From contig CAVJHG010000006.1 of NCBI GenBank assembly GCA_963649335.1, positions 8,062 through 72,061 on the forward strand: a DNA stretch of 64,000 bases, read 5' to 3'. How positions within the stretch are numbered: the stretch's first letter is position 1; every line of letters begins with the position of its first letter. The translations under genes and the position numbers were made by a program. The DNA is from a bacterium (GTDB lineage: Bacteria; Bacillota; Clostridia; Lachnospirales; Lachnospiraceae). Below are positions 1 to 64,000 of the stretch, in pieces. The notes beneath the pieces were generated by a model that made no database searches, was not told where the DNA came from, and worked only from the letters and a program-made list of their open reading frames with translations.

Positions 1-484
1 CAGCTATAGCATTACCATTGCTGTCATATCGAACTCTTGTAGCTTCCTCAAGGATAATTACATTAAAGCTGTCTGCTGAGGTGTCTTCCTTAGCTGCCAC
101 AATAAGCTTCAGCTGAGAGGATGACTCTCCTACACTTGCATCTCCTGTCTTTCCTGCCAAAGGTAAAGCATAGTAGTAATAGCCATCACCACCTTCACTC
201 CAGCCACTGGATGAAGCGGCATCAAGTGTAACTGTACAATTGCTGCCATATATAGCCTTCACTCTGACAAAAACAGCATAGTCACCAGTATTTGTTACAG
301 TAATCAGCTTGTTCATTCCATCAAAGCTCTCATCCGGCTTTACATTAGAATCCCCAAGACTAAGTGTTACCATGCCACTGGCTGTATGTGTATCTGTAAA
401 ATATGCCATTGCTGGACTGACTGCAGCTGCCCCTATCATCAAAAGGGCTGCAGCTGCTATCAGCAAATATTTTTTATATTTCAT
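1..484 (-). CDS. Secreted protein with SipW/TasA-type signal peptide (runs off the left edge, 3' partial)
   Basis: Not in ORF track. ATG at 484 with GGAGG RBS reads MKYKKYLLIAAAALLMIGAAAVSPAMAYFTDTHTASG...ITVTNTGDYAVFVRVK; the A-YFTD cleavage motif and 'V.NTG...FVRV' are typical of SipW-processed proteins. Confidence 0.75.
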   Translation of the reverse strand, partial: MKYKKYLLIAAAALLMIGAAAVSPAMAYFTDTHTASGMVTLSLGDSNVKPDESFDGMNKLITVTNTGDYAVFVRVKAIYGSNCTVTLDAASSSGWSEGGDGYYYYALPLAGKTGDASVGESSSQLKLIVAAKEDTSADSFNVIILEEATRVRYDSNGNAIA

Positions 485-504
485 CTATTGGCTCCTCCCC
501 ATGA

Positions 505-1527
505 TTATTGTCCTGAAGCATCACTTGCCTGACCATCAGTGGTCTCACCTAAGTTATTAGAACCGGTATAACCATCCTCTGACTTAGTATATGTATTGGT
601 GATACTAATGCCACCAGTAATCAGCTTGTTGTTGTAAATATTGGTAAAGGACACAGTCTTAGCTGTCTCAGTAGAATCCTTAAAAAGACCATTATCTATG
701 GTAACAATAGCTTTATCTGCACTGTCTATAGTATATGATGCTCCCGAATACACTTCCTCAACCACTATCCTACAGCCTGTAGGAATAACTTCACCTGTGT
801 TGACAGAAGCTGTACCTGCAGCATCCATAGTGATGCTGTATACATCGCTAAATGCTACCGCACCATTAGCCTCATAGGCTGTAACCTGATATACAAACGA
901 TGCTGGGCCAAGAGTTGCATTATACTTTGGCAAAAGCTTTTGAATGTTAAGGTCTACTAAGTTGCGCTCACTCTCACACTTTACAGTCTGATCTACATCA
1001 TATATCCATTCATCGGAAGTACTTCCCTCAATGCCATAGGCATTAGATGGGAGGGATAAAATAGCACTAGAAAAGGTATATGTGCTTCGCTTTGTTACCA
1101 GATTATCTACAGTCAAAAGATATATGGCTTTTTTTACATCACCTGTAGTGGCACCTGTCTTATTACTTCCAATTTCAAAAGTATAATCAGGCTCTTTGCT
1201 ATTGTACTTAACCCACTTTTCCGCTTTTTCTACAGCACTAAGCATCTCATCCGCAGTCATTCCAGCTCTATATGTAATATCAAGGCCAGCAGCTGAAGCT
1301 AAAGTACCGGTCGCATCAATGCTTCCTATCTCATAAAGACGGACCGTGGTCATATCTCCTTCTTCCATATCAATTACATTATCAGGAAGGGATATTGTAA
1401 CAGAGCAAACCTTGCTTTCATCAATATAACCTGCCGCATTTGCCTGATAGGTAGAAAAAGCTGCCGTAAGTGTTAGCACTCCCAAGGCCATAGCCATTAT
1501 TTTATTTTTTAACCTGATTTTTTTCAC
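505..1527 (-). CDS. Secreted pilin-like Ig-fold protein without LPXTG anchor
   Basis: N-terminal signal peptide, beta-rich body, 'VEEVYSGASY' and 'VSFTN.Y' motifs; no C-terminal sorting signal; start overlaps sortase stop. Confidence 0.6.
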   Translation of the reverse strand: MKKIRLKNKIMAMALGVLTLTAAFSTYQANAAGYIDESKVCSVTISLPDNVIDMEEGDMTTVRLYEIGSIDATGTLASAAGLDITYRAGMTADEMLSAVEKAEKWVKYNSKEPDYTFEIGSNKTGATTGDVKKAIYLLTVDNLVTKRSTYTFSSAILSLPSNAYGIEGSTSDEWIYDVDQTVKCESERNLVDLNIQKLLPKYNATLGPASFVYQVTAYEANGAVAFSDVYSITMDAAGTASVNTGEVIPTGCRIVVEEVYSGASYTIDSADKAIVTIDNGLFKDSTETAKTVSFTNIYNNKLITGGISITNTYTKSEDGYTGSNNLGETTDGQASDASGQ

Positions 1528-2426
1528 TAGCTTGCTCCCTCCGGCTTATTGCCTTTTCTCTTAAAAATAGCACGGATAATCAATATAATAATGATAACTG
1601 CGATAATACCTACTATGGTGTATATCATGTAGTAGCTCTTAACAGACTCTACTACTGCATCTGTACCGGTAGGCACCTCGTCCTCTCCTAGATACTCTAC
1701 CCTAGTGCCTCTTACTAAGAGTCTGTGGGTATTTACCCCATAAGGCGTGCAGGTGAAAAGTGTAACATAGTCCTTACCCTCCTCTACCGCCATGGCCTGA
1801 GCCAGGGTATCTATATCATCGGCCTCTATCATAGGGCTTATCTCATCTACCTGGTAGGCTAAGGTCTCATCCAAAACATGGACGTAAAACTTATCTCCCA
1901 CCTCCATCTGATCTAAGTCTGTAAAAAGCTTGCTGCTAGGCAGACCTCTGTGACCTACTATAACAGAGTGGGTCCCCTCGCCTCCTATAGGAAGAGCCGT
2001 GCCATTCATATGGCCCAATGCCGTCTGAATAAATGTATCATAGGTGCCATGCATAACTGGCAGCTTTAGATTGATTTTTGGAATGGAAAGATAGCCCATG
2101 ATGCCATCCCCATTTACATTTAAGACCGAATAATAATCAGAGCTGTAAAAATCATCAGAAGGCTCTACTGCATCACCCTCTGTGCCTAGGTTAAAAGCAT
2201 CACTTCCTATGGCATTTTCAGTAATGCCAGCATTAAATGCGCGAGCTGCTGCCCACTCATCCTCATAGTCCTCTGCAGTCATGGCACTGACCGTCTCAGT
2301 ATAGGAATCAATCAGGGTGGACTGAACATAATTGTTCCACTCATTGGAAACTGTAGGATATACAAGTACCCCAGCTCCCACTATAAACAATAATATAATT
2401 AGGATATTAATAATCTTCTGCTTCAA
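1527..2426 (-). CDS. srtC: Class C (pilus) sortase
   Basis: GHRGLP, TLFTCTPYGVNTHRL catalytic motif, N- and C-terminal TM helices, lid-like DAF; TTG start. Confidence 0.93.
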   Translation of the reverse strand: MKQKIINILIILLFIVGAGVLVYPTVSNEWNNYVQSTLIDSYTETVSAMTAEDYEDEWAAARAFNAGITENAIGSDAFNLGTEGDAVEPSDDFYSSDYYSVLNVNGDGIMGYLSIPKINLKLPVMHGTYDTFIQTALGHMNGTALPIGGEGTHSVIVGHRGLPSSKLFTDLDQMEVGDKFYVHVLDETLAYQVDEISPMIEADDIDTLAQAMAVEEGKDYVTLFTCTPYGVNTHRLLVRGTRVEYLGEDEVPTGTDAVVESVKSYYMIYTIVGIIAVIIIILIIRAIFKRKGNKPEGAS

Positions 2427-3329
2427 TTATTTTCTTCCGTCATTCTTAAAGGATTGGTTCTGTGTCTTTTTGCTGTGCCTTTTATCCAACAGATAAAGTA
2501 TAAGGACAAAGATGGCAACAATAGCAAGTCCCACAATAACCCACAAGAGGTAGTTAGTGTGAAGACTCTTGCCCTGACCAAAGAGAGGTGTATCCTGTTC
2601 TGCTAATACCTCTGGCTCATAATCTACCCTGTGACCTGTCACCATAAGACGCTGGGTATTTACTCCATAAGGGGTACAGGTAATAAGCGTGCACAAGTCC
2701 TTGCCATCCTGCACTGTAAGGGCTGATGTGTCATCAGGCTCTGTAACTATAACAGAATCCACCTGATAGGCAATATACTCATCCATTATTATAATTACAA
2801 ACTGGTCTCCCCCCTCAAGGAGATCGAGATCTGTAAAAAGGGTGGAATTAGGCAAACCTCTGTGGGCTGACAATACCGAGTGGGTAGACTCTCCTCCCAC
2901 AGGAAGGGATGACCCCTGCAAGTGGCCTACACCCTTTTGCAGCACATCCTCATCAGTAGTGTGGTAAATAGGCAGCTTGACATTTATCTTTGGTATCTGT
3001 ATGTAGCCCATGATACCGTCCCCATTTACATTGAGGCAAGAGCTATAAGCATCGTCAGCTCCATTAGCCTGAGCTATAGCAAAGGAATCTGGCAGGATGC
3101 TAGGAAGCAAGGTATCGTTATAGTCATATGCCTTTTGCAGCTCTGCTGCCACATCAAGGGTACCTGCCTCTAGGGCCTCATCTATTGCTGTGCTGTAATC
3201 GCTGACCACTGTGGACTGTACATAATCATTCCATGTAGAAGCCACCAGTGGGTACATCAGCAAGGACAAACCAGCAAGCATCAGTACTACTATTCCTATT
3301 AGTCTAATATTTTTCTTTAAAAAATTCAT
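2427..3329 (-). CDS. srtC: Class C (pilus) sortase
   Basis: AHRGLP, TLITCTPYGVNTQRL, two TM helices, lid-like DSF. Confidence 0.93.
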   Translation of the reverse strand: MNFLKKNIRLIGIVVLMLAGLSLLMYPLVASTWNDYVQSTVVSDYSTAIDEALEAGTLDVAAELQKAYDYNDTLLPSILPDSFAIAQANGADDAYSSCLNVNGDGIMGYIQIPKINVKLPIYHTTDEDVLQKGVGHLQGSSLPVGGESTHSVLSAHRGLPNSTLFTDLDLLEGGDQFVIIIMDEYIAYQVDSVIVTEPDDTSALTVQDGKDLCTLITCTPYGVNTQRLMVTGHRVDYEPEVLAEQDTPLFGQGKSLHTNYLLWVIVGLAIVAIFVLILYLLDKRHSKKTQNQSFKNDGRK

Positions 3330-3348
3330 GATGATTGCTGCTCTCTCC

Positions 3349-3393
3349 TTGGTGATATACCCCAGGAGTATGCTCTCCTGGGGATTACACCAA
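3349..3393 (-). terminator. Intergenic stem-loop after major pilin (partial terminator or mRNA stabiliser)
   Basis: ccccaggag/ctcctgggg stem extended by ttggtg/caccaa, lying between pilin and sortases. Confidence 0.5.
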
Positions 3394-3449
3394 ATTTTTA
3401 TTTCCCTTCCACTTGCAGTAAGAAAGGTTATTTGTTTACTTTAAGTAAA

Positions 3450-4889
3450 TTACTTTGCTGACTTCTTCTTGTTTGCGAAGAAAAGACCAGCTGCTGCTGC
3501 CATGATGATTACACCAAATACTGTGAAAAGGGTTGTACCCATACCACCAGTAAATGGAAGTGATGCAAGCTTTGTATCAGATATATCGCTTCTCAAATGA
3601 ATATTTTCACTTGCATTATCATCATCAACAATAACTGTGGTAGCTTCACTTTTAATTGAGTAGCCCTCTGGAGCCTCAGTCTCGTAGATATTATATTTAC
3701 CCTCATCAAGACCAGATACTTTTACGGCACCATTCTCATCTACTTCAACGTCTCTTTCGCTACCATTTTCATCATAGATATACTGGCCAGGGATAGCCAC
3801 ACCGTCTTCATCTATCTTCTGAGTAAATGTAAGAACATCTTCACTACCTTCCCTCTTAATCTGGAACTTGGCACCGGTAAGAGTCTTGCCACCAGTAACT
3901 TTACCGTCAGCATTAAAAGTTAATGTGTCATCATACTTGGTGATTGTGATGTCAGCAGTATAACCATCTACCTTACCAGGATTCTCTGGCTTATGTGTAT
4001 CTGTATCAGTCTTTGTCTTGTTGTTCCAAGCAGAGTTGGTATAGCCCTTGTCACCATCTACTGTAGCAGTAAGAGTAAGATCTACTGTCTTACCTTCATA
4101 CTGTGAAAGAAGTGAAGTAAGGTCGATAGTGTATACGCCTGTCTCACCATTGATTGTATTACTAATTGTATCCTCTAATGTAATACCATCAGTCACATCT
4201 GCGTCACCAATCTTTACAGAAACAAGCTCAAGATTCTTTAAATTCTCAGGCTTATCATATACTTTAAACTCGTTATCTACTACCTGATTATTCTCATCAA
4301 GAGTCCTAGCTGCTGGAAGAACTGTTGTAATTGTAAATGTTACATCCTGGCCGTTATGTACAAACTGGTCATCAGCTTTCTTTTCTGTAGGAACATCAGA
4401 TGTCTTGGCATTTACTGTAGCTGCTGTAAGAGTATATCTGCCGTCAACGTATTTATAAGTCTTGGCACCCATTACAGCATATGTTGTATTACCACCTGTT
4501 GCAATAACAAGGTATGCAGCGCCATTAAGACCTGTGAATTCTACAGTTGAAGAACCTCTAGCACACTCTTTTTCATCAGTTGCTGTTATATCAGAACCTT
4601 CAGCAATTACTGCAGTCTTCATGCCATCCCAATTAAAGAGGTACTCTTTTGCATCTCCAGTTGGCGCAGTTACATAAGAGTTAGCCCAAGTCTCAAATTT
4701 CCACTCTCCATCGTGGGTAGCTGTAGCAATCTTGTAGATGCTTACAGTCTCTAGATCACTTTCAGCAAGGCCATTTACTGTGATTGAAGCCGTTGTTGTT
4801 GATGCCTCATCTGCGAAAGCCACTGTGCTCATAGTGAGCATCATTACCATTGCACACATAAGTGCAATCATTCGTTTGAATCTTTTCAT
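3450..4889 (-). CDS. Major backbone pilin (SpaH/EbpB-like), LPFTG-anchored
   Basis: Signal peptide, TVNAK pilin-like lysine motif, E-box YNIYETEAPEGY, LPFTG + TM + KKK tail. Confidence 0.85.
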   Translation of the reverse strand: MKRFKRMIALMCAMVMMLTMSTVAFADEASTTTASITVNGLAESDLETVSIYKIATATHDGEWKFETWANSYVTAPTGDAKEYLFNWDGMKTAVIAEGSDITATDEKECARGSSTVEFTGLNGAAYLVIATGGNTTYAVMGAKTYKYVDGRYTLTAATVNAKTSDVPTEKKADDQFVHNGQDVTFTITTVLPAARTLDENNQVVDNEFKVYDKPENLKNLELVSVKIGDADVTDGITLEDTISNTINGETGVYTIDLTSLLSQYEGKTVDLTLTATVDGDKGYTNSAWNNKTKTDTDTHKPENPGKVDGYTADITITKYDDTLTFNADGKVTGGKTLTGAKFQIKREGSEDVLTFTQKIDEDGVAIPGQYIYDENGSERDVEVDENGAVKVSGLDEGKYNIYETEAPEGYSIKSEATTVIVDDDNASENIHLRSDISDTKLASLPFTGGMGTTLFTVFGVIIMAAAAGLFFANKKKSAK

Positions 4890-4900
4890 TCTCTTTCTCC

Positions 4901-7900
4901 TTATTGTTTTTTATTGTTCTTGTTTTTGTATAACAACAGCGCACCTACCAGCATAAGTAGAATACCGCTGATGATATAAATGTAAACTCCGCTTCCACCG
5001 GTATGTGGGAGCTCGTAGGCTATCTGGTCATATACATTAAGCTGAAGCATTTGGCTATCAGCCAGATCAGCTAGTGTAACCGAATTGTCTTTTGTATCTT
5101 TTACTAACTGCTGCTTTAAATCAACAGTACAATTAATATCTGTAACAGTCGCCTCTCCATTTTGGTGAGTAACTGTAACATTATAAATAAAATTCTTTTC
5201 AGCCTGGCCACTGTCATCCTGGCTACTATCCTGCTTGGTAATAGACACTGTATACTCTGTGTCATTTAATGCCCAGCCTTCCGGAGCTGCTGTCTCCTTT
5301 AAGGTATATGTGCCAGCCTTCAGGTCAGCAAAGGTAATAAGACCTAGGGTTGAACCCTTAGTGCCATCAGCAGTGGTCTGTTTGTCACCACTTAATGGGC
5401 CAGATGACAAGGTAAACTCAGCATTGGCAAGAGCATATTTTGCATCATTTTGACCATTGCCATACTTCATGAGCTTAAGGGCTATGGTAACTACATTGTC
5501 CTTGTATGTACCAGTGGAAGTAGTCTCTGTCACTTCAGTACCAGGATTATTTGACAAGGTCAAATCCGTCTTGCTGTTCTGTCTATCTGATGCCCTATAA
5601 GGATCATAAGAAACAGTCATAGTCCATGTAGCAACAGGACTACCTACCTTAAGCGCCGTACCATCAGTTTTGATAGCACTATCTGTAATATCAGGCGTGA
5701 ATGTATAGGTTATGGTACCTATCTCATCTAAAGTATTGCCATATGAGTATGGAGTAGTATATGTATATGTGCCATCAGCATTTTTAGTCCACCTACTATA
5801 GTCATTATCTTTTATAATATCCTGTAAAATACCAGCGCCCGGTCCTGACATATTGTCAAGAAACCAGCTATATGCACCATTGCTGCCATCACTCTTATAT
5901 ACGTTAAATTTGTCACCCTTGAATACATACTCCTCATCACTTGCCAATGTAAAATCAAGAACCTTGACATTGACTGCAGGCTGGTCAAACTTTTCAAACT
6001 TCGTATCAGTGCCTGTACCAGTCTTGACACCGGAATCAGAGCCGTTGGTGGCTATTACATTACCTCCTAAGAAATCATCCTTTGCCTTAAGCTTAAATGT
6101 AACAGTCCATGGGGTAATGCCATCAGTGCCCTTTACACCAAGAGTCTGGTCGCTCCATGTTACAGTATAGATGCCATCCTCTTCTGTAACTTCAGCTTGC
6201 TTACCTCCTATGGTATAAGTGCCCCCAGAATTCACCTTATTGCCATCATCATCATATAAGTCAAAGCGTGGATCAATAACATCCACCACCTGGCCTGTGG
6301 TAATTACTGTACTTAGCTTTAAGCCTGTAATGGAGGCTATGATGCTCTTTATTGAAGCATCAAGATTAGCTGATGTAACCGACTTATAGTAATCATCACT
6401 AGTAGCTACAGCTTTAAGCACTTCTTCAGCATAATCCCTGTCTGAAGTATGAATAGAAGTATCTAGTCCAATAGAATATATCTTAGTAGTCTTTGTTTTA
6501 TCTTGCTTATCATCTATTTTCTCAATACTAGACTTTGTTGAGGAAATGCTTGCTTTCACATTTGTGCCATCTTTTACAACAGGACTTCCATCAGATATCA
6601 TTACAACATATTTGTTATGACCTGAGTTCTGCAATGTACTTGTGTTTTTATTAAATAAATCACGAGCTTTTGATAATCCTAAATCCTGTCTAGTGCCACT
6701 AGAAGTGCCAAGATCATTGATTATGTTCTTTATAGTAGTTCTATTAGAATCAGTTACCTTTACTACTGCATTTCCACTAATTTTATTAATTGAAGCGCTA
6801 CTATTAAATGTTACCAATCCAAAATAGCTATCTGCCGGCAGCTTATCAATCAAATTGCATGCTGTCTGCTTGAAATAATAGTATCTAGTTCTCTCACTTG
6901 TGGCTGTAAAAAGCTTGCCTCCCAATTTTTCATTCAAAAATGATGTATCGAGAATTTTAGCACTACTCCAGTCATCAATAGAATCGTCAATATACTTCCA
7001 TGTACTACTACTAACTTCATACTTTATCTCATATACTGTAGCTGCCTCGTTATTACGTATGCCATAATAGGTAAGCTCTTCATTCATCTTGTCAATTGAA
7101 GTAATGTTAGTTTCCTTCAAATCAGCATGGAATAGCATAGAAGCTGATGTATCCATTACAAGAATAAGGTCTATAGCTGAGCCTGTTCCTGTCAGCTCCA
7201 ATGTAGTCTTTCTTGCCTGAAGTGTCACATTGTATGTACGGTCTTCATAGTTAGCCACCTCAGCTGTTTTACCTATGTAGTCGTCAGGTCTGATTACAGA
7301 AGAATCAACGTATGTATTGCTGAATACAACAATAGGTGTATCTGTAGCAGATGTAGACACTGGCACATAACGATCAGCTTCATTCTTGGCATAAGAATAT
7401 GTCTTAGAGTCCTTATCGGTGCTGCTATATACAACCCTTGCAATTGTAGTGAAATTGTTTAGAGAAACAGTACTGTCTTCACTTGTTTTACAAGTGGCAG
7501 CTATCTCACTAACTGTATAGGTTTGATCATTTGCTACTGAGAAGGAAGCACATTGTCCAGACTTTAATGTAAAGCAGCCTTCAGTATCAGTCGTGTAGGT
7601 AGTACCTGTATCACCTACTATAGTGTACTTAAGTCCTGGGCAGACTTTTCCAGATTCATCCTTTACAACAAACTTATAATCAATATCATTTGCTATAGTA
7701 GCATCTACTCCGGTAGCATCCTTTGCTACTATAAAACCACCTTCTGGTATAGTAGCCAGATTCATCTTAATACTACAATTAGATGCCCCATTTCCACGCT
7801 CAAGGTAGAACATCTTTAAGGTATGCTTAGTATAAGCCGACCAGTCTTTTCCGCTACTTTCCTTAAAGTTCGCTGTTACTGTTGATGGAGTAGAACTATA

Positions 7901-9943
7901 AGCATTGGTATATGTAACTGCTCCAGTGTTAAAATTGATAGTACCAGATACCTTAGGATGAATACCTCCTAAATCAAGGACAAGCTGACCATCTATAAAT
8001 ACCCACACATCGTCATCGCCAGAGAACTCAAACACCATATCCTTGCCATCGATTTGGCCATCCTTGGGCTGAACAAAGCTTGTCTCGATAGTCATACCTA
8101 CATAGTGATTAGTAGACTGACTGCCTAGAGCGTCACCATAGTTTTGATGATTGCCCCCATATAGGGTATGGCTTGTATATGGGAAAAAGCCCGTTGGTGA
8201 ATTACTTGCGTAATTGTATACCTTAAAGTCCTTACTGCCTGTTACCGAGTTGCCTGAAATAGTAGCAAATGATGAAGCACTGTCAAATACATAGTAACCA
8301 TCATCGTCTTTTTTAAAGAGCTTGTCCAGGCCTTCATCTACTCTCTTGTTAGCACCTGATGTAGTATTAAAGAGATAAGCAAGGGATTCATTATCCCCCA
8401 CATTCAAAACAGGCATGCCATTAGCGTCAAGGCTCTCCTTAACAATGCCCGCTGTGCGATAGTTGCCATCATAGATATTATATTTTCCTGCAGTACTTCC
8501 TGGTTGACCTGTTGAAAATATTAAATCATGATCTGCATTGATACCGCCATCGTTATTATTAGCCTCTGACTGGGATTTAGTATCGCTAATAGTATAATCA
8601 AATAAATTAATCTTAATACTGTCCTTGGTGCTTACCCTTTTGTTGTCAAAGCTATCATTTTTCTCATATATAAATACTACGGCAATGCCATTTCTATCAG
8701 GATTATAGCTATAAGAGTCATTTATCTTCTCGCCGCCAACATATACCTCAACACGCTGCCTAAAGTCAGTAGATTTATCTTCATAAAACTTTAACTCTTG
8801 TGCTATATTGCCATCCCCCCAACCAGCTGACTTCCATATATCGTCTGTATTACTTGTAATAGTAATGTCAGCCACATTTGAATCTTCACTTATATTGCCA
8901 GAGGTGTTAAATACACTGGCACGGTCGTAAGTGTAGCCAGAGCTAACGCTTATATCTTTTACATATTGGCTTAAATCTATACGCTTATCTTTATCATTTG
9001 CTACCGATACTTCTCTGGTATTTGCTATATTTTCCAGATTGCCATTATCATAGGAATAGTAGAACAGTTTGAGCTTTATATTATTATTTTCCTGCAAATT
9101 ATTATTATTATATATAACATATAATTTAATCTCATCACTTGCGCTACCATTCTGTTCTTTAAATAGGGTCCAATTACTATCTACTGTCGATGTCGAGCCT
9201 GTATACTTTACATAATACCAACCATATCCCTCGGCACCAGAGGCATTATAAGATAAGTTGGCCACTCGAACATAATCGCCTTGGCTATCCTTATAATATA
9301 CCCCGGCAAAGGTATATCCTTCGATGTCTCTCTTTGCTATGGCAGACATATAGTCAGGATATGATGAATTATATTGGCTAAGATTTTGTCCATTGCTATA
9401 TTCTTTTTCGATTTTATTATTATTCTTATAAGCATCTGTTTGTATCTTATTACCATCCTGGTCCACTACTACAAGCTTGGCTTTATGCGTATTAGAATTT
9501 TTATACTTCCAAGTAAGTGTACCAGCCTCAGTTTCTGAAGTATCATCACTGATAACCGCTATATCATTGTCCCCAGGCCAGGTGTCACTTTCCACTACAT
9601 CAGAGCCTTCCTCTGACGCCATTGCCACACTGTCATCTGCTATAGTAACAGTATCTGTAGAGGCGGAGCTGTTTTTGTTAGTAATAGATGCACTATCAGA
9701 AGCCTGGCCACTAGTGGTAGTATCTGTAGTGGCATCAGTCTTCTTACTATCTCCAGTCTTCTGGCCCTCTCCAGCAGCTGCCTGACTATTATTATCCCCA
9801 GAAATAGCTGCCGCATCAGACACCTCTGCCACTGTAGCTGCACCTGCAGCATCAGCAGTAAAAGCCCCCATAGGGGCAGAAACCAACATAGCTGCCGCCA
9901 GGCTAAGTGCTAATATTCTGTTAATAATAGGATACTTTTTCAT
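4901..9943 (-). CDS. Large pilus tip adhesin: fibro-slime domain + vWA + CnaB/SpaA domain, LPHTG-anchored
   Basis: Start reassigned to ATG 9943 (MKKYPII, GGAG RBS, signal peptide). Fibro-slime motifs FSGDDDVWVFIDGQLVLDLGGIH and MFYLERG; vWA MIDAS DTSASM...SDG; E-box YTLKETAAPEGW; LPHTG + TM. Confidence 0.85.
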   Translation of the reverse strand: MKKYPIINRILALSLAAAMLVSAPMGAFTADAAGAATVAEVSDAAAISGDNNSQAAAGEGQKTGDSKKTDATTDTTTSGQASDSASITNKNSSASTDTVTIADDSVAMASEEGSDVVESDTWPGDNDIAVISDDTSETEAGTLTWKYKNSNTHKAKLVVVDQDGNKIQTDAYKNNNKIEKEYSNGQNLSQYNSSYPDYMSAIAKRDIEGYTFAGVYYKDSQGDYVRVANLSYNASGAEGYGWYYVKYTGSTSTVDSNWTLFKEQNGSASDEIKLYVIYNNNNLQENNNIKLKLFYYSYDNGNLENIANTREVSVANDKDKRIDLSQYVKDISVSSGYTYDRASVFNTSGNISEDSNVADITITSNTDDIWKSAGWGDGNIAQELKFYEDKSTDFRQRVEVYVGGEKINDSYSYNPDRNGIAVVFIYEKNDSFDNKRVSTKDSIKINLFDYTISDTKSQSEANNNDGGINADHDLIFSTGQPGSTAGKYNIYDGNYRTAGIVKESLDANGMPVLNVGDNESLAYLFNTTSGANKRVDEGLDKLFKKDDDGYYVFDSASSFATISGNSVTGSKDFKVYNYASNSPTGFFPYTSHTLYGGNHQNYGDALGSQSTNHYVGMTIETSFVQPKDGQIDGKDMVFEFSGDDDVWVFIDGQLVLDLGGIHPKVSGTINFNTGAVTYTNAYSSTPSTVTANFKESSGKDWSAYTKHTLKMFYLERGNGASNCSIKMNLATIPEGGFIVAKDATGVDATIANDIDYKFVVKDESGKVCPGLKYTIVGDTGTTYTTDTEGCFTLKSGQCASFSVANDQTYTVSEIAATCKTSEDSTVSLNNFTTIARVVYSSTDKDSKTYSYAKNEADRYVPVSTSATDTPIVVFSNTYVDSSVIRPDDYIGKTAEVANYEDRTYNVTLQARKTTLELTGTGSAIDLILVMDTSASMLFHADLKETNITSIDKMNEELTYYGIRNNEAATVYEIKYEVSSSTWKYIDDSIDDWSSAKILDTSFLNEKLGGKLFTATSERTRYYYFKQTACNLIDKLPADSYFGLVTFNSSASINKISGNAVVKVTDSNRTTIKNIINDLGTSSGTRQDLGLSKARDLFNKNTSTLQNSGHNKYVVMISDGSPVVKDGTNVKASISSTKSSIEKIDDKQDKTKTTKIYSIGLDTSIHTSDRDYAEEVLKAVATSDDYYKSVTSANLDASIKSIIASITGLKLSTVITTGQVVDVIDPRFDLYDDDGNKVNSGGTYTIGGKQAEVTEEDGIYTVTWSDQTLGVKGTDGITPWTVTFKLKAKDDFLGGNVIATNGSDSGVKTGTGTDTKFEKFDQPAVNVKVLDFTLASDEEYVFKGDKFNVYKSDGSNGAYSWFLDNMSGPGAGILQDIIKDNDYSRWTKNADGTYTYTTPYSYGNTLDEIGTITYTFTPDITDSAIKTDGTALKVGSPVATWTMTVSYDPYRASDRQNSKTDLTLSNNPGTEVTETTSTGTYKDNVVTIALKLMKYGNGQNDAKYALANAEFTLSSGPLSGDKQTTADGTKGSTLGLITFADLKAGTYTLKETAAPEGWALNDTEYTVSITKQDSSQDDSGQAEKNFIYNVTVTHQNGEATVTDINCTVDLKQQLVKDTKDNSVTLADLADSQMLQLNVYDQIAYELPHTGGSGVYIYIISGILLMLVGALLLYKNKNNKKQ

Positions 9944-10072
9944 TAAATACTCTCCAAAATATAAATCCTGATAATCTATCTTCATGAAATGGAAAAAAGT
10001 CTTATCATATGTAGACACTCCTCCATTTATTTTCTTATATACTATATCAAAATTCTTATAAAAATAAAGAGG

Positions 10073-10108
10073 TTTGGCAAGAACGTCTCGATTTTGGCAA
10101 GAACGTCT
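10073..10108. promoter_or_regulatory. 16-bp perfect direct repeat (period 20) upstream of pilus operon; candidate activator site
   Basis: tttggcaagaacgtct at 10073 and 10093, upstream of a minus-strand TG-A-TATAGT extended -10 that has a poor -35. Confidence 0.5.
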
Positions 10109-10202
10109 TTTTAGGCACCCGTTATGCCACAGCTGTTGCGATAAATCCAAGCATAGAAAAAGAGGAATGGACCTGCCATTCCTCTCACTTCCTTCAAGCT
10201 GC

Positions 10203-10388
10203 CTATACCAGCTCAGGTATTTTCCCCGCCAGAATCGCCTCGATTTCTTCTACAGGCTTGTCAATTAAATCTGCAATTTGTTGAGCTTCAAGTCCCTTCT
10301 CCTTCATTTTCTTAATTACTTGAGCCTCTCCACTAACTTTTCCTCGAGCTTCACGCTCATCTCCATACGCTTTTACAGAATCACACAT
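10203..10388 (-). CDS. Putative nested small Rpn antitoxin (RpnS-like, 61 aa) from internal start
   Basis: In-frame ATG at 10388 with AAGGAGG 8 nt upstream inside the rpn ORF. Confidence 0.6.
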   Translation of the reverse strand: MCDSVKAYGDEREARGKVSGEAQVIKKMKEKGLEAQQIADLIDKPVEEIEAILAGKIPELV

Positions 10389-11075
10389 ACCCTCATCCTC
10401 CTTTTCTTTAAAATGCTTCACACTGTCGGCAAGAGCCTTATAGTGCATCTTTTCTACATCCTTCTGATTAAAATCACTAATCAAACATCCTATCTTATCG
10501 TCACCCTTATACTGGCCATTAATATAAATAATGTGACTGCCATCACATACCGGTTGCATGGTCTCACTTATGTATCTATCTATGTGATACATAGGCAGCC
10601 CCAAGCCAAACATATCCTCGCTGTACATGAAGATGGTATAGGAATCCCTCATATCCTTATAAGCTTCGTTTACCTTTAGCATACGACTGTCCATCATAGC
10701 GCTGTTATAACGAGCTCTTCTGATATTAGCCCCTTCCCTGTTGCCTTGAACCTCTACATTTATAAAACGGCCGCCTTCATCCTTTGCAAAAATATCCAAC
10801 CTTATATTGCGTCCCTTTACTTTAGGCGACTTCATATCATACTGGCCTTTTGTGGTAATCACCTTAATATCTTGATCTAAAATTATAGACAGCAACAGCT
10901 CCGTGGCCTCTATATTTTTATCAAAAACCTTGCTCATAAGGTCATCATCAAAGAGCGTCATGTTAGCCAATATTTTTCTGACCTTTGCCTTCTCCGCATC
11001 GCTATTATAATCCAGGCTTTCTTCTGCTGATGCTAAGTTGGCTACAGAAACATTATTTAATTTTTCTTCTTTCAT
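10203..11075 (-). CDS. Rpn family / PD-(D/E)XK nuclease ('putative transposase')
   Basis: DDDLMSKVF, RNIRLDIFAKD...INVEVQ, RRARYN motifs; charged helical C-terminal tail. Confidence 0.85.
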   Translation of the reverse strand: MKEEKLNNVSVANLASAEESLDYNSDAEKAKVRKILANMTLFDDDLMSKVFDKNIEATELLLSIILDQDIKVITTKGQYDMKSPKVKGRNIRLDIFAKDEGGRFINVEVQGNREGANIRRARYNSAMMDSRMLKVNEAYKDMRDSYTIFMYSEDMFGLGLPMYHIDRYISETMQPVCDGSHIIYINGQYKGDDKIGCLISDFNQKDVEKMHYKALADSVKHFKEKEDEGMCDSVKAYGDEREARGKVSGEAQVIKKMKEKGLEAQQIADLIDKPVEEIEAILAGKIPELV

Positions 11076-11264
11076 AAATCTCCTAACTAAAATATAACAT
11101 TAAAGTAACAATTAATAAATGGAAATTATGGCGACACGCCAGAATGTCACAGAATGTGACCTGCTTATTTAAACATAGAAAATAAATATGTGCAAGATAT
11201 TTTTTAAGAATTAATCTATCCATCTCCACCAATATTCAAAGGAGCGCTATCTAACCCTTCTAAT

Positions 11265-11312
11265 TAAAAAGCTGAAGCCAAACTCCGTATCTGCACGAAG
11301 CTTTGACTTCAG
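11265..11312 (-). terminator. Intrinsic terminator after GT2 gene
   Basis: Minus-strand hairpin CUGAAGUCAAAGCUUCGU/ACGGAGUUUGGCUUCAG with G-U pairs, followed by a U-tract. Confidence 0.6.
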
Positions 11313-11355
11313 CCGTAATGACTTCAAAAGCACGCAAAGCGTCCTTCTAATAATT

Positions 11356-12372
11356 TTAGTTAAATCCCACAATCTTCTGAGAAATCTTATAAAGCGATAT
11401 GGATATGGCCCTGCCTCCTCTGCCAGGCAAGTTAGTAGTAGCACACATAAGACCATAGCGAAGCTTCTTATACAGATAGGTGTCCTGAGACTTGATGTAG
11501 CGCCACAGCTCACGCCGCTTAGCCTGGTGCTCCTTAGTGCCTGACTTCATAAGAAGAACCGTGGAGATAACTGTAATCATCTCCAGATAGTTGAACATAT
11601 ACTTTTTCACATGCTCATTTTTAATGTTCTTATAATCATAGGCTTCAAGCATAAGCTTATTGACCTTAATCTGCTGGTCAATGCGGCTTATCATAATCTT
11701 TTCGTTGACAGACTGGTCCTCCCGGCCTATGTAGTAGCGATAAAAATCTACTGGCAAATAATAGAGCTTTTTAACATAAGGCAATGGATAAAATACATAG
11801 AGATTATCCACATAAAAGGTATGCTTTGGCAGCTCAAGCCCACAGTCACGAAGAAGCTTGGTGCGATATATGACTGAGTGCATCAATATGTACTGACCCT
11901 TGTGCCAATGACCACAATCATCCCAGGTAAAGTATTTATTCTCTGGCAGGTTGGAATAAGACATAACCTTCTTGTGATGTGCTCCCTCCTTGTCATAGAC
12001 ATAGTTGGATATGAGCATATCCAGGCCTGTATTATTTTCTACTGCCTGACGAAGCACATGCAATACCTTATCGTAGGCCTCCTCATCTACCCAGTCATCA
12101 GAGTCTACTACCTTGAAAAAGAGTCCAGTAGCATTTTTCAAGCCAGTATTAACAGCCTGGCCATGGCCACCATTTTCCTGGTGTACAGCCTTGATAATGG
12201 TAGGGTGCTCAGCCGCTAAGCGATCTGCTATCTCTGCAGTGTTGTCCTTGACAGAGCCATCATCCACTATAATTATCTCGACGTCCTCGCCTCCGTGTAA
12301 AAGAGTCTCCACACAGTGCTCCATATATGCTGCTGAGTTGTAGCATGGCACGGCAAAAGAAAGTAATTTCAT
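11356..12372 (-). CDS. Glycosyltransferase family 2
   Basis: SFAVPCYN, IIVDDGS, NGGHGQAVNTG, VDSDD motifs; start at ATG 12372 with GAGGTG RBS. Confidence 0.9.
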   Translation of the reverse strand: MKLLSFAVPCYNSAAYMEHCVETLLHGGEDVEIIIVDDGSVKDNTAEIADRLAAEHPTIIKAVHQENGGHGQAVNTGLKNATGLFFKVVDSDDWVDEEAYDKVLHVLRQAVENNTGLDMLISNYVYDKEGAHHKKVMSYSNLPENKYFTWDDCGHWHKGQYILMHSVIYRTKLLRDCGLELPKHTFYVDNLYVFYPLPYVKKLYYLPVDFYRYYIGREDQSVNEKIMISRIDQQIKVNKLMLEAYDYKNIKNEHVKKYMFNYLEMITVISTVLLMKSGTKEHQAKRRELWRYIKSQDTYLYKKLRYGLMCATTNLPGRGGRAISISLYKISQKIVGFN

Positions 12373-12395
12373 AAAACCCACCTCATAATAATCTT

Positions 12396-12426
12396 AAAAA
12401 AAGCAGGAACGGTTTCCCGCTCCTGC
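12396..12426 (-). terminator. Intrinsic terminator after membrane GH3
   Basis: GCAGGAGCGG-GAAA-CCGTTCCTGC followed by U7 on the minus strand. Confidence 0.8.
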
Positions 12427-12468
12427 CAAAACCTTTTTGATTTTAACAAATTAGTAGCTAATCTTCAA

Positions 12469-15417
12469 CTACTCCTCTGCCTTTGGTGTAGTATCTGCCA
12501 CTGCTTCTACTACTACTGTCTCCTTTCTTGCTGCAAGAAACTTCTTAATAGCTCTTACCTCAAGAAGGATGATGATAAGTGCGAGGATTACATCTACTAC
12601 ATAAATAGCAATCTTCCATGCTGGGATGCTGTTGTCAACATCTGATGCATAGGCACGGCTGTTAACTGTTGTGTAAAGAATATTGTGAGCTGCTGTTCTC
12701 ATAGCCTGTACAGATGTAGCAGATGTAGTATCTGTTACTACACTGAACTCTGTATCGTATGTAGCAAGCATGAGGTCACAACCGCCACGAATCATTCTGT
12801 CGGCATCCTGGTAACCATAACCACCAAAGTAGTCTGTCTCAGCAAGACCTCTGAAGCCCCACTCATCGCGTAATACTGTGTTGAGAAGTGCGCTGCATGA
12901 CTCAGCTGGCTCTGTACCAATATTGTTGAAGGCAACCATTGTTGCAGCTGGATCAGAATTCTTAAATGTAATCTCAAATGACTTGAGATAAATCTCACGC
13001 ATAGACTGCTCATTGAGCCATGTGCAAAGGAAATTTGTTCTGTTAGTCTCCTGATCGTTTGTTGCAAAGTGCTTTACATAAGAGTATACGCCATACTCTC
13101 TTGCTCCGTTAGAAGCAGAAGCTGCCATCCAACCTGCAAGAACACCATCCTCTGAGTAGTACTCAAAGTTACGTCCACCAAAAGCTGAACGATGTGTGTT
13201 AGTAGCTGGTGCATACCAACCAGATACATCCATCTCGTCTGCCATCTTACCGATTGACTGACCAAATGCTGTAGCCATGTCCTTGTTCCATGTGCAGGCA
13301 ATCATAACTGCTGCTGGGAAACCGATAGATCCCTGGCCTGTAAAGTTATTGTTAATAGAAGCAGGACCATCACAGTCATAGGTCATAACCTTGCCGATAG
13401 AATCAACTGCTGCTGTCTCGTAACCACCGTGAGCAATGAGGTTGTTCATATCATCAACTGTAAGCTCATCGAGAAGTGAATCCCACATAGGATCATCATA
13501 ATCAAGACCTCTCAGCTCTGCAAGCTGGATTCCGTTCTTAGCACCTGTAGTTGGCATTTCATCAGAATCATCATTGTAGTCTGTTGGGTCATAGTTTGTT
13601 GCGTTGAAATATGTAGCCTTGTCAGCATCTGACATCTCAAAGTTTGTAGGTGCTGCTGTAGCCTCTGCATAGTTTGCAAATCCATCTGCACGTGAAAGGT
13701 ATGTTACATCACCCTCTGCAAATGAGAACTGATTTGTAGCTGCTACATCATCAGACTCACGCTTGTTGTTAGCATCATAAGTAATAGTATCTGCTACTGT
13801 AACTACGTCAGAAGCAATCTTGTTGTGTGAATCAGAATTGATAGAGATCTGATAGTCACCAGCCTCAAGTACATAGCAGCCAGCGCCGTATGTATCATAT
13901 GAAGCCATGTCCTCAAGTGCAAATGAAATAGATACTACCTCAGAAGCACCTGGCTCAAGTGTTGCAGTCTTCTCAAATGCAATGAGGTTTGCTGCAGATT
14001 TTTCGATGCCGCCATTGGTGTAAGGTGGGTTGTAGTATACTTCTACAACATCCTTACCAGCTACATCGCCAGTATTTGTTACTGTTACATCAAATGATAC
14101 GGTTGTACCGTCATTTGAGATAGGGCCCATCTCCTGAGAGAATGTGGTGTAAGAAAGACCATATCCAAATGGATATACTACTGTAGAGTCATAATCAAAC
14201 TCCATGTTGCCAGCCTCTGCCTCAGCAGCTGCTGTCTCATAATAACGATAACCTACATAGATGCCCTCTACATAGTTTACAAATGTAGGAGTTGCCATGC
14301 CGTTTTCTGCGAACATGTTCTCATATGCGAACTCGTCAGCATTGGTGTAATCGAAATCACCAAAGTTGTTTGCTGTAGGTGTAGCAAGAAGATCAGCTAC
14401 AAATGTATCAGCTGTCTTACCTGAAGGGTTAACCTGACCTGCAAGAATCTCGCCAAGTCCAACGAAACCTGTCTGGCCTGTACCTGGGCAGTAGATAACT
14501 GACTTGATTTGTGAGTAATCATTTACAAAGCCAAGCTCCATAGCGTTTGCTGAGTTAACGATTACAATTACATTATCATAATCAGAAGTAACCTGATTAA
14601 GAAGTGCTGTCTCTCTGTTTGAAAGCTCAAGATATGACTTTGAAGCATCAAGGTCATCTGCCTGATCAGAGTAACGAACACCTGTTGAGCCGAACATACC
14701 GCCCTCAGCAAGGGTCTCCTCGCCGTCGTAGCTCTGTGGAAGATCAGCTCCCTCACCACCTGAACGAGCGATAAAGAAAATAGCTGTATCTGAGTAGCTC
14801 TTTGCTGACTCAAAAAGATCACCATACTCATCAATAGTAGGCTCTGGAATAGTCCAGTCCTGACCCATCATACCAACTGAAGGTCTTGTGTCTCTCCATG
14901 ATGTATAGAAATCTGTAAGATCTGTATTGTACTCGATACCTGCCTCAGTAAGTCCATCAAGGAAGGTTGTTGTAGGGTAAGCATCTGAAAGTGCTCCAGA
15001 ACCTGTACCACCATATACTGGGTTAGTTGATGACCAACCAAATACATTAACCTTGGCACCTGATGCAAGTGGAAGTGTTGAAGCATCGTTCTTTAAAAGA
15101 ACAATACCTTCCTCTGCAATCTCTGTACACAGGGCCTTAGCCTCCTCTGATGTTTCATCAGAGATCTTTCCATCACCCATGGCCATGGAAATCATCTGGT
15201 ACATAGGACCAAATACAATTGTATTAACTACAATTACTGCTACAAGGAAGAAAGCCAGCCAAGACTCTCTTCTGATAAAGCTCTTTAATGGCTTCTTGAT
15301 TTTGATAGCCACGATTGTAAGTACAATCGCAAGAGCAAGGAAGATACCAAGGACAATAAGCTGTGTCTTCATGGTATCAAGGACGCTGATGACGTCCGCG
15401 ATGTTAATTGATAACAT
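12469..15417 (-). CDS. Membrane-anchored GH3 beta-glycosidase with permuted domain order
   Basis: Two N-terminal TMs, then EGIVLLKN (sandwich domain), YPFGYGLSYT/FnIII, then the barrel with DGPA, GRNFEYYSED, KHF, ETDY; C-terminal TM. Confidence 0.9.
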   Translation of the reverse strand: MLSINIADVISVLDTMKTQLIVLGIFLALAIVLTIVAIKIKKPLKSFIRRESWLAFFLVAVIVVNTIVFGPMYQMISMAMGDGKISDETSEEAKALCTEIAEEGIVLLKNDASTLPLASGAKVNVFGWSSTNPVYGGTGSGALSDAYPTTTFLDGLTEAGIEYNTDLTDFYTSWRDTRPSVGMMGQDWTIPEPTIDEYGDLFESAKSYSDTAIFFIARSGGEGADLPQSYDGEETLAEGGMFGSTGVRYSDQADDLDASKSYLELSNRETALLNQVTSDYDNVIVIVNSANAMELGFVNDYSQIKSVIYCPGTGQTGFVGLGEILAGQVNPSGKTADTFVADLLATPTANNFGDFDYTNADEFAYENMFAENGMATPTFVNYVEGIYVGYRYYETAAAEAEAGNMEFDYDSTVVYPFGYGLSYTTFSQEMGPISNDGTTVSFDVTVTNTGDVAGKDVVEVYYNPPYTNGGIEKSAANLIAFEKTATLEPGASEVVSISFALEDMASYDTYGAGCYVLEAGDYQISINSDSHNKIASDVVTVADTITYDANNKRESDDVAATNQFSFAEGDVTYLSRADGFANYAEATAAPTNFEMSDADKATYFNATNYDPTDYNDDSDEMPTTGAKNGIQLAELRGLDYDDPMWDSLLDELTVDDMNNLIAHGGYETAAVDSIGKVMTYDCDGPASINNNFTGQGSIGFPAAVMIACTWNKDMATAFGQSIGKMADEMDVSGWYAPATNTHRSAFGGRNFEYYSEDGVLAGWMAASASNGAREYGVYSYVKHFATNDQETNRTNFLCTWLNEQSMREIYLKSFEITFKNSDPAATMVAFNNIGTEPAESCSALLNTVLRDEWGFRGLAETDYFGGYGYQDADRMIRGGCDLMLATYDTEFSVVTDTTSATSVQAMRTAAHNILYTTVNSRAYASDVDNSIPAWKIAIYVVDVILALIIILLEVRAIKKFLAARKETVVVEAVADTTPKAEE

Positions 15418-15533
15418 TCTCTCTTCTCCTCCTTATTATAAATAAATAGGGTCTATCTAAAGGGGTATAGGGGGCCCCATCAGATCTTTTTAATTGACTG
15501 GTGCCAAAAGCCACCAATCCTTGAGGCCCAAGC

Positions 15534-16094
15534 TTAAGCCTCAGCCTTTGGTGTTTCTGGGAATATAATCTTGTTAACGAAGAAAAATACTACCATGGAT
15601 ACACCACCATTAAGTACTGTAGTACCGATATTGTAGATCCAGTCAGGAACAAGAAGTCCTGCTACTGCAACCCATACACAATTGATTGAGTTAACTATAC
15701 AGGTGATAATACAAAAGGCAACTACATACCATGCTACCTGCTTTCCTGTATTACCGTGGCTGCGGAATACGAAAAGCTTCTGAATAGGGAAGTTTATACA
15801 CTCACCTACTATCATGGCTACCATATAGGCTGTAAAATATGCCAAACCGCCATGAGCCTGATCATAACCTAAAATATTCCACTGGAAGGTCTCTCCAAAA
15901 AGAGTAACTGGAATACCTGGCCAGCCAAAGGATCTGTCTCCAAGTCCTGCAAAGGCATATGGTAAAAACTGAAGCATAAAGTACTTAAGTACTGTAATGA
16001 GGTTGGAAACTATAACAAAGAGTCCACCTTCTCTTACCCATTTTGCAAGCTTTGGATTTTTTTCAACAAAATCATTCCAAATTTTCAATATCAT
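15534..16094 (-). CDS. GtrA-like four-TM membrane protein
   Basis: Four hydrophobic segments, 'INFPIQKLFVFRS' and 'FFVNKIIF' resemble the GtrA family; start ATG 16094 with GGAGGA RBS. Confidence 0.55.
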   Translation of the reverse strand: MILKIWNDFVEKNPKLAKWVREGGLFVIVSNLITVLKYFMLQFLPYAFAGLGDRSFGWPGIPVTLFGETFQWNILGYDQAHGGLAYFTAYMVAMIVGECINFPIQKLFVFRSHGNTGKQVAWYVVAFCIITCIVNSINCVWVAVAGLLVPDWIYNIGTTVLNGGVSMVVFFFVNKIIFPETPKAEA

Positions 16095-16213
16095 TCCTCC
16101 TTTTTTTTCATGTACTCTTGCGTTTTCCTTAAAACAAATCATTTAGAAGCTTCCAAAAGTACATTATCACCTCAAGCTGCTCTCTCTAGTGAAGCAGGTG
16201 CTTGATGGGGATT

Positions 16214-18568
16214 TTACTGCTGTCCCTTCAGCTGCTGCTCATACTTTTTATTGGCAGAGCTGTTTTTGAAAAAGCCGCTGATAAGGCCACCAAGGCCCTT
16301 GAAGAAGTGACCGTTGGCAATATCTACGATAGAATCAACCATTGCCTCTGATACCATACCACCGCTCATCTTACACATAGCTCTGAATGGCATGTTGTAG
16401 ATAAACATGATATTGAGATCTGGGATTCCCTTTTCATATGACTGGTCTAGCTTTTTCTTAAGTATCTTGTATATAAGTCTGCAAAGACCGCTCTTGGCAT
16501 CCTTCATCTGACACAGGGCATCGTTTGGAACGAGAGCACCTGTTTTTTCCTCTGGTAAAATGCCACCGTAAAGAAGCTCAAACTCCTCATAGTGAACATT
16601 TCTCACCTTTCCTGACTTGTAGTTTGGCAGCTTATCGATATCGTAAGCATACTGGTCGCAGGTACCTGTCTTGCTTACCTGCCCTGTCAGCTTAATATCG
16701 GCTGAGCTGGCACCAACATAGATGTCATATGTACCAGCCTCTGTCTCCCAGGCATTTGTCACTGTAGAAAAATAACGGAAGGTCTTGTCATCAAATGGAA
16801 TCTCTACCTCTGCTGACTGTCCTGCCTTTATCCATACCTTCTTGAAGCCCTTCAGCTCCTTTCTAGGACGAATAATGTGTGAGTTCTTAAGGCCGACATA
16901 GAGCTGAGCTATCTCTGCTCCATCTCTGTCGCCAGTATTTGTAATAGTAAACTTGACACCTGTATCTGTAACAGTAAGGCCTGAATACTCAAAAGTAGTG
17001 TAAGAAAGACCATATCCAAATGGGAACTGAACTGCCACATCTGCTGTGTCATAATAGCGATAGCCGATAAATGGTCCCTCACGGTACTGAACGTTTCTTC
17101 TCTCCTCACCAGAGTAGTTGAACATTGAGCAATCTGCATATGCAAATGGATAAGACTCAGACAGCTTACCTGTAGGTATCTCCTTGCCACAAATAATATC
17201 AAGAAGAGCTGACGCTCCTGCCTGTCCTGTAAGGTATCCGTGTAGAAGTGCCTGCAGGCTGTCAATCCAAGGCATCTTTACTGCTGAACCTGCACTCATG
17301 ACACCAACCACATGCTTGTGTGTCTTGGCTATAGTCTCAAGCTCCTTGATCTGATAATCTGGCACATCCATGTTCATTCTGTCTGCGCCCTCAGACTCTG
17401 CTATCTCATCAAGTCCAAAGAAGTAAAGAACAACATCAGCATCCTTTGTATCCTCAACTACTGTAAGATCGTAGTTTTTGATTTCACCTGCAATAGTCTC
17501 TACCTTAGTACTATTAACCTGAGAAGATCCTGATCCCTGGTAACGAGGCTTATTTACAAATGGTCCTCTCAAGGCTACCTTTGTGCCTGCAGTAAGAGGA
17601 AGAATATTCTCATCATTTTTGAGAAGTACTGCTGAATTAAGGGCAGCCTTTTTTGCAATGGCGTGATGAGCATCCTTGTCAAAGCCCTGGCTGTGGTCGT
17701 TATCCTTCATGTATATGGCAGCCTCAATAAGAGGTGTGATTGCTGTATCTATCTCTGCCTCGGTGATAATGCCATCCTCTACTGACTTGAGAATGCCTCT
17801 GGCTGAATCAAGACCTGGATTTGGCATTTCCACGTTAGATTGGCACTTGGCACCTGCTGTGTGGTCGTTGCTGGCACCCCAGTCGGTAACTACCATGCCA
17901 TCGAAGCCCCACTCATTTCTCAATATATCTACCAAAAGGTGCTTATTTTCATTGGCGTATGTGCCATTGACTTCGTTGTAGGAAGACATGATGCACTTGG
18001 CACCGCCTTCTTTTACAGCAATTTCAAAGGCTGTCAGGTAAATCTCACGCATGGTGCGCTCATCTACAACAGCATTCATTGCCATACGTCTGTACTCACG
18101 AGAATTAACTGCAAAATGCTTTGGGCAAGAGTAAACATGCTTGCTCTGGATTCCTCTGATATACGAAGCAGCCATCTTGCCTGCAAGGATTGGATCCTCG
18201 CTGAAATACTCAAAGTTACGTCCGCAAAGTGGTGAACGCTTCATGTTAAGACCAGGGCCAAGAACTACGTCTACCTTCTGGGCTAAAGCCTCTTGACCAA
18301 GAGCCTGACCTATCATCTCTCCGATAGACTCATCCCAGCTGTTTGCTACAGTAGCTGCTGTAGGAAAGCATGTAGCTGGAAGTGATGCATTAAGTCCCAA
18401 ATGATCTCCTGCCCCCTCCTGGCGACGAAGACCGTGAGGTCCATCAGAAAATGTAACAGACTGAATTCCCAAACGTGGAATATCACGAGATTCCCACTCA
18501 TTTTTACCGCTTAGTAAAGCTGCCTTCTCCTCTAAAGTAAGCTTTTCAATAATATCTTGTGCTTTCAT
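16214..18568 (-). CDS. Cytoplasmic GH3 beta-glucosidase (BglX-like)
   Basis: SDGPHGLR, CGRNFEYFSEDP, KHF, VTDW nucleophile, FPFGYGLSYT; no signal peptide. Confidence 0.92.
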   Translation of the reverse strand: MKAQDIIEKLTLEEKAALLSGKNEWESRDIPRLGIQSVTFSDGPHGLRRQEGAGDHLGLNASLPATCFPTAATVANSWDESIGEMIGQALGQEALAQKVDVVLGPGLNMKRSPLCGRNFEYFSEDPILAGKMAASYIRGIQSKHVYSCPKHFAVNSREYRRMAMNAVVDERTMREIYLTAFEIAVKEGGAKCIMSSYNEVNGTYANENKHLLVDILRNEWGFDGMVVTDWGASNDHTAGAKCQSNVEMPNPGLDSARGILKSVEDGIITEAEIDTAITPLIEAAIYMKDNDHSQGFDKDAHHAIAKKAALNSAVLLKNDENILPLTAGTKVALRGPFVNKPRYQGSGSSQVNSTKVETIAGEIKNYDLTVVEDTKDADVVLYFFGLDEIAESEGADRMNMDVPDYQIKELETIAKTHKHVVGVMSAGSAVKMPWIDSLQALLHGYLTGQAGASALLDIICGKEIPTGKLSESYPFAYADCSMFNYSGEERRNVQYREGPFIGYRYYDTADVAVQFPFGYGLSYTTFEYSGLTVTDTGVKFTITNTGDRDGAEIAQLYVGLKNSHIIRPRKELKGFKKVWIKAGQSAEVEIPFDDKTFRYFSTVTNAWETEAGTYDIYVGASSADIKLTGQVSKTGTCDQYAYDIDKLPNYKSGKVRNVHYEEFELLYGGILPEEKTGALVPNDALCQMKDAKSGLCRLIYKILKKKLDQSYEKGIPDLNIMFIYNMPFRAMCKMSGGMVSEAMVDSIVDIANGHFFKGLGGLISGFFKNSSANKKYEQQLKGQQ

Positions 18569-18626
18569 ATCGTCCTCCGTTTTGATATTTTATTTATATC
18601 ACTTTAAAAAAATTATTTTTCACAAA

Positions 18627-18659
18627 AAGGACAACTTGTCGTTTTTCAAGGATATCTTG
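18627..18659. promoter_or_regulatory. Candidate LytTR binding boxes (direct repeat, period 21)
   Basis: aaggacaacttg (18627) and aaggatatcttg (18648) in the divergent GH3/LytTR intergenic region. Confidence 0.55.
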
Positions 18660-18711
18660 CAAATGTGAATCTCATCTTTTAACTTCCACTGAAATATGCT
18701 ATTTTAAAAAC

Positions 18712-19416
18712 ATGATTAATATATGTATTGTTGAAGACGAAATTGAACAGGCAAATTTACTGAGGGATTACATCAAGCACTTTGCCACAGATTCCGGTGT
18801 CGACATAAATGTGGACCACCTTTTAGACGGCATTGATTTGGTGGATGGCTACGATGGCAGCTACGACATTATTCTTCTGGACATCCAGATGAAGCACTTG
18901 GATGGTATGGCAGCTGCCGAGAAAATCCGCGCCTTGGATTCTGATGTAATTATTATTTTTATTACCTCTACGGTCCAGTATGCTGTCCAGGGCTATGCAG
19001 TAGATGCCTTAGGCTATGTCCTTAAGCCTGTGCCATACACAGCCTTTGCCCAGCTTATGGAAAAAGCCATCAGCCGTGTCAAAGCCAAACAGACCCACAT
19101 CTATATCAAGGTGACTGTCAACGATCGTCAGCTGAAGCTTGACTGCTCTTCCATCTCCTACATAGAAAGCTCTCGCAACAATGTTATTTTGCATTGCGTT
19201 GACCAGGACTATGTGACAGCTGGTCCTTTGAAAAAATATGAGGAGATGTTGAGCTCCCAGGGCTTTAGCAAGTGCCACAATGCCTACATTGTCAATCTTT
19301 CCTATGTACAGGCTGTACAAAAGGAAGAGGTAGTTCTTACTACAGGCTTGTCTCTCCCTATCAGTCGCGCCCGAAAAAAGGACTTTATGGCAGCCCTGGC
19401 CCAGGATATATTATAA
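18712..19416 (+). CDS. LytTR-family response regulator
   Basis: REC domain (VED, LLDIQM, KP) plus LytTR domain (ISYIES, FSKCHNAYIVNL, LPISR). Confidence 0.93.
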   Translation: MINICIVEDEIEQANLLRDYIKHFATDSGVDINVDHLLDGIDLVDGYDGSYDIILLDIQMKHLDGMAAAEKIRALDSDVIIIFITSTVQYAVQGYAVDALGYVLKPVPYTAFAQLMEKAISRVKAKQTHIYIKVTVNDRQLKLDCSSISYIESSRNNVILHCVDQDYVTAGPLKKYEEMLSSQGFSKCHNAYIVNLSYVQAVQKEEVVLTTGLSLPISRARKKDFMAALAQDIL

Positions 19417-19432
19417 TTTTACTTAATAATCC

Positions 19433-19464
19433 ACTGGCTTCAGGCAAATTATCCTGAAGCCAGT
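19433..19464 (+). terminator. 12-bp perfect hairpin between response regulator and kinase
   Basis: actggcttcagg / cctgaagccagt with a short U-rich tail. Confidence 0.45.
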
Positions 19465-19518
19465 TTATATCTGCAGATCAGTCGTCAGCAGACTCAATAT
19501 TTTTATTAAGAGGTTACT

Positions 19519-20865
19519 ATGGATTTTAATGCTTTTCTCACTCCTGAGGTATTTCAGGATACCCCTAGACTCTTTACTGCCATAGCCGAATGGCTGGCAG
19601 TTTTTTTATATACTATTATGTACAAAAAAAGGCTCTCAGGCGGCAAATATATCAGTGCACTTATTGGCACCTTTTTATTACAAGGCATATTTCAATACTT
19701 TGCCGGAATACTTCCTATCTACTTTTGGATTCCTACTATGATAGGAGCCGTTGCCCTGATGTATGTCTATCTTTTTGCCATACTAGATATTACCCCCATG
19801 GACTGTGGAGTTCTTACTACCCACGCCTTCGTCTTAGCGGAGTTTGCCGCTTCATTATACAGACAGATATACTGCTGGCTGATAGAGAATTTTTCAATGA
19901 GTGATTGCCTTCTTACCTCATCCATAACCATGGTACTGGTATATACCCTCACATACGTTTTTTATTACTCCTACGAAAAGGAAAACATACCCTCTGACAG
20001 AGATCTCCTTATCACTCCAAAGGAGCTTTTTAGCGTAGTGCTGACTGGTCTGGGAGCCTTTATTGTATCCAATCTTTCCTTTGTCTCAATCTCCAGTCCA
20101 TTTTCTGTCACCGACTCCATCCTTACAGTTCGAACCCTTGTGGATTTCGGAGGCCTCTTAATGCTAATGACTGAAATGGGCCGCCGCAATGAGCTCCACA
20201 TAAAAAACGAAAAGGACTCCATAGACCAGCTTTTTCATAGGCAATACGAACAATACAAGCTTGCCATAGATAACTCCGAGGCCCTGCGAAAAGAAATGCA
20301 CGACATGAAGCATTATGTAGCTGCATTAAAAAATGAGAATGACCCAGACAAACGCGCTGAGCTTATGGAGGGAATGGAGCAGGCCATAGCCATACAGGAA
20401 TCCTTCATGAATACCGGTAACCAGGTACTTGATGTAATCCTTACCACCAAGTCATTGCAATGCCAGAAGCAGGGCATCACCTTGAGTGCCATGATAGATG
20501 GAGATATGCTATCCGACATATATGTAAAGGATATCTGCTCACTTTTTGGCAACCTTTTAGACAATGCCATTGAAGCAACCCAGCAGATAGAAAACAAAGA
20601 TAAGCGTCTCATCAATCTGTCTGTTCGAGGCCGCAACAACTTCATTATTGTAGAATGTGAAAATTGCTGCGAGGGCCTGGACATAAGCCATATAGGCAAG
20701 GAAAAGCGCCATGTACTGCCCCGGACCACCAAGACTGACAAGATTCATCATGGCTACGGCCTCAAATCCATTGCCAAGGTAGCGGAAAAATATGGCGGCG
20801 GTATCCATGTCACTACCGAAAACGAATGGTTTAAGGTAAAGGTAATTATGGCATATAACAAATAG
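19519..20865 (+). CDS. AgrC/VirS-like GHKL sensor histidine kinase
   Basis: About seven TMs, HDMKH H-box, FGNLLDNAIEA N-box, HGYGLKSI G-box. Confidence 0.92.
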   Translation: MDFNAFLTPEVFQDTPRLFTAIAEWLAVFLYTIMYKKRLSGGKYISALIGTFLLQGIFQYFAGILPIYFWIPTMIGAVALMYVYLFAILDITPMDCGVLTTHAFVLAEFAASLYRQIYCWLIENFSMSDCLLTSSITMVLVYTLTYVFYYSYEKENIPSDRDLLITPKELFSVVLTGLGAFIVSNLSFVSISSPFSVTDSILTVRTLVDFGGLLMLMTEMGRRNELHIKNEKDSIDQLFHRQYEQYKLAIDNSEALRKEMHDMKHYVAALKNENDPDKRAELMEGMEQAIAIQESFMNTGNQVLDVILTTKSLQCQKQGITLSAMIDGDMLSDIYVKDICSLFGNLLDNAIEATQQIENKDKRLINLSVRGRNNFIIVECENCCEGLDISHIGKEKRHVLPRTTKTDKIHHGYGLKSIAKVAEKYGGGIHVTTENEWFKVKVIMAYNK

Positions 20866-20878
20866 CCAGGAAAAGCAA

Positions 20879-20914
20879 AAAGCCATAGACTCTAAAATAA
20901 GAGTCTATGGCTTT
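20879..20914. terminator. Bidirectional intrinsic terminator (kinase / prfA)
   Basis: aaagccatagactct / agagtctatggcttt with A- and T-tracts on both sides. Confidence 0.85.
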
Positions 20915-20967
20915 GTTTTTTGCACTAGTTTATTCCATTAACCCGCCCCAAAAGCTTGCTGAATACT

Positions 20968-22041
20968 TTACTGCTCATTCATCTTTGCAAGACGGGCTGC
21001 CTGGTCAGCAGCTATAAGGGCATCCAAAATCTCCTGAATATCTCCATTCATTATCTTGTCAAGCTTGTAAAGAGTCAGGTTAATACGGTGGTCTGTTACA
21101 CGTCCCTGTGGGAAGTTGTAGGTACGAATCTTCTCAGCTCTGTCACCTGTACCTATCTGTGAACGGCGCTCTGCTGCCTCAGCATCCTGCTGCTTTTGCA
21201 GCTCTAAATCATAGAGCTTGGCTCTAAGTAAAGCAAATGCCTTTTCTTTATTTTGCAGCTGCGACTTTTCTGTCTGACTGTAGATAACAATGCCTGTCGG
21301 ATAGTGGGTAAGACGTACTGCAGAATCAGTAGTATTGACACACTGACCACCATTACCTGAGGCACGCATTACATCAATACGAATATCCTTTTCATCTATC
21401 TGTACATCTACTTCCTCAGCCTCTGGCATAACTGCAACAGAGATGGTAGAGGTCTGGATGCGGCCCTGGGACTCTGTCTCTGGCACACGCTGTACTCTAT
21501 GTACACCAGACTCATACTTGAGGATAGAATATGCTCCGGTACCCTTTACCATAAATTCGATATTTTTCATACCGCCTATGCCTGTCTCATCAGCCTCAAG
21601 GAGCTCTACCTTCCAGCCGCGAGCCTCAACATAGTGGACATACATACGATAAATCTCAGCTGCAAAAAGCGCTGCCTCTTCTCCACCGGCGCCTGCTCTG
21701 ATTTCTACAATAACATTTTTGTCATCATTAGGGTCCTTTGGAAGAAGTAAAATCTTGAGCTGCTGCTCCAGCTCTTCAACTGCTGCCTTAGATTCATTTA
21801 ACTCCTCCTTGGCAAGCTCTTTCATCTCTTCATCAGACTCCTCATCAAGAAGAGCAAGAGAATCCTCTATATTCTGCTTGTGCTGCTTGTAAGACTTGTA
21901 TGCCTCTACTATAGGTGCCAGGTCAGACTGCTCCTTCATAAGCTCTCTAAAACGCTTATTGTCATTTGCCACATCTGGCTCAGAAAGAAGGTTCATAACC
22001 TCCTCATATCTAAGAACTAAATTTTCTAATCTATCAAACAT
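20968..22041 (-). CDS. prfA: Peptide chain release factor 1
   Basis: [12 protein letters not shown] (PxT), GNGGQ motif; start ATG 22041 with GGAGG. Confidence 0.97.
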
Positions 22042-22090
22042 AATAACCTCCATAAGTAATGAAATATCTGCTTCTTATTCTCTGTTGCAG

Positions 22091-22921
22091 CTAGAGATGT
22101 CCCTTCACTACTCTGTCGTTTTTAGACAAATCCTTTACTATCTCTACTTCCTTAAAGCCAGCTGCTTCAAAAAGCTCCAGCACAGCCTGGCCCTGATCAT
22201 AACCTATCTCAACCAAAAGCCAGCCGCCCTCGTTAAGATAGTCAGGTGCTTCTGCGCATATTTTTCTATAAAAATACAGGCCGTCAGCTGTGCCATCCAA
22301 AGCAAGTCGTGGCTCGTGATCCTTAACCTCCGGCTCCAGGTCTTCTATGACCTGAGATGGAATGTACGGTGGATTTGACACTATTGCATTGAACCTGCCA
22401 TGTATAGGCTCAAATAAGTCACCTTTATAAAAGACAGCCTTGTCACCTACCAGACGCTGACCATTTTCCTTGGCTACGTCCCTGGCCTCTGGAGATATAT
22501 CTACTCCTATGCCAGACAAGCCCTGACCTAGGGCCACAAGGGATATAAGAACACATCCAGAGCCTGTACACAAATCCAGTACATGACTGCCAGATGGAAT
22601 AAGCTCAAGGGCCTGCTCTACCAAGACCTCTGTATCCTGACGAGGGATAAGAACATGGTCATTGACCCAAAACTTAAGGCCCATAAAATCCTGCTCACCA
22701 ACAATGTATTGCAAGGGTTCATGCTGGGCCCTGCGATACAAAAGCTCCTGATACTTATATAAGGCCAAGTCTTCTATAGGTGATGTGGCCTCCATAATAT
22801 AAGAGGCCCTGGACATACCTGTCACATATGATAGCAAATACCAGGCATCCAGCTTGGCATCAGCTATATTTTCTGACTCCAGTAAGGAAACTCCCTTACT
22901 CAGCGCCTCCTGATGTGTCAT
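22091..22921 (-). CDS. prmC: Release factor glutamine methyltransferase
   Basis: LIPRQDTE, LDLCTGSG, SNPPY; adjacent to prfA. Confidence 0.96.
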   Translation of the reverse strand: MTHQEALSKGVSLLESENIADAKLDAWYLLSYVTGMSRASYIMEATSPIEDLALYKYQELLYRRAQHEPLQYIVGEQDFMGLKFWVNDHVLIPRQDTEVLVEQALELIPSGSHVLDLCTGSGCVLISLVALGQGLSGIGVDISPEARDVAKENGQRLVGDKAVFYKGDLFEPIHGRFNAIVSNPPYIPSQVIEDLEPEVKDHEPRLALDGTADGLYFYRKICAEAPDYLNEGGWLLVEIGYDQGQAVLELFEAAGFKEVEIVKDLSKNDRVVKGHL

Positions 22922-23854
22922 TTAAAAAAACTCCTTATTTTCCTCCTGGAAGGCCTTCCAGTCAAAAACCGCCTCCACTGATGCAATACCCACCTCTATC
23001 ATGGAGTCATCAGGCTCCTTGACAGTGAGATTTTGCACCCACATGCCAGGCTTTGACAATATGTCTACCAGCTTATTGTCAAAACGACCAGCAAGGCGGA
23101 TAAACTCATAGGAAATACCTGCAATAACAGGTATCAAAAGAAGCCTAGCAATAAGCTTAAGCCACATGTTGTCAAAACTGATAAACATAAATACAAAAAC
23201 TGAAATAATAAAAACAATCACAATAAAGCTGGTACCGCAGCGCTTATGCTGCTTACCAGAAGCCCTGACATTTTCTACGGTAAGTGGCAGGCCATGCTCT
23301 ATGCAGTTGATACACTTGTGCTCAGCCCCATGATACATAAAGGTGCGCTTGATATCATCCATAAATGAAATAGCCACAATATAGCCTATAAATATGACTA
23401 TACGAATTATACCCTCTATAAGAGCAAGCAAGGCCGAACTGCCAATATATTTGTCTAGTAATTGGGAAGCAAAGTAAGGCAAGGCAAAAAATATAGCAAG
23501 AGCCATGACAAATGAGAGAAAAAGTGTGCCTCCCATCTCAGCCTTTTCCTTTCGTTCTAAGCGCTTGCGCTCCTCAGCTGTAAGCTTGCTCTTGTCCACT
23601 GCCGGCTCGTCTTCATCCTCGAAATACTCTGCCGAAGCCATCAAGGTGCCCAGTCCTATAACAAGAGAATCAACAAAAGCAATAATGCCACGGATAATAG
23701 GTATGCGGTGCCATATGTCAGATATAGGCTTTCTATCAGTAACATCTACCGCAATGTCACCATCTGGCTTTCTGACCGCCACAGCATATTTGTTGCCGTT
23801 GCGCATCATAACCCCTTCCATGACCGCTTGGCCACCAATACCGGAATACTTCAT
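22922..23854 (-). CDS. DUF1385 family membrane protein
   Basis: GGQAVMEGVMMR start, YHGAEHK, RCGTSF; conserved position between rpmE and prmC. Confidence 0.88.
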   Translation of the reverse strand: MKYSGIGGQAVMEGVMMRNGNKYAVAVRKPDGDIAVDVTDRKPISDIWHRIPIIRGIIAFVDSLVIGLGTLMASAEYFEDEDEPAVDKSKLTAEERKRLERKEKAEMGGTLFLSFVMALAIFFALPYFASQLLDKYIGSSALLALIEGIIRIVIFIGYIVAISFMDDIKRTFMYHGAEHKCINCIEHGLPLTVENVRASGKQHKRCGTSFIVIVFIISVFVFMFISFDNMWLKLIARLLLIPVIAGISYEFIRLAGRFDNKLVDILSKPGMWVQNLTVKEPDDSMIEVGIASVEAVFDWKAFQEENKEFF

Positions 23855-23907
23855 AATCTATCTCCAAACGTAGCTAGGTAAGCTACCTTAATAAAAACAT
23901 ATTAAGT

Positions 23908-23936
23908 AAAAAAGGGCTGAGATAAATCTCAACCCT
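23908..23936 (-). terminator. Intrinsic terminator after rpmE
   Basis: AGGGTTGAGA-TTTA-TCTCAGCCCT plus U-tract on the minus strand. Confidence 0.75.
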
Positions 23937-23955
23937 CACAATTCAAGCACAAAAA

Positions 23956-24162
23956 CTACTTTGCGTCAAAGCCGTACTTCTTGTTGAACTTATCAATACG
24001 TCCACGTGCCTGTGTAGCCTTCTGCTGGCCAGTATAGAATGGATGGCACTTAGAGCAGATCTCTACGTGGATCTCTGACTTTGTAGAACCTGTAACGAAT
24101 GTGTTACCACAGTTGCAAGTAACGGTTGCCTGATAAACTTCTGGATGGATACCCTGTCTCAT
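23956..24162 (-). CDS. rpmE: 50S ribosomal protein L31 (Zn-binding C+ type)
   Basis: MRQGIHP...CNCG...[13 protein letters not shown] 24162 with GAGGTG RBS. Confidence 0.97.
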
Positions 24163-24200
24163 GTGAATCACCTCTCATAAAATATAATATTGTAACCTTA

Positions 24201-24246
24201 TACTGTTTAAATGCGAGGTCCTCGCACTTCATCCCGATTAACAGCA
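24201..24246 (-). ncRNA. Putative L31 ribosomal-protein leader (cis-regulatory RNA)
   Basis: Nested stems UGCUGUU/AACAGUA and UGCGAG/CUCGCA directly downstream of the predicted promoter, in the rpmE 5' UTR. Confidence 0.5.
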
Positions 24247-24251
24247 CGCCT

Positions 24252-24280
24252 AGTGTACCATAAAAGCTTGCTATATGCAA
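24252..24280 (-). promoter_or_regulatory. Sigma-A promoter of rpmE
   Basis: TTGCAT-17 bp-TACACT with TG extension. Confidence 0.65.
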
Positions 24281-24308
24281 GCATTATTAGATTTATTGGG
24301 TCAAAACT

Positions 24309-24392
24309 TTAAATAAGGTTAATTTTCAGACCAAGTGCCTGTTCTATCTTATCAAGAGTTGCTACTACATGCTCAGAATCCTGCTTTTCCAT
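24309..24392 (-). pseudogene. Possible C-terminal remnant of an XRE/HTH gene
   Basis: 27-aa frame MEKQDSEHVVATLDKIEQALGLKINLI resembles the last helices of HTH_3 proteins; no clear RBS. Confidence 0.3.
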
Positions 24393-24417
24393 AATTACCA
24401 AAAACTCTTAGAATAAA

Positions 24418-24450
24418 AATAGCTCCACATCATAATGATGCCGAGCTATT
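24418..24450 (-). terminator. Terminator of the two-gene cassette
   Basis: aatagctc/gagctatt with inner catca/tgatg pairing, followed by a U-rich tail on the minus strand. Confidence 0.6.
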
Positions 24451-24467
24451 CTTCATTAATAAATCAA

Positions 24468-24689
24468 TTACGCATTTGCAGCCAAAGACATAAGCTCCTT
24501 TTCAGATTCAGCAAAACTATATGGCGCATACTCACCATAAGCTGAAGGTCTACTTATTAATACTATCTGTACATCTTCGCTAACAGTGTTTTCAAGCTTA
24601 TTTTTTAATTGTACCAATTCCTTACCATGTTTAGTTTTTAATGCATAACAACCATGCTTATTTTTGTTTTTTACTACGACGTAACACAT
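24468..24689 (-). CDS. Small hypothetical protein (DUF6718-like), candidate antitoxin/immunity
   Basis: 73 aa, MCY...GCYALKT...ISRPSAYGEYAPY; overlaps the upstream gene by 16 nt, with GGAGG RBS inside it. Confidence 0.7.
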   Translation of the reverse strand: MCYVVVKNKNKHGCYALKTKHGKELVQLKNKLENTVSEDVQIVLISRPSAYGEYAPYSFAESEKELMSLAANA

Positions 24690-25297
24690 TTTAATACCTC
24701 CATAAAATCATCCTCATTTCGAATATTTCCTTTTTCATATGCATCTCTAAGAAGTATTCCAATTGAATCAGGATAATTCTTCTTGTAAACATTTTCGTGG
24801 AGCCAATTATTTAATTGTCTATCATATAAAGTGTTAAATTGAATTTCTATCGGATAATGAAAATTATCCTTCTGATAGTATAAATGCACTCCTCGATATC
24901 CATCGTCATGACCTTTTCCTTTTGACATATCAACGATTCTAAAAATATCAGACTCTAGCTTTAAGACTTGTGAATATGAATCACAAAAAGCTCTAAATCC
25001 TAAGATATCGTTAAAAACCTGTCGCATTTGTCTATCTGGATAATATCTATCATATTTATTACTGATAGATTCCATACTCTTGATTCTATAGTCCAAAGCG
25101 ATTCCCTCTAAGCAATCAAGCGACCATAACCAATCGGTCATAATTTTCATCTCATTAAGTACATCATTTTTATCAAAATAATGTATATTTTTCTTAAGAG
25201 ATTTTCCTAAGTTACTACGATAAGATAATTCTTCAAGCAACTCTTGCGACAATCCGTTTAGAAGTAAAATGTCACTTTGCATCGTTTGTCCTTTCAT
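24674..25297 (-). CDS. Stand-alone RelA/SpoT-like (small alarmone synthetase-type) nucleotidyltransferase
   Basis: RIKSMESISNK, NDILGFR, GYRGVHL, IEIQFNT and WLHENVYK map onto Syn1-4 and the HxxxYK motif; AAGGAGG RBS. Confidence 0.7.
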   Translation of the reverse strand: MKGQTMQSDILLLNGLSQELLEELSYRSNLGKSLKKNIHYFDKNDVLNEMKIMTDWLWSLDCLEGIALDYRIKSMESISNKYDRYYPDRQMRQVFNDILGFRAFCDSYSQVLKLESDIFRIVDMSKGKGHDDGYRGVHLYYQKDNFHYPIEIQFNTLYDRQLNNWLHENVYKKNYPDSIGILLRDAYEKGNIRNEDDFMEVLKCVTS

Positions 25298-25540
25298 AAA
25301 TTTCCTCCTTATTGTAATAATCAGAGGAAACTTATATTAGCTTACCTCTGATTATTTTCAAAGGCCAAGCCTTATTTTATTCTCCTTTTCTTACATATTA
25401 TCTTTTTTATAAGTTAAATATGTAAAAATCAAAAAACTATTTGTTTTAGTCATTGATTATAACATCTGCGATCCTAATATTCAAATCTTAAAATCCACTC
25501 ATTTTTCAAAGTAAGTGCAGGAAAGACTCCGAGAGTACAT

Positions 25541-26053
25541 CTACATCAAAATATCCATAATAGATGCGTATACATCCTCACAGCGGGCCTTCCAATTATT
25601 GCACAGAGTCTCAGCCATGGCCTGGGTAGATACATGGAAAGTCAAATCCATGGTAGAATGGTCATCCTCGAGGATCTTAAGCTGTACAACATAGCCACCT
25701 CTGTCCGCCTTAAAGAAGGTGGCTTTGTAGGAATTTTCCTCCTTCATAGCCATTGAATTAGCTCTAAGGTAACGGCCTATATCAGCAATAAGCTCTTGGG
25801 AGAGCTTGTTGCGAAAAAGCTCTAAGGTCTTTTTACCATCCTCTGTAATGCCATAGGTGGTAGAATTGTGGGTGGATGATGACACAATAAAGCCTGCCTC
25901 TTCATCATCACTGATTGCCTGCTGGGCTGTAAAATAATCAGTCAGATTATAATCTAAGAAAAAATCACTTATCTGACTATTGCTTAGTGGAAAACCACTT
26001 TTCCCAAGTAGCTCTAAAATAGTAATCTTGTATATCATGGTTGGTTCTGCCAT
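25541..26053 (-). CDS. DUF4364 family winged-helix protein
   Basis: YKITILELL...PLSNSQISDFF...DYFTAQQ...YGITEDGKKTLELF pattern. Confidence 0.75.
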   Translation of the reverse strand: MAEPTMIYKITILELLGKSGFPLSNSQISDFFLDYNLTDYFTAQQAISDDEEAGFIVSSSTHNSTTYGITEDGKKTLELFRNKLSQELIADIGRYLRANSMAMKEENSYKATFFKADRGGYVVQLKILEDDHSTMDLTFHVSTQAMAETLCNNWKARCEDVYASIMDILM

Positions 26054-26164
26054 GGTTTTCCTCCTGTCATATTTAATTTATGTAACATAGAAAATCCCCT
26101 GTAAGAGCGTATCAAATACTTCAAATACAAGGGATGTTTTTAAATATCAATAGCTGTAAATAAG

Positions 26165-27316
26165 CTATACGTGGGCCTTAATGGCATTGGATACCACTAC
26201 TGCCACTCTTGGATCAAAGGCCTCCGGCAAAATAAAGTCATCAGAAAGCATGTCATCTGACACAAGGGATGCTATGGCCTCTGCGGCTGCCAGCTTCATC
26301 TCCTCGGTGATTGCTGTAGCTTTGGCTTCTAAGGCCCCCTTGAAAATACCAGGGAATGCTACTACATTATTTACCTGGTTAGGGAAATCAGAACGCCCTG
26401 TACCCACTACTCTGGCTCCTGCGGCCTTGGCTACATCTGGCATAATCTCAGGTGTTGGATTAGCCATGGCAAAAAGAATAGCGTCTGGTGCCATGGAAGC
26501 CACCATCTCAGGTGATACAATGCCTGGAGCTGAAACACCAACAAATATATCTGCTCCCTTAAGTGCATCAGCCAAAGAGCCTGTAGCATGGCTCAAATTG
26601 GTTACCTTCGTCATCTCCTGCTGCATCCAGTTAAGGTTAGGATAGGTGGGACCAATTATTCCCTCCCTATCACACATGGTGATGTCAGGGAAACCATAGC
26701 GAAGCAAAAGCTTTGTAATAGCTACACCGGCAGAGCCAGCTCCATTAACAACAACCTTGCAATTTTCCTTTTTCTTACCTACTACCTTGAGGGCATTCAT
26801 AATACCGGCCAGCACAACAATAGCTGTGCCATGCTGATCATCATGGAATACTGGAATATCCAGCTCCTTCTTCAATCGCTCCTCTACCTCAAAGCAACGA
26901 GGTGCTGAAATATCTTCCAAATTAATGCCACCAAAGGTAGGTGCAATAGCCTTAACGGCAGCTACTATCTCGTCTACATCCTGGGTGTCGAGAACTATAG
27001 GAAAAGCATTTACTCCACCGAACTCCTTAAAGAGCACACACTTGCCTTCCATAACAGGCATTGCTGCAAGTGGACCAATATTACCAAGGCCAAGAACAGC
27101 TGAGCCATCAGATACCACTGCTACAGTATTGGACTTAAGAGTATAGGTGTATGCCTCCTCTGGATTTTCTGCAATAATCCTGCATGGAGCAGCCACACCA
27201 GGAGTATAGGCTATAGACAAATCCTCCCTGTTTTTTACAGGAGCCTTGGCTGTAGTCTCTATTTTTCCGTTCCACTGTTTATGTAAAAATACTGCGGTTT
27301 CATCAATTGTTGCCAT
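26165..27316 (-). CDS. NAD(P)-dependent malic enzyme
   Basis: AYTPGVA, INLEDISAPRCF, FHDDQHGTA, NGAGSAG, GRSDFPNQVNN. Confidence 0.93.
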   Translation of the reverse strand: MATIDETAVFLHKQWNGKIETTAKAPVKNREDLSIAYTPGVAAPCRIIAENPEEAYTYTLKSNTVAVVSDGSAVLGLGNIGPLAAMPVMEGKCVLFKEFGGVNAFPIVLDTQDVDEIVAAVKAIAPTFGGINLEDISAPRCFEVEERLKKELDIPVFHDDQHGTAIVVLAGIMNALKVVGKKKENCKVVVNGAGSAGVAITKLLLRYGFPDITMCDREGIIGPTYPNLNWMQQEMTKVTNLSHATGSLADALKGADIFVGVSAPGIVSPEMVASMAPDAILFAMANPTPEIMPDVAKAAGARVVGTGRSDFPNQVNNVVAFPGIFKGALEAKATAITEEMKLAAAEAIASLVSDDMLSDDFILPEAFDPRVAVVVSNAIKAHV

Positions 27317-27362
27317 GACATTCCCTCTTTTTATTTTATTGAAAGACCCGCATAAGGCCCTA

Positions 27363-28877
27363 CTACAACATTCTTTTTCTAATAACTAAATCTGCATATT
27401 CATCATTAGACTTGGTATGGGCAAACATATTTATCATATTTTCCACTGCCTCATCCTTACGCATGCCATTAATAGCCTTGCGCATAATATCCACTGCATC
27501 ACGCTCCTTTTGGGTAAGAAGCAAATCCTCACGGCGAGTACCAGAGCTTGGAATATCAATAGCAGGGAATACTCTCTTCTCCTGGAGCTTTCTGTCAAGG
27601 ACTACTTCCATATTACCAGTACCCTTGAACTCCTCAAATACCACATCATCCATCTTGGAACCAGTATCCACGAGGGCTGTTGCAAGAATAGTAAGAGAAC
27701 CACCTTCACGCATATTTCTTGCAGCACCAAAGAAACGCTTTGGCATATGAAGAGCTGCTGGATCAAGACCACCTGAAAGTGTACGGCCTGAAGGCTGTAC
27801 AGTAAGGTTGTATGCACGAGAAAGACGTGTGATAGAATCCAATAAAATCAGGACATCCTGACCATGCTCTACGAGACGCTTTGCTCTCTCTATAGCCATC
27901 TCTGATACCCGCTTATGATGCTCAGGGCTCTCATCAAATGTAGAATATACAACCTCTACGTTAGAAGAATTGCGCATGGTATCCTTCATATCTGTAACTT
28001 CCTCAGGACGCTCATCAATAAGAAGAATAATCAAATGCATCTCTGGGTGAGAATAGTTAACCGAAGTAGCTATCTCCTTAAGCAAGGTTGTCTTACCTGC
28101 CTTTGGTGGAGATACAATCATACCGCGCTGTCCCTTGCCTATTGGTGATACCAAATCAACTATACGCATAGCAACAGAGCTGTTTTGACGCTCGAGACGT
28201 ATTCTTTCATTAGGGAAAATAGGTGTTAAATCCTCGAAATTAGGACGCTTTGCAGTAGCCTCAGGTGGACAATTATTAATGCTTTCAATAAGCAAAAGAG
28301 CTGCAAACTTGTCACCAGGATTATTAAAGCGCCTCTTTCCAACTATAACGTCACCTGTCTTGAGATTGAACTTTTTAATCTGAGACTGGGAAACGTAAAC
28401 ATCATCATTGCCTGGCATGTAATTATCACTGCGGATAAAGCCATAGCCATCACCCATTACTTCCAAAATGCCCCTGGCTGGAATAAGTCCATCCATAGCC
28501 ATAAGCCCCTCTGTATCAAGAGGTGTTCTGTCTGCTGCAGCATATACCCGCTCACGACGGACTCCCTTGCCCTCAATGCTCTCACGGCTCTGACTATAAT
28601 CTCTGCTGTCACGGCTGTATTCTCTAGCTTCAGGTCGGATTCGACCCTCGCCTCTTTCCTTTGGTTCTCTGCTCTGGGCATAATGAACCTCTGTAGCCAC
28701 TTCTTCCTTTTCAGTTACAGCTACTTCTTCAGTTTTCCTTTCAGTTTCCTGCTCATCAAGTCCAAGCATGGCCTCGATTATGTCTGCCTTTTTCATACCT
28801 GACAAGCCCTTAACGCCTCTGGCCTTAGCCAAATCTCGAAGAGCAGCTGCTGATAAGCTTTCGTATTTTTCTCTCAT
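27363..28877 (-). CDS. rho: Transcription termination factor Rho with N-terminal insertion
   Basis: Rho_N, GILEV..DGYGFIR, PIGKGQR, PPKAGKT, DSITRL, FKGTGNME. Confidence 0.97.
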   Translation of the reverse strand: MREKYESLSAAALRDLAKARGVKGLSGMKKADIIEAMLGLDEQETERKTEEVAVTEKEEVATEVHYAQSREPKERGEGRIRPEAREYSRDSRDYSQSRESIEGKGVRRERVYAAADRTPLDTEGLMAMDGLIPARGILEVMGDGYGFIRSDNYMPGNDDVYVSQSQIKKFNLKTGDVIVGKRRFNNPGDKFAALLLIESINNCPPEATAKRPNFEDLTPIFPNERIRLERQNSSVAMRIVDLVSPIGKGQRGMIVSPPKAGKTTLLKEIATSVNYSHPEMHLIILLIDERPEEVTDMKDTMRNSSNVEVVYSTFDESPEHHKRVSEMAIERAKRLVEHGQDVLILLDSITRLSRAYNLTVQPSGRTLSGGLDPAALHMPKRFFGAARNMREGGSLTILATALVDTGSKMDDVVFEEFKGTGNMEVVLDRKLQEKRVFPAIDIPSSGTRREDLLLTQKERDAVDIMRKAINGMRKDEAVENMINMFAHTKSNDEYADLVIRKRML

Positions 28878-28999
28878 ACACGACTCCTAAATTCTTAAAA
28901 AATTAATGTTCCTGTTAAAATTGTTAATTAGTCAAAAAAATCTGGTGGAAAAATTATGTCGAAACGACCACGAATTTTAATGGAGTCATTATAACACAT

Positions 29000-29443
29000 T
29001 TATTTTTCATTTTCAATAGCAGAAATCATATCTACTCTAGCAGCATGTCTTCCGCCCATAAATTCTGCTGACAAAAATGCCTGGACAATATCTTTGGCAA
29101 GCTCAGTGCCTACTATACGGGCACCAAAGGCTATCATATTGGCATTGTTGTGCTGACGAATAAGACGGGCTGTAGTAGCCTCCGAACATACACCACAACG
29201 GATTCCCTTAACCTTGTTGGCTGCCAAGGAAATACCTACTCCTGTACCACATATAAGTACCCCCAAATCTGCCTGGCCTGATGCCACCATGTCTGCTGCC
29301 TTTTTGCCATACTCTGGATAATCACAACTGTCATGACTATCTGTACCGATATTAACAACCTCATGTCCCAGCTCCTCAATAAAGGAAGCTATCTCCTGCT
29401 TTAACTCAACTGCCGCATGATCATTTGCAATTACAATTTTCAT
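29000..29443 (-). CDS. rpiB: Ribose-5-phosphate isomerase B
   Basis: ANDHA, ICGTGVG, HNNAN, GGRH; start ATG 29443 with AAGGAG. Confidence 0.95.
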   Translation of the reverse strand: MKIVIANDHAAVELKQEIASFIEELGHEVVNIGTDSHDSCDYPEYGKKAADMVASGQADLGVLICGTGVGISLAANKVKGIRCGVCSEATTARLIRQHNNANMIAFGARIVGTELAKDIVQAFLSAEFMGGRHAARVDMISAIENEK

Positions 29444-29487
29444 TTTTTCTCCTTTGTGAATAAAAATATTTTTAATTAGTTCAATAT

Positions 29488-29557
29488 TAGTGTATCGTTT
29501 CATAAATAACTGGTCGAATCACGCAGAATGCAGATTCGAGTGTGCAGTTCAAAAAAC
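29488..29557. repeat. Dispersed 70-bp repeat, copy 1 (REP/MITE-like)
   Basis: 61/70 identical to 40060-40129 by manual alignment; internal stem tcgaatc/gattcga. Confidence 0.8.
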
Positions 29558-29658
29558 GTAGGCGCAGCGGGCTACGCTAAGGCTCTATCCTTTTGTTTAT
29601 AAAATTGTTTATAAAAAGAAAAATCTGACTTTATATCTGTCAATAATTATTAGCCCCT

Positions 29659-29684
29659 AAAAAAGGCACGTCCGACGACGTGCC
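29659..29684 (-). terminator. Intrinsic terminator
   Basis: ggcacgtc/gacgtgcc stem plus U6 on the minus strand. Confidence 0.75.
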
Positions 29685-29712
29685 CAACTAAGTTCTAGTA
29701 TATACCAAAAAA

Positions 29713-30102
29713 TCACAATGTAAAGTTCTCTGCTCCTCGAACTGACGCTGTCTGGCTAGAAGCTGTTGATGCAGTAACAAAATATTGGTACTGGTGAAGA
29801 GCACTATCCTGCTGCATGCTACCTACCGCTGCAGAAATATCTAGTGACTCAAGACTGCTATCCGCTCCCTTCAAAGAGAAGGTCTGTCCAGGCTTATACT
29901 GGCTTGCATAATCATACTTTCCAAAGGTCTGACCAGCTCTTGCCTCAGAATAATCCTCCGTCAAGCTGAGCTGAGACTGACTGTCAGAAGATAGGGCACT
30001 TGTAGCAAGCGACGCTGTATCTGTGGCAGCTATGGCAGCACTTATCTTTATTGAATTATTATCATAGAAACCACCGAGTGGCCTGATTCCTGATATATTC
30101 AT
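29713..30102 (-). CDS. Hypothetical protein, possibly in the sigma-28 (flagellar) regulon
   Basis: Start ATG 30102 (MNISGIRP) with GGAG RBS; own terminator; upstream sigma-28-like promoter. Confidence 0.65.
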   Translation of the reverse strand: MNISGIRPLGGFYDNNSIKISAAIAATDTASLATSALSSDSQSQLSLTEDYSEARAGQTFGKYDYASQYKPGQTFSLKGADSSLESLDISAAVGSMQQDSALHQYQYFVTASTASSQTASVRGAENFTL

Positions 30103-30166
30103 ATAAAACTCCAAGCTTTTAGCAGATTATGTGATAAAGCTCTACCACTCTGCTGTGTTTTTTATT

Positions 30167-30193
30167 ATATCGGAGGCCATAAGCCAAACTTAA
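30167..30193 (-). promoter_or_regulatory. Sigma-28/SigD-like promoter
   Basis: TTAAG-N14-TCCGATAT versus consensus TAAA-N15-GCCGATAT. Confidence 0.5.
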
Positions 30194-30223
30194 CCCCTAA
30201 ATAATAAAAAATATATATCTTTA

Positions 30224-30676
30224 TTAGTGATTAAGCACTCTCTTAAGCTCATCCATAAAGGTATCAACATCCTTGAACTCTCGATAGACAGAGGCAAAGC
30301 GAACGTAGGCTACAGGATCTGCCTTTTCAAGCTTTTCCATAACTATCTCGCCAATCTGTGAGCTGGATATCTCTCGCTCCTCCTTTGAAAAAATAGCTGT
30401 CTCTATATCGTCTACTATCTGAGTCATCTGGCCAGCAGAAACTGGACGCTTACGGCAGGCAAGCAAAACTCCCTTTTCTATCTTGGTACGGTCATATTGC
30501 TCACGATTGTTGTCCTTCTTAATAACAATAAGAGGAATGGTCTCCACCTTTTCATATGTAGTAAATCTCTTACCACAATCAGGGCAGGAACGACGACGGC
30601 GAATAGAAGTATTATCATCTGCCGGACGAGAATCAATAACACTGGTATCCTGGCTACCGCAAAATGGACATTTCAT
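30224..30676 (-). CDS. nrdR: Transcriptional repressor NrdR
   Basis: MKCPFC...IRRRRSCPDCGKRFTTYE, ATP-cone, VAYVRFASVY; start ATG 30676. Confidence 0.97.
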   Translation of the reverse strand: MKCPFCGSQDTSVIDSRPADDNTSIRRRRSCPDCGKRFTTYEKVETIPLIVIKKDNNREQYDRTKIEKGVLLACRKRPVSAGQMTQIVDDIETAIFSKEEREISSSQIGEIVMEKLEKADPVAYVRFASVYREFKDVDTFMDELKRVLNH

Positions 30677-30705
30677 ACAAGACCTCCAATTTTTTAAAGT
30701 CTTAA

Positions 30706-30751
30706 CCACAACATTTTGTATAATTTTATCAGTTTTTACATACAATAGCAA
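30706..30751 (-). promoter_or_regulatory. nrdR promoter with NrdR-box-like site at the start point
   Basis: TTGCTA-17-TAAAAT (TG-extended) at 30751-30723; ccaCAACATTTTGtat at 30706-30721 resembles acaCwAtATaTwGtgt. Confidence 0.5.
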
Positions 30752-30775
30752 TAAAATAGTGATATTCCAGGACAT

Positions 30776-30803
30776 AAAAAAAGCCCCCGGATAAACCGGG
30801 GGC
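30776..30803 (-). terminator. Intrinsic terminator after nifJ
   Basis: gcccccgg/ccgggggc plus U7. Confidence 0.85.
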
Positions 30804-30825
30804 CAAAGCCTAAGCTATATAACTC

Positions 30826-33800
30826 TTATGAATATAAGTCAACAAGCTTCTTAAGGTGTGCATAACGTTCCTTAGCTGTCTCCTCATTAAGAGCGAAGAG
30901 CTTCTCAGCACGCTCTGGGAATGCCTTTGTCAGACGAGCATATCTTGTCTCGTTTGCAAGGAAATCCTGATACTTGCTGTAGTCGCCTTCCTTTGAAGTA
31001 AGGGTAAATGGATTCTTGCCCTCTGCCTTAAGTGCTGGATTGAATGAGAAGAGGTTCCAGTAACCTGCAGCAACAGCTGCCTTCATCTCATCCTGGCAGT
31101 GGTTCATACCACCCTTAACACCGTGAAGCTCGCATGGAGCATATCCGATGATAAGTGAAGGACCATTGTAAGCCTCAGCCTCAGCGAGAACCTTAACAGC
31201 CTGGTTCATGTTAGCGCCAAGTGCGATCTGTGCTACATATACATAGCCGTATGACATAGCGATCTCAGCAAGAGACTTCTTAGAGATTTCCTTACCAGAT
31301 GCAGCGAACTGGCAAACCTCACCGATGTTAGAAGCCTTAGAAGCCTGTCCACCAGTGTTAGAGTACATCTCTGTATCGAATACCATTACGTTAACATTTT
31401 CGCCTGATGCAAGAACATGATCGAGACCGCCGAAGCCGATATCGTATGCCCATCCATCACCACCGAAGATCCATACTGACTTCTTAGCCAGGTAATCCTT
31501 CAGATCAAGAGCAGCCTTTGCATCTGGGCAGCCTGCTGCTGCAGCCTTCTCAAGCTCTGCAACAAGTGCATCTGTAGCTGCGCTGTTTTCCTTTGTAGAA
31601 TCCTTTGTCTCTTCGAACTTAGCAAAAGCAGCCTTGAACTCTGCTGAAGCCTTATCAGACTCTGCAGCCTTTGCAGCAGCCTCGATAGCGCGAGTTCTTA
31701 AGTACTTCTGTCCTACTTCCATACCAAGACCGTGCTGAGCGTTATCCTCGAAGAGTGAGTTACACCAAGCTGGACCCTTCTTAGAATCCTTATTAACGGT
31801 AAATGGTGAAGTAGCTGCAGGACCACCCCAGATAGATGAACATCCAGTAGCATTTGAGATGTACATATGCTCACCAAAGAGCTGAGTGATAAGTCTTGCG
31901 TATGATGTCTCTGCACAACCTGCACATGACCCTGAGAACTCAAGAAGTGGCTGGTTGAACTGTGATCCCTTAACTGTAAGATCTGAGCCAGCTGCATCCT
32001 TGCGGCCTACGTTAGCTACAAGATAGTTGAATACTGGCTGCTCGTCTGCTTCCTCTGCCTGTGGAACCATTGTGATAGCACCAACTGGACATACAGTTGT
32101 ACACTCACCACATCCCATACAGTCAAGTGGAGATACAGACATTGTATACTTGTACTCAGAAGCCTTTGGCTTAGTGTCAGCAAGCTTGATATTAGCTGGA
32201 GCTGCCTTAACCTCATCCTCTGAAAGAAGGTATGGACGGATAGTAGCATGTGAACATACGAATGAACACTGGTTACACTGGATACACTTTGTCTCATCCC
32301 ATGTAGGAACCATGACAGCTGTACCACGCTTCTCGTATGCTGCTGCACCAATCTCAAACTGTCCGTTTGGATTCTCAGTAAATGCAGATACTGGAAGTGA
32401 ATCGCCATCCATCTTTGAAATAGGCTCGAGAAGATTCTTAACCATCTTAACAAGCTCTGGACGTCCCTCAAGTGGAGCCTTCTCTGGGTCAGCTGCTGGA
32501 GTAGCCCAAGAAGCTGGAACCTCTACCTTGTGTACAGCGTCTACACCGGCATCGATAGCCTTGTAGTTCATCTCTACAACAGCGTCACCCTTCTTGCCGT
32601 AAGACTTCTTTGCTGCCTGCTTCATGTAGTCAACAGCCTCATCGATAGGCATTACGTCAGCGAGCTTGAAGAAAGCTGACTGAAGGATTGTGTTGGTTCT
32701 CTTACCCATACCAATCTCGATAGCCTTGTCAATAGCGTTGATTGTGTAAAGCTGAATGTTGTTGTCAGCGATATACTTCTTAGCCTCGGCATTAAGGTGC
32801 TGCTCAAGCTCCTCATCTGACCACTGGCAGTTAATCATGAATACTCCGCCTGGCTTAACGTCCTGTACCATCTTCATGCCCTGTGTAACATATGCAGGGT
32901 TGTGGCAAGCTACGAAGTCAGCCTGGTTGATATAGTAAGGAGACTTGATTGGGTTATCACCAAAACGAAGGTGAGAAATAGTAACACCACCAGTCTTCTT
33001 TGAGTCATACTGGAAGTATGCCTGGATGTACTTATCTGTGTGGTCACCAATAATCTTAGTAGAGTTCTTGTTGGCACCAACAGTACCATCTCCGCCGAGA
33101 CCCCAGAACTTGCACTCCTTTGTACCAGCAGCTGAAGTAATAGGAGCTGGCTTAACCTCTGGAAGTGAAAGGTTGGTAACATCATCAACGATACCGATTG
33201 TGAATCTGCTCTTTGGAGCGTCCTTCTCTAACTCCTTGTATACAGCGAATACTGATGAAGGAGGAGTATCCTTTGAACCAAGACCATATCTACCACCGCA
33301 GATAACGATGTCATTAAGACCTGCCTCACGAAGTGTTGTAGCAACATCAAGGTAAAGAGGATCTGCAAGAGCACCTGGCTCCTTTGTTCTGTCAAGGATA
33401 GCAATCTTCTTTGCTGTCTTTGGAAGAGCTGCAAGGAATGCCTCTGATGACCAAGGTCTGTAAAGACGAACCTTGAGAACACCAACCTTCTCGCCGTGAG
33501 CGTTGAGGTAATCAATAACCTCCTCTGCTACGTCGTTGATAGAACCCATAGCGATGATGATGCGGTCTGCATCCTCAGCACCATAGTAGTTGAATAACTT
33601 GTAGTTTGTACCAAGCTTCTCATTAACCTTGTCCATATACTTCTGAACAACAGCTGGGAATGCATCGTATGTAGAGTTGCAAGCCTCTCTGTGCTGGAAG
33701 AATACATCTCCATTTTCGTGAGAACCACGCATTGTAGGATGCTCAGGATTAAGAGCGTTAGCACGGAACTCCTTAACAGCCTCCATGTTAACCATATCCT

Positions 33801-34374
33801 TAAGATCTGCGTAATCCCACTTCTCGATCTTCTGAATCTCGTGTGATGTACGGAAACCATCGAAGAAGTTGAGAACTGGTACCTTACCCTCGATAGCTGC
33901 AAGGTGAGCTACTGGAGAAAGATCCATAACTTCCTGTGGGTTAGTCTCGCAAAGCATAGCGAAACCTGTCTGACGACAAGCATATACATCGGAATGATCA
34001 CCGAAGATGTTAAGTGACTGTGTAGCAACTGTACGAGCTGATACATCGAATACACAAGGAAGCTGCTCTGCAGCAATCTTGTACATGTTAGGGATCATAA
34101 GAAGAAGACCCTGTGAAGCTGTAAATGTAGTAGTAAGTGCACCAGCTCCAAGTGAACCGTGAACGGCACCTGCGGCACCTGCCTCAGACTCCATCTCTAC
34201 TACCTGTACCTGATTACCAAAAATGTTCTCAAGGCCTGCTGCTGACCACTGGTCAACGAAATCGGCCATTGGGCTGGATGGTGTAATAGGGTAAATAGCA
34301 GCAACATCAGTAAACGCATAAGCTACGTGTGCTGCAGCCTGGTTGCCATCCATAGACTGTTTTGCTCTTGGCAT
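30826..34374 (-). CDS. nifJ: Pyruvate:ferredoxin/flavodoxin oxidoreductase
   Basis: AIYPITPSS, two 4Fe-4S motifs (CIQCNQC, CMGCGEC), FSGSCAGC, GGDGWAYDIG; strongly biased codons. Confidence 0.97.
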   Translation of the reverse strand: MPRAKQSMDGNQAAAHVAYAFTDVAAIYPITPSSPMADFVDQWSAAGLENIFGNQVQVVEMESEAGAAGAVHGSLGAGALTTTFTASQGLLLMIPNMYKIAAEQLPCVFDVSARTVATQSLNIFGDHSDVYACRQTGFAMLCETNPQEVMDLSPVAHLAAIEGKVPVLNFFDGFRTSHEIQKIEKWDYADLKDMVNMEAVKEFRANALNPEHPTMRGSHENGDVFFQHREACNSTYDAFPAVVQKYMDKVNEKLGTNYKLFNYYGAEDADRIIIAMGSINDVAEEVIDYLNAHGEKVGVLKVRLYRPWSSEAFLAALPKTAKKIAILDRTKEPGALADPLYLDVATTLREAGLNDIVICGGRYGLGSKDTPPSSVFAVYKELEKDAPKSRFTIGIVDDVTNLSLPEVKPAPITSAAGTKECKFWGLGGDGTVGANKNSTKIIGDHTDKYIQAYFQYDSKKTGGVTISHLRFGDNPIKSPYYINQADFVACHNPAYVTQGMKMVQDVKPGGVFMINCQWSDEELEQHLNAEAKKYIADNNIQLYTINAIDKAIEIGMGKRTNTILQSAFFKLADVMPIDEAVDYMKQAAKKSYGKKGDAVVEMNYKAIDAGVDAVHKVEVPASWATPAADPEKAPLEGRPELVKMVKNLLEPISKMDGDSLPVSAFTENPNGQFEIGAAAYEKRGTAVMVPTWDETKCIQCNQCSFVCSHATIRPYLLSEDEVKAAPANIKLADTKPKASEYKYTMSVSPLDCMGCGECTTVCPVGAITMVPQAEEADEQPVFNYLVANVGRKDAAGSDLTVKGSQFNQPLLEFSGSCAGCAETSYARLITQLFGEHMYISNATGCSSIWGGPAATSPFTVNKDSKKGPAWCNSLFEDNAQHGLGMEVGQKYLRTRAIEAAAKAAESDKASAEFKAAFAKFEETKDSTKENSAATDALVAELEKAAAAGCPDAKAALDLKDYLAKKSVWIFGGDGWAYDIGFGGLDHVLASGENVNVMVFDTEMYSNTGGQASKASNIGEVCQFAASGKEISKKSLAEIAMSYGYVYVAQIALGANMNQAVKVLAEAEAYNGPSLIIGYAPCELHGVKGGMNHCQDEMKAAVAAGYWNLFSFNPALKAEGKNPFTLTSKEGDYSKYQDFLANETRYARLTKAFPERAEKLFALNEETAKERYAHLKKLVDLYS

Positions 34375-34662
34375 TTTTCTTTCCTCCTTAAATTAAGTAA
34401 CATTAATATGGAAAAACGCTTGATAAAAACCGGAAGCGTCCTACCTCAATGTCATATAGCATTATCCTAAGCCTATTGATAAAAAATTTCAATATGACAA
34501 AAAGCTTTTTCTGTTCATTTTGGAGTACAAAGCAGTTAGTTTAAACTATCTTTTAGTGTATTATTCCCAAAATCTTAACAATCCCTTTTTAAGCGAAATC
34601 TGACATTGACATCTCTTCATTTTCAGCCTTATAATCTTTTCTAATAATCATTAATCAATTAA

Positions 34663-36138
<1,476 letters not shown>

Positions 36139-36151
36139 TTCATCGTTTACA

Positions 36152-36187
36152 AAAAGGCTCGCAGCCATAATCGGTTGCGAGCCTTTT
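36152..36187. terminator. Bidirectional terminator after guaB
   Basis: aaaaggctcgcagcc / ggttgcgagcctttt. Confidence 0.85.
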
Positions 36188-36251
36188 ATTTTATCAATAT
36201 TTTCTCGTTTACACTTATAAGAAGGGGATCCCGGACCACTGAATTAAAGTT

Positions 36252-38000
36252 TTACCTGCTAAGAAGCACCAAAGAGCCCTCTCTTGCCACCTCTATAGTG
36301 TAATTTTCAAGTATCCATTGGCCTGTCTCTCCAGCCACAAAATCCTCATACTTGCCATTGTTTTCATCAATAATGACATAGGTAGCCTGATTGTTTGGAT
36401 TCACAGAATAATAATCAAGCAGCTTGGAATTAACCTGGGTTCTGGCAAAAACACTATAGGTACCCTGGTGGGCATTGCTATTGATATAGCCTGTAGAATT
36501 AGAGCCAAAAGCCACCAAAAGATAGTCTTCATCTGACAGGTATTGAGTGACAAGGTCATATGAAGCCTTATTAAGCTCATAGTCATCAGGGGATAGGGCT
36601 ATGCCCTGCAAGGCTCCCTCTGTAACATAATATCTCTTTTCCAGGATGTCACTATAGCCTCCGTTGCTCTCAGCCACCCAAAAGCCCATAAAGAAAAGCC
36701 CTGCGGCCAAAAGCAAGCCTGTAAGTACCCTGTATGGACTCTCCGCCCCCTCATCAAACAGGTATGAATCCAAAGCCTTTTCATCCTCTATTCCAGCAAA
36801 AATCAAAATATCCGCTACCACAACATATAAAGCCATATGGCCTGGCACCGATATCTCCTGGTTAGTGGAGACAGCCCACACTATCTGGGCCGCTATGGAC
36901 AGGTAAAATATGGGCCAAAGCAAATCCTTTTCCTGTTCAATGCCACTGCCGTAAAAACCAACCCTGACTCCTGCCCTATCCTGCCTGTCAATAGCCAGAT
37001 ATGGAAACCAGAAAAATAAAATCAAAAGGCTATATACAAATCGAGATGTGCTGACACTGTCAAGCTTTATGAAGCATAAACCAAGGAAAAATACAAGCCA
37101 GTACAGTGTAAGAACTATATGCTCTGTTTTAACAGGAATACTTCTGTAGCGGCGAATAAAGTCCATAATAATCAAAGGAACATATGCCACAAGAGCAAAG
37201 GCCAGATATGAAAGCAGCATCTTGCCCAGGCGTACCAAAAGACTATCCCCATAATCCTGGTCTCCCAGGTAGGATATCTGAGACATGACAGCGTCAAGAC
37301 CTGAGGTGGCCTGTAAAAAGATAAATACCAGACAAGCACAAGCAAGACAGGTCACCACAAATGCAATAAGCACGCTTTTATCTATGCCCTTGGAAATCAT
37401 GAGATATATAATAAAAGCGCCTATAGCCACCGCAACAAAAATCATGGTAGGATAGGCCAAGGTGGCTGCACAAACAGCCAGACCTGTCATTACCCAATTA
37501 ATAAGCTTCTTGCTGTAATAATATCGGAAAATAAAGCAAATAATAAGCATTATTGCCATGTCACACATGGACTTATAAGAGAAGTTGTCAAAGGAAAGGA
37601 CAAACATATACCAAAAAATTGCACCGTAAAAGGCTCCATTTTTAAAGCAGCCCTTGCGAAAAGTAGCATATGCAAATATGGCAACAATAAGGCGGATAAG
37701 CTGATAGGCAATGCGCATATAAAGCACATAGCCTATGCCAATGCCAGCCAGTGGCCCCTGCAATACCCCAAAATATAGGGCTAAAAGTGGCCATACCACT
37801 AGAGAGCCTGTCTGCAAGGACTCCCAGGAATCCACAAACATGCGCTGACCCTGATATATTCCTTTATATATAGTAAGAAGACCATTTTCATCTACATAAT
37901 AGCCCTCTCTTATGGTAGCAAAGGATATGGCCACCACAAGGGCTGCAGCTAGTGCCTGAAAAACATATTTGTAATCTTCAATAAATTCTTTTACCTTCAT
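36252..38000 (-). CDS. Polytopic membrane protein, possible GT-C fold glycosyltransferase
   Basis: Roughly 12-13 TMs, acidic DE in the first external loop, C-terminal soluble domain. Confidence 0.5.
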   Translation of the reverse strand: MKVKEFIEDYKYVFQALAAALVVAISFATIREGYYVDENGLLTIYKGIYQGQRMFVDSWESLQTGSLVVWPLLALYFGVLQGPLAGIGIGYVLYMRIAYQLIRLIVAIFAYATFRKGCFKNGAFYGAIFWYMFVLSFDNFSYKSMCDMAIMLIICFIFRYYYSKKLINWVMTGLAVCAATLAYPTMIFVAVAIGAFIIYLMISKGIDKSVLIAFVVTCLACACLVFIFLQATSGLDAVMSQISYLGDQDYGDSLLVRLGKMLLSYLAFALVAYVPLIIMDFIRRYRSIPVKTEHIVLTLYWLVFFLGLCFIKLDSVSTSRFVYSLLILFFWFPYLAIDRQDRAGVRVGFYGSGIEQEKDLLWPIFYLSIAAQIVWAVSTNQEISVPGHMALYVVVADILIFAGIEDEKALDSYLFDEGAESPYRVLTGLLLAAGLFFMGFWVAESNGGYSDILEKRYYVTEGALQGIALSPDDYELNKASYDLVTQYLSDEDYLLVAFGSNSTGYINSNAHQGTYSVFARTQVNSKLLDYYSVNPNNQATYVIIDENNGKYEDFVAGETGQWILENYTIEVAREGSLVLLSR

Positions 38001-38018
38001 GACAACCTCACGATTGAT

Positions 38019-39314
38019 TTACTTGGATAAAATATATTGTAAATGTCCCAGTCCCTTTTGTATAGTCTCCATTTTAAGGCCTGCACAGGAAAAAAGAAGC
38101 CTTTGATAGCCATCCTTCTCTCCCAGCAAAGTAACCTTCAGGCTTTTATCAGCCAGGATTTTTTTTGCATCCTGGTCTGGCAGGGCCATGGCAATCTCCA
38201 TGCCAGAGTCTCCTGATAAAAGGATGGCATCCCGCTCTTGGCACAGCTTAGTTAATCCTGTGGCAAGTAGGAGTCTCTTTTCTTCGTAAAGATGGCGCAT
38301 TTTTTTGACATGTCTCCTTAAATGACCATCCCTTAAAAATTGGCAAAGGGCTATCTGCTCTGCCTTAGAGGCTGTCTGATTGTACTTGTCTCTTACCAAC
38401 TCATAGCTTTTACCATAGCCCTTTGGCAAAATAAGGTAACTGATACGGACAGAGGGCAAAAGTATTCTGGAAAAAGACCCTAGAAAAGCTACATTTTCAC
38501 CACCTGTCATAGCATAAAGGCTAGGGTTGGGCTTGCCGGAAAAGACAAATTCATTCTGATAATCATCCTCTATAATAAGGTGCTTATTATTGACTGCATG
38601 CTCTATAAGCTCGTGCCGTCTCTTTATAGTCATAACCTCCCCCCACTTGGTCATGTAGGAAGGAAGAACATAAATAATATGCTGGTTCTTGTTGCGATAA
38701 TCTACATTAAAGCCTGCTGCAGAAAATATGGCTGCTGCATCTGCATAGTCATGGGTGGGAAATGAAATAGATTTCTGGCCATGGATTAGAGAAATAAGAA
38801 TGGTAAGCAGGCTTTGAAAGCCTGAGCCTATTACGATATCCTCCGGGGAGCATATGATGTTTCTGGACTTTCTTACATAATCTGCTATAGCCTCTCTCAA
38901 ATCCGCCTCACCCTGGCTGCTGGCATAGGACAAAAGCCTATCCTCCTGCCTTAGGGCTGACTTCATATATCGCCGCCACAGATCGAGGCAGGATACAGAC
39001 TTGTCCTCCCCTATGGTAGCAAAATCATAAAGCACAGGACTTGCCATGTTTGAAGCAGGCTTTACCATGTCCTGCTTGCCCTTATGGGATGCTGCTTCCT
39101 TTGCCGCCAGCTTTGTTACAAAAAATCCCTTCTTTTCTATAGAATAAATATATCCATCATCTGCAAGCTGCATATAAGCTGTCTCAGCACTGGTCTTGCT
39201 GACAGACAAGGTATCCATACAAGACCGCAGGGATGGCATCTTATCGCCATTCCTTAGCTTGCCCTCATGCATTTGATTCAAATAATATCCATATACTTTT
39301 TCGTAGACCTTCAT
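38019..39314 (-). CDS. MocR/GabR-family regulator (GntR wHTH + aminotransferase-like domain), PdxR-like
   Basis: KMPSLR...VSKTSAETAYMQL...GY, IIEDDYQNEF, GSFSRILLPSVRISY; divergent from an ECF S component. Confidence 0.88.
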   Translation of the reverse strand: MKVYEKVYGYYLNQMHEGKLRNGDKMPSLRSCMDTLSVSKTSAETAYMQLADDGYIYSIEKKGFFVTKLAAKEAASHKGKQDMVKPASNMASPVLYDFATIGEDKSVSCLDLWRRYMKSALRQEDRLLSYASSQGEADLREAIADYVRKSRNIICSPEDIVIGSGFQSLLTILISLIHGQKSISFPTHDYADAAAIFSAAGFNVDYRNKNQHIIYVLPSYMTKWGEVMTIKRRHELIEHAVNNKHLIIEDDYQNEFVFSGKPNPSLYAMTGGENVAFLGSFSRILLPSVRISYLILPKGYGKSYELVRDKYNQTASKAEQIALCQFLRDGHLRRHVKKMRHLYEEKRLLLATGLTKLCQERDAILLSGDSGMEIAMALPDQDAKKILADKSLKVTLLGEKDGYQRLLFSCAGLKMETIQKGLGHLQYILSK

Positions 39315-39433
39315 ATCTGTCCCCTATTTTTTATTTAAAATTGTCTGTTTTTTCAATGTCAGTTTTAGGGTAATATATCAACAACTTGAATTCAAGATAT
39401 TTTTTAAGATACAAAATTGCGGAGGATTATGAC

Positions 39434-39991
39434 ATGAGCAACACATCAGTACAGACAGCAAGTACTCAATCAGAAAAAACAAAAACAATAATTATGGCAG
39501 CCCTTATGGCAGCATTGACCTGCGTAGGCACCATGATTATTCGCATACCTACACCTACCATGGGCTACATTCATCCAGGAGATGGCTTCGTTCTCCTTTC
39601 CGGCCTGCTTTTAGGACCGGTATGGGGCTCTCTTGCAGCCGGCATTGGCTCAGCCTTGACAGATTTAATCGGCGGCTACTTTATCTACGTTCCAGCCACA
39701 CTTATCATCAAGGCCTTGACCGCACTGACTGGCTGGGCACTTTTTACAGCAATAAAAAAAGTGACAGGAGAAGGCAAGCTAATCCCAGCACTTATTTTTT
39801 CCGGCATAGTTGGTGAGCTTGTAATGGTGGCAGGATATTTCCTCTATGAGATATTCCTTCTTGCTGATGGTTCCCTTGCAGCTGGTGTCTTAGCTTCTGC
39901 AGCCGGCATTCCAGCCAACCTGATTCAGGGAGTATTTGGAGTAATTATCTCCACAGTACTTTTCCCACTTCTTAGCAAGCTGGCAAAATAA
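39434..39991 (+). CDS. ECF transporter S component (PdxU2/HmpT-like, probably vitamin B6)
   Basis: AALMAAL, GYIHPGDG, GIGSALTDL, PATLIIK; start ATG 39434 after GGAGG. Confidence 0.85.
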   Translation: MSNTSVQTASTQSEKTKTIIMAALMAALTCVGTMIIRIPTPTMGYIHPGDGFVLLSGLLLGPVWGSLAAGIGSALTDLIGGYFIYVPATLIIKALTALTGWALFTAIKKVTGEGKLIPALIFSGIVGELVMVAGYFLYEIFLLADGSLAAGVLASAAGIPANLIQGVFGVIISTVLFPLLSKLAK

Positions 39992-40014
39992 AACTCATAA
40001 TTTAATAGCACGAG

Positions 40015-40052
40015 AAAATTCCCACCATAGCTTATGCTATGGTGGGAATTTT
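40015..40052. terminator. Bidirectional terminator
   Basis: aaaattcccaccatagc / gctatggtgggaatttt perfect 17-bp stem. Confidence 0.85.
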
Positions 40053-40059
40053 ATGTAAC

Positions 40060-40129
40060 TAGTGTATCTTTTCATAAATAACTGGCCGAATCATGCAGAA
40101 TGCAAATCCGATTGCACAGTCCAAAAAAC
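40060..40129. repeat. Dispersed 70-bp repeat, copy 2
   Basis: Same orientation as, and 61/70 identical to, 29488-29557. Confidence 0.8.
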
Positions 40130-40136
40130 TCAGCGT

Positions 40137-41459
40137 CTAGATTACAAGCCCAGCCGCTCTTAATACTCCATCATTGTTTACCATTTCAATAGGCAATGGC
40201 AAGTATTTTTCAAACATTGTCTTTACTTCCACATCCTTCCATTTTTCCATTAAAGGACATGTAACTTGGCCATTTTCCTGATTAACAAAGCCCGGCAAGC
40301 CTATGCCAAGACCAATACACTCATCCATGGCTATTCCCGTCTCCTCCATCAAGGACAAAACCTTTAAGCTTATGTCCTCAACCAGTGCCATTGGCTCACG
40401 ACTTGACAAGGTCTTTATAACTGCAGATGCAAGAAAGTTGCCTGCTGCATCCACCAGCCCCACATGTGTTTCCTGTGGAGTAATATCCACCCCTATTCGC
40501 ACAGGAGATGCCTTCTCATGAATGGTAGTAACCAGGGCATCGCAAGAGCCCTCCACAGTATAGGAGCCGCTGCCAGCTGGTATAAAGAAGCTATCTCCCT
40601 TTTTATAGGACATTGACTCATTTTCTACAGTAATGCTGCCTTGACCATCCAAAAACAGTATGCTGACAAAGGAAGCCCCTGTTACCTGGCCTTCCATTTT
40701 GTTCATAATGTGGCCGTCCAGATTCAGCTTGTCTACTGTAAAATAATCACAGTCAGCCACGTGAGGATAGGAATTTTTAGCCTTTACTATAGGCACCCTG
40801 TTTGTAACAGCCAAGGCTTTTTCTATGTGCAGGTCTCTCTTTTTTCCGTCTTTTCCAACCCGACCATAATCATATACACGATAGGTCACATTGGAATTTT
40901 GCTGTATCTCAGCTATTAGAATATCCGCTCCAATGGCATGTATTGTGCCGGATTCAATAAAAAGCACATCACCCTTTTGCACAGGGACCGCATTAAGTAC
41001 CTCAAGCAGGGTGTCTTCCTTAATGCGTTTTTCAAATTCTTCCCGGCTTATCTCCTTCTTAAAGCCATAGTAAAGAAAGGCCTCAGGCCCTGCATCCATT
41101 ACATACCACATTTCTGTCTTGCCATACTGACCCTCGTTTTGCAGGGCGTAGGCATTGCCAGGATGGACCTGTATTGAGAGGTTTTGTCTGGCATCAATAA
41201 ACTTTATAAGGATAGGAAAATCCTTAAAACGGCGACCATTAATGCCTAAGACCTGGCGACCTGACTTGTCTATATAGTCCTGCAGGCTTTGACCTGCAAA
41301 GGGGCCATTTTCTATTATGGATGGACCATCTGGATGGCAAGACAATTCCCAGGCCTCTGCCAAAATGTCTCCATCATATTCAACTCCATATTCCTCTGCT
41401 ATTCTTCTGCCACCCCACAGGTAGTCCTTGCAGGCCGGCTTTAATTTTAAAATACCCAT
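40137..41459 (-). CDS. manA: Mannose-6-phosphate isomerase class I fused to a partial ROK domain
   Basis: YLWGG, LSIQVHP, GKTEMW, GTIHAIG, EIQQNS; C-terminal IGVDI...GLGIGLPG...NND is the N-terminal half of a ROK domain. Confidence 0.85.
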   Translation of the reverse strand: MGILKLKPACKDYLWGGRRIAEEYGVEYDGDILAEAWELSCHPDGPSIIENGPFAGQSLQDYIDKSGRQVLGINGRRFKDFPILIKFIDARQNLSIQVHPGNAYALQNEGQYGKTEMWYVMDAGPEAFLYYGFKKEISREEFEKRIKEDTLLEVLNAVPVQKGDVLFIESGTIHAIGADILIAEIQQNSNVTYRVYDYGRVGKDGKKRDLHIEKALAVTNRVPIVKAKNSYPHVADCDYFTVDKLNLDGHIMNKMEGQVTGASFVSILFLDGQGSITVENESMSYKKGDSFFIPAGSGSYTVEGSCDALVTTIHEKASPVRIGVDITPQETHVGLVDAAGNFLASAVIKTLSSREPMALVEDISLKVLSLMEETGIAMDECIGLGIGLPGFVNQENGQVTCPLMEKWKDVEVKTMFEKYLPLPIEMVNNDGVLRAAGLVI

Positions 41460-41460
41460 A

Positions 41461-42084
41461 TCAATCTCTAATATAATCTATAAATAATTGTATATTGTCA
41501 TAATTTTTTCCATTAGAAGGAAAAGCCAAAAGTAAATTTTCCCCTTTATCAGGAAAATAAGAGCCAAATTCCGTATCTGAAAGCTCTATTGCCTGGGCCT
41601 TCCCTGCTTTAAAAAGAGATAAATTTCCAGTATCAAACTCCGCTAAATCATAAAAGCTGCCAGACATATCGATACAGTAGTCAAAAAAATCCTTTGTCAT
41701 AACTACAGCATCTAATTGTCCATTTGACCATGCAAAAAAGAACTTTTCATAAAGGCCCTCATCTGCTGATTCAAGCTCTACATCCCTATAAGAAAAAATA
41801 TAGGCAGAATCAAAATTGACAAGATTTTTTTCTAATCCTGAAGCCTTAGCAAAGGATTCTTCAAAGCTCTCATCCAGGTCTGCATCCATCTTTTGATTGA
41901 CTATAGCGCAATTAAATACTGCCTCCTTTGAAGGAAAGGCAAAATGAACTATCAAAAAAATTATAAGGCCAAGGAAGGCAGTAATAAGCAGCATATGATA
42001 CCAATAGTAAGTAAAAATATACTCTAGCTTTTCCTTGCTATTCATAGCTGCTGTTTTTTCTTTTATGTCACTGATAAAAGACAT
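41461..42084 (-). CDS. Membrane-anchored hypothetical protein (solute-binding-like fragment)
   Basis: KEKLEYIFTYYWYH + single TM, then a 'GQLDAVV' domain; co-transcribed with the mannan genes. Confidence 0.6.
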   Translation of the reverse strand: MSFISDIKEKTAAMNSKEKLEYIFTYYWYHMLLITAFLGLIIFLIVHFAFPSKEAVFNCAIVNQKMDADLDESFEESFAKASGLEKNLVNFDSAYIFSYRDVELESADEGLYEKFFFAWSNGQLDAVVMTKDFFDYCIDMSGSFYDLAEFDTGNLSLFKAGKAQAIELSDTEFGSYFPDKGENLLLAFPSNGKNYDNIQLFIDYIRD

Positions 42085-42109
42085 GAGTCCCCTCCCTTCG
42101 CCTTATATA

Positions 42110-43279
42110 TTATTTTCCAAGCAGCTTTAAGTTTTTATCTATCAACTGACACCTTTGCTTTACGCAGTCAGGGGATCTGAGGGGATCCTTTGGTGTATTG
42201 AAAAGATAGTCCTCCAGCTTGTCTACAGTACTTGTGGCCACATGCATTCTGGTATCTGAAGAGGCGTAATATATATACACATCCCCATTATCTCTTGCTA
42301 TAGCTCCATTGGTAAATACTACATTGGACACATCTCCTAAGCGCTCTGATCCCAGCGGTACTAAAAAGACTCCCGATGGCTCCGCAATTACCTGGGATGG
42401 ATCTGCAAGACTGGTTCCAAATACATACAATACATAGCGAAGTCCCGCTGCAGTGTTTCTCACTCCATGGGCTATGTTAATCCAGCATTTCTTGCCCTTT
42501 ATAGGAGTGGCGCCGGCTCCATTTTTTGCCTCAGTTATTGTGTGATATACCCTGTGGCTGATTATTTTTTCCTGATCAATTACCGCATGCTCAATATCTT
42601 CACAAAGACCAAAGCCAATGCCTCCACCAGAGCCTGTCTCAATAAATCCATCCATAGGCCTTGTATAAAAAGCATACTTGCCATCAACAAACTCAGGATG
42701 CAATACTACATTTCTCTGCTGTGGAGATTGGAGAGTTTTTAGGTTATCTAATCTCTCCCAGTTTTTCAAATCCTTGGTTCTTACTATGCCTGCCTCTGCC
42801 ACTGCCGCAGACAAATCAGGGTCTGCCTTGTCCTTGCTCTCAGAGCAAAAGACTCCATAAATATAGCCGTCCTCATGCTTTGTCAAACGCATGTCGTATA
42901 CATTGGTCTCCTCAGGGCAGGTATCTGGCAGTACCACGGGATAATCCCAAAACTTAAAGCCCTCTATACCTGTATCGGACTCTGCCACAGCAAAAAAAGA
43001 CTTACGATCAGCTCCCTCTACTCTGGCCACCAAATAATACTTGCCATTAAGCTCTATGGCTCCAGAGTTCATAACTGCATTAACCCCTAGTCTTTCCATA
43101 AAATACGGATTGCTATCAGCATCTATGTCATATTTCCATATTACAGGCACATGATCTCTTGTAAGTACAGGGTCCTCATACCTGTCAAAAATACCATTGT
43201 AAAATGATGATTTTTTATTTTTCTTCTGCTGCAGGGCCTCAAGACGGGCCTGAGCTTCATAATATAATGGATGAATCAC
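42110..43279 (-). CDS. mgp: GH130 4-O-beta-D-mannosyl-D-glucose phosphorylase
   Basis: [44 protein letters not shown]. Confidence 0.9.
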
Positions 43280-44445
43280 TAGTCTATCCTCCTAATAAGC
43301 TCCATACACATTCTTCCATTGTGATATGGGCATTTCCAAGGCTCTACTATAGGCTTTTTGCTGACAGGACATCCCGTCTCATCCACATCCCATAGCCACT
43401 CAGAACCTGGTCTCTTATCAATAATGTATTGCTTTATATATGTCCAAATATTTTCAACCACCAGCTTGTATTTTATGTTGCCGGTCTTTTCGTAACAATT
43501 ATAAAAGCCTACCATAGCTTCTGCCTGCACCCACCAAACCCTCGTGGTGTCCACCTGACCATTAAAGCATTCATTGTTTAAGGAATGATTAATATAAGCC
43601 TGGCTATAAACCTCTTCTGCCAGCTTTTGTGTAAAGGCCCCGGTCTCAAGAATAAGACTCTGGTCGCCTATAACCATAGCTGCCCGGTCTATAAGCCAAC
43701 TGGCTTCTATATCATGTCCATAGGAATACAAATCAGATATACTTCTTAGCTTTTTATCAAAAAACACCTCTAAATGACGACTCTCTTCGCTATATATATC
43801 TTTTTTAAAGCTAGCTATAATTCTGCGTAAGGCCTTTTCTACCTTAGGATTTGGACTTGCCAGATAAAGCTCCGTATAGGCCTCCAATACGTGCAGCAAG
43901 GTATTCATGGTCTTATCTGCCATAAGGCCATTTTCCGAAAGCTTTTCATTAGACTCCGGACGCCAGTATCTGTCAAAGGCTTCCAAATAGCCGTAATTGT
44001 CACGACATTTTGTCTCTATAATGTCGAAAAGCTTCATAGCCTCAGACAGGGCAATTCCATTGCCTGTAGCTCTAAAATAAGAGGACATGGCATATATGGC
44101 AAAGGCCTGATTATAGGTATGCTTTGTGGTATCACAAGCCACACCATCATAGGTTACGGACCAGTATATTCCCCCCTCTTCCTTATCCATGCACCTTTTT
44201 TCCATAAAGCTATAGGCATGGTCGGCCATCTCAAGCAGATTTTCATCCTTAAGGACCATGTAGGCATTTGAGAAAAACCACAGAATCCGACTATTTAGAA
44301 TGCAGCCCTTTTCGTAGCTTTTATCTACATTGAGGTCATAATCCATATAACCATAAAAGCCGCCCCACTGGCTATCCTTCATTTTTTCCCAAAAGGGAGC
44401 TATCCTTTCAGTCAGCTCCCCCATCAATTCACTTTTTAAATTCAT
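43279..44445 (-). CDS. Cellobiose/mannobiose 2-epimerase (AGE family)
   Basis: [44 protein letters not shown]; start ATG 44445. Confidence 0.92.
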
Positions 44446-44446
44446 T

Positions 44447-45469
44447 TTATCGCCTGCCAATTTCGGTGTCACTCTCTCTTACCACACTGTGAGCCTTTAT
44501 ATAGTCCACCAGCTGGTCAGCATAGCAAAATGCCATTCCTATATAGCTGTCTGCCGCTCCATAGTAAATTGCCATCTTATTTGTTTTGCTATCGTGAATA
44601 GTAGCGCAAGGGAAAGCAACATTTGGAACAAAGCCCCTCTCCTCATACCACTCCTCTGGAGTCAAAAGGAAATTTTCACAACGATATTTAACGATAGAAG
44701 GATTGTCTATATCAAGAATAGCTCCGCCTATACTGTATACATAGCCGTTACATGTGCCACTGACACCGTGATAGATAAGCAGCCATCCCTCACTGGTCTC
44801 AATAGGGGCTGCGCCACCACCAATTTTAAGGGATTCCCACCACTCTGGACTTTTTCCCATAACATGTCTGTGCTTGCCCCAATAGGTCATATCAGGACTT
44901 TCTGATACAAATATATCGCCAAAAGGAGTATGTCCACTGTCGCTTGGACGAGACAGCATCATAAAATTACCATTTACCTTTCTTGGGAAAAGCACTGCAT
45001 TTCTGTTAAATGGTAAAAATGGATTCTCCAGACGGGTAAAGGTCTTAAAATCATTAGTCATTGCAATACCAATGGCAGCACCATAAAAATCCTGACACCA
45101 CATGAGATAATAGGTATCCTCCACCTTTACAAGTCGTGGATCGTATGCATATGGAGGCATAAATGGCTGCCCCTCTTCATCCACAAACTCTATCTTTTCG
45201 CTGTCAAAATCCCAATGAATACCATCCTTACTTCTTCCCATATAAATAAAAGGAATACCATTAGTCTGCTCTCCTCTGAAAACACCTATAAAGGCCCCTT
45301 CATAAGGAACAACAGCACTATTAAATATACGTGCAACTCCCTTAATAGGATTTCTTTTTACTATAGGATTTTCACTGTACCGCCAGATTGGAGCCCCGGT
45401 AATTTCTGTAACAGGCTCCTGCCAAGGCACATTGTCCACTGGGTTGCTTATTATCTTAAATTCACTCAT
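44447..45469 (-). CDS. GH130 beta-1,4-mannooligosaccharide phosphorylase
   Basis: RIFNSAVVP, YAYDPRL, PFNRNAVLFP, RPSDSGHTPFGD, YYGAAD. Confidence 0.9.
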   Translation of the reverse strand: MSEFKIISNPVDNVPWQEPVTEITGAPIWRYSENPIVKRNPIKGVARIFNSAVVPYEGAFIGVFRGEQTNGIPFIYMGRSKDGIHWDFDSEKIEFVDEEGQPFMPPYAYDPRLVKVEDTYYLMWCQDFYGAAIGIAMTNDFKTFTRLENPFLPFNRNAVLFPRKVNGNFMMLSRPSDSGHTPFGDIFVSESPDMTYWGKHRHVMGKSPEWWESLKIGGGAAPIETSEGWLLIYHGVSGTCNGYVYSIGGAILDIDNPSIVKYRCENFLLTPEEWYEERGFVPNVAFPCATIHDSKTNKMAIYYGAADSYIGMAFCYADQLVDYIKAHSVVRESDTEIGRR

Positions 45470-45496
45470 TTTTTTATTCTCCTTGTAGGTTGTTTT

Positions 45497-46342
45497 TTAG
45501 CCCTTTACCGCTCCAGCAGCCATACCTGAGTAAACCTGCTTCTGGAAGATAAGAAATAGTGCCAATATAGGGATAATTGTTATAAGTACACCTGCACAGA
45601 TATAGTTGTATTGATTGCCATAAGGGCCTGTGAAGGTATAAAGTGCTGTAGATATAGTCTTTAACTCAGGCTGAGTCAAATAGAGGCTTGATGCATAGTA
45701 CTCGTTGTAGACGCTTACTCCCTTAAGCACTAAGGATGTCATAATTGCTGGCTTAAGCAGCGGGAAAAGTATCCTGAAAAACACTCCAAAATAAGAACAG
45801 CCATCCATAATAGCCGACTCATCCAAGGAAGTAGGCAGATTCTCAAAGAACTGCAAAAAGATATAAATTGAAATAATATCTGTACCCATAAGTACCACTA
45901 CATAGCCATATATATGGTTGATAAAGCCCAAATAGTACATAATTTTATAGATTGTTACCTGCATTGCAATTCCTGGTAGCAATGATGCAAAAAGGAAAAG
46001 ATTTTCTATAATGCCTCTGCCAGGAAAGGTAAACCTGTTAAGGACATAGGCTATCATGGCTGATATCATGACAGAACAGGTAAGAACTATTACAAGGACA
46101 ATACCTGTGTTTAAAAAGCAGCGAAGCATGTTAGCCTTTTCCATGGCTATCTTAAAATTATCCAGATATGAAAAGGATGCCGGCAGGGTAAGCACAGATG
46201 TAGCTGCATACTCCTCATTTGACTTAAAGGCAGTAAAGACACATACCAACACCGGTACTACAGCAATAATGGCAGCTGCTATCAAAGAGGCATATTTTAT
46301 TATGGTAAAAATAATATTTGTTATTTTCATAGAAAGCTTCAT
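45497..46342 (-). CDS. Carbohydrate ABC transporter permease (MalG-like)
   Basis: Six TMs, EAA-loop LDESAIMDG, terminal AGAVKG. Confidence 0.92.
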   Translation of the reverse strand: MKLSMKITNIIFTIIKYASLIAAAIIAVVPVLVCVFTAFKSNEEYAATSVLTLPASFSYLDNFKIAMEKANMLRCFLNTGIVLVIVLTCSVMISAMIAYVLNRFTFPGRGIIENLFLFASLLPGIAMQVTIYKIMYYLGFINHIYGYVVVLMGTDIISIYIFLQFFENLPTSLDESAIMDGCSYFGVFFRILFPLLKPAIMTSLVLKGVSVYNEYYASSLYLTQPELKTISTALYTFTGPYGNQYNYICAGVLITIIPILALFLIFQKQVYSGMAAGAVKG

Positions 46343-47358
46343 TACAAAGAGCCTCCTTTCTTAGCCAGCTTTTGCTGTTTTTTCTGAGCCTTTTTCCTTC
46401 GTCGGACAGCAGCTTTTGACTCGTCAGAAGTGCCATCATCAAATACATATTTGAAGAAAAGCTTTTGGGCTACAGTACAGATTATAATTATTACCAAAAG
46501 CACTATGGCCATGGCACAAGCCAGGCCTACCTTTTGATTTTCGTGAGCCAGTCTGTTCATAATAACAAAATAGGTACCTGTACCCATCTGACCATTGGTA
46601 ATAACATATGGTGGTTCAAATGCTGACAGTGAACCACTAATGGAAAGGATCAGGTTTAAGACAATAATTGACTTGATGCTTGGCATAATAATGTATCTGA
46701 ACTGATGCCATTTATTAGCCCCATCCAAGGATGCCGCCTCATATAAATCTGGATCTACAGACATCATAGCTCCCAAAAATAAGATCATATTCTGACCTGT
46801 GTAGCGCCACAAGGAAGTAGCTACCAGGGCAAAGTTGTTAATACTCTTATCCTGCAGCCACATAGGAATATCCTCAAGATCCATTCCAAAGGCCATTAAA
46901 ATGGTGTCAAGGACGTAGCCTCTGGCATAGAAAAACTTAAAAATGAAACCTACTGCTATACCACATATAAGATATGGGAAAAACATGGTAGCCTTAAATA
47001 CCGACTCACCCTTTACCTTAAACACCATCATTGTGGCAAAAAAGAGAGCCAGGGCCATTTGCACTATGGCTCCACCCATGTAATAAAGGCTGACAAAGAG
47101 GGAGCCAAATATATCTGGTCTGGAAAATACCTCTTTATAGTTTTTCAGACCCACAAATACCTTGTCCCCCAAATATTTCATGTCATAAAATGAAAACTCT
47201 ATCATCTTGATAAAGGGAACATATGTAAATACCACAAGCAAAAGAAGTGGTATAAACATAAAGCTTCCTATCAAAAGTCTCTTTTGAATCTTTCTGCTTC
47301 CAATCCACTGTTTAAAGGTCTTTTTTTCAGCCCCTTGGGCTGCGATTGTACTGCTCAT
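46342..47358 (-). CDS. Carbohydrate ABC transporter permease (MalF-like)
   Basis: FVGLKNY, LYEAASLDGA, six TMs. Confidence 0.92.
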   Translation of the reverse strand: MSSTIAAQGAEKKTFKQWIGSRKIQKRLLIGSFMFIPLLLLVVFTYVPFIKMIEFSFYDMKYLGDKVFVGLKNYKEVFSRPDIFGSLFVSLYYMGGAIVQMALALFFATMMVFKVKGESVFKATMFFPYLICGIAVGFIFKFFYARGYVLDTILMAFGMDLEDIPMWLQDKSINNFALVATSLWRYTGQNMILFLGAMMSVDPDLYEAASLDGANKWHQFRYIIMPSIKSIIVLNLILSISGSLSAFEPPYVITNGQMGTGTYFVIMNRLAHENQKVGLACAMAIVLLVIIIICTVAQKLFFKYVFDDGTSDESKAAVRRRKKAQKKQQKLAKKGGSL

Positions 47359-47386
47359 TTTTATCTCCTCGAAAGCTTAATAAACC

Positions 47387-47423
47387 ATAAGGCCCAGTTA
47401 AGATTTTGTTGGCTGAGCCTTAT
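47387..47423 (-). terminator. Stem-loop after solute-binding protein gene
   Basis: ataaggcccagt / gctgagccttat imperfect stem; a common SBP/permease stoichiometry element. Confidence 0.5.
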
Positions 47424-47461
47424 AGTCTCAACTGACTCAAATATCCATAGTCAGGCTGCTA

Positions 47462-48820
47462 TTATTCATAAATCTCAGCACCGCAGGAATCCTGAGCTGC
47501 AGTCCATTTTTCATTCCATTCATCCATCAAATCATCCAAAGACTCACTCTTATAAAGGGCCGCCTCAAGCACTGTGCTGACTGGATAATCACCAGAGAGA
47601 ACCTCGGCTGTATTTCTGACATCGTCATAGAGGTTTTCCTCACCCTCCAATGCAGCATCATCTGAAAGAAGCTCAACCCCATCAAACTCTGAAAGGGAAT
47701 CTGGAAGTGGGCTGTTCTTAAGTGCTGGTATACTTCCCTCATCTTCGAAAATAGTAGACTCCTCAAGAAGCCACTTGATATAAATCATTGAGGCTATCTG
47801 ATTGTCTGCAGATGCATATTTGTTAATGGCGTATGCATAGTTACCACCGGCTGCTGCAGACTGAACTCCCTTAACTGAGATAGGAAATGGCATATAGCCT
47901 ATATCATCCGGGTTGTCTCCAGCATCCTTAAACTGCTGTACACACCAAGAGCCAAGCACCATGGCGCCAATCTGGCCATTATTAATCATTACCTTTGAAG
48001 ACTCCCAGTCGCTAGATGCAGGATCCTCTTCCACAAGATCATCAGCCACAGCATTGTAAAGAGTGTAGAATACTGCGTAAGGTCCAGAATTTTCCTCATT
48101 CTTAGAAAATGGATTTCTGGTGTGAAGCAAGGTAGTATTCTTGTAGGCTGTGTCTCCATTTGATGCAATACCTACATAATCATTCCAGGCTCCCATAGTC
48201 CAACCTGCAGCAAAATTAGTGTAAAGTGGAATAGCATCTGTTTTTTCCTTAATAAGCTTTAAATCTGCAAGAAACTCATCTGGAGTCTTTGGCAACTCAG
48301 TAATACCTGCAGCAGCCCATACCTTTTTATTGTAGGCAACACCACCTGCTGTACCACCATTTGGAATACCATAGACAACATTTCCATAGGTCTTTTCAGT
48401 TACGAAGTTATAGGTATCATTGAGAACTGAATAATCTCCCAGTGCTGTGAAATAGGTAGAAAACTCACTCTTATCTACAGATGTAGGAATAAGACAAATA
48501 TCACCCCAGTCTCCATTTGTAAGACGAAGTGTCATAGACTCGGCATAGTCTGTTATACCTTCGTAGGTTACTGTTATATTTGGGTAAAGCTTGTTAAACT
48601 CCTCAGCATATCCCTTGTAAACCGTGTCAACAATATCAGTTCTGTTGGTGAGAAAAGTAATATCAGCTGTAATATCCTGATAATCCTCTCCTAGGTTAAT
48701 CTCATCAATAGATGGCAGCTCTGCTGCGTCAACAGCTTCTGTCTCTCCCCCGTTCTTGCAAGCCACCATAGACATTGCCATAATAGCGGCAAGCGCAAGA
48801 CTAACAACTTTTTTCTTCAT
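47462..48820 (-). CDS. ABC transporter solute-binding lipoprotein (manno-oligosaccharide)
   Basis: Lipobox MVAC, FNKLYPNITV, YNKKVW, SBP_bac_1-like; locus context. Confidence 0.9.
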   Translation of the reverse strand: MKKKVVSLALAAIMAMSMVACKNGGETEAVDAAELPSIDEINLGEDYQDITADITFLTNRTDIVDTVYKGYAEEFNKLYPNITVTYEGITDYAESMTLRLTNGDWGDICLIPTSVDKSEFSTYFTALGDYSVLNDTYNFVTEKTYGNVVYGIPNGGTAGGVAYNKKVWAAAGITELPKTPDEFLADLKLIKEKTDAIPLYTNFAAGWTMGAWNDYVGIASNGDTAYKNTTLLHTRNPFSKNEENSGPYAVFYTLYNAVADDLVEEDPASSDWESSKVMINNGQIGAMVLGSWCVQQFKDAGDNPDDIGYMPFPISVKGVQSAAAGGNYAYAINKYASADNQIASMIYIKWLLEESTIFEDEGSIPALKNSPLPDSLSEFDGVELLSDDAALEGEENLYDDVRNTAEVLSGDYPVSTVLEAALYKSESLDDLMDEWNEKWTAAQDSCGAEIYE

Positions 48821-48843
48821 ATCCTTCCTCCTCTTAATTAAGA

Positions 48844-48896
48844 ATTTAAGTTTTTTAACTTAAATATACTATACATTCATTAAGTTAATTTTGCAA
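48844..48896 (-). promoter_or_regulatory. Mannan ABC operon promoter with palindromic operator
   Basis: TTGCAA-17-TATAGT (48896-48868), immediately followed by perfect IR ATTTAAGTT-N4-AACTTAAAT (48844-48865). Confidence 0.65.
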
Positions 48897-48984
48897 TGTT
48901 TTTAAGTTAAAAACTCAATCTTTAGTCAGTTTATATTAATTAAAATTTAAGTTTTTGTTAACTATTAACAAAATTAAATTAGTT

Positions 48985-49019
48985 AAAAAAAATCAGTGCC
49001 CTTAAATTAGCACTGATTT
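48985..49019 (-). terminator. Terminator after LacI gene
   Basis: aaatcagtgc/gcactgattt plus U-tract. Confidence 0.75.
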
Positions 49020-49051
49020 CTTAAATTTTAATATTACTATTTATAATTTGA

Positions 49052-50050
49052 TTATATTACCGTATTCTTAACAACCATATGACCTGCAACAATATCCAGA
49101 CCATGGCCCTTCTTAGGATTTTTAATCTGCTTTAATATCTTGTCGATTGCCACCTTGGTCATTGCCTTGGTATTAACCTCATAGGTAGTTATCTGCCTGT
49201 CTGCAAGACCCGGATAGAGGTAATTATCAAAGCCTACCACCGACACATCCTCAGGAACTCTAAGTCCCCTTTCAGCCAGCTTATCCATCAAAATATAAGC
49301 CGCCAAATCGCAATTACATACAAAGCCCTTAGGCAACTTTTCCGGTAAGTCAAAGCCCATCTGCCCGGCAGGATCTCTATCCTCTATAAGCCAGTCAGGC
49401 TCTATGGTCTTGTTATGAAGCATCATGGATTTCATAAAGCCACAGTAACGGTCCATAATAGATGAAGTAACATAAATAGAGCCTACAAAGCCCAGCTCAT
49501 CTATGCCCCGCTCAAACATATACTCTGTAAGAAGAAACATACCATAAAAATTGTCTGTAACGACTGCATCGGAAGCCAGCTCCTTGTCATAAAAGTCTAA
49601 AAAGACTAGTGGTATGGAAACCTTTTCCTTTAACTTATGTATATAAGGCTTATTAATCTCACCTAATACTATAAGGCCATCGATCCTATGCTCCTCCACG
49701 CAGGAAGGAAGCTTCAGGCTTTCTTCATCCTCATGTTTGACAACCTCTACAGCTGTAAGGCAGCGCCTCTCACTGGCAGTAAGAGCCATTTCCTGGTACA
49801 TTTTCCAATAAAAGGTCTCGTACTTAGCCAAATATTTTTCCGCCACAAGAACACCTATTGTTCTTAAGGTATCATCCATGTCGTCCTGCTTTTTTTCAGA
49901 CATAGTCTGATAGCCCAGCTCCTGAGCCACAGCCTGTATGCGATCTCTCAGATCCTCACTGACACCCTTATTTCCAGCAAGAGCATTATGTACAGTAACT
50001 GTACTCACCCCCACCTTTTCAGCTATATCCTGAAGTCTTACCTTTGCCAT
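49052..50050 (-). CDS. LacI-family transcriptional regulator
   Basis: VRLQDIAEKVGVSTVTVHNAL HTH; VPEDVSVVGFDN. Confidence 0.93.
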   Translation of the reverse strand: MAKVRLQDIAEKVGVSTVTVHNALAGNKGVSEDLRDRIQAVAQELGYQTMSEKKQDDMDDTLRTIGVLVAEKYLAKYETFYWKMYQEMALTASERRCLTAVEVVKHEDEESLKLPSCVEEHRIDGLIVLGEINKPYIHKLKEKVSIPLVFLDFYDKELASDAVVTDNFYGMFLLTEYMFERGIDELGFVGSIYVTSSIMDRYCGFMKSMMLHNKTIEPDWLIEDRDPAGQMGFDLPEKLPKGFVCNCDLAAYILMDKLAERGLRVPEDVSVVGFDNYLYPGLADRQITTYEVNTKAMTKVAIDKILKQIKNPKKGHGLDIVAGHMVVKNTVI

Positions 50051-50140
50051 ATTTGTCCCCTATGTATCAAGATTGCTAGCCCCACCTCCACTAAAGCTCA
50101 AAGAGTGGGGTTTTTTCTAACTTAATTAAAAATTAATTTA

Positions 50141-50169
50141 AGTATAAAATTTTTAATTACCTATGTCAA
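50141..50169 (-). promoter_or_regulatory. Sigma-A promoter of the LacI gene
   Basis: TTGACA-17-TATACT. Confidence 0.7.
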
Positions 50170-50197
50170 CGGAGCCTTTACAAATGTCTTATATGGT

Positions 50198-52387
50198 CTA
50201 TTCTATTGCAACAAAATGATACAATCTGCTGACAGCATCACCCCAAAAATCCTTAAATAAAAATCCCGCCTTCATAAGAACCTGGCCTGAATATTTTTCT
50301 TCTGTACCCTCAAGCTCATATGTTCTTGCAGGGTCAAGTCCATCAAGACGAAGCTTTTTGCTTTTTGCATTGGCTCTAGCTTTTACCTGCACATAGGTTA
50401 CCAGGGCCTCAGACTTATCCTTTGCCACCTGCATATAGCAGTCGTAGTGATTATTTTCTCTATAGGATGCTATACGATAGTAATCTCCCTGACGAACCAA
50501 ATCATTGTATTTGTGATACATTTTAACCTGTTCTCTTACCATGGTTCGCTCTTCCTCTGACAGCTTTGTTATGTCAAGCTCATATCCAAAGGTACCTGCC
50601 AAGGCCACATGACCTCTGGTCTCAAAAGGAGTCACCCTGCCCACCGTATGATTTGGACATACTGATACATGAGCCCCCATAGTAGAAAAAGGATATATAA
50701 GGGCTGTACCCTCCTGTATAGTGAGGCGTTCCACGGCATCAGTATCATCGGAGCACCATATCTGAGGGCTGTAATAGAGCATACCTGGGTCAAAACGGGC
50801 GCCTCCACCGGAGCAATTTTCCAGCAGAAGATCTGGAAATTCCTGTACCAAGCGCTCCTGCATGGCATATACTCCCAGAACATAACGATGAAAAAGCTCT
50901 CCCTGACTGTCCTTATCAAGATAAGCTGATCCTAAATCTGTAAGCTGTCTGTTCATATCCCACTTTAGGTATGCTATAGGCGCTTCTCTTAATATTTTTG
51001 CCACTGATTCATAGGCATAGTCCACAACCTGAGGATTTGACAAATCCAGTACATACTGCTGTCGGCTTTCAGTAGCCCTTCTTCCTGCAATATGAATTGC
51101 CCAATCAGGATGAGCTCTATACAAGTCAGAATCTGGAGATATCATCTCAGGCTCAAACCATATGCCAAATTTAAGACCGATTTCATTAACCTTCTCAACT
51201 AGATTTTTTAGACCACCGGTTATTTTTTCTTCATTGACTACCCAGTCTCCCAAGGAGCAATTGTCAGAATTTCTCTTTCCAAACCAACCATCATCCATAA
51301 CCAGCATCTCAATGCCATTTTCCTGGGCTACTCTTGCTATATCAAGAAGCTTTTCAGTGTTGAAATCAAAATAGGTAGCCTCCCAATTGTTAATAAGAAT
51401 AGGCCGCTTTAGGTCCTTGTATTTGCTTCTGATAAGATGATTTCTGTAAAAGTCATGATAAGACCTGGTCATCTTTCCAAGCCCTTCCTCCGAATAGGTC
51501 ATAACAACCTCTGGGACAATAAATGACTGACCTGCCTTTAAATTCCAGCAAAATTCCTCCCGGTTAATACCCATCACCATGCGAACCATATCAAACTGCG
51601 TCAGCTCAGCTTGCGCCAAAAAATTGCCCGAGTAGACAAAATTCATGGCATATACTCTGCCCTGCTTTTGATTGGTACCAGGTGTCACCAGGGCTATAAA
51701 AGGGTGCTCCTGATGAGAAGACTCCCCCTTAAAGGACCCTACAGACTGCTTTCCATAAACCAGCTTATTGGTCTGAATGTGACGTTCTCTAGCCCAGGAA
51801 CCATGTAGGGTAAGGAGCTCAAAATCCTCATTATCCATATCAAGGCAGGCTGAATATACCTTTTCCAGCTTCAAATTCTGATTGCCATAATTTTCTACCC
51901 TAAGGCTTCTTGTAATTATGTCGTCTTTTTCAAAAACAGAGTAAAGAAGTATTATTTTTACCTGAAGCAGTGGATCCTTACAGGTAATTTGAAGAGTTTG
52001 ACACTGGCCCTTGTCTGCAAATGATGCAGGCAGCCCTTCAAGAGAAGGCTTTTCATCCATTATGACATGGGAATCATATAAAAACTCTGCTCCCATCTGC
52101 CCTGCTTCATTTCTGATATTGATGCAGGATTCCCTGTAGTCCCCCAGACCGCCAGCTGGATATTCCATTGAAAAAAAGTCCAGAAATGAACCCTTTTCTC
52201 TGTTATTTACAGATGGAGTAAAGGGTGGCTCCTCAGTGCGAAGAAGATAATAGGTATCATCAGATTCTAGTCTTGCTCCATAATAGACATGCCCCAGATA
52301 GCCCTCCTTTGTCAAGGCCATTATATAGCTGGTACTATCTGTATCCAGCTTAAACACACGGGATTTTTCATTAAAATTAATAGGCAT
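50198..52387 (-). CDS. GH36 alpha-galactosidase
   Basis: INNWEATYF, VMDDGWFG, FGIWFEPEM, KWDMNR, CSGGGARFD, WCSDDTD. Confidence 0.95.
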   Translation of the reverse strand: MPINFNEKSRVFKLDTDSTSYIMALTKEGYLGHVYYGARLESDDTYYLLRTEEPPFTPSVNNREKGSFLDFFSMEYPAGGLGDYRESCINIRNEAGQMGAEFLYDSHVIMDEKPSLEGLPASFADKGQCQTLQITCKDPLLQVKIILLYSVFEKDDIITRSLRVENYGNQNLKLEKVYSACLDMDNEDFELLTLHGSWARERHIQTNKLVYGKQSVGSFKGESSHQEHPFIALVTPGTNQKQGRVYAMNFVYSGNFLAQAELTQFDMVRMVMGINREEFCWNLKAGQSFIVPEVVMTYSEEGLGKMTRSYHDFYRNHLIRSKYKDLKRPILINNWEATYFDFNTEKLLDIARVAQENGIEMLVMDDGWFGKRNSDNCSLGDWVVNEEKITGGLKNLVEKVNEIGLKFGIWFEPEMISPDSDLYRAHPDWAIHIAGRRATESRQQYVLDLSNPQVVDYAYESVAKILREAPIAYLKWDMNRQLTDLGSAYLDKDSQGELFHRYVLGVYAMQERLVQEFPDLLLENCSGGGARFDPGMLYYSPQIWCSDDTDAVERLTIQEGTALIYPFSTMGAHVSVCPNHTVGRVTPFETRGHVALAGTFGYELDITKLSEEERTMVREQVKMYHKYNDLVRQGDYYRIASYRENNHYDCYMQVAKDKSEALVTYVQVKARANAKSKKLRLDGLDPARTYELEGTEEKYSGQVLMKAGFLFKDFWGDAVSRLYHFVAIE

Positions 52388-52432
52388 AATTTATTCCTCA
52401 ATCTATATAAAATATAACAAAAGCTTTTATTG

Positions 52433-54151
52433 CTACTGACCTGTAATCGCCTGCTTTAGAGCTTCAAGCTTGGCAGCTGAATCCTCCAGGCTATTTCCCT
52501 TTACTCCAAAATAATACTTTATCTTTGGCTCTGTTCCTGATGGTCTCACACAGCACCAGGCATTGTCTGATAGCTCATAATAAAGGACATTTGACTCAGG
52601 AAGGCCAGTGTCCTCCTCCTTGCCTGATAAGAGATCACGACGCTTGCCGATTTTGTAATCTCTCACTGCCAAAACCTGAAAGCCGGCAAGCTCCTTTGGC
52701 GGATTTTCCCTGTAGCTGGTCATAAGCTTACTTATTTCCTTGGCACCATCAATACCCTTTAGGGTAACTGTAGCCAGGCCTTCTCTATAATAACCATATT
52801 TCTCATACATCTCCACCATGGCATCCCAAAGGGTCTTGCCCTGCAGCTTATAGTAAGAGGCCACCTCACAAAGCATCATTACTGCCACACAGGCATCCTT
52901 ATCTCTGGCATAGGTGCCTGCTAGGCAGCCATAGGATTCCTCCAAACCGAATACATAATTGTAGGTCTTGTTTTCTTCAAAAAGCTTAATCTGTTCCCCT
53001 ATATACTTAAAACCAGTAAGTACCTCAATTAAAGCCACCCCATAATCAGCGGCAATGGCTTTTGCCATATCTGTTGTGACAATGGTCTCCACCAAGGCAG
53101 GCTTTTCAGGCATGGTTTTCTCTGCTCTCTTTTCACTAAGAATATATTGGGCTATAAGCATGCCTGACATGTTACCTGTAAAGCTTACATAATTGCCTGT
53201 AGCTAAGTCTTTGCAATATACTCCCAAACGATCTGCATCAGGATCTGTTGCAAGAACTATATCTGCATCCACCTCCTTAGCCAGCTCCAAAGCTAAAGTC
53301 CAGGCCTTCTCGTCCTCAGGGTTTGGATAGGCAACAGTAGGAAAATTGCCGTCAGGCTCCTTTTGCTCCTCTACAACAAAAACCTTTGTAAAGCCTAACT
53401 CCTTTAAAACACGACGCACCGGAATATTACCTGTGCCATGGAGAGGAGTATAAACAATTTTAATATCAGAAGCTGCTTTTTTTATAAGCTCTGGGTGTAT
53501 GGATTGAGCCTTCAATTCCTTGATGTAAGCGTCATCCATTTCACTACCTATAATATTAAAAAGGCCTGACACCCTAGCCAGGTCCTCACTTATTGTCTTT
53601 ACCTGAGAAAAATCAGTCACCTGAGCCACCATAGCTAAAATATTTTTATCATGAGGCGGTGTAATCTGGGCTCCATCCTCCCAATAAACCTTATAACCGT
53701 TGTATTCTCTAGGATTATGGCTGGCAGTAATGACAATTCCTGCTATACATCCAAGCTGTCTTAGGGCAAAGGAAAGCTCTGGTGTAGGACGCAGGCTCTC
53801 GAAAAGATATGTCTTAATGCCATTGCCATTAAGACATAGGGCCGCCTCCCTGGCAAACTCCGGTGACATACGTCTTGAATCATAAGCTATGGCAACCCCC
53901 TTATCTTGTCCCTGCTGAGTCAATATATAGTTAGCCAAACCCTGAGTAGCCTGCCGCACCGTATAGATATTCATCCTGTTGGTGCCAGCCCCAATAACTC
54001 CGCGCAGACCTCCAGTACCAAATTCCAGCTGTCTGTAAAACCGATCCTCTATTTCTGCCTCATCATTTGCAATGGCCTTTAGCTCATCTCTTGTAGCCTG
54101 ATCAAAATATGGATCATTGCACCACTTCTCATATTCTTCTCTGTAATTCAT
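52433..54151 (-). CDS. pgm: Phosphoglucomutase/phosphomannomutase
   Basis: FGTGGLRG, ITASHNP, DPDADR, GLEESYG, RPSGTEPK. Confidence 0.93.
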   Translation of the reverse strand: MNYREEYEKWCNDPYFDQATRDELKAIANDEAEIEDRFYRQLEFGTGGLRGVIGAGTNRMNIYTVRQATQGLANYILTQQGQDKGVAIAYDSRRMSPEFAREAALCLNGNGIKTYLFESLRPTPELSFALRQLGCIAGIVITASHNPREYNGYKVYWEDGAQITPPHDKNILAMVAQVTDFSQVKTISEDLARVSGLFNIIGSEMDDAYIKELKAQSIHPELIKKAASDIKIVYTPLHGTGNIPVRRVLKELGFTKVFVVEEQKEPDGNFPTVAYPNPEDEKAWTLALELAKEVDADIVLATDPDADRLGVYCKDLATGNYVSFTGNMSGMLIAQYILSEKRAEKTMPEKPALVETIVTTDMAKAIAADYGVALIEVLTGFKYIGEQIKLFEENKTYNYVFGLEESYGCLAGTYARDKDACVAVMMLCEVASYYKLQGKTLWDAMVEMYEKYGYYREGLATVTLKGIDGAKEISKLMTSYRENPPKELAGFQVLAVRDYKIGKRRDLLSGKEEDTGLPESNVLYYELSDNAWCCVRPSGTEPKIKYYFGVKGNSLEDSAAKLEALKQAITGQ

Positions 54152-54474
54152 AAAAACCTCCTATACTTATTTAGGTTAATTTTAAGTTAAATATATTATA
54201 TATTAATCATTTAGTCAACTTAATTTAATTGTCGGTAAAAAAGCTTTATTTACATTTTAACTATTCTTTATTCTCCTTTGTTCAACTAACAAAATCTTTA
54301 CTAAAAATAAAAAAGATTGCTCTATTCATCTTTTTCTATTTTTCATATCCCATATCCATTAAATAAGCTAAATGCTATAATAGCAATAGTCGAAATTGTT
54401 TGCCTCACCTTAGCTACCGCTAAGAAGCAGGAGCCTTCAACAATTGAATTAAACTATATTTTAAGGAGCCCATT

Positions 54475-55218
54475 ATGTTACCTGACAATTATGATAACTA
54501 TATTTTTGATTTATACGGAACCTTGGTAGATATACATACCGATGAAGATTCTGACCTTCTCTGGGAAAAATTAAGTTTTTTTATGAGCTACTATGGTGCC
54601 ACCTATTCTCCCCTTGATTTAAAAGACAGCTATCAGAAATTAGTAAAAAAAGAACAGGCTCTTTTATCTGAAAAAAAGCCTGCTCAAATAAACAGAAATG
54701 ACAGTCACGAAGCTAGTCCAGAAATAGATATAAAGACTGTTTTTAAAAAGCTCTACACTGAAAAAAAAGTAGATGCATCTGAAGAATTAATACTTCACAC
54801 AGGCCAGTTCTTCAGGGCTCTTTCTACGCAATACCTTAAGCTTTATCCTGGCACAAAATCCATGCTAGCTTCTCTCAAGGAAGCTGGCAAAAATGTATAT
54901 CTTCTTTCCAATGCCCAGCGCATCTTTACCGCTTACGAGTTAAAGTACCTAGGTATATCAGATTACTTTGATGATATTTTTATATCCTCTGATTATGGCA
55001 CTAAAAAGCCTGATCCTGACTTTTTTAACGCCCTCATAAATAAGCATAAGCTTGATATAAATAAATCTATATACATAGGCAATGATTCCATATGCGACAT
55101 ATACGGTGCCAGCCGCCTTGGCATGGACACCTTTTATGTCCGCTCAAACATATCTCCAAAGGGGGACGAGGCGCCTTCTGCTAGCTACTCTATTGAGGAC
55201 TTCACGGGGTGGGTATAA
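54475..55218 (+). CDS. HAD-family hydrolase
   Basis: FDLYGTLVD, LSN, KKPD, IGND motifs. Confidence 0.88.
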   Translation: MLPDNYDNYIFDLYGTLVDIHTDEDSDLLWEKLSFFMSYYGATYSPLDLKDSYQKLVKKEQALLSEKKPAQINRNDSHEASPEIDIKTVFKKLYTEKKVDASEELILHTGQFFRALSTQYLKLYPGTKSMLASLKEAGKNVYLLSNAQRIFTAYELKYLGISDYFDDIFISSDYGTKKPDPDFFNALINKHKLDINKSIYIGNDSICDIYGASRLGMDTFYVRSNISPKGDEAPSASYSIEDFTGWV

Positions 55219-55220
55219 TA

Positions 55221-56528
55221 TCATATGTCCATCGCCTCTCCTATCTGCTCAATTGCATACAATGGCAAATTTACAAGACCGTCTTCTATTTTATAATCGG
55301 ACATTGATGTTCGTATAGCTATTTGAGGTGAATATTTATCCCGATATGTTTTCAAACTTTTAGCCCTTAGGTTGATTTCAGCCTTTACTTCTAGTGGTGC
55401 TACCATTTTTCCACTGTCCACAATGAAGTCTATCTCACAGCTTCCCCGGTCATTGGTATAATAGTACACTCCCAGGTCTTCAATAGTTTTTAGCTGCTGA
55501 CATACATATTGCTCTGTAAGCGCACCCTTAAACTCAACGAAAAGTTCGTTACCATCAAGAAGGATAGTTTGATGTAACCCCACCATACAACTAAGCAGCC
55601 CTACATCCAACAGAAAAAGTTTGAAGGCCTTCAAATCTTCGTATGCTCTTAATGGTATTCCCGGACTATTTACACGACTAATCTTATGAATCAAGCCGCA
55701 ATCAGAAAGCCACATTATTGCTGTCTCATAATCCTTTGCTCGAGCGCCTTCGCGCACAAGACCATAAATAAACTTTTTATTTTCTTTAGCAAGCTGAGAA
55801 GGAATACTGTTCCACAGCAAACGAATCTTTGGCACTATATCATGAGGGGCATGTTTTGAAAAATCCTGTTCATATGCAGTAAGTATTCGTTTTTGAATTT
55901 CCCGTGCTTCATTAAAATCGTGATTTTCAACAAAAGCTTGAACAACTTCCGGCATTCCACCTACATAATAATAATGCTTTAGGGCATCTATATAAGTTTG
56001 TTTAAAGCTTCTGATCATATCAAAATCATTACTTTTTAAAAGCTCAACATAACGTTCCATTCCCATTGCCATTAGAAACTCAGTATAGGACAAAGGATAA
56101 AGCTTTAAAAAATCAACCTTGCCTACAGGAAATGATGTCCCTGTATGTAAAGCAAGCCCCAAAAGAGAGCCAGCACATACAATATGATATTGGGGAGCAT
56201 TTTCACAGAAATATTTCAATGACGTCAATGCTCTCGGAACCTCCTGGACCTCATCAAATATCAAAAGTGTACTGTCAGGATTGATTTTCTTACCAGAATA
56301 AAGCTCCAACCCCATGATAAGTCTCTCCGTGTTAAGATCCGTGTCAAACAATTCCAGCATTCTTGAATTAGAGTCGAAATTTATATATACTACATCCTCA
56401 TATGCCTGCTTACCAAATTCCTTCATAAGCCAGGTCTTTCCTACCTGTCTTGCCCCTTCTATAATCAAGGGCTTACGATATTTTTTTACTTTCCATTTCA
56501 ATAATTCCTCAATAGCAGCTCTATACAT
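55221..56528 (-). CDS. AAA+ ATPase (AAA_14) with DUF4143 / PD-(D/E)XK-like C-terminus
   Basis: Walker A GARQVGKT, Walker B IFDEVQ, GGMP, C-terminal EIDF...PLEVK; start ATG 56528 with AGGAGG. Confidence 0.88.
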   Translation of the reverse strand: MYRAAIEELLKWKVKKYRKPLIIEGARQVGKTWLMKEFGKQAYEDVVYINFDSNSRMLELFDTDLNTERLIMGLELYSGKKINPDSTLLIFDEVQEVPRALTSLKYFCENAPQYHIVCAGSLLGLALHTGTSFPVGKVDFLKLYPLSYTEFLMAMGMERYVELLKSNDFDMIRSFKQTYIDALKHYYYVGGMPEVVQAFVENHDFNEAREIQKRILTAYEQDFSKHAPHDIVPKIRLLWNSIPSQLAKENKKFIYGLVREGARAKDYETAIMWLSDCGLIHKISRVNSPGIPLRAYEDLKAFKLFLLDVGLLSCMVGLHQTILLDGNELFVEFKGALTEQYVCQQLKTIEDLGVYYYTNDRGSCEIDFIVDSGKMVAPLEVKAEINLRAKSLKTYRDKYSPQIAIRTSMSDYKIEDGLVNLPLYAIEQIGEAMDI

Positions 56529-56608
56529 AAAAACGCCTCCTTTGACATAAGTATACAAAAATATGAAACAAAACTAACATCGAGCTTTTGCATCATAATA
56601 TAATGTAT

Positions 56609-56637
56609 ATTATAGCCGGTGAAAACACTTTTATCAA
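56609..56637 (-). promoter_or_regulatory. Sigma-A promoter of the AAA/DUF4143 gene, overlapping repeat unit 1
   Basis: TTGATA-17-TATAAT. Confidence 0.7.
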
Positions 56638-56752
56638 TGAATTTTTGCATGTAAGCAACACTTTTTACAACGAATAAACGCGATACCTCAACACTTTTTG
56701 CAAGGAACAAGTGTAATATCTCAACACTTTTTACAACGAATAAATATAACAG
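56621..56752. repeat. Four tandem 33-bp units with conserved core AACACTTTT(T)nCAAnGAA
   Basis: Core starts at 56624, 56657, 56690 and 56723 (exact 33-bp period); the 3' ~10 nt of each unit vary. Confidence 0.9.
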
Positions 56753-56801
56753 GTAAATAACAGATAAATGGCAAATTTAACTTCCCTTTTGCAAAAGTAA
56801 C

Positions 56802-57671
56802 TTAATTATTTCTGGTAACAAACAAGCCTGCCAGCACCAGAATTATGCCTATTATCTTACCTAGCGTAAGGCCCTCTCCATATACAATAAGTCCAAGTAC
56901 AGTAGCGGTCACAGGCTCTATTGAGGCCACTACTGCTGCAGTGGAATTATCTACCTGTCTAAGCCCTAAGGTATACAGCAGATATGGTGCCACTGTGCAA
57001 AGTATGCCCAAAGCGAGGGCTAAAAGCAAAAAGCTTCCAGATGAAAAAGTAACTGCACAAACTGAAGGAATATTGGCAAATAAGCCTGATGCAATTGCAG
57101 TCACCACAAAGGTGTAGCAGGTAATGGTAAGGGAGTGATAACCCCTGTCCAAGGCATAGCGGCTAAAGATAGAATACAGGGCATATCCAAGGCCTGCTCC
57201 AAGGCCATACAAGAGTCCTGACAGGGTAATAGCCGTGCCCGAGCCTATACCTGTAACCAATATACAGCCTATAAAGGTTAATACTATAGCAAGAATCTTT
57301 CGCTTGGTAAAAAGCTCTTTAAAAAGGAAAAAGGAAAGTACCATAACAATGGCTGGCGCTGTATAAAGAAGTACTGCTGCTGCAGACATACTGCTTAGCT
57401 CAATGGCCTTAAAATAACAGAAATTAAAAAAGGTGATACTGGCTATACCTGTTCCAAGAAAACACCAAATATCCTTTAATCTGATGTGTAGCATCTCCCT
57501 GTGAAAAATCAATAGATATCCTATCATGGCAAGAGCCGTTACAATTCCACGCAAAAAAACAATGTCCATGGACTCTATACCCACTGCGTTAAAGGACCTG
57601 ACAAATAAGCCAAGACAGCCCCAGAGTATTCCCGAAAGTAGTATATAAATAAATGCCTTTGCCTGCTTCAT
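56802..57671 (-). CDS. EamA/DMT family transporter
   Basis: About ten TMs in two repeats, LLYTAP, ASIEPV. Confidence 0.9.
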   Translation of the reverse strand: MKQAKAFIYILLSGILWGCLGLFVRSFNAVGIESMDIVFLRGIVTALAMIGYLLIFHREMLHIRLKDIWCFLGTGIASITFFNFCYFKAIELSSMSAAAVLLYTAPAIVMVLSFFLFKELFTKRKILAIVLTFIGCILVTGIGSGTAITLSGLLYGLGAGLGYALYSIFSRYALDRGYHSLTITCYTFVVTAIASGLFANIPSVCAVTFSSGSFLLLALALGILCTVAPYLLYTLGLRQVDNSTAAVVASIEPVTATVLGLIVYGEGLTLGKIIGIILVLAGLFVTRNN

Positions 57672-57697
57672 AGCCTTACCTCCCTGGTGTTATATAC

Positions 57698-57724
57698 AAA
57701 AAGAAGGGGCGAAAGCCCCCTCTT
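57698..57724 (-). terminator. Terminator downstream of prd operon
   Basis: AAGAGGGGGC-TTTC-GCCCCTTCTT plus U-tract. Confidence 0.8.
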
Positions 57725-57731
57725 AGATAAA

Positions 57732-57879
57732 TAACTATTCAACCCCCAAATTCGCTAAAATCCCACATACCGTAATTTTAGCGAATGAGGTATCTCGTCA
57801 AATTAAACTAAATCATCATCTGTGGGAAAGCAAGCTTTCCACATCTGATTATTGTGTTTAATTTGGTTCTAAATAGTTA
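57732..57879. other. Multi-stem structured intergenic element (MITE/REP-like or ncRNA)
   Basis: Outer IR taactatt/aatagtta encloses a 12-bp hairpin attcgctaaaat/attttagcgaat and a long hairpin caaattaaac...ggaaagc aa gctttcc...gtttaatttg. Confidence 0.6.
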
Positions 57880-58602
57880 CACGTTGTGTCTGTACTCGTA
57901 TGGTAACACTTTCATTCCATTATAGCTAGGGCAGTCTCTTACCCACTCAAGGGATTCCTTTACGATAGCTGTCTGCATAGGAATATTGTTTGGCTCACCG
58001 GCATTAGATCCGATAGGCACATGTGGTGCAGTAATACGAGGTGCTCCCTGCTGACGGGCAATAGGAGGAAGGGCTGCAATAACTACGCAGCTCATGCCCT
58101 CAGCCTCACAGCAACGGGTAACGATAGTTGCCGAACGGTGACAGGTACCGCAGCCGCCTGTACAAAGCACTATGTCTACTCCCTGGTCCTTCAGCTTTTT
58201 GGCAATCTCTGGTCCAGTCTTATTTGTAAACATCTCAACATTTCCACCGCCTCCCATGAAGGTGTAGGTCTCATCTGCAAGAGAACCAATAAAGCCCTCC
58301 TCTACCAGCTCATGCAATCTGTCGATAGGAAACATTGCATTGACATCCTTGTTAATGTCTGAGTTGTCAAATCCACCATGGGTAACCATAAGCTCACTTG
58401 ATGGAGTGTCAAATGGAATAGTACGGTATGAAAAATCTCCGGATGTATTAAATGGAACCTGACTCTTCATATGGATACCACCTGCTGTAATAAATGCCAC
58501 CTTGCATTCACTCAGGGGTTTCTTTAATTCTGTAAATACCGGCTTTGGTGTAACTGGTACGAATATCTCTGACTGCAGTCCTTCTACTGTTGTTAAGCTC
58601 AT
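57877..58602 (-). CDS. prdB: D-proline reductase subunit PrdB, cysteine form
   Basis: Start ATG 58602 (MSLTTVEGLQSEIFVP, 241 aa); HGGFDNSD.NKDVNAMFP; active site GG-C-GTCHRSA encoded by TGC, not TGA. Confidence 0.92.
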   Translation of the reverse strand: MSLTTVEGLQSEIFVPVTPKPVFTELKKPLSECKVAFITAGGIHMKSQVPFNTSGDFSYRTIPFDTPSSELMVTHGGFDNSDINKDVNAMFPIDRLHELVEEGFIGSLADETYTFMGGGGNVEMFTNKTGPEIAKKLKDQGVDIVLCTGGCGTCHRSATIVTRCCEAEGMSCVVIAALPPIARQQGAPRITAPHVPIGSNAGEPNNIPMQTAIVKESLEWVRDCPSYNGMKVLPYEYRHNV

Positions 58603-58613
58603 ATTCTCGCCTC

Positions 58614-59060
58614 CTATATTGATTCTACTGGGATATCTCTTTTTCCAACCACATTCATGCAGCTGAAATAAAATTCTGTGTCCTGACCTTCCTTGAGCTC
58701 CACAGGGGTAAAAGCCCACCTGCGGGGAACTGCTATGGTGCCAAGGGAATCCTGTATATCCACCTTTATTGCTGTATCGTTTACCTCAGAAATTTTGCCT
58801 CCTAAAAGCACAGGCTCAATTTCATGACTAGTGGTCATGTCCATTGAATCATAGTCGTATGGATTTTCCACTATCTGTATATAGCTGAAGAAAAACTCCA
58901 TCTCATGTCCTGGTTCAAGCTCTTCTCTAGTGATGACAAGACGCTTTGGAACGGTAATCACTCCAAGGCGGCCGTGCAGATGGACTTTTACTTTCTTGTC
59001 ATCTACTTCCTTTACCAGGCCTCCCATGCGGATGGGATTAATCATGTAATCAAGCATCAT
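58614..59060 (-). CDS. Proline reductase cluster protein, CBO2463/CBO2479-like, duplicated domain
   Basis: Two repeats of GG.V.EV.D...KV....LG.I.VP.R......EL..G...EF.FS. Confidence 0.75.
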   Translation of the reverse strand: MMLDYMINPIRMGGLVKEVDDKKVKVHLHGRLGVITVPKRLVITREELEPGHEMEFFFSYIQIVENPYDYDSMDMTTSHEIEPVLLGGKISEVNDTAIKVDIQDSLGTIAVPRRWAFTPVELKEGQDTEFYFSCMNVVGKRDIPVESI

Positions 59061-60871
59061 TAGTGCAATGTGCCGTTATCATAAAGGACTGTCTCAGGCA
59101 GACCCAGCAGCTTATTATTGCTGTTGATAACGTCGTTATTCCACTTTTTCGGTGCAGGAGCTACCTCAACACCGGCCATCTTATTCTTCAGCATCTGAAT
59201 TGCACGGGCTGCTACTTCCTTGGTTACACATGAACATCCGGCTACATTGTTCTCAAATCCACCCTTGTCCATATTTTCCTCAACCATGGCAGTAGCGTAT
59301 TTGTTTCCTACTACCAGCTGACCCTGGTAAGCACAGAAGGAAACACCAACTACAGGGATTCCTCGCTTGCCTGCCTGTCCTATATGCTGGATAAAATCAA
59401 TATGGTTATTGCCAAAGCCCTCTGTAGTAATGATACAGCCGTCAATATCAAGGGCCTCAAGAAGAGAGCCTAAGCGCTCTGATACCCAGAGCTTTTCATC
59501 ATTTACCTGAGGAGAGCCAACACATACAACACCAATCAAGTCAAGCTCTGTATCTGCTGCAAGGCCTTCTACAAGAGGCTCTCTGATATAGTGACGTGTC
59601 ATTTCCTTGGTAGCAGGTCCGATACATGTAAGTGCATGGATAGAACCATCTCTTACCTGGTTAGGAGTTAACATAATAGGCACATTGCCGCAGTCTACAT
59701 TCTTCTGGCCACCTAAGATACCGCAAGGCTCTGTAGGACAGATAACATTGTCATGCATGGCTCCCTGACCCATGATTTCCTTTACAAGCACAACACGTGG
59801 GTTGCCGGAGCGACGTATATCCTCACAGATTTCTTCACGAACAATCTCGCCCTCATAGCTTTTAAGCTGGTCTCTGATAGCCTGGATAATGTAATCCTGA
59901 CACTTATGAGCTGCAAAAGGACCTGGACGAGTCATACCGGTAAGTCTCTCGATGACTGCATGACAGCGGATAATAATATCATTTTCATCTGCACAGCCAG
60001 GATGGCCAAAATACATTTTCTCATCAAGATAACCCTCTGATGATCCAAATTCATGGACCTGAACACCATCCTCGTCTACACCAGTCAGCATAAATACTAC
60101 GCCATCTGCCACCTTGGTAATGCCTTCACCCAGCTCACCCTCTACCTTGGTTGCTATAGGGCATACATCCATGATAGTCTCGGTATATACATGTCTCTTG
60201 TCAGGATAGATAACATCAAGTGTAATGCTCTTACAAAGTGGATCCTCTCCGATAGCCTTTTCTACAATGGACTTGTCTATAGTGATCTTACCATCCTTAA
60301 TAGATGTTTCATCACCAAGCTCTACCTCAGTGATTTTGATATGCTGCTTTTTTAAGGTACGAATAACCTTCTTTTCCCCTACAGGTGCTGATGGCACTGC
60401 TGCAGGCTCTTCCTCAGCTACTGCAGGCACTGCTGGTGCTACTGCTGCCCCTGGAAAAAGAGGTATATCAAGTCTTAATCCTTCCAGACTTGAGGCCTTG
60501 TCGATTTCAATGTGTAACATTTGCTCTCCTCCTTTGCTTTGTATAATCTTAGCTGGACCTTCAGTGATTACTGGCTTTGTCTCTGTTAGCTCAGGCTCTG
60601 CTGCCGTCTCAGCTGTCTCATTAATCTTGTCAAGGACATCCCTTGTAATAGGGGTTAGGGCTTCCACATCACAAAGGAGCTTAGAGCCTAATACCTGCTC
60701 AATTTTCAATCCATCCTCTGACAGGGTGAGAAGACCTGCCTCTTCCATGTCATCAAAAAGTGATGGATCCTCTAAATCTGCTGCAGAAATAACAAGACCC
60801 TTTTCCCTGCGACAGCAAAATATTGCTGGGTCCTTAAGATGTGCATTTAATGTTTCTGCTGTAATTGACAT
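59060..60871 (-). CDS. prdA: D-proline reductase proprotein PrdA
   Basis: MSITAET..AHLKDPAIFCCR, EIMGQGAMHDN, HALT-CIGPA pyruvoyl cleavage site, EGFGNNHIDF. Confidence 0.93.
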   Translation of the reverse strand: MSITAETLNAHLKDPAIFCCRREKGLVISAADLEDPSLFDDMEEAGLLTLSEDGLKIEQVLGSKLLCDVEALTPITRDVLDKINETAETAAEPELTETKPVITEGPAKIIQSKGGEQMLHIEIDKASSLEGLRLDIPLFPGAAVAPAVPAVAEEEPAAVPSAPVGEKKVIRTLKKQHIKITEVELGDETSIKDGKITIDKSIVEKAIGEDPLCKSITLDVIYPDKRHVYTETIMDVCPIATKVEGELGEGITKVADGVVFMLTGVDEDGVQVHEFGSSEGYLDEKMYFGHPGCADENDIIIRCHAVIERLTGMTRPGPFAAHKCQDYIIQAIRDQLKSYEGEIVREEICEDIRRSGNPRVVLVKEIMGQGAMHDNVICPTEPCGILGGQKNVDCGNVPIMLTPNQVRDGSIHALTCIGPATKEMTRHYIREPLVEGLAADTELDLIGVVCVGSPQVNDEKLWVSERLGSLLEALDIDGCIITTEGFGNNHIDFIQHIGQAGKRGIPVVGVSFCAYQGQLVVGNKYATAMVEENMDKGGFENNVAGCSCVTKEVAARAIQMLKNKMAGVEVAPAPKKWNNDVINSNNKLLGLPETVLYDNGTLH

Positions 60872-60884
60872 AAGATTTCCTCCT

Positions 60885-62198
60885 TTATCCTTTAAATTTT
60901 CTTATAAGCTTATTGTTTACTGCTCTTAGGCTTCCATCGGTAATGTGATATACCGGAAGACCAAGACGAGGTGCACATGACATTACTGTGTTTGAACAAT
61001 CTGTGCAATTTCCTATGAGTATTGCCTGAGCACCAGCTTTTTTCAGTGCCATGACCTTCTGTACCTGACCTGGGCACTTGCCAGGATTTTGACATTTGAG
61101 ATTGCCCCTTACATCCTCTGCCTGCTTGCAGCACTCTATGCCTACCACCTCAGAGCCCATGCTCTCAGCTATCTGACACATTCTCTCTTTGTTGGCTCCA
61201 CAGGCACATACCAGAAGGCCAATCTTCTTTGGTCCCATAGGAAAACACTCTGCTGCAATAAGTCCACCTGTTGTCTTTATCACGGGAGCATCAAAGGATG
61301 TTCTTTTTCCTGTAAAAGGTCCTCCCATAATAAGCTCGCCGTAACCTTCCGCCAGGCCTCCTGCCCTTTCAAACATGGCTCCTACGCTGATTCCCAAAGG
61401 CACATCGGGGAAAATTTGCACCAGCTTATCTTCTTCATTGCCCCTTATCTTGCCTGCCACTGTCATGTCTTTATCTATGAGTGGCTTTTTGTCATCCACC
61501 GCCTCAGCTATCCTGCATGCTGTCTCAGCATTTATAACTATGGCATCTGCAGCAAGCGGAAGGTCTGTAACTGAAAGAAGCTTTCCTAAGGTCTCTCGGA
61601 TAATGGCCCTCTCCTCACCCATTGGATATATATTTTCCAATAGCTGCAGCCTGATGTTTTCATTGCTATTAGCTTTATTGAGAGCTTCTATAGCTTTGAT
61701 GTGGTATTTTTTTATAGCGACCACACCACTTGCTGCGTGGGTTACTTCCATGGCTATTTCAAGGCCCCGAAGAAGCTGCTTTGGCTTTGAAGTAATTCGG
61801 GCTATATTGTGGGAAAGTATTGGTTCACACTCTGCTGCATTGATTATGACTGTTCCACCGCTTTCAAAGGACTTTGATAGCTTTGCATATGTAGGAAAAC
61901 CTGCGCCACCCAGGCCAACTAAGCCAGCTTCCTTAATAAGCTCTATTGGTGTCTGGCCTTTTAGCCTTACATAATCACTGCCTTGATTGTCATCTGCTTC
62001 CACAAGTATGGTCTCAGCGTCAACTTCTCTTACATATCCTGATACACTGGAAAAAATGTTGCTTCCCAGGGCATCTTCCCTTTGATATGCAAGAAGCTGT
62101 CCCCTCAGTACCTTGTCACCATTGACTACCGAAGGAACAGCTTGCTGTCCTATACCTTGCTTCAGAGGATATTTAAAGATTGCTCCCATTGATATCAC
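60885..62198 (-). CDS. prdC: Proline reductase-associated electron transfer protein PrdC (RnfC-like)
   Basis: AGLVGLGGAGFPT, INAAECEP, YPMGEE, MGGPFTG, Cys-rich C-terminus (CACG, CPGQ, CTDC). Confidence 0.88.
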   Translation of the reverse strand: MISMGAIFKYPLKQGIGQQAVPSVVNGDKVLRGQLLAYQREDALGSNIFSSVSGYVREVDAETILVEADDNQGSDYVRLKGQTPIELIKEAGLVGLGGAGFPTYAKLSKSFESGGTVIINAAECEPILSHNIARITSKPKQLLRGLEIAMEVTHAASGVVAIKKYHIKAIEALNKANSNENIRLQLLENIYPMGEERAIIRETLGKLLSVTDLPLAADAIVINAETACRIAEAVDDKKPLIDKDMTVAGKIRGNEEDKLVQIFPDVPLGISVGAMFERAGGLAEGYGELIMGGPFTGKRTSFDAPVIKTTGGLIAAECFPMGPKKIGLLVCACGANKERMCQIAESMGSEVVGIECCKQAEDVRGNLKCQNPGKCPGQVQKVMALKKAGAQAILIGNCTDCSNTVMSCAPRLGLPVYHITDGSLRAVNNKLIRKFKG

Positions 62199-62228
62199 CT
62201 CTTTGCTTTTCTATTTGTTTATGGGCTT

Positions 62229-62296
62229 AGTATAGAAGCCCTTCTGTCATTAGTAAAGAAGGAGTACTCTATACCCTTCATAACAATTACTTATGA
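62229..62296 (-). promoter_or_regulatory. prdC promoter with LysR-type T-N11-A dyad at about -65
   Basis: TTTACT-17-TATACT (62257-62229); TCATAA-N7-TTATGA at 62278-62296. Confidence 0.6.
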
Positions 62297-62356
62297 TAAA
62301 AAGTCCGCTTTTGGATCCAATTATTCCAAGGTCATGCCACTCACCAAAATACTAAT

Positions 62357-63394
62357 TTAACCCATGGCCCCCAGCAAAAATCCATACTCCTGGGGATCTG
62401 TGTCATCAAGTATCCACTGGTTCATACCGGTAATGTAGGCCGATCCTGTAATCTGGGGGATTACAGCATGTATTCCACCCTCCAGCTCTATGGTATCCAC
62501 CACCTCGCCTCTAAAAAGAGAGCCAGTTATACTTTCATAGACAAAGGGCTGATGTAAGCCTAACTCTCCCTTTGCAAAAAGGGCCGCCATCTTGGCAGAA
62601 GTACCTGTACCGCAGGGAGACCTGTCAGCCTGGGCCATGCCAAATATAACGCAATTTTTCAAATGAGCCTTTTCATTGTCCGCCGGTCCATAAAACTCCA
62701 CCAGATCAGCTGTGCTTATGTCCAAATAGGGATGCTTTATCTTTACCTCTTTATTGACTATTTCAAGGAGCTTCATGCCAAGAGATGTCAGTGCTTCAAT
62801 ATTATCCATAGAAAGATTAATTCCTACCTGCTTAGCACTGACAAGAACAAAAAATGACCCGCCAAAGGATATGTCATATTCCACCTTGCCAAAGCCCGGC
62901 ACATCAGCGGTCAGATTTTCCTTATATAAAAATCCTGGCACATTTTGTATGGTGACTTCCTTGGCCTTGCCCCTCTCCACCTTGACTCTTGTTTTTATAA
63001 GGCCTGATGGGGCATCTAAAATAACCTGGGTATAGGGCTCAGTCACTTCAACCATGCCTGTTTCCACCAGCATGGAGGCTGCACCTATGGAGCCATGGCC
63101 ACACATATTAAGATAGCCTCCTGTATCCATAAAAATTACACCATAGTCGGCTTCCTTATGGACAGGCTTTGTTAAAAGAGCCCCAAACATGTCCCTATGG
63201 CCTCTGGGCTCAAGCATAAGAGCCTTACGATAGTGATCAAAATGCTCAATGACATATTGCTTTTTTTCCATCATGGTATTTCCCACAGGCTCTGGAAAGC
63301 CCTCGTATACTATACGGGTTGCCTCCCCCATGGTATGAGAGTCAATTGTCTTAAAAAGATGCTCATATTTTTCCGGCTTAAAATGACATTCCAT
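62357..63394 (-). CDS. prdF: Proline racemase
   Basis: DSHTMGE, EPRGHRDMFG, catalytic MCGHG and DRSPCGTGT (two Cys). Confidence 0.92.
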   Translation of the reverse strand: MECHFKPEKYEHLFKTIDSHTMGEATRIVYEGFPEPVGNTMMEKKQYVIEHFDHYRKALMLEPRGHRDMFGALLTKPVHKEADYGVIFMDTGGYLNMCGHGSIGAASMLVETGMVEVTEPYTQVILDAPSGLIKTRVKVERGKAKEVTIQNVPGFLYKENLTADVPGFGKVEYDISFGGSFFVLVSAKQVGINLSMDNIEALTSLGMKLLEIVNKEVKIKHPYLDISTADLVEFYGPADNEKAHLKNCVIFGMAQADRSPCGTGTSAKMAALFAKGELGLHQPFVYESITGSLFRGEVVDTIELEGGIHAVIPQITGSAYITGMNQWILDDTDPQEYGFLLGAMG

Positions 63395-63516
63395 TATTTT
63401 TCCCTCCCATTTAATTGACGTATTTTATATAAGTGTGGTAAAGTAAATGCCTGTCAAAGAGGACATCACATAGGTGGTGCCCTCTTTTTTTGTTGAAAAA
63501 TCGAAAGGAGCCCCCT

Positions 63517-64000
63517 ATGGATACAAGTAAATTTGCTCTTTTTGCCGATGTGGCATTCACAAAGAATTTCACCAAAAGTGGTGAGCGCATGGGCTATACC
63601 CAGCCAGGTGTCAGTCATGTGTTAAAAACAATGGAAGACGAATTTGGTTTTCCACTCTTTTTACGCACACGAAAGGGTGTCAGTCTGACTCCCAATGCTG
63701 AAACAATTCTCCCCCTTATCAGAGAAATAGTTGCCCTGTCAGAAAAATTGGACCAGACCGTAGGCTCCATCAACGGCCTCGAAACTGGTCATCTCACTAT
63801 CGCCGCCTTTGCATCCATATCCCGCAGATGGCTGCCGGATATTATTTTTGCCTTCAAACAAAAATACCCTGGTATAGAGATAGAGCTTCTTGAAGGTGGC
63901 ACTGATGAAATAGTGTCCTGGGTAGAAAGCTGTCAGGCAGACCTAGGCTTTGTCAGCAAAAACCACATAAATAAGCTGGATTTTTTCCCTCTTTGTGATG
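63517..64000 (+). CDS. LysR-family transcriptional regulator (3' partial)
   Basis: Not in ORF track. ATG 63517 after AAGGAG: MDTSKFALF...NFTKSGERMGYTQPGVSHVLKTMEDEFGFPLFLRTRKGVSLT. Confidence 0.92.
   Translation, partial: MDTSKFALFADVAFTKNFTKSGERMGYTQPGVSHVLKTMEDEFGFPLFLRTRKGVSLTPNAETILPLIREIVALSEKLDQTVGSINGLETGHLTIAAFASISRRWLPDIIFAFKQKYPGIEIELLEGGTDEIVSWVESCQADLGFVSKNHINKLDFFPLCD

Follow-up and report, generated by a model that had tools for sequence, protein, structure and literature searches.

Upstream of a gene for a fused ATPase and nuclease in the window (the whole 64,000-nt stretch of DNA analysed here) stands an array of phased 33-bp repeats, which raises the question of what the array is for and which protein reads it. 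The initial annotation suggested an iteron-like platform on which the ATPase oligomerises, for autoregulation or for self-recognition by a defence or mobility nuclease. We find that the phased array is a real, family-wide cis element of a known, uncharacterised protein family. We propose, with a probability of about 0.65, that it is an autorepression operator bound by the gene's own protein through a predicted winged helix.

Gene, Promoter, and Array in the Window

The gene lies among housekeeping genes on a 92-kb contig, and its single-gene ORF contains both AAA_14 (PF13173) and DUF4143 (PF13635) above the Pfam cut-off. PADLOC matches the protein over its full length to PDC-S01 (residues 1-430, E 4e-187), and an NCBIfam scan of the protein gave no match. 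The ATG at 56528, giving 435 aa, is the likely start codon in preference to the TTG at 56558 of the ORF list, and a ribosome-binding site stands before it. The features of the locus are as follows:

55221..56528, minus strand: AAA_14 + DUF4143 (PDC-S01) gene, 435 aa (Pfam, PADLOC, translation)
56536..56543, minus strand: ribosome-binding site (from sequence; most of the homologs examined have a comparable site ahead of the start codon)
56568..56591, minus strand: fifth box, decayed, 11.5-11.8 bits with the clade matrix, 57 bp from box 1, out of phase and downstream of the -10
56609..56637, minus strand: predicted sigma-70-type promoter, -35 at 56637-56632 within box 1 and -10 at 56614-56609 (consensus scan; same geometry at 82/96 close homologs)
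56625..56648, minus strand: box 1, promoter-proximal, holding the -35, 17.9 bits
56658..56681, minus strand: box 2, 24.1 bits
56691..56714, minus strand: box 3, 20.7 bits, its outer arms forming an imperfect inverted repeat (from sequence)
56724..56747, minus strand: box 4, distal, 22.9 bits

The array spans 56621-56752 and consists of four 33-nt units starting at 56621, 56654, 56687, and 56720, whose letters agree exactly with those first reported. Tandem Repeats Finder places it at the top of 22 rows for the window (period 33, score 122; runner-up 51). The best periodicity in the 300 nt upstream of the gene covers 50/66 positions, a value reached by none of 2000 doublet shuffles (maximum 40). 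The TTGATA-17-TATAAT promoter with its -35 in unit 1, also claimed at the outset, is found on the minus strand at 56637..56609 with 11/12 consensus matches. Such a match by itself is weak evidence, because the scan returned 12 promoter-like sites against 7.6 in shuffles.

The box matrix used for these scores was trained on 96 other loci and seeded with the boxes of three other loci; these three were first located by a window-seeded matrix, and the box matrix is thus not fully independent of the window. It scores at least 11 bits at 57 of 4,865,304 genome positions. Phased pairs of the window's box in the 2.43-Mb genome are confined to the three pairs within the window array, and a search of that genome for orphan phased arrays of this box found none elsewhere, contrary to the possibility that the same repeat occurs genome-wide.

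At its 3′ end the gene borders directly on a convergent HAD gene (end at 55218; ATPase stop codon at 55221-55223; gap of 2 nt), and a terminator scan found no terminator-like site at this junction, as the initial annotation had described. The left end of the array-gene unit is probably a few bases past box 4, judging from junctions in relatives. Between the EamA stop codon and box 4 there is a perfect 12-bp palindrome (56786-56797), where no terminator was called. The decayed fifth box has a broken -35 and is followed by a second -10-like hexamer (56550-56555), and with these two elements the predicted leader is about 50 nt longer than in most homologs. This region likely represents an older promoter copy, possibly displaced by the present array. 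Two homologous loci (L141 and L028) have about 140 extra nt separating promoter and gene.

Several other identities for the repeats were considered and rejected. For a CRISPR array or structured RNA, an Rfam scan of 54000-58000 gave one chance match (E 0.62) outside the array, and 9-bp spacers are too short for CRISPR. For a coding repeat of 11 residues, only one frame, on the minus strand, stays open across the array (99 codons in the 300 nt examined, and without an ATG ahead of the repeats), the other five being closed. A reading-frame origin is further disfavoured because boxes in relatives are spaced by 32 bp in 21/90 intervals. A plasmid iteron origin does not agree with the housekeeping surroundings on a 92-kb contig, and Pfam and NCBIfam gave no Rep family match.

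The Array as a Family Trait

From 315 loci we obtained 281 family ORFs, of which 253 were complete with at least 200 nt upstream and 210 remained after dereplication at 95%; the window gene and two paralogs are included in this set. A check of whether phased repeats are general, suggested at the outset, gave a best period of 31-35 bp in the 200 nt upstream of 124/210 homologs versus 42/351 other genes at the same loci, with 86/210 homologs having no best period in this range. For 71 genome-collection homologs, a best period of 32 or 33 bp was found at the promoter in 42/71, further upstream in 9/71, within the gene in 5/71, and downstream in 2/64. Plasmid-collection loci from other phyla showed a period of 32 or 33 bp in 5/7 cases (Glaesserella, Segatella, Fusobacterium, Acinetobacter, and Collinsella). 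The Bacteroides plasmid locus has two copies 66 bp apart (by eye), and no such period was seen upstream at the Vibrio locus. Across phyla, the box type follows the ATPase-nuclease protein.

Close homologs (at least 64% identity, n = 96) do not lack the repeats, as they might have if the array were peculiar to the window: at least one box is present in 91/96 and at least two in 73/96, leaving 23/96 with fewer than two, five of them with none. One 95%-identical copy (L151) has lost the entire array at -27.

The genome of the window contains five AAA_14+DUF4143 genes, each with 15-16/16 repeat matches upstream at a period of 33 (three genes, including that in the window) or 40 (two genes). The four paralogs are located as follows:

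G000 contigs C8, C30, C1, and C46 (L002-L005): four further family genes, with upstream arrays of period 33 in two and 40 in two, one period-40 array being palindromic

The clade matrix scores 24.2 on the window array and at most 7.4 on the other four, and each array type is single-copy in the genome. By this sequence measure, the arrays are paralog-specific and do not cross-match.

Box Anatomy and Constraint

Over the 96 close loci, the repeat unit resolves into a 24-bp box and a 9-bp spacer. Each box opens with a 4-bp arm of weak conservation, continues with a C-R-N-Y-G core set between two A/T tracts, and closes on TG; boxes are spaced by 32 or 33 bp in 87/90 intervals. Of the matrix matches of at least 10 bits at these loci, 166 fall on the sense strand of the upstream 200 nt (the training region), against 2 in the 200 nt downstream and 3 within genes; boxes downstream of the gene that could serve as paired ends were not found in the window's clade (96 loci). 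At 82/96 loci one box carries the -35, 16-18 nt ahead of a -10-like hexamer.

The boxes might instead be promoter elements read by the host, i.e., phased A-tracts and duplicated -35 hexamers, amplified by slippage, which would bend the DNA or be contacted by RNA polymerase or a host factor but not by the ATPase. Each box indeed has two A/T tracts 11 bp apart, the core includes a -35-like hexamer in the window's clade, copy number ranges from 0 to 6 (commonest 2), and some arrays are near-perfect tandem copies. Phased A-tracts activate Clostridium promoters, which counts for this reading; our literature search returned no paper on this effect.

The distribution of constraint within the boxes argues against this reading. 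In distal boxes (n = 82), C10 (95%), G14 (97%), T22 (93%), G23 (100%), and the A-tract (89-95%) are kept, while positions 12-13 relax to 56% and 71% T. Proximal boxes (n = 82) have 95% and 98% T at these two positions, and their second tract is turned to T, because the promoter (-35) requires both. Between-locus identity is 33% for spacers and 66% for boxes. As their conserved positions are kept while positions 12-13 and the spacers relax, distal boxes carry a sequence constraint of their own, and near-invariant C10, G14, and G23 beside free spacers would be unexpected for plain A-tracts. Moreover, cores in other clades are without a -35 sequence, and their boxes also occur downstream of the -10 and over the -10 and start region. 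A host factor would also have to read five different boxes for five paralogs in one cell, would find no phased pair of the window's box elsewhere in the genome, and would leave unexplained why the same box type accompanies the protein across phyla. We consider a host-read array quite unlikely.

A Predicted Winged Helix Between ATPase and Nuclease

A structure model of the 435-aa protein (pLDDT 85) suggests the following domains, by our reading of its secondary structure:

Residues ~1-145: AAA+ ATPase
Residues ~146-230: helical domain
Residues ~231-306: predicted winged helix
Residues ~335-435: PD-(D/E)XK-type nuclease

Residues 1-317 of the model align to the archaeal ATPases 2qen (Z 15.1, rmsd 5.1, 269 aligned) and 2fna (Z 14.4), as well as to CED-4/NLR cores and, more weakly, to DNA-bound Orc1/Cdc6. 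Because of these fold matches and the helix-helix-helix-strand-strand order at residues 232-306, a winged helix is predicted between ATPase and nuclease; its atlas matches are weak (0.77-0.78), and the assignment rests on topology. The predicted order of AAA+, winged helix, and nuclease would be the arrangement that an iteron-like platform requires. Further, G191 and P193 are kept in 206/210 and 210/210 homologs respectively and form what we take to be the GxP motif, so that the protein has the STAND-class layout of an NTPase, a helical domain with this motif, and then a winged helix. The nuclease domain is without an independent fold match, since a solved-structure sequence search with the protein returned 0 matches and the single-sequence fold of residues 229-435 reached a pLDDT of 42.5. 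A homodimer prediction scored 0.00, which decides neither way.

The restriction-endonuclease-like EIDF...EVK tail noted at the outset is present as E365, D367, E380, and K382, kept in 209, 200, 208, and 209 of the 210 homologs respectively, while Walker A K31 and Walker B D92/E93 are invariant (210/210). Going by their motifs, these conserved residues would be catalytic. Ratios of pN/pS are 0.05-0.14 in eight more diverged pairs; three near-identical pairs, which differ by only a dozen or so changes apiece, give 0.36-0.63. As judged from these alignments, the family is under purifying selection with both predicted active sites intact.

Does the predicted winged helix change with the box? Box similarity tracks protein similarity, with Spearman coefficients of 0.74 (74 loci) and 0.38 (83 loci), a trend that co-inheritance alone explains since shared descent predicts it. 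Our first domain-level test, with global similarity removed, used anchored boxes and kept the 74/175 loci that were confident. It gave no winged-helix peak; partial r was ~0 for windows starting at residues 241-281, and the maxima lay elsewhere. The second test covered 83/210 more diverse loci (one of them a run of N), with a box-calling threshold near the 90th percentile of the null. Here a positive partial correlation (0.11) was obtained for the winged helix and for none of the other four domains, and the peak of 0.14, at windows starting at 261-271, compares with a 95% permutation level of 0.136. Thus, the co-variation with protein phylogeny proposed in the initial annotation stands for overall similarity, whereas the domain-level signal was absent in the first test and borderline in the second; co-variation of the winged helix with the box beyond shared descent is suggestive at best. 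At L070, L081, L082, and L261, sister proteins whose recognition helices are almost identical are accompanied by different 6-bp cores, so the box core may drift.

Genomic Context and Movement of the Array-Gene Unit

Neighbouring genes are nearly all different from locus to locus. Among 95 hand-picked neighbours scanned from 176 extracted ORFs, 23 are without a family, 7 belong to defence or toxin-antitoxin families (a raw count, without a background rate), 5 are mobile-element genes, and 60 are mostly metabolic, transport, or housekeeping genes. At 4/7 plasmid-collection loci, genes for HipA, restriction, or DUF262 proteins lie within 3-4 kb. The window gene is weakly marked as foreign, because its GC (0.379) and GC3 (0.328) are slightly below those of five neighbours (0.38-0.45 and 0.37-0.41). 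Elsewhere in the window, 57877-63394 holds a proline racemase/reductase-type cluster (GRDB, Gly_reductase, RnfC-like, and Pro_racemase families), in which the CxxC motif of the GRDB-family ORF is read through without an in-frame stop; some relatives have selenocysteine at this position.

Relatives provide direct comparisons of unit and surroundings. A sister unit is 98.5-99.1% identical in five species of the genus that differ in its neighbours, and extends from 129-143 nt before the start codon (at the distal box) to 0-20 nt past the stop codon. The flanking regulator gene common to several of these species is only 93-96% identical, and transfer of the unit was therefore recent. On the widespread Bacteroides plasmid pMMCAT (L357:3866-5287 versus L364:1675-3101), a PDC-S01 unit replaces most of a hipBA operon: the tail of the HTH gene and the hipA pair, which a related plasmid keeps, are missing, and one joint lies no more than ~10 nt from the first repeat, the other 5 nt beyond the stop codon. 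One sister species is without a four-gene block, including two family members, at the same site. These alignments indicate that array and gene move between species as one unit. At three loci (L042, L063, and L319) family members stand in tandem, the second beginning shortly after the stop codon of the first.

For the window gene itself, an empty site was not found: HAD matches in 40 relatives are at most 47% identical, and a comparison of the EamA gene with 33 other genomes of the genus returned nothing at E 1e-30 or better. Searches for an empty site on plasmids yielded a single replacement site and none that was cleanly empty, and a DNA search with the sister cassette in 150 other genomes of the family gave no close copy (best long match 66%).

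Such movement could mean that array and gene form a minimal element able to mobilise itself, whose end is recognised at the array, with the ATPase assembling on the boxes and the nuclease cutting to move or fix the unit. The largely housekeeping neighbours, different at almost every locus, the near-identical unit in five species, and joints near the first box and the stop codon fit this reading, as does the C-terminal tail beyond the last conserved motif, which varies from 3 to 26 residues in the family. Flanking direct repeats scoring at least 22 likewise occur at 7/189 loci, versus 0/941 mismatched pairs, and are variable in length. Yet a fixed end, a terminal inverted repeat, and a constant target duplication are all absent, and none of these surrounds the window gene. 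Each array type is present once in the genome of the window, and no DDE, HUH, tyrosine, or serine recombinase is among the Pfam, NCBIfam, and fold matches listed (the fold matches cover residues 1-317). Unit ends are scattered over 10-20 nt, an 8-nt microhomology is present at one joint, and in the same genus Fic, GNAT, tRNA-editing, and CAAX-protease genes of 93-99% identity occur with equally tight ends and in shuffled order. Because the joints are fuzzy and microhomology-joined and these unrelated small genes shuffle alike, the case for self-mobility is weakened, and with it the mobility nuclease of the initial annotation. We regard a self-mobilising element as unlikely.

A minority of family genes have imperfect flanking direct repeats of ~30-95 bp, seen at L358, L363, L143, L065, L130, L216, and L159, often as terminator-like hairpins or a neighbour's upstream region. 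Insertion sequence or transposon ends were rejected as an identity for the unit borders, given the variable ends, the lack of a constant target duplication, and an inverted-repeat score of at least 16 at only 3/189 loci. At common hot spots (L319, L320, L406, L409, L410, and L411), Fic genes with their own palindromic upstream repeats, GNAT, tRNA-editing, CAAX-protease, and PDC-S01 genes occur singly or paired. The ends of these genes in sister species are near promoter and stop codon, with at least one microhomology joint. The reshuffling of genes at these sites looks like cassette shuffling.

A Proposed Autorepression Mechanism

As would be expected of an operator array, the repeats overlap the gene's own predicted promoter and travel with the gene. 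We propose that four 24-bp boxes 33 bp apart, the innermost overlapping the predicted -35, are bound by the gene's own protein, which would thereby repress transcription. The winged helix would read the conserved C, G, and TG positions together with the A-tracts. Spacing by three helical turns would place the boxes on one face of the helix and allow cooperative binding of subunits, perhaps under nucleotide control. Bound subunits, with box 1 occluding the -35, would block RNA polymerase. Repression of this kind could hold down the level of a nuclease that may be toxic, a short burst of expression could follow when the unit enters a new host, and private boxes could let several paralogs coexist without mutual repression. 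The array-gene unit would likely be a passenger of host illegitimate recombination, with selection keeping the array attached.

Alternatively, the protein may activate its own promoter via the array, or the array may store the nuclease in an inactive state, without meaningful repression. Three of the four boxes are upstream of the -35, where activators bind, and a family member in Thermus is reported to be up 6.6-fold with plasmid DNA present (PMC4406477). This would not account for a proximal box that contains the -35 at 82/96 loci, nor for boxes over the -10 and start region in other clades, and the window promoter is already near consensus. Activation or storage without repression seems very unlikely.

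Given autorepression, the likeliest job of the nuclease would be a conditional response to invading DNA, a tentative assignment to which we give slightly less than even odds. It is doubtful, in turn, that PDC-S01 represents minimal selfish DNA elements, in which an ATPase-winged-helix-nuclease would use a private array as both operator and element end, non-cross-reacting groups would let several elements enter and persist in one genome, and the nuclease would aid spread or retention. If so, counts of PDC-S01 as immunity would need revising.

A conserved, paralog-specific array on its own promoter gives assays of binding, structure, and nuclease activity a defined DNA target, and makes function directly testable for a very abundant family to which the literature passages covered here assign none. 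We predict that the phenotype may go unseen when the ORF is expressed in a distant host or is separated from its native upstream DNA. Should binding prove true, a STAND-like ATPase-nuclease would act as a sequence-specific regulator, and the family would offer a natural set of orthogonal repressor-operator pairs.

Comparison With Known Systems

PDC-S01 is described in the main text of one survey as an ATPase fused to a PD-(D/E)XK domain and as the fourth most common defence candidate in prokaryotes, with validation pending and about 29,500 bacterial and 10,000 archaeal instances (PMC12988326). Among single loci in rumen genomes it is reported to be the most frequent (PMC13356809), and members of the PDC set were so classed for being found embedded within other systems (10.1101/2024.01.29.577857). 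When one PDC-S01 was challenged in E. coli with T4, T5, and T7, it was outside the four systems that the main text names as protective (PMC12881386). An anti-phage role is thus a candidate assignment for the family, and one published test of it was negative. One paper tabulates DUF4143/COG1373 as a PD-(D/E)XK family without a known function (PMC3424549), another includes it in a table of genes shared horizontally (PMC10782964), and two preprints name DUF4143 only briefly.

The window protein matches PDC-S01 at full length and with both Pfam domains. Published descriptions of PDC-S01, in their main-text passages, mention no upstream array, promoter overlap, or DNA target, and the main-text passages on DUF4143, PDC-S01, and COG1373 likewise contained no description of upstream arrays. 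Consequently, the claim of an undescribed system holds for the arrays in the literature searched, but not for the protein family, which is catalogued as PDC-S01 and COG1373.

The best fold matches to residues 1-317 are PAB2304 (2qen) and SSO1545 (2fna), archaeal STAND-like AAA+ ATPases, of which SSO1545 has been grouped with Cdc6/Orc1 (PMC4599002). Orc1/Cdc6 proteins, solved on origin DNA (2qby and 2v1u), have the same order of AAA+ and then winged helix. Identity to all of these is only 13-16%, and the window protein adds a C-terminal nuclease domain outside the matches. Unlike Orc1/Cdc6, it is accompanied by no sign of a replication origin at the window locus, and family searches returned no initiator match.

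Plasmid iterons with their Rep proteins and the C-box operators of restriction-modification controller proteins are the closest comparison systems for the array itself. Like these, the window system has phased repeats beside the gene of a (predicted) winged-helix or HTH protein, an overlapping promoter, and private specificity groups. It differs from them in its period of 33 bp (40 in two paralogs), in being a chromosomal single gene, with no DnaA boxes or origin seen, and in having no methyltransferase or separate controller gene among its flanking genes. Finally, in contrast to both, the predicted reader of the array, the ATPase, and the nuclease would all be one polypeptide.
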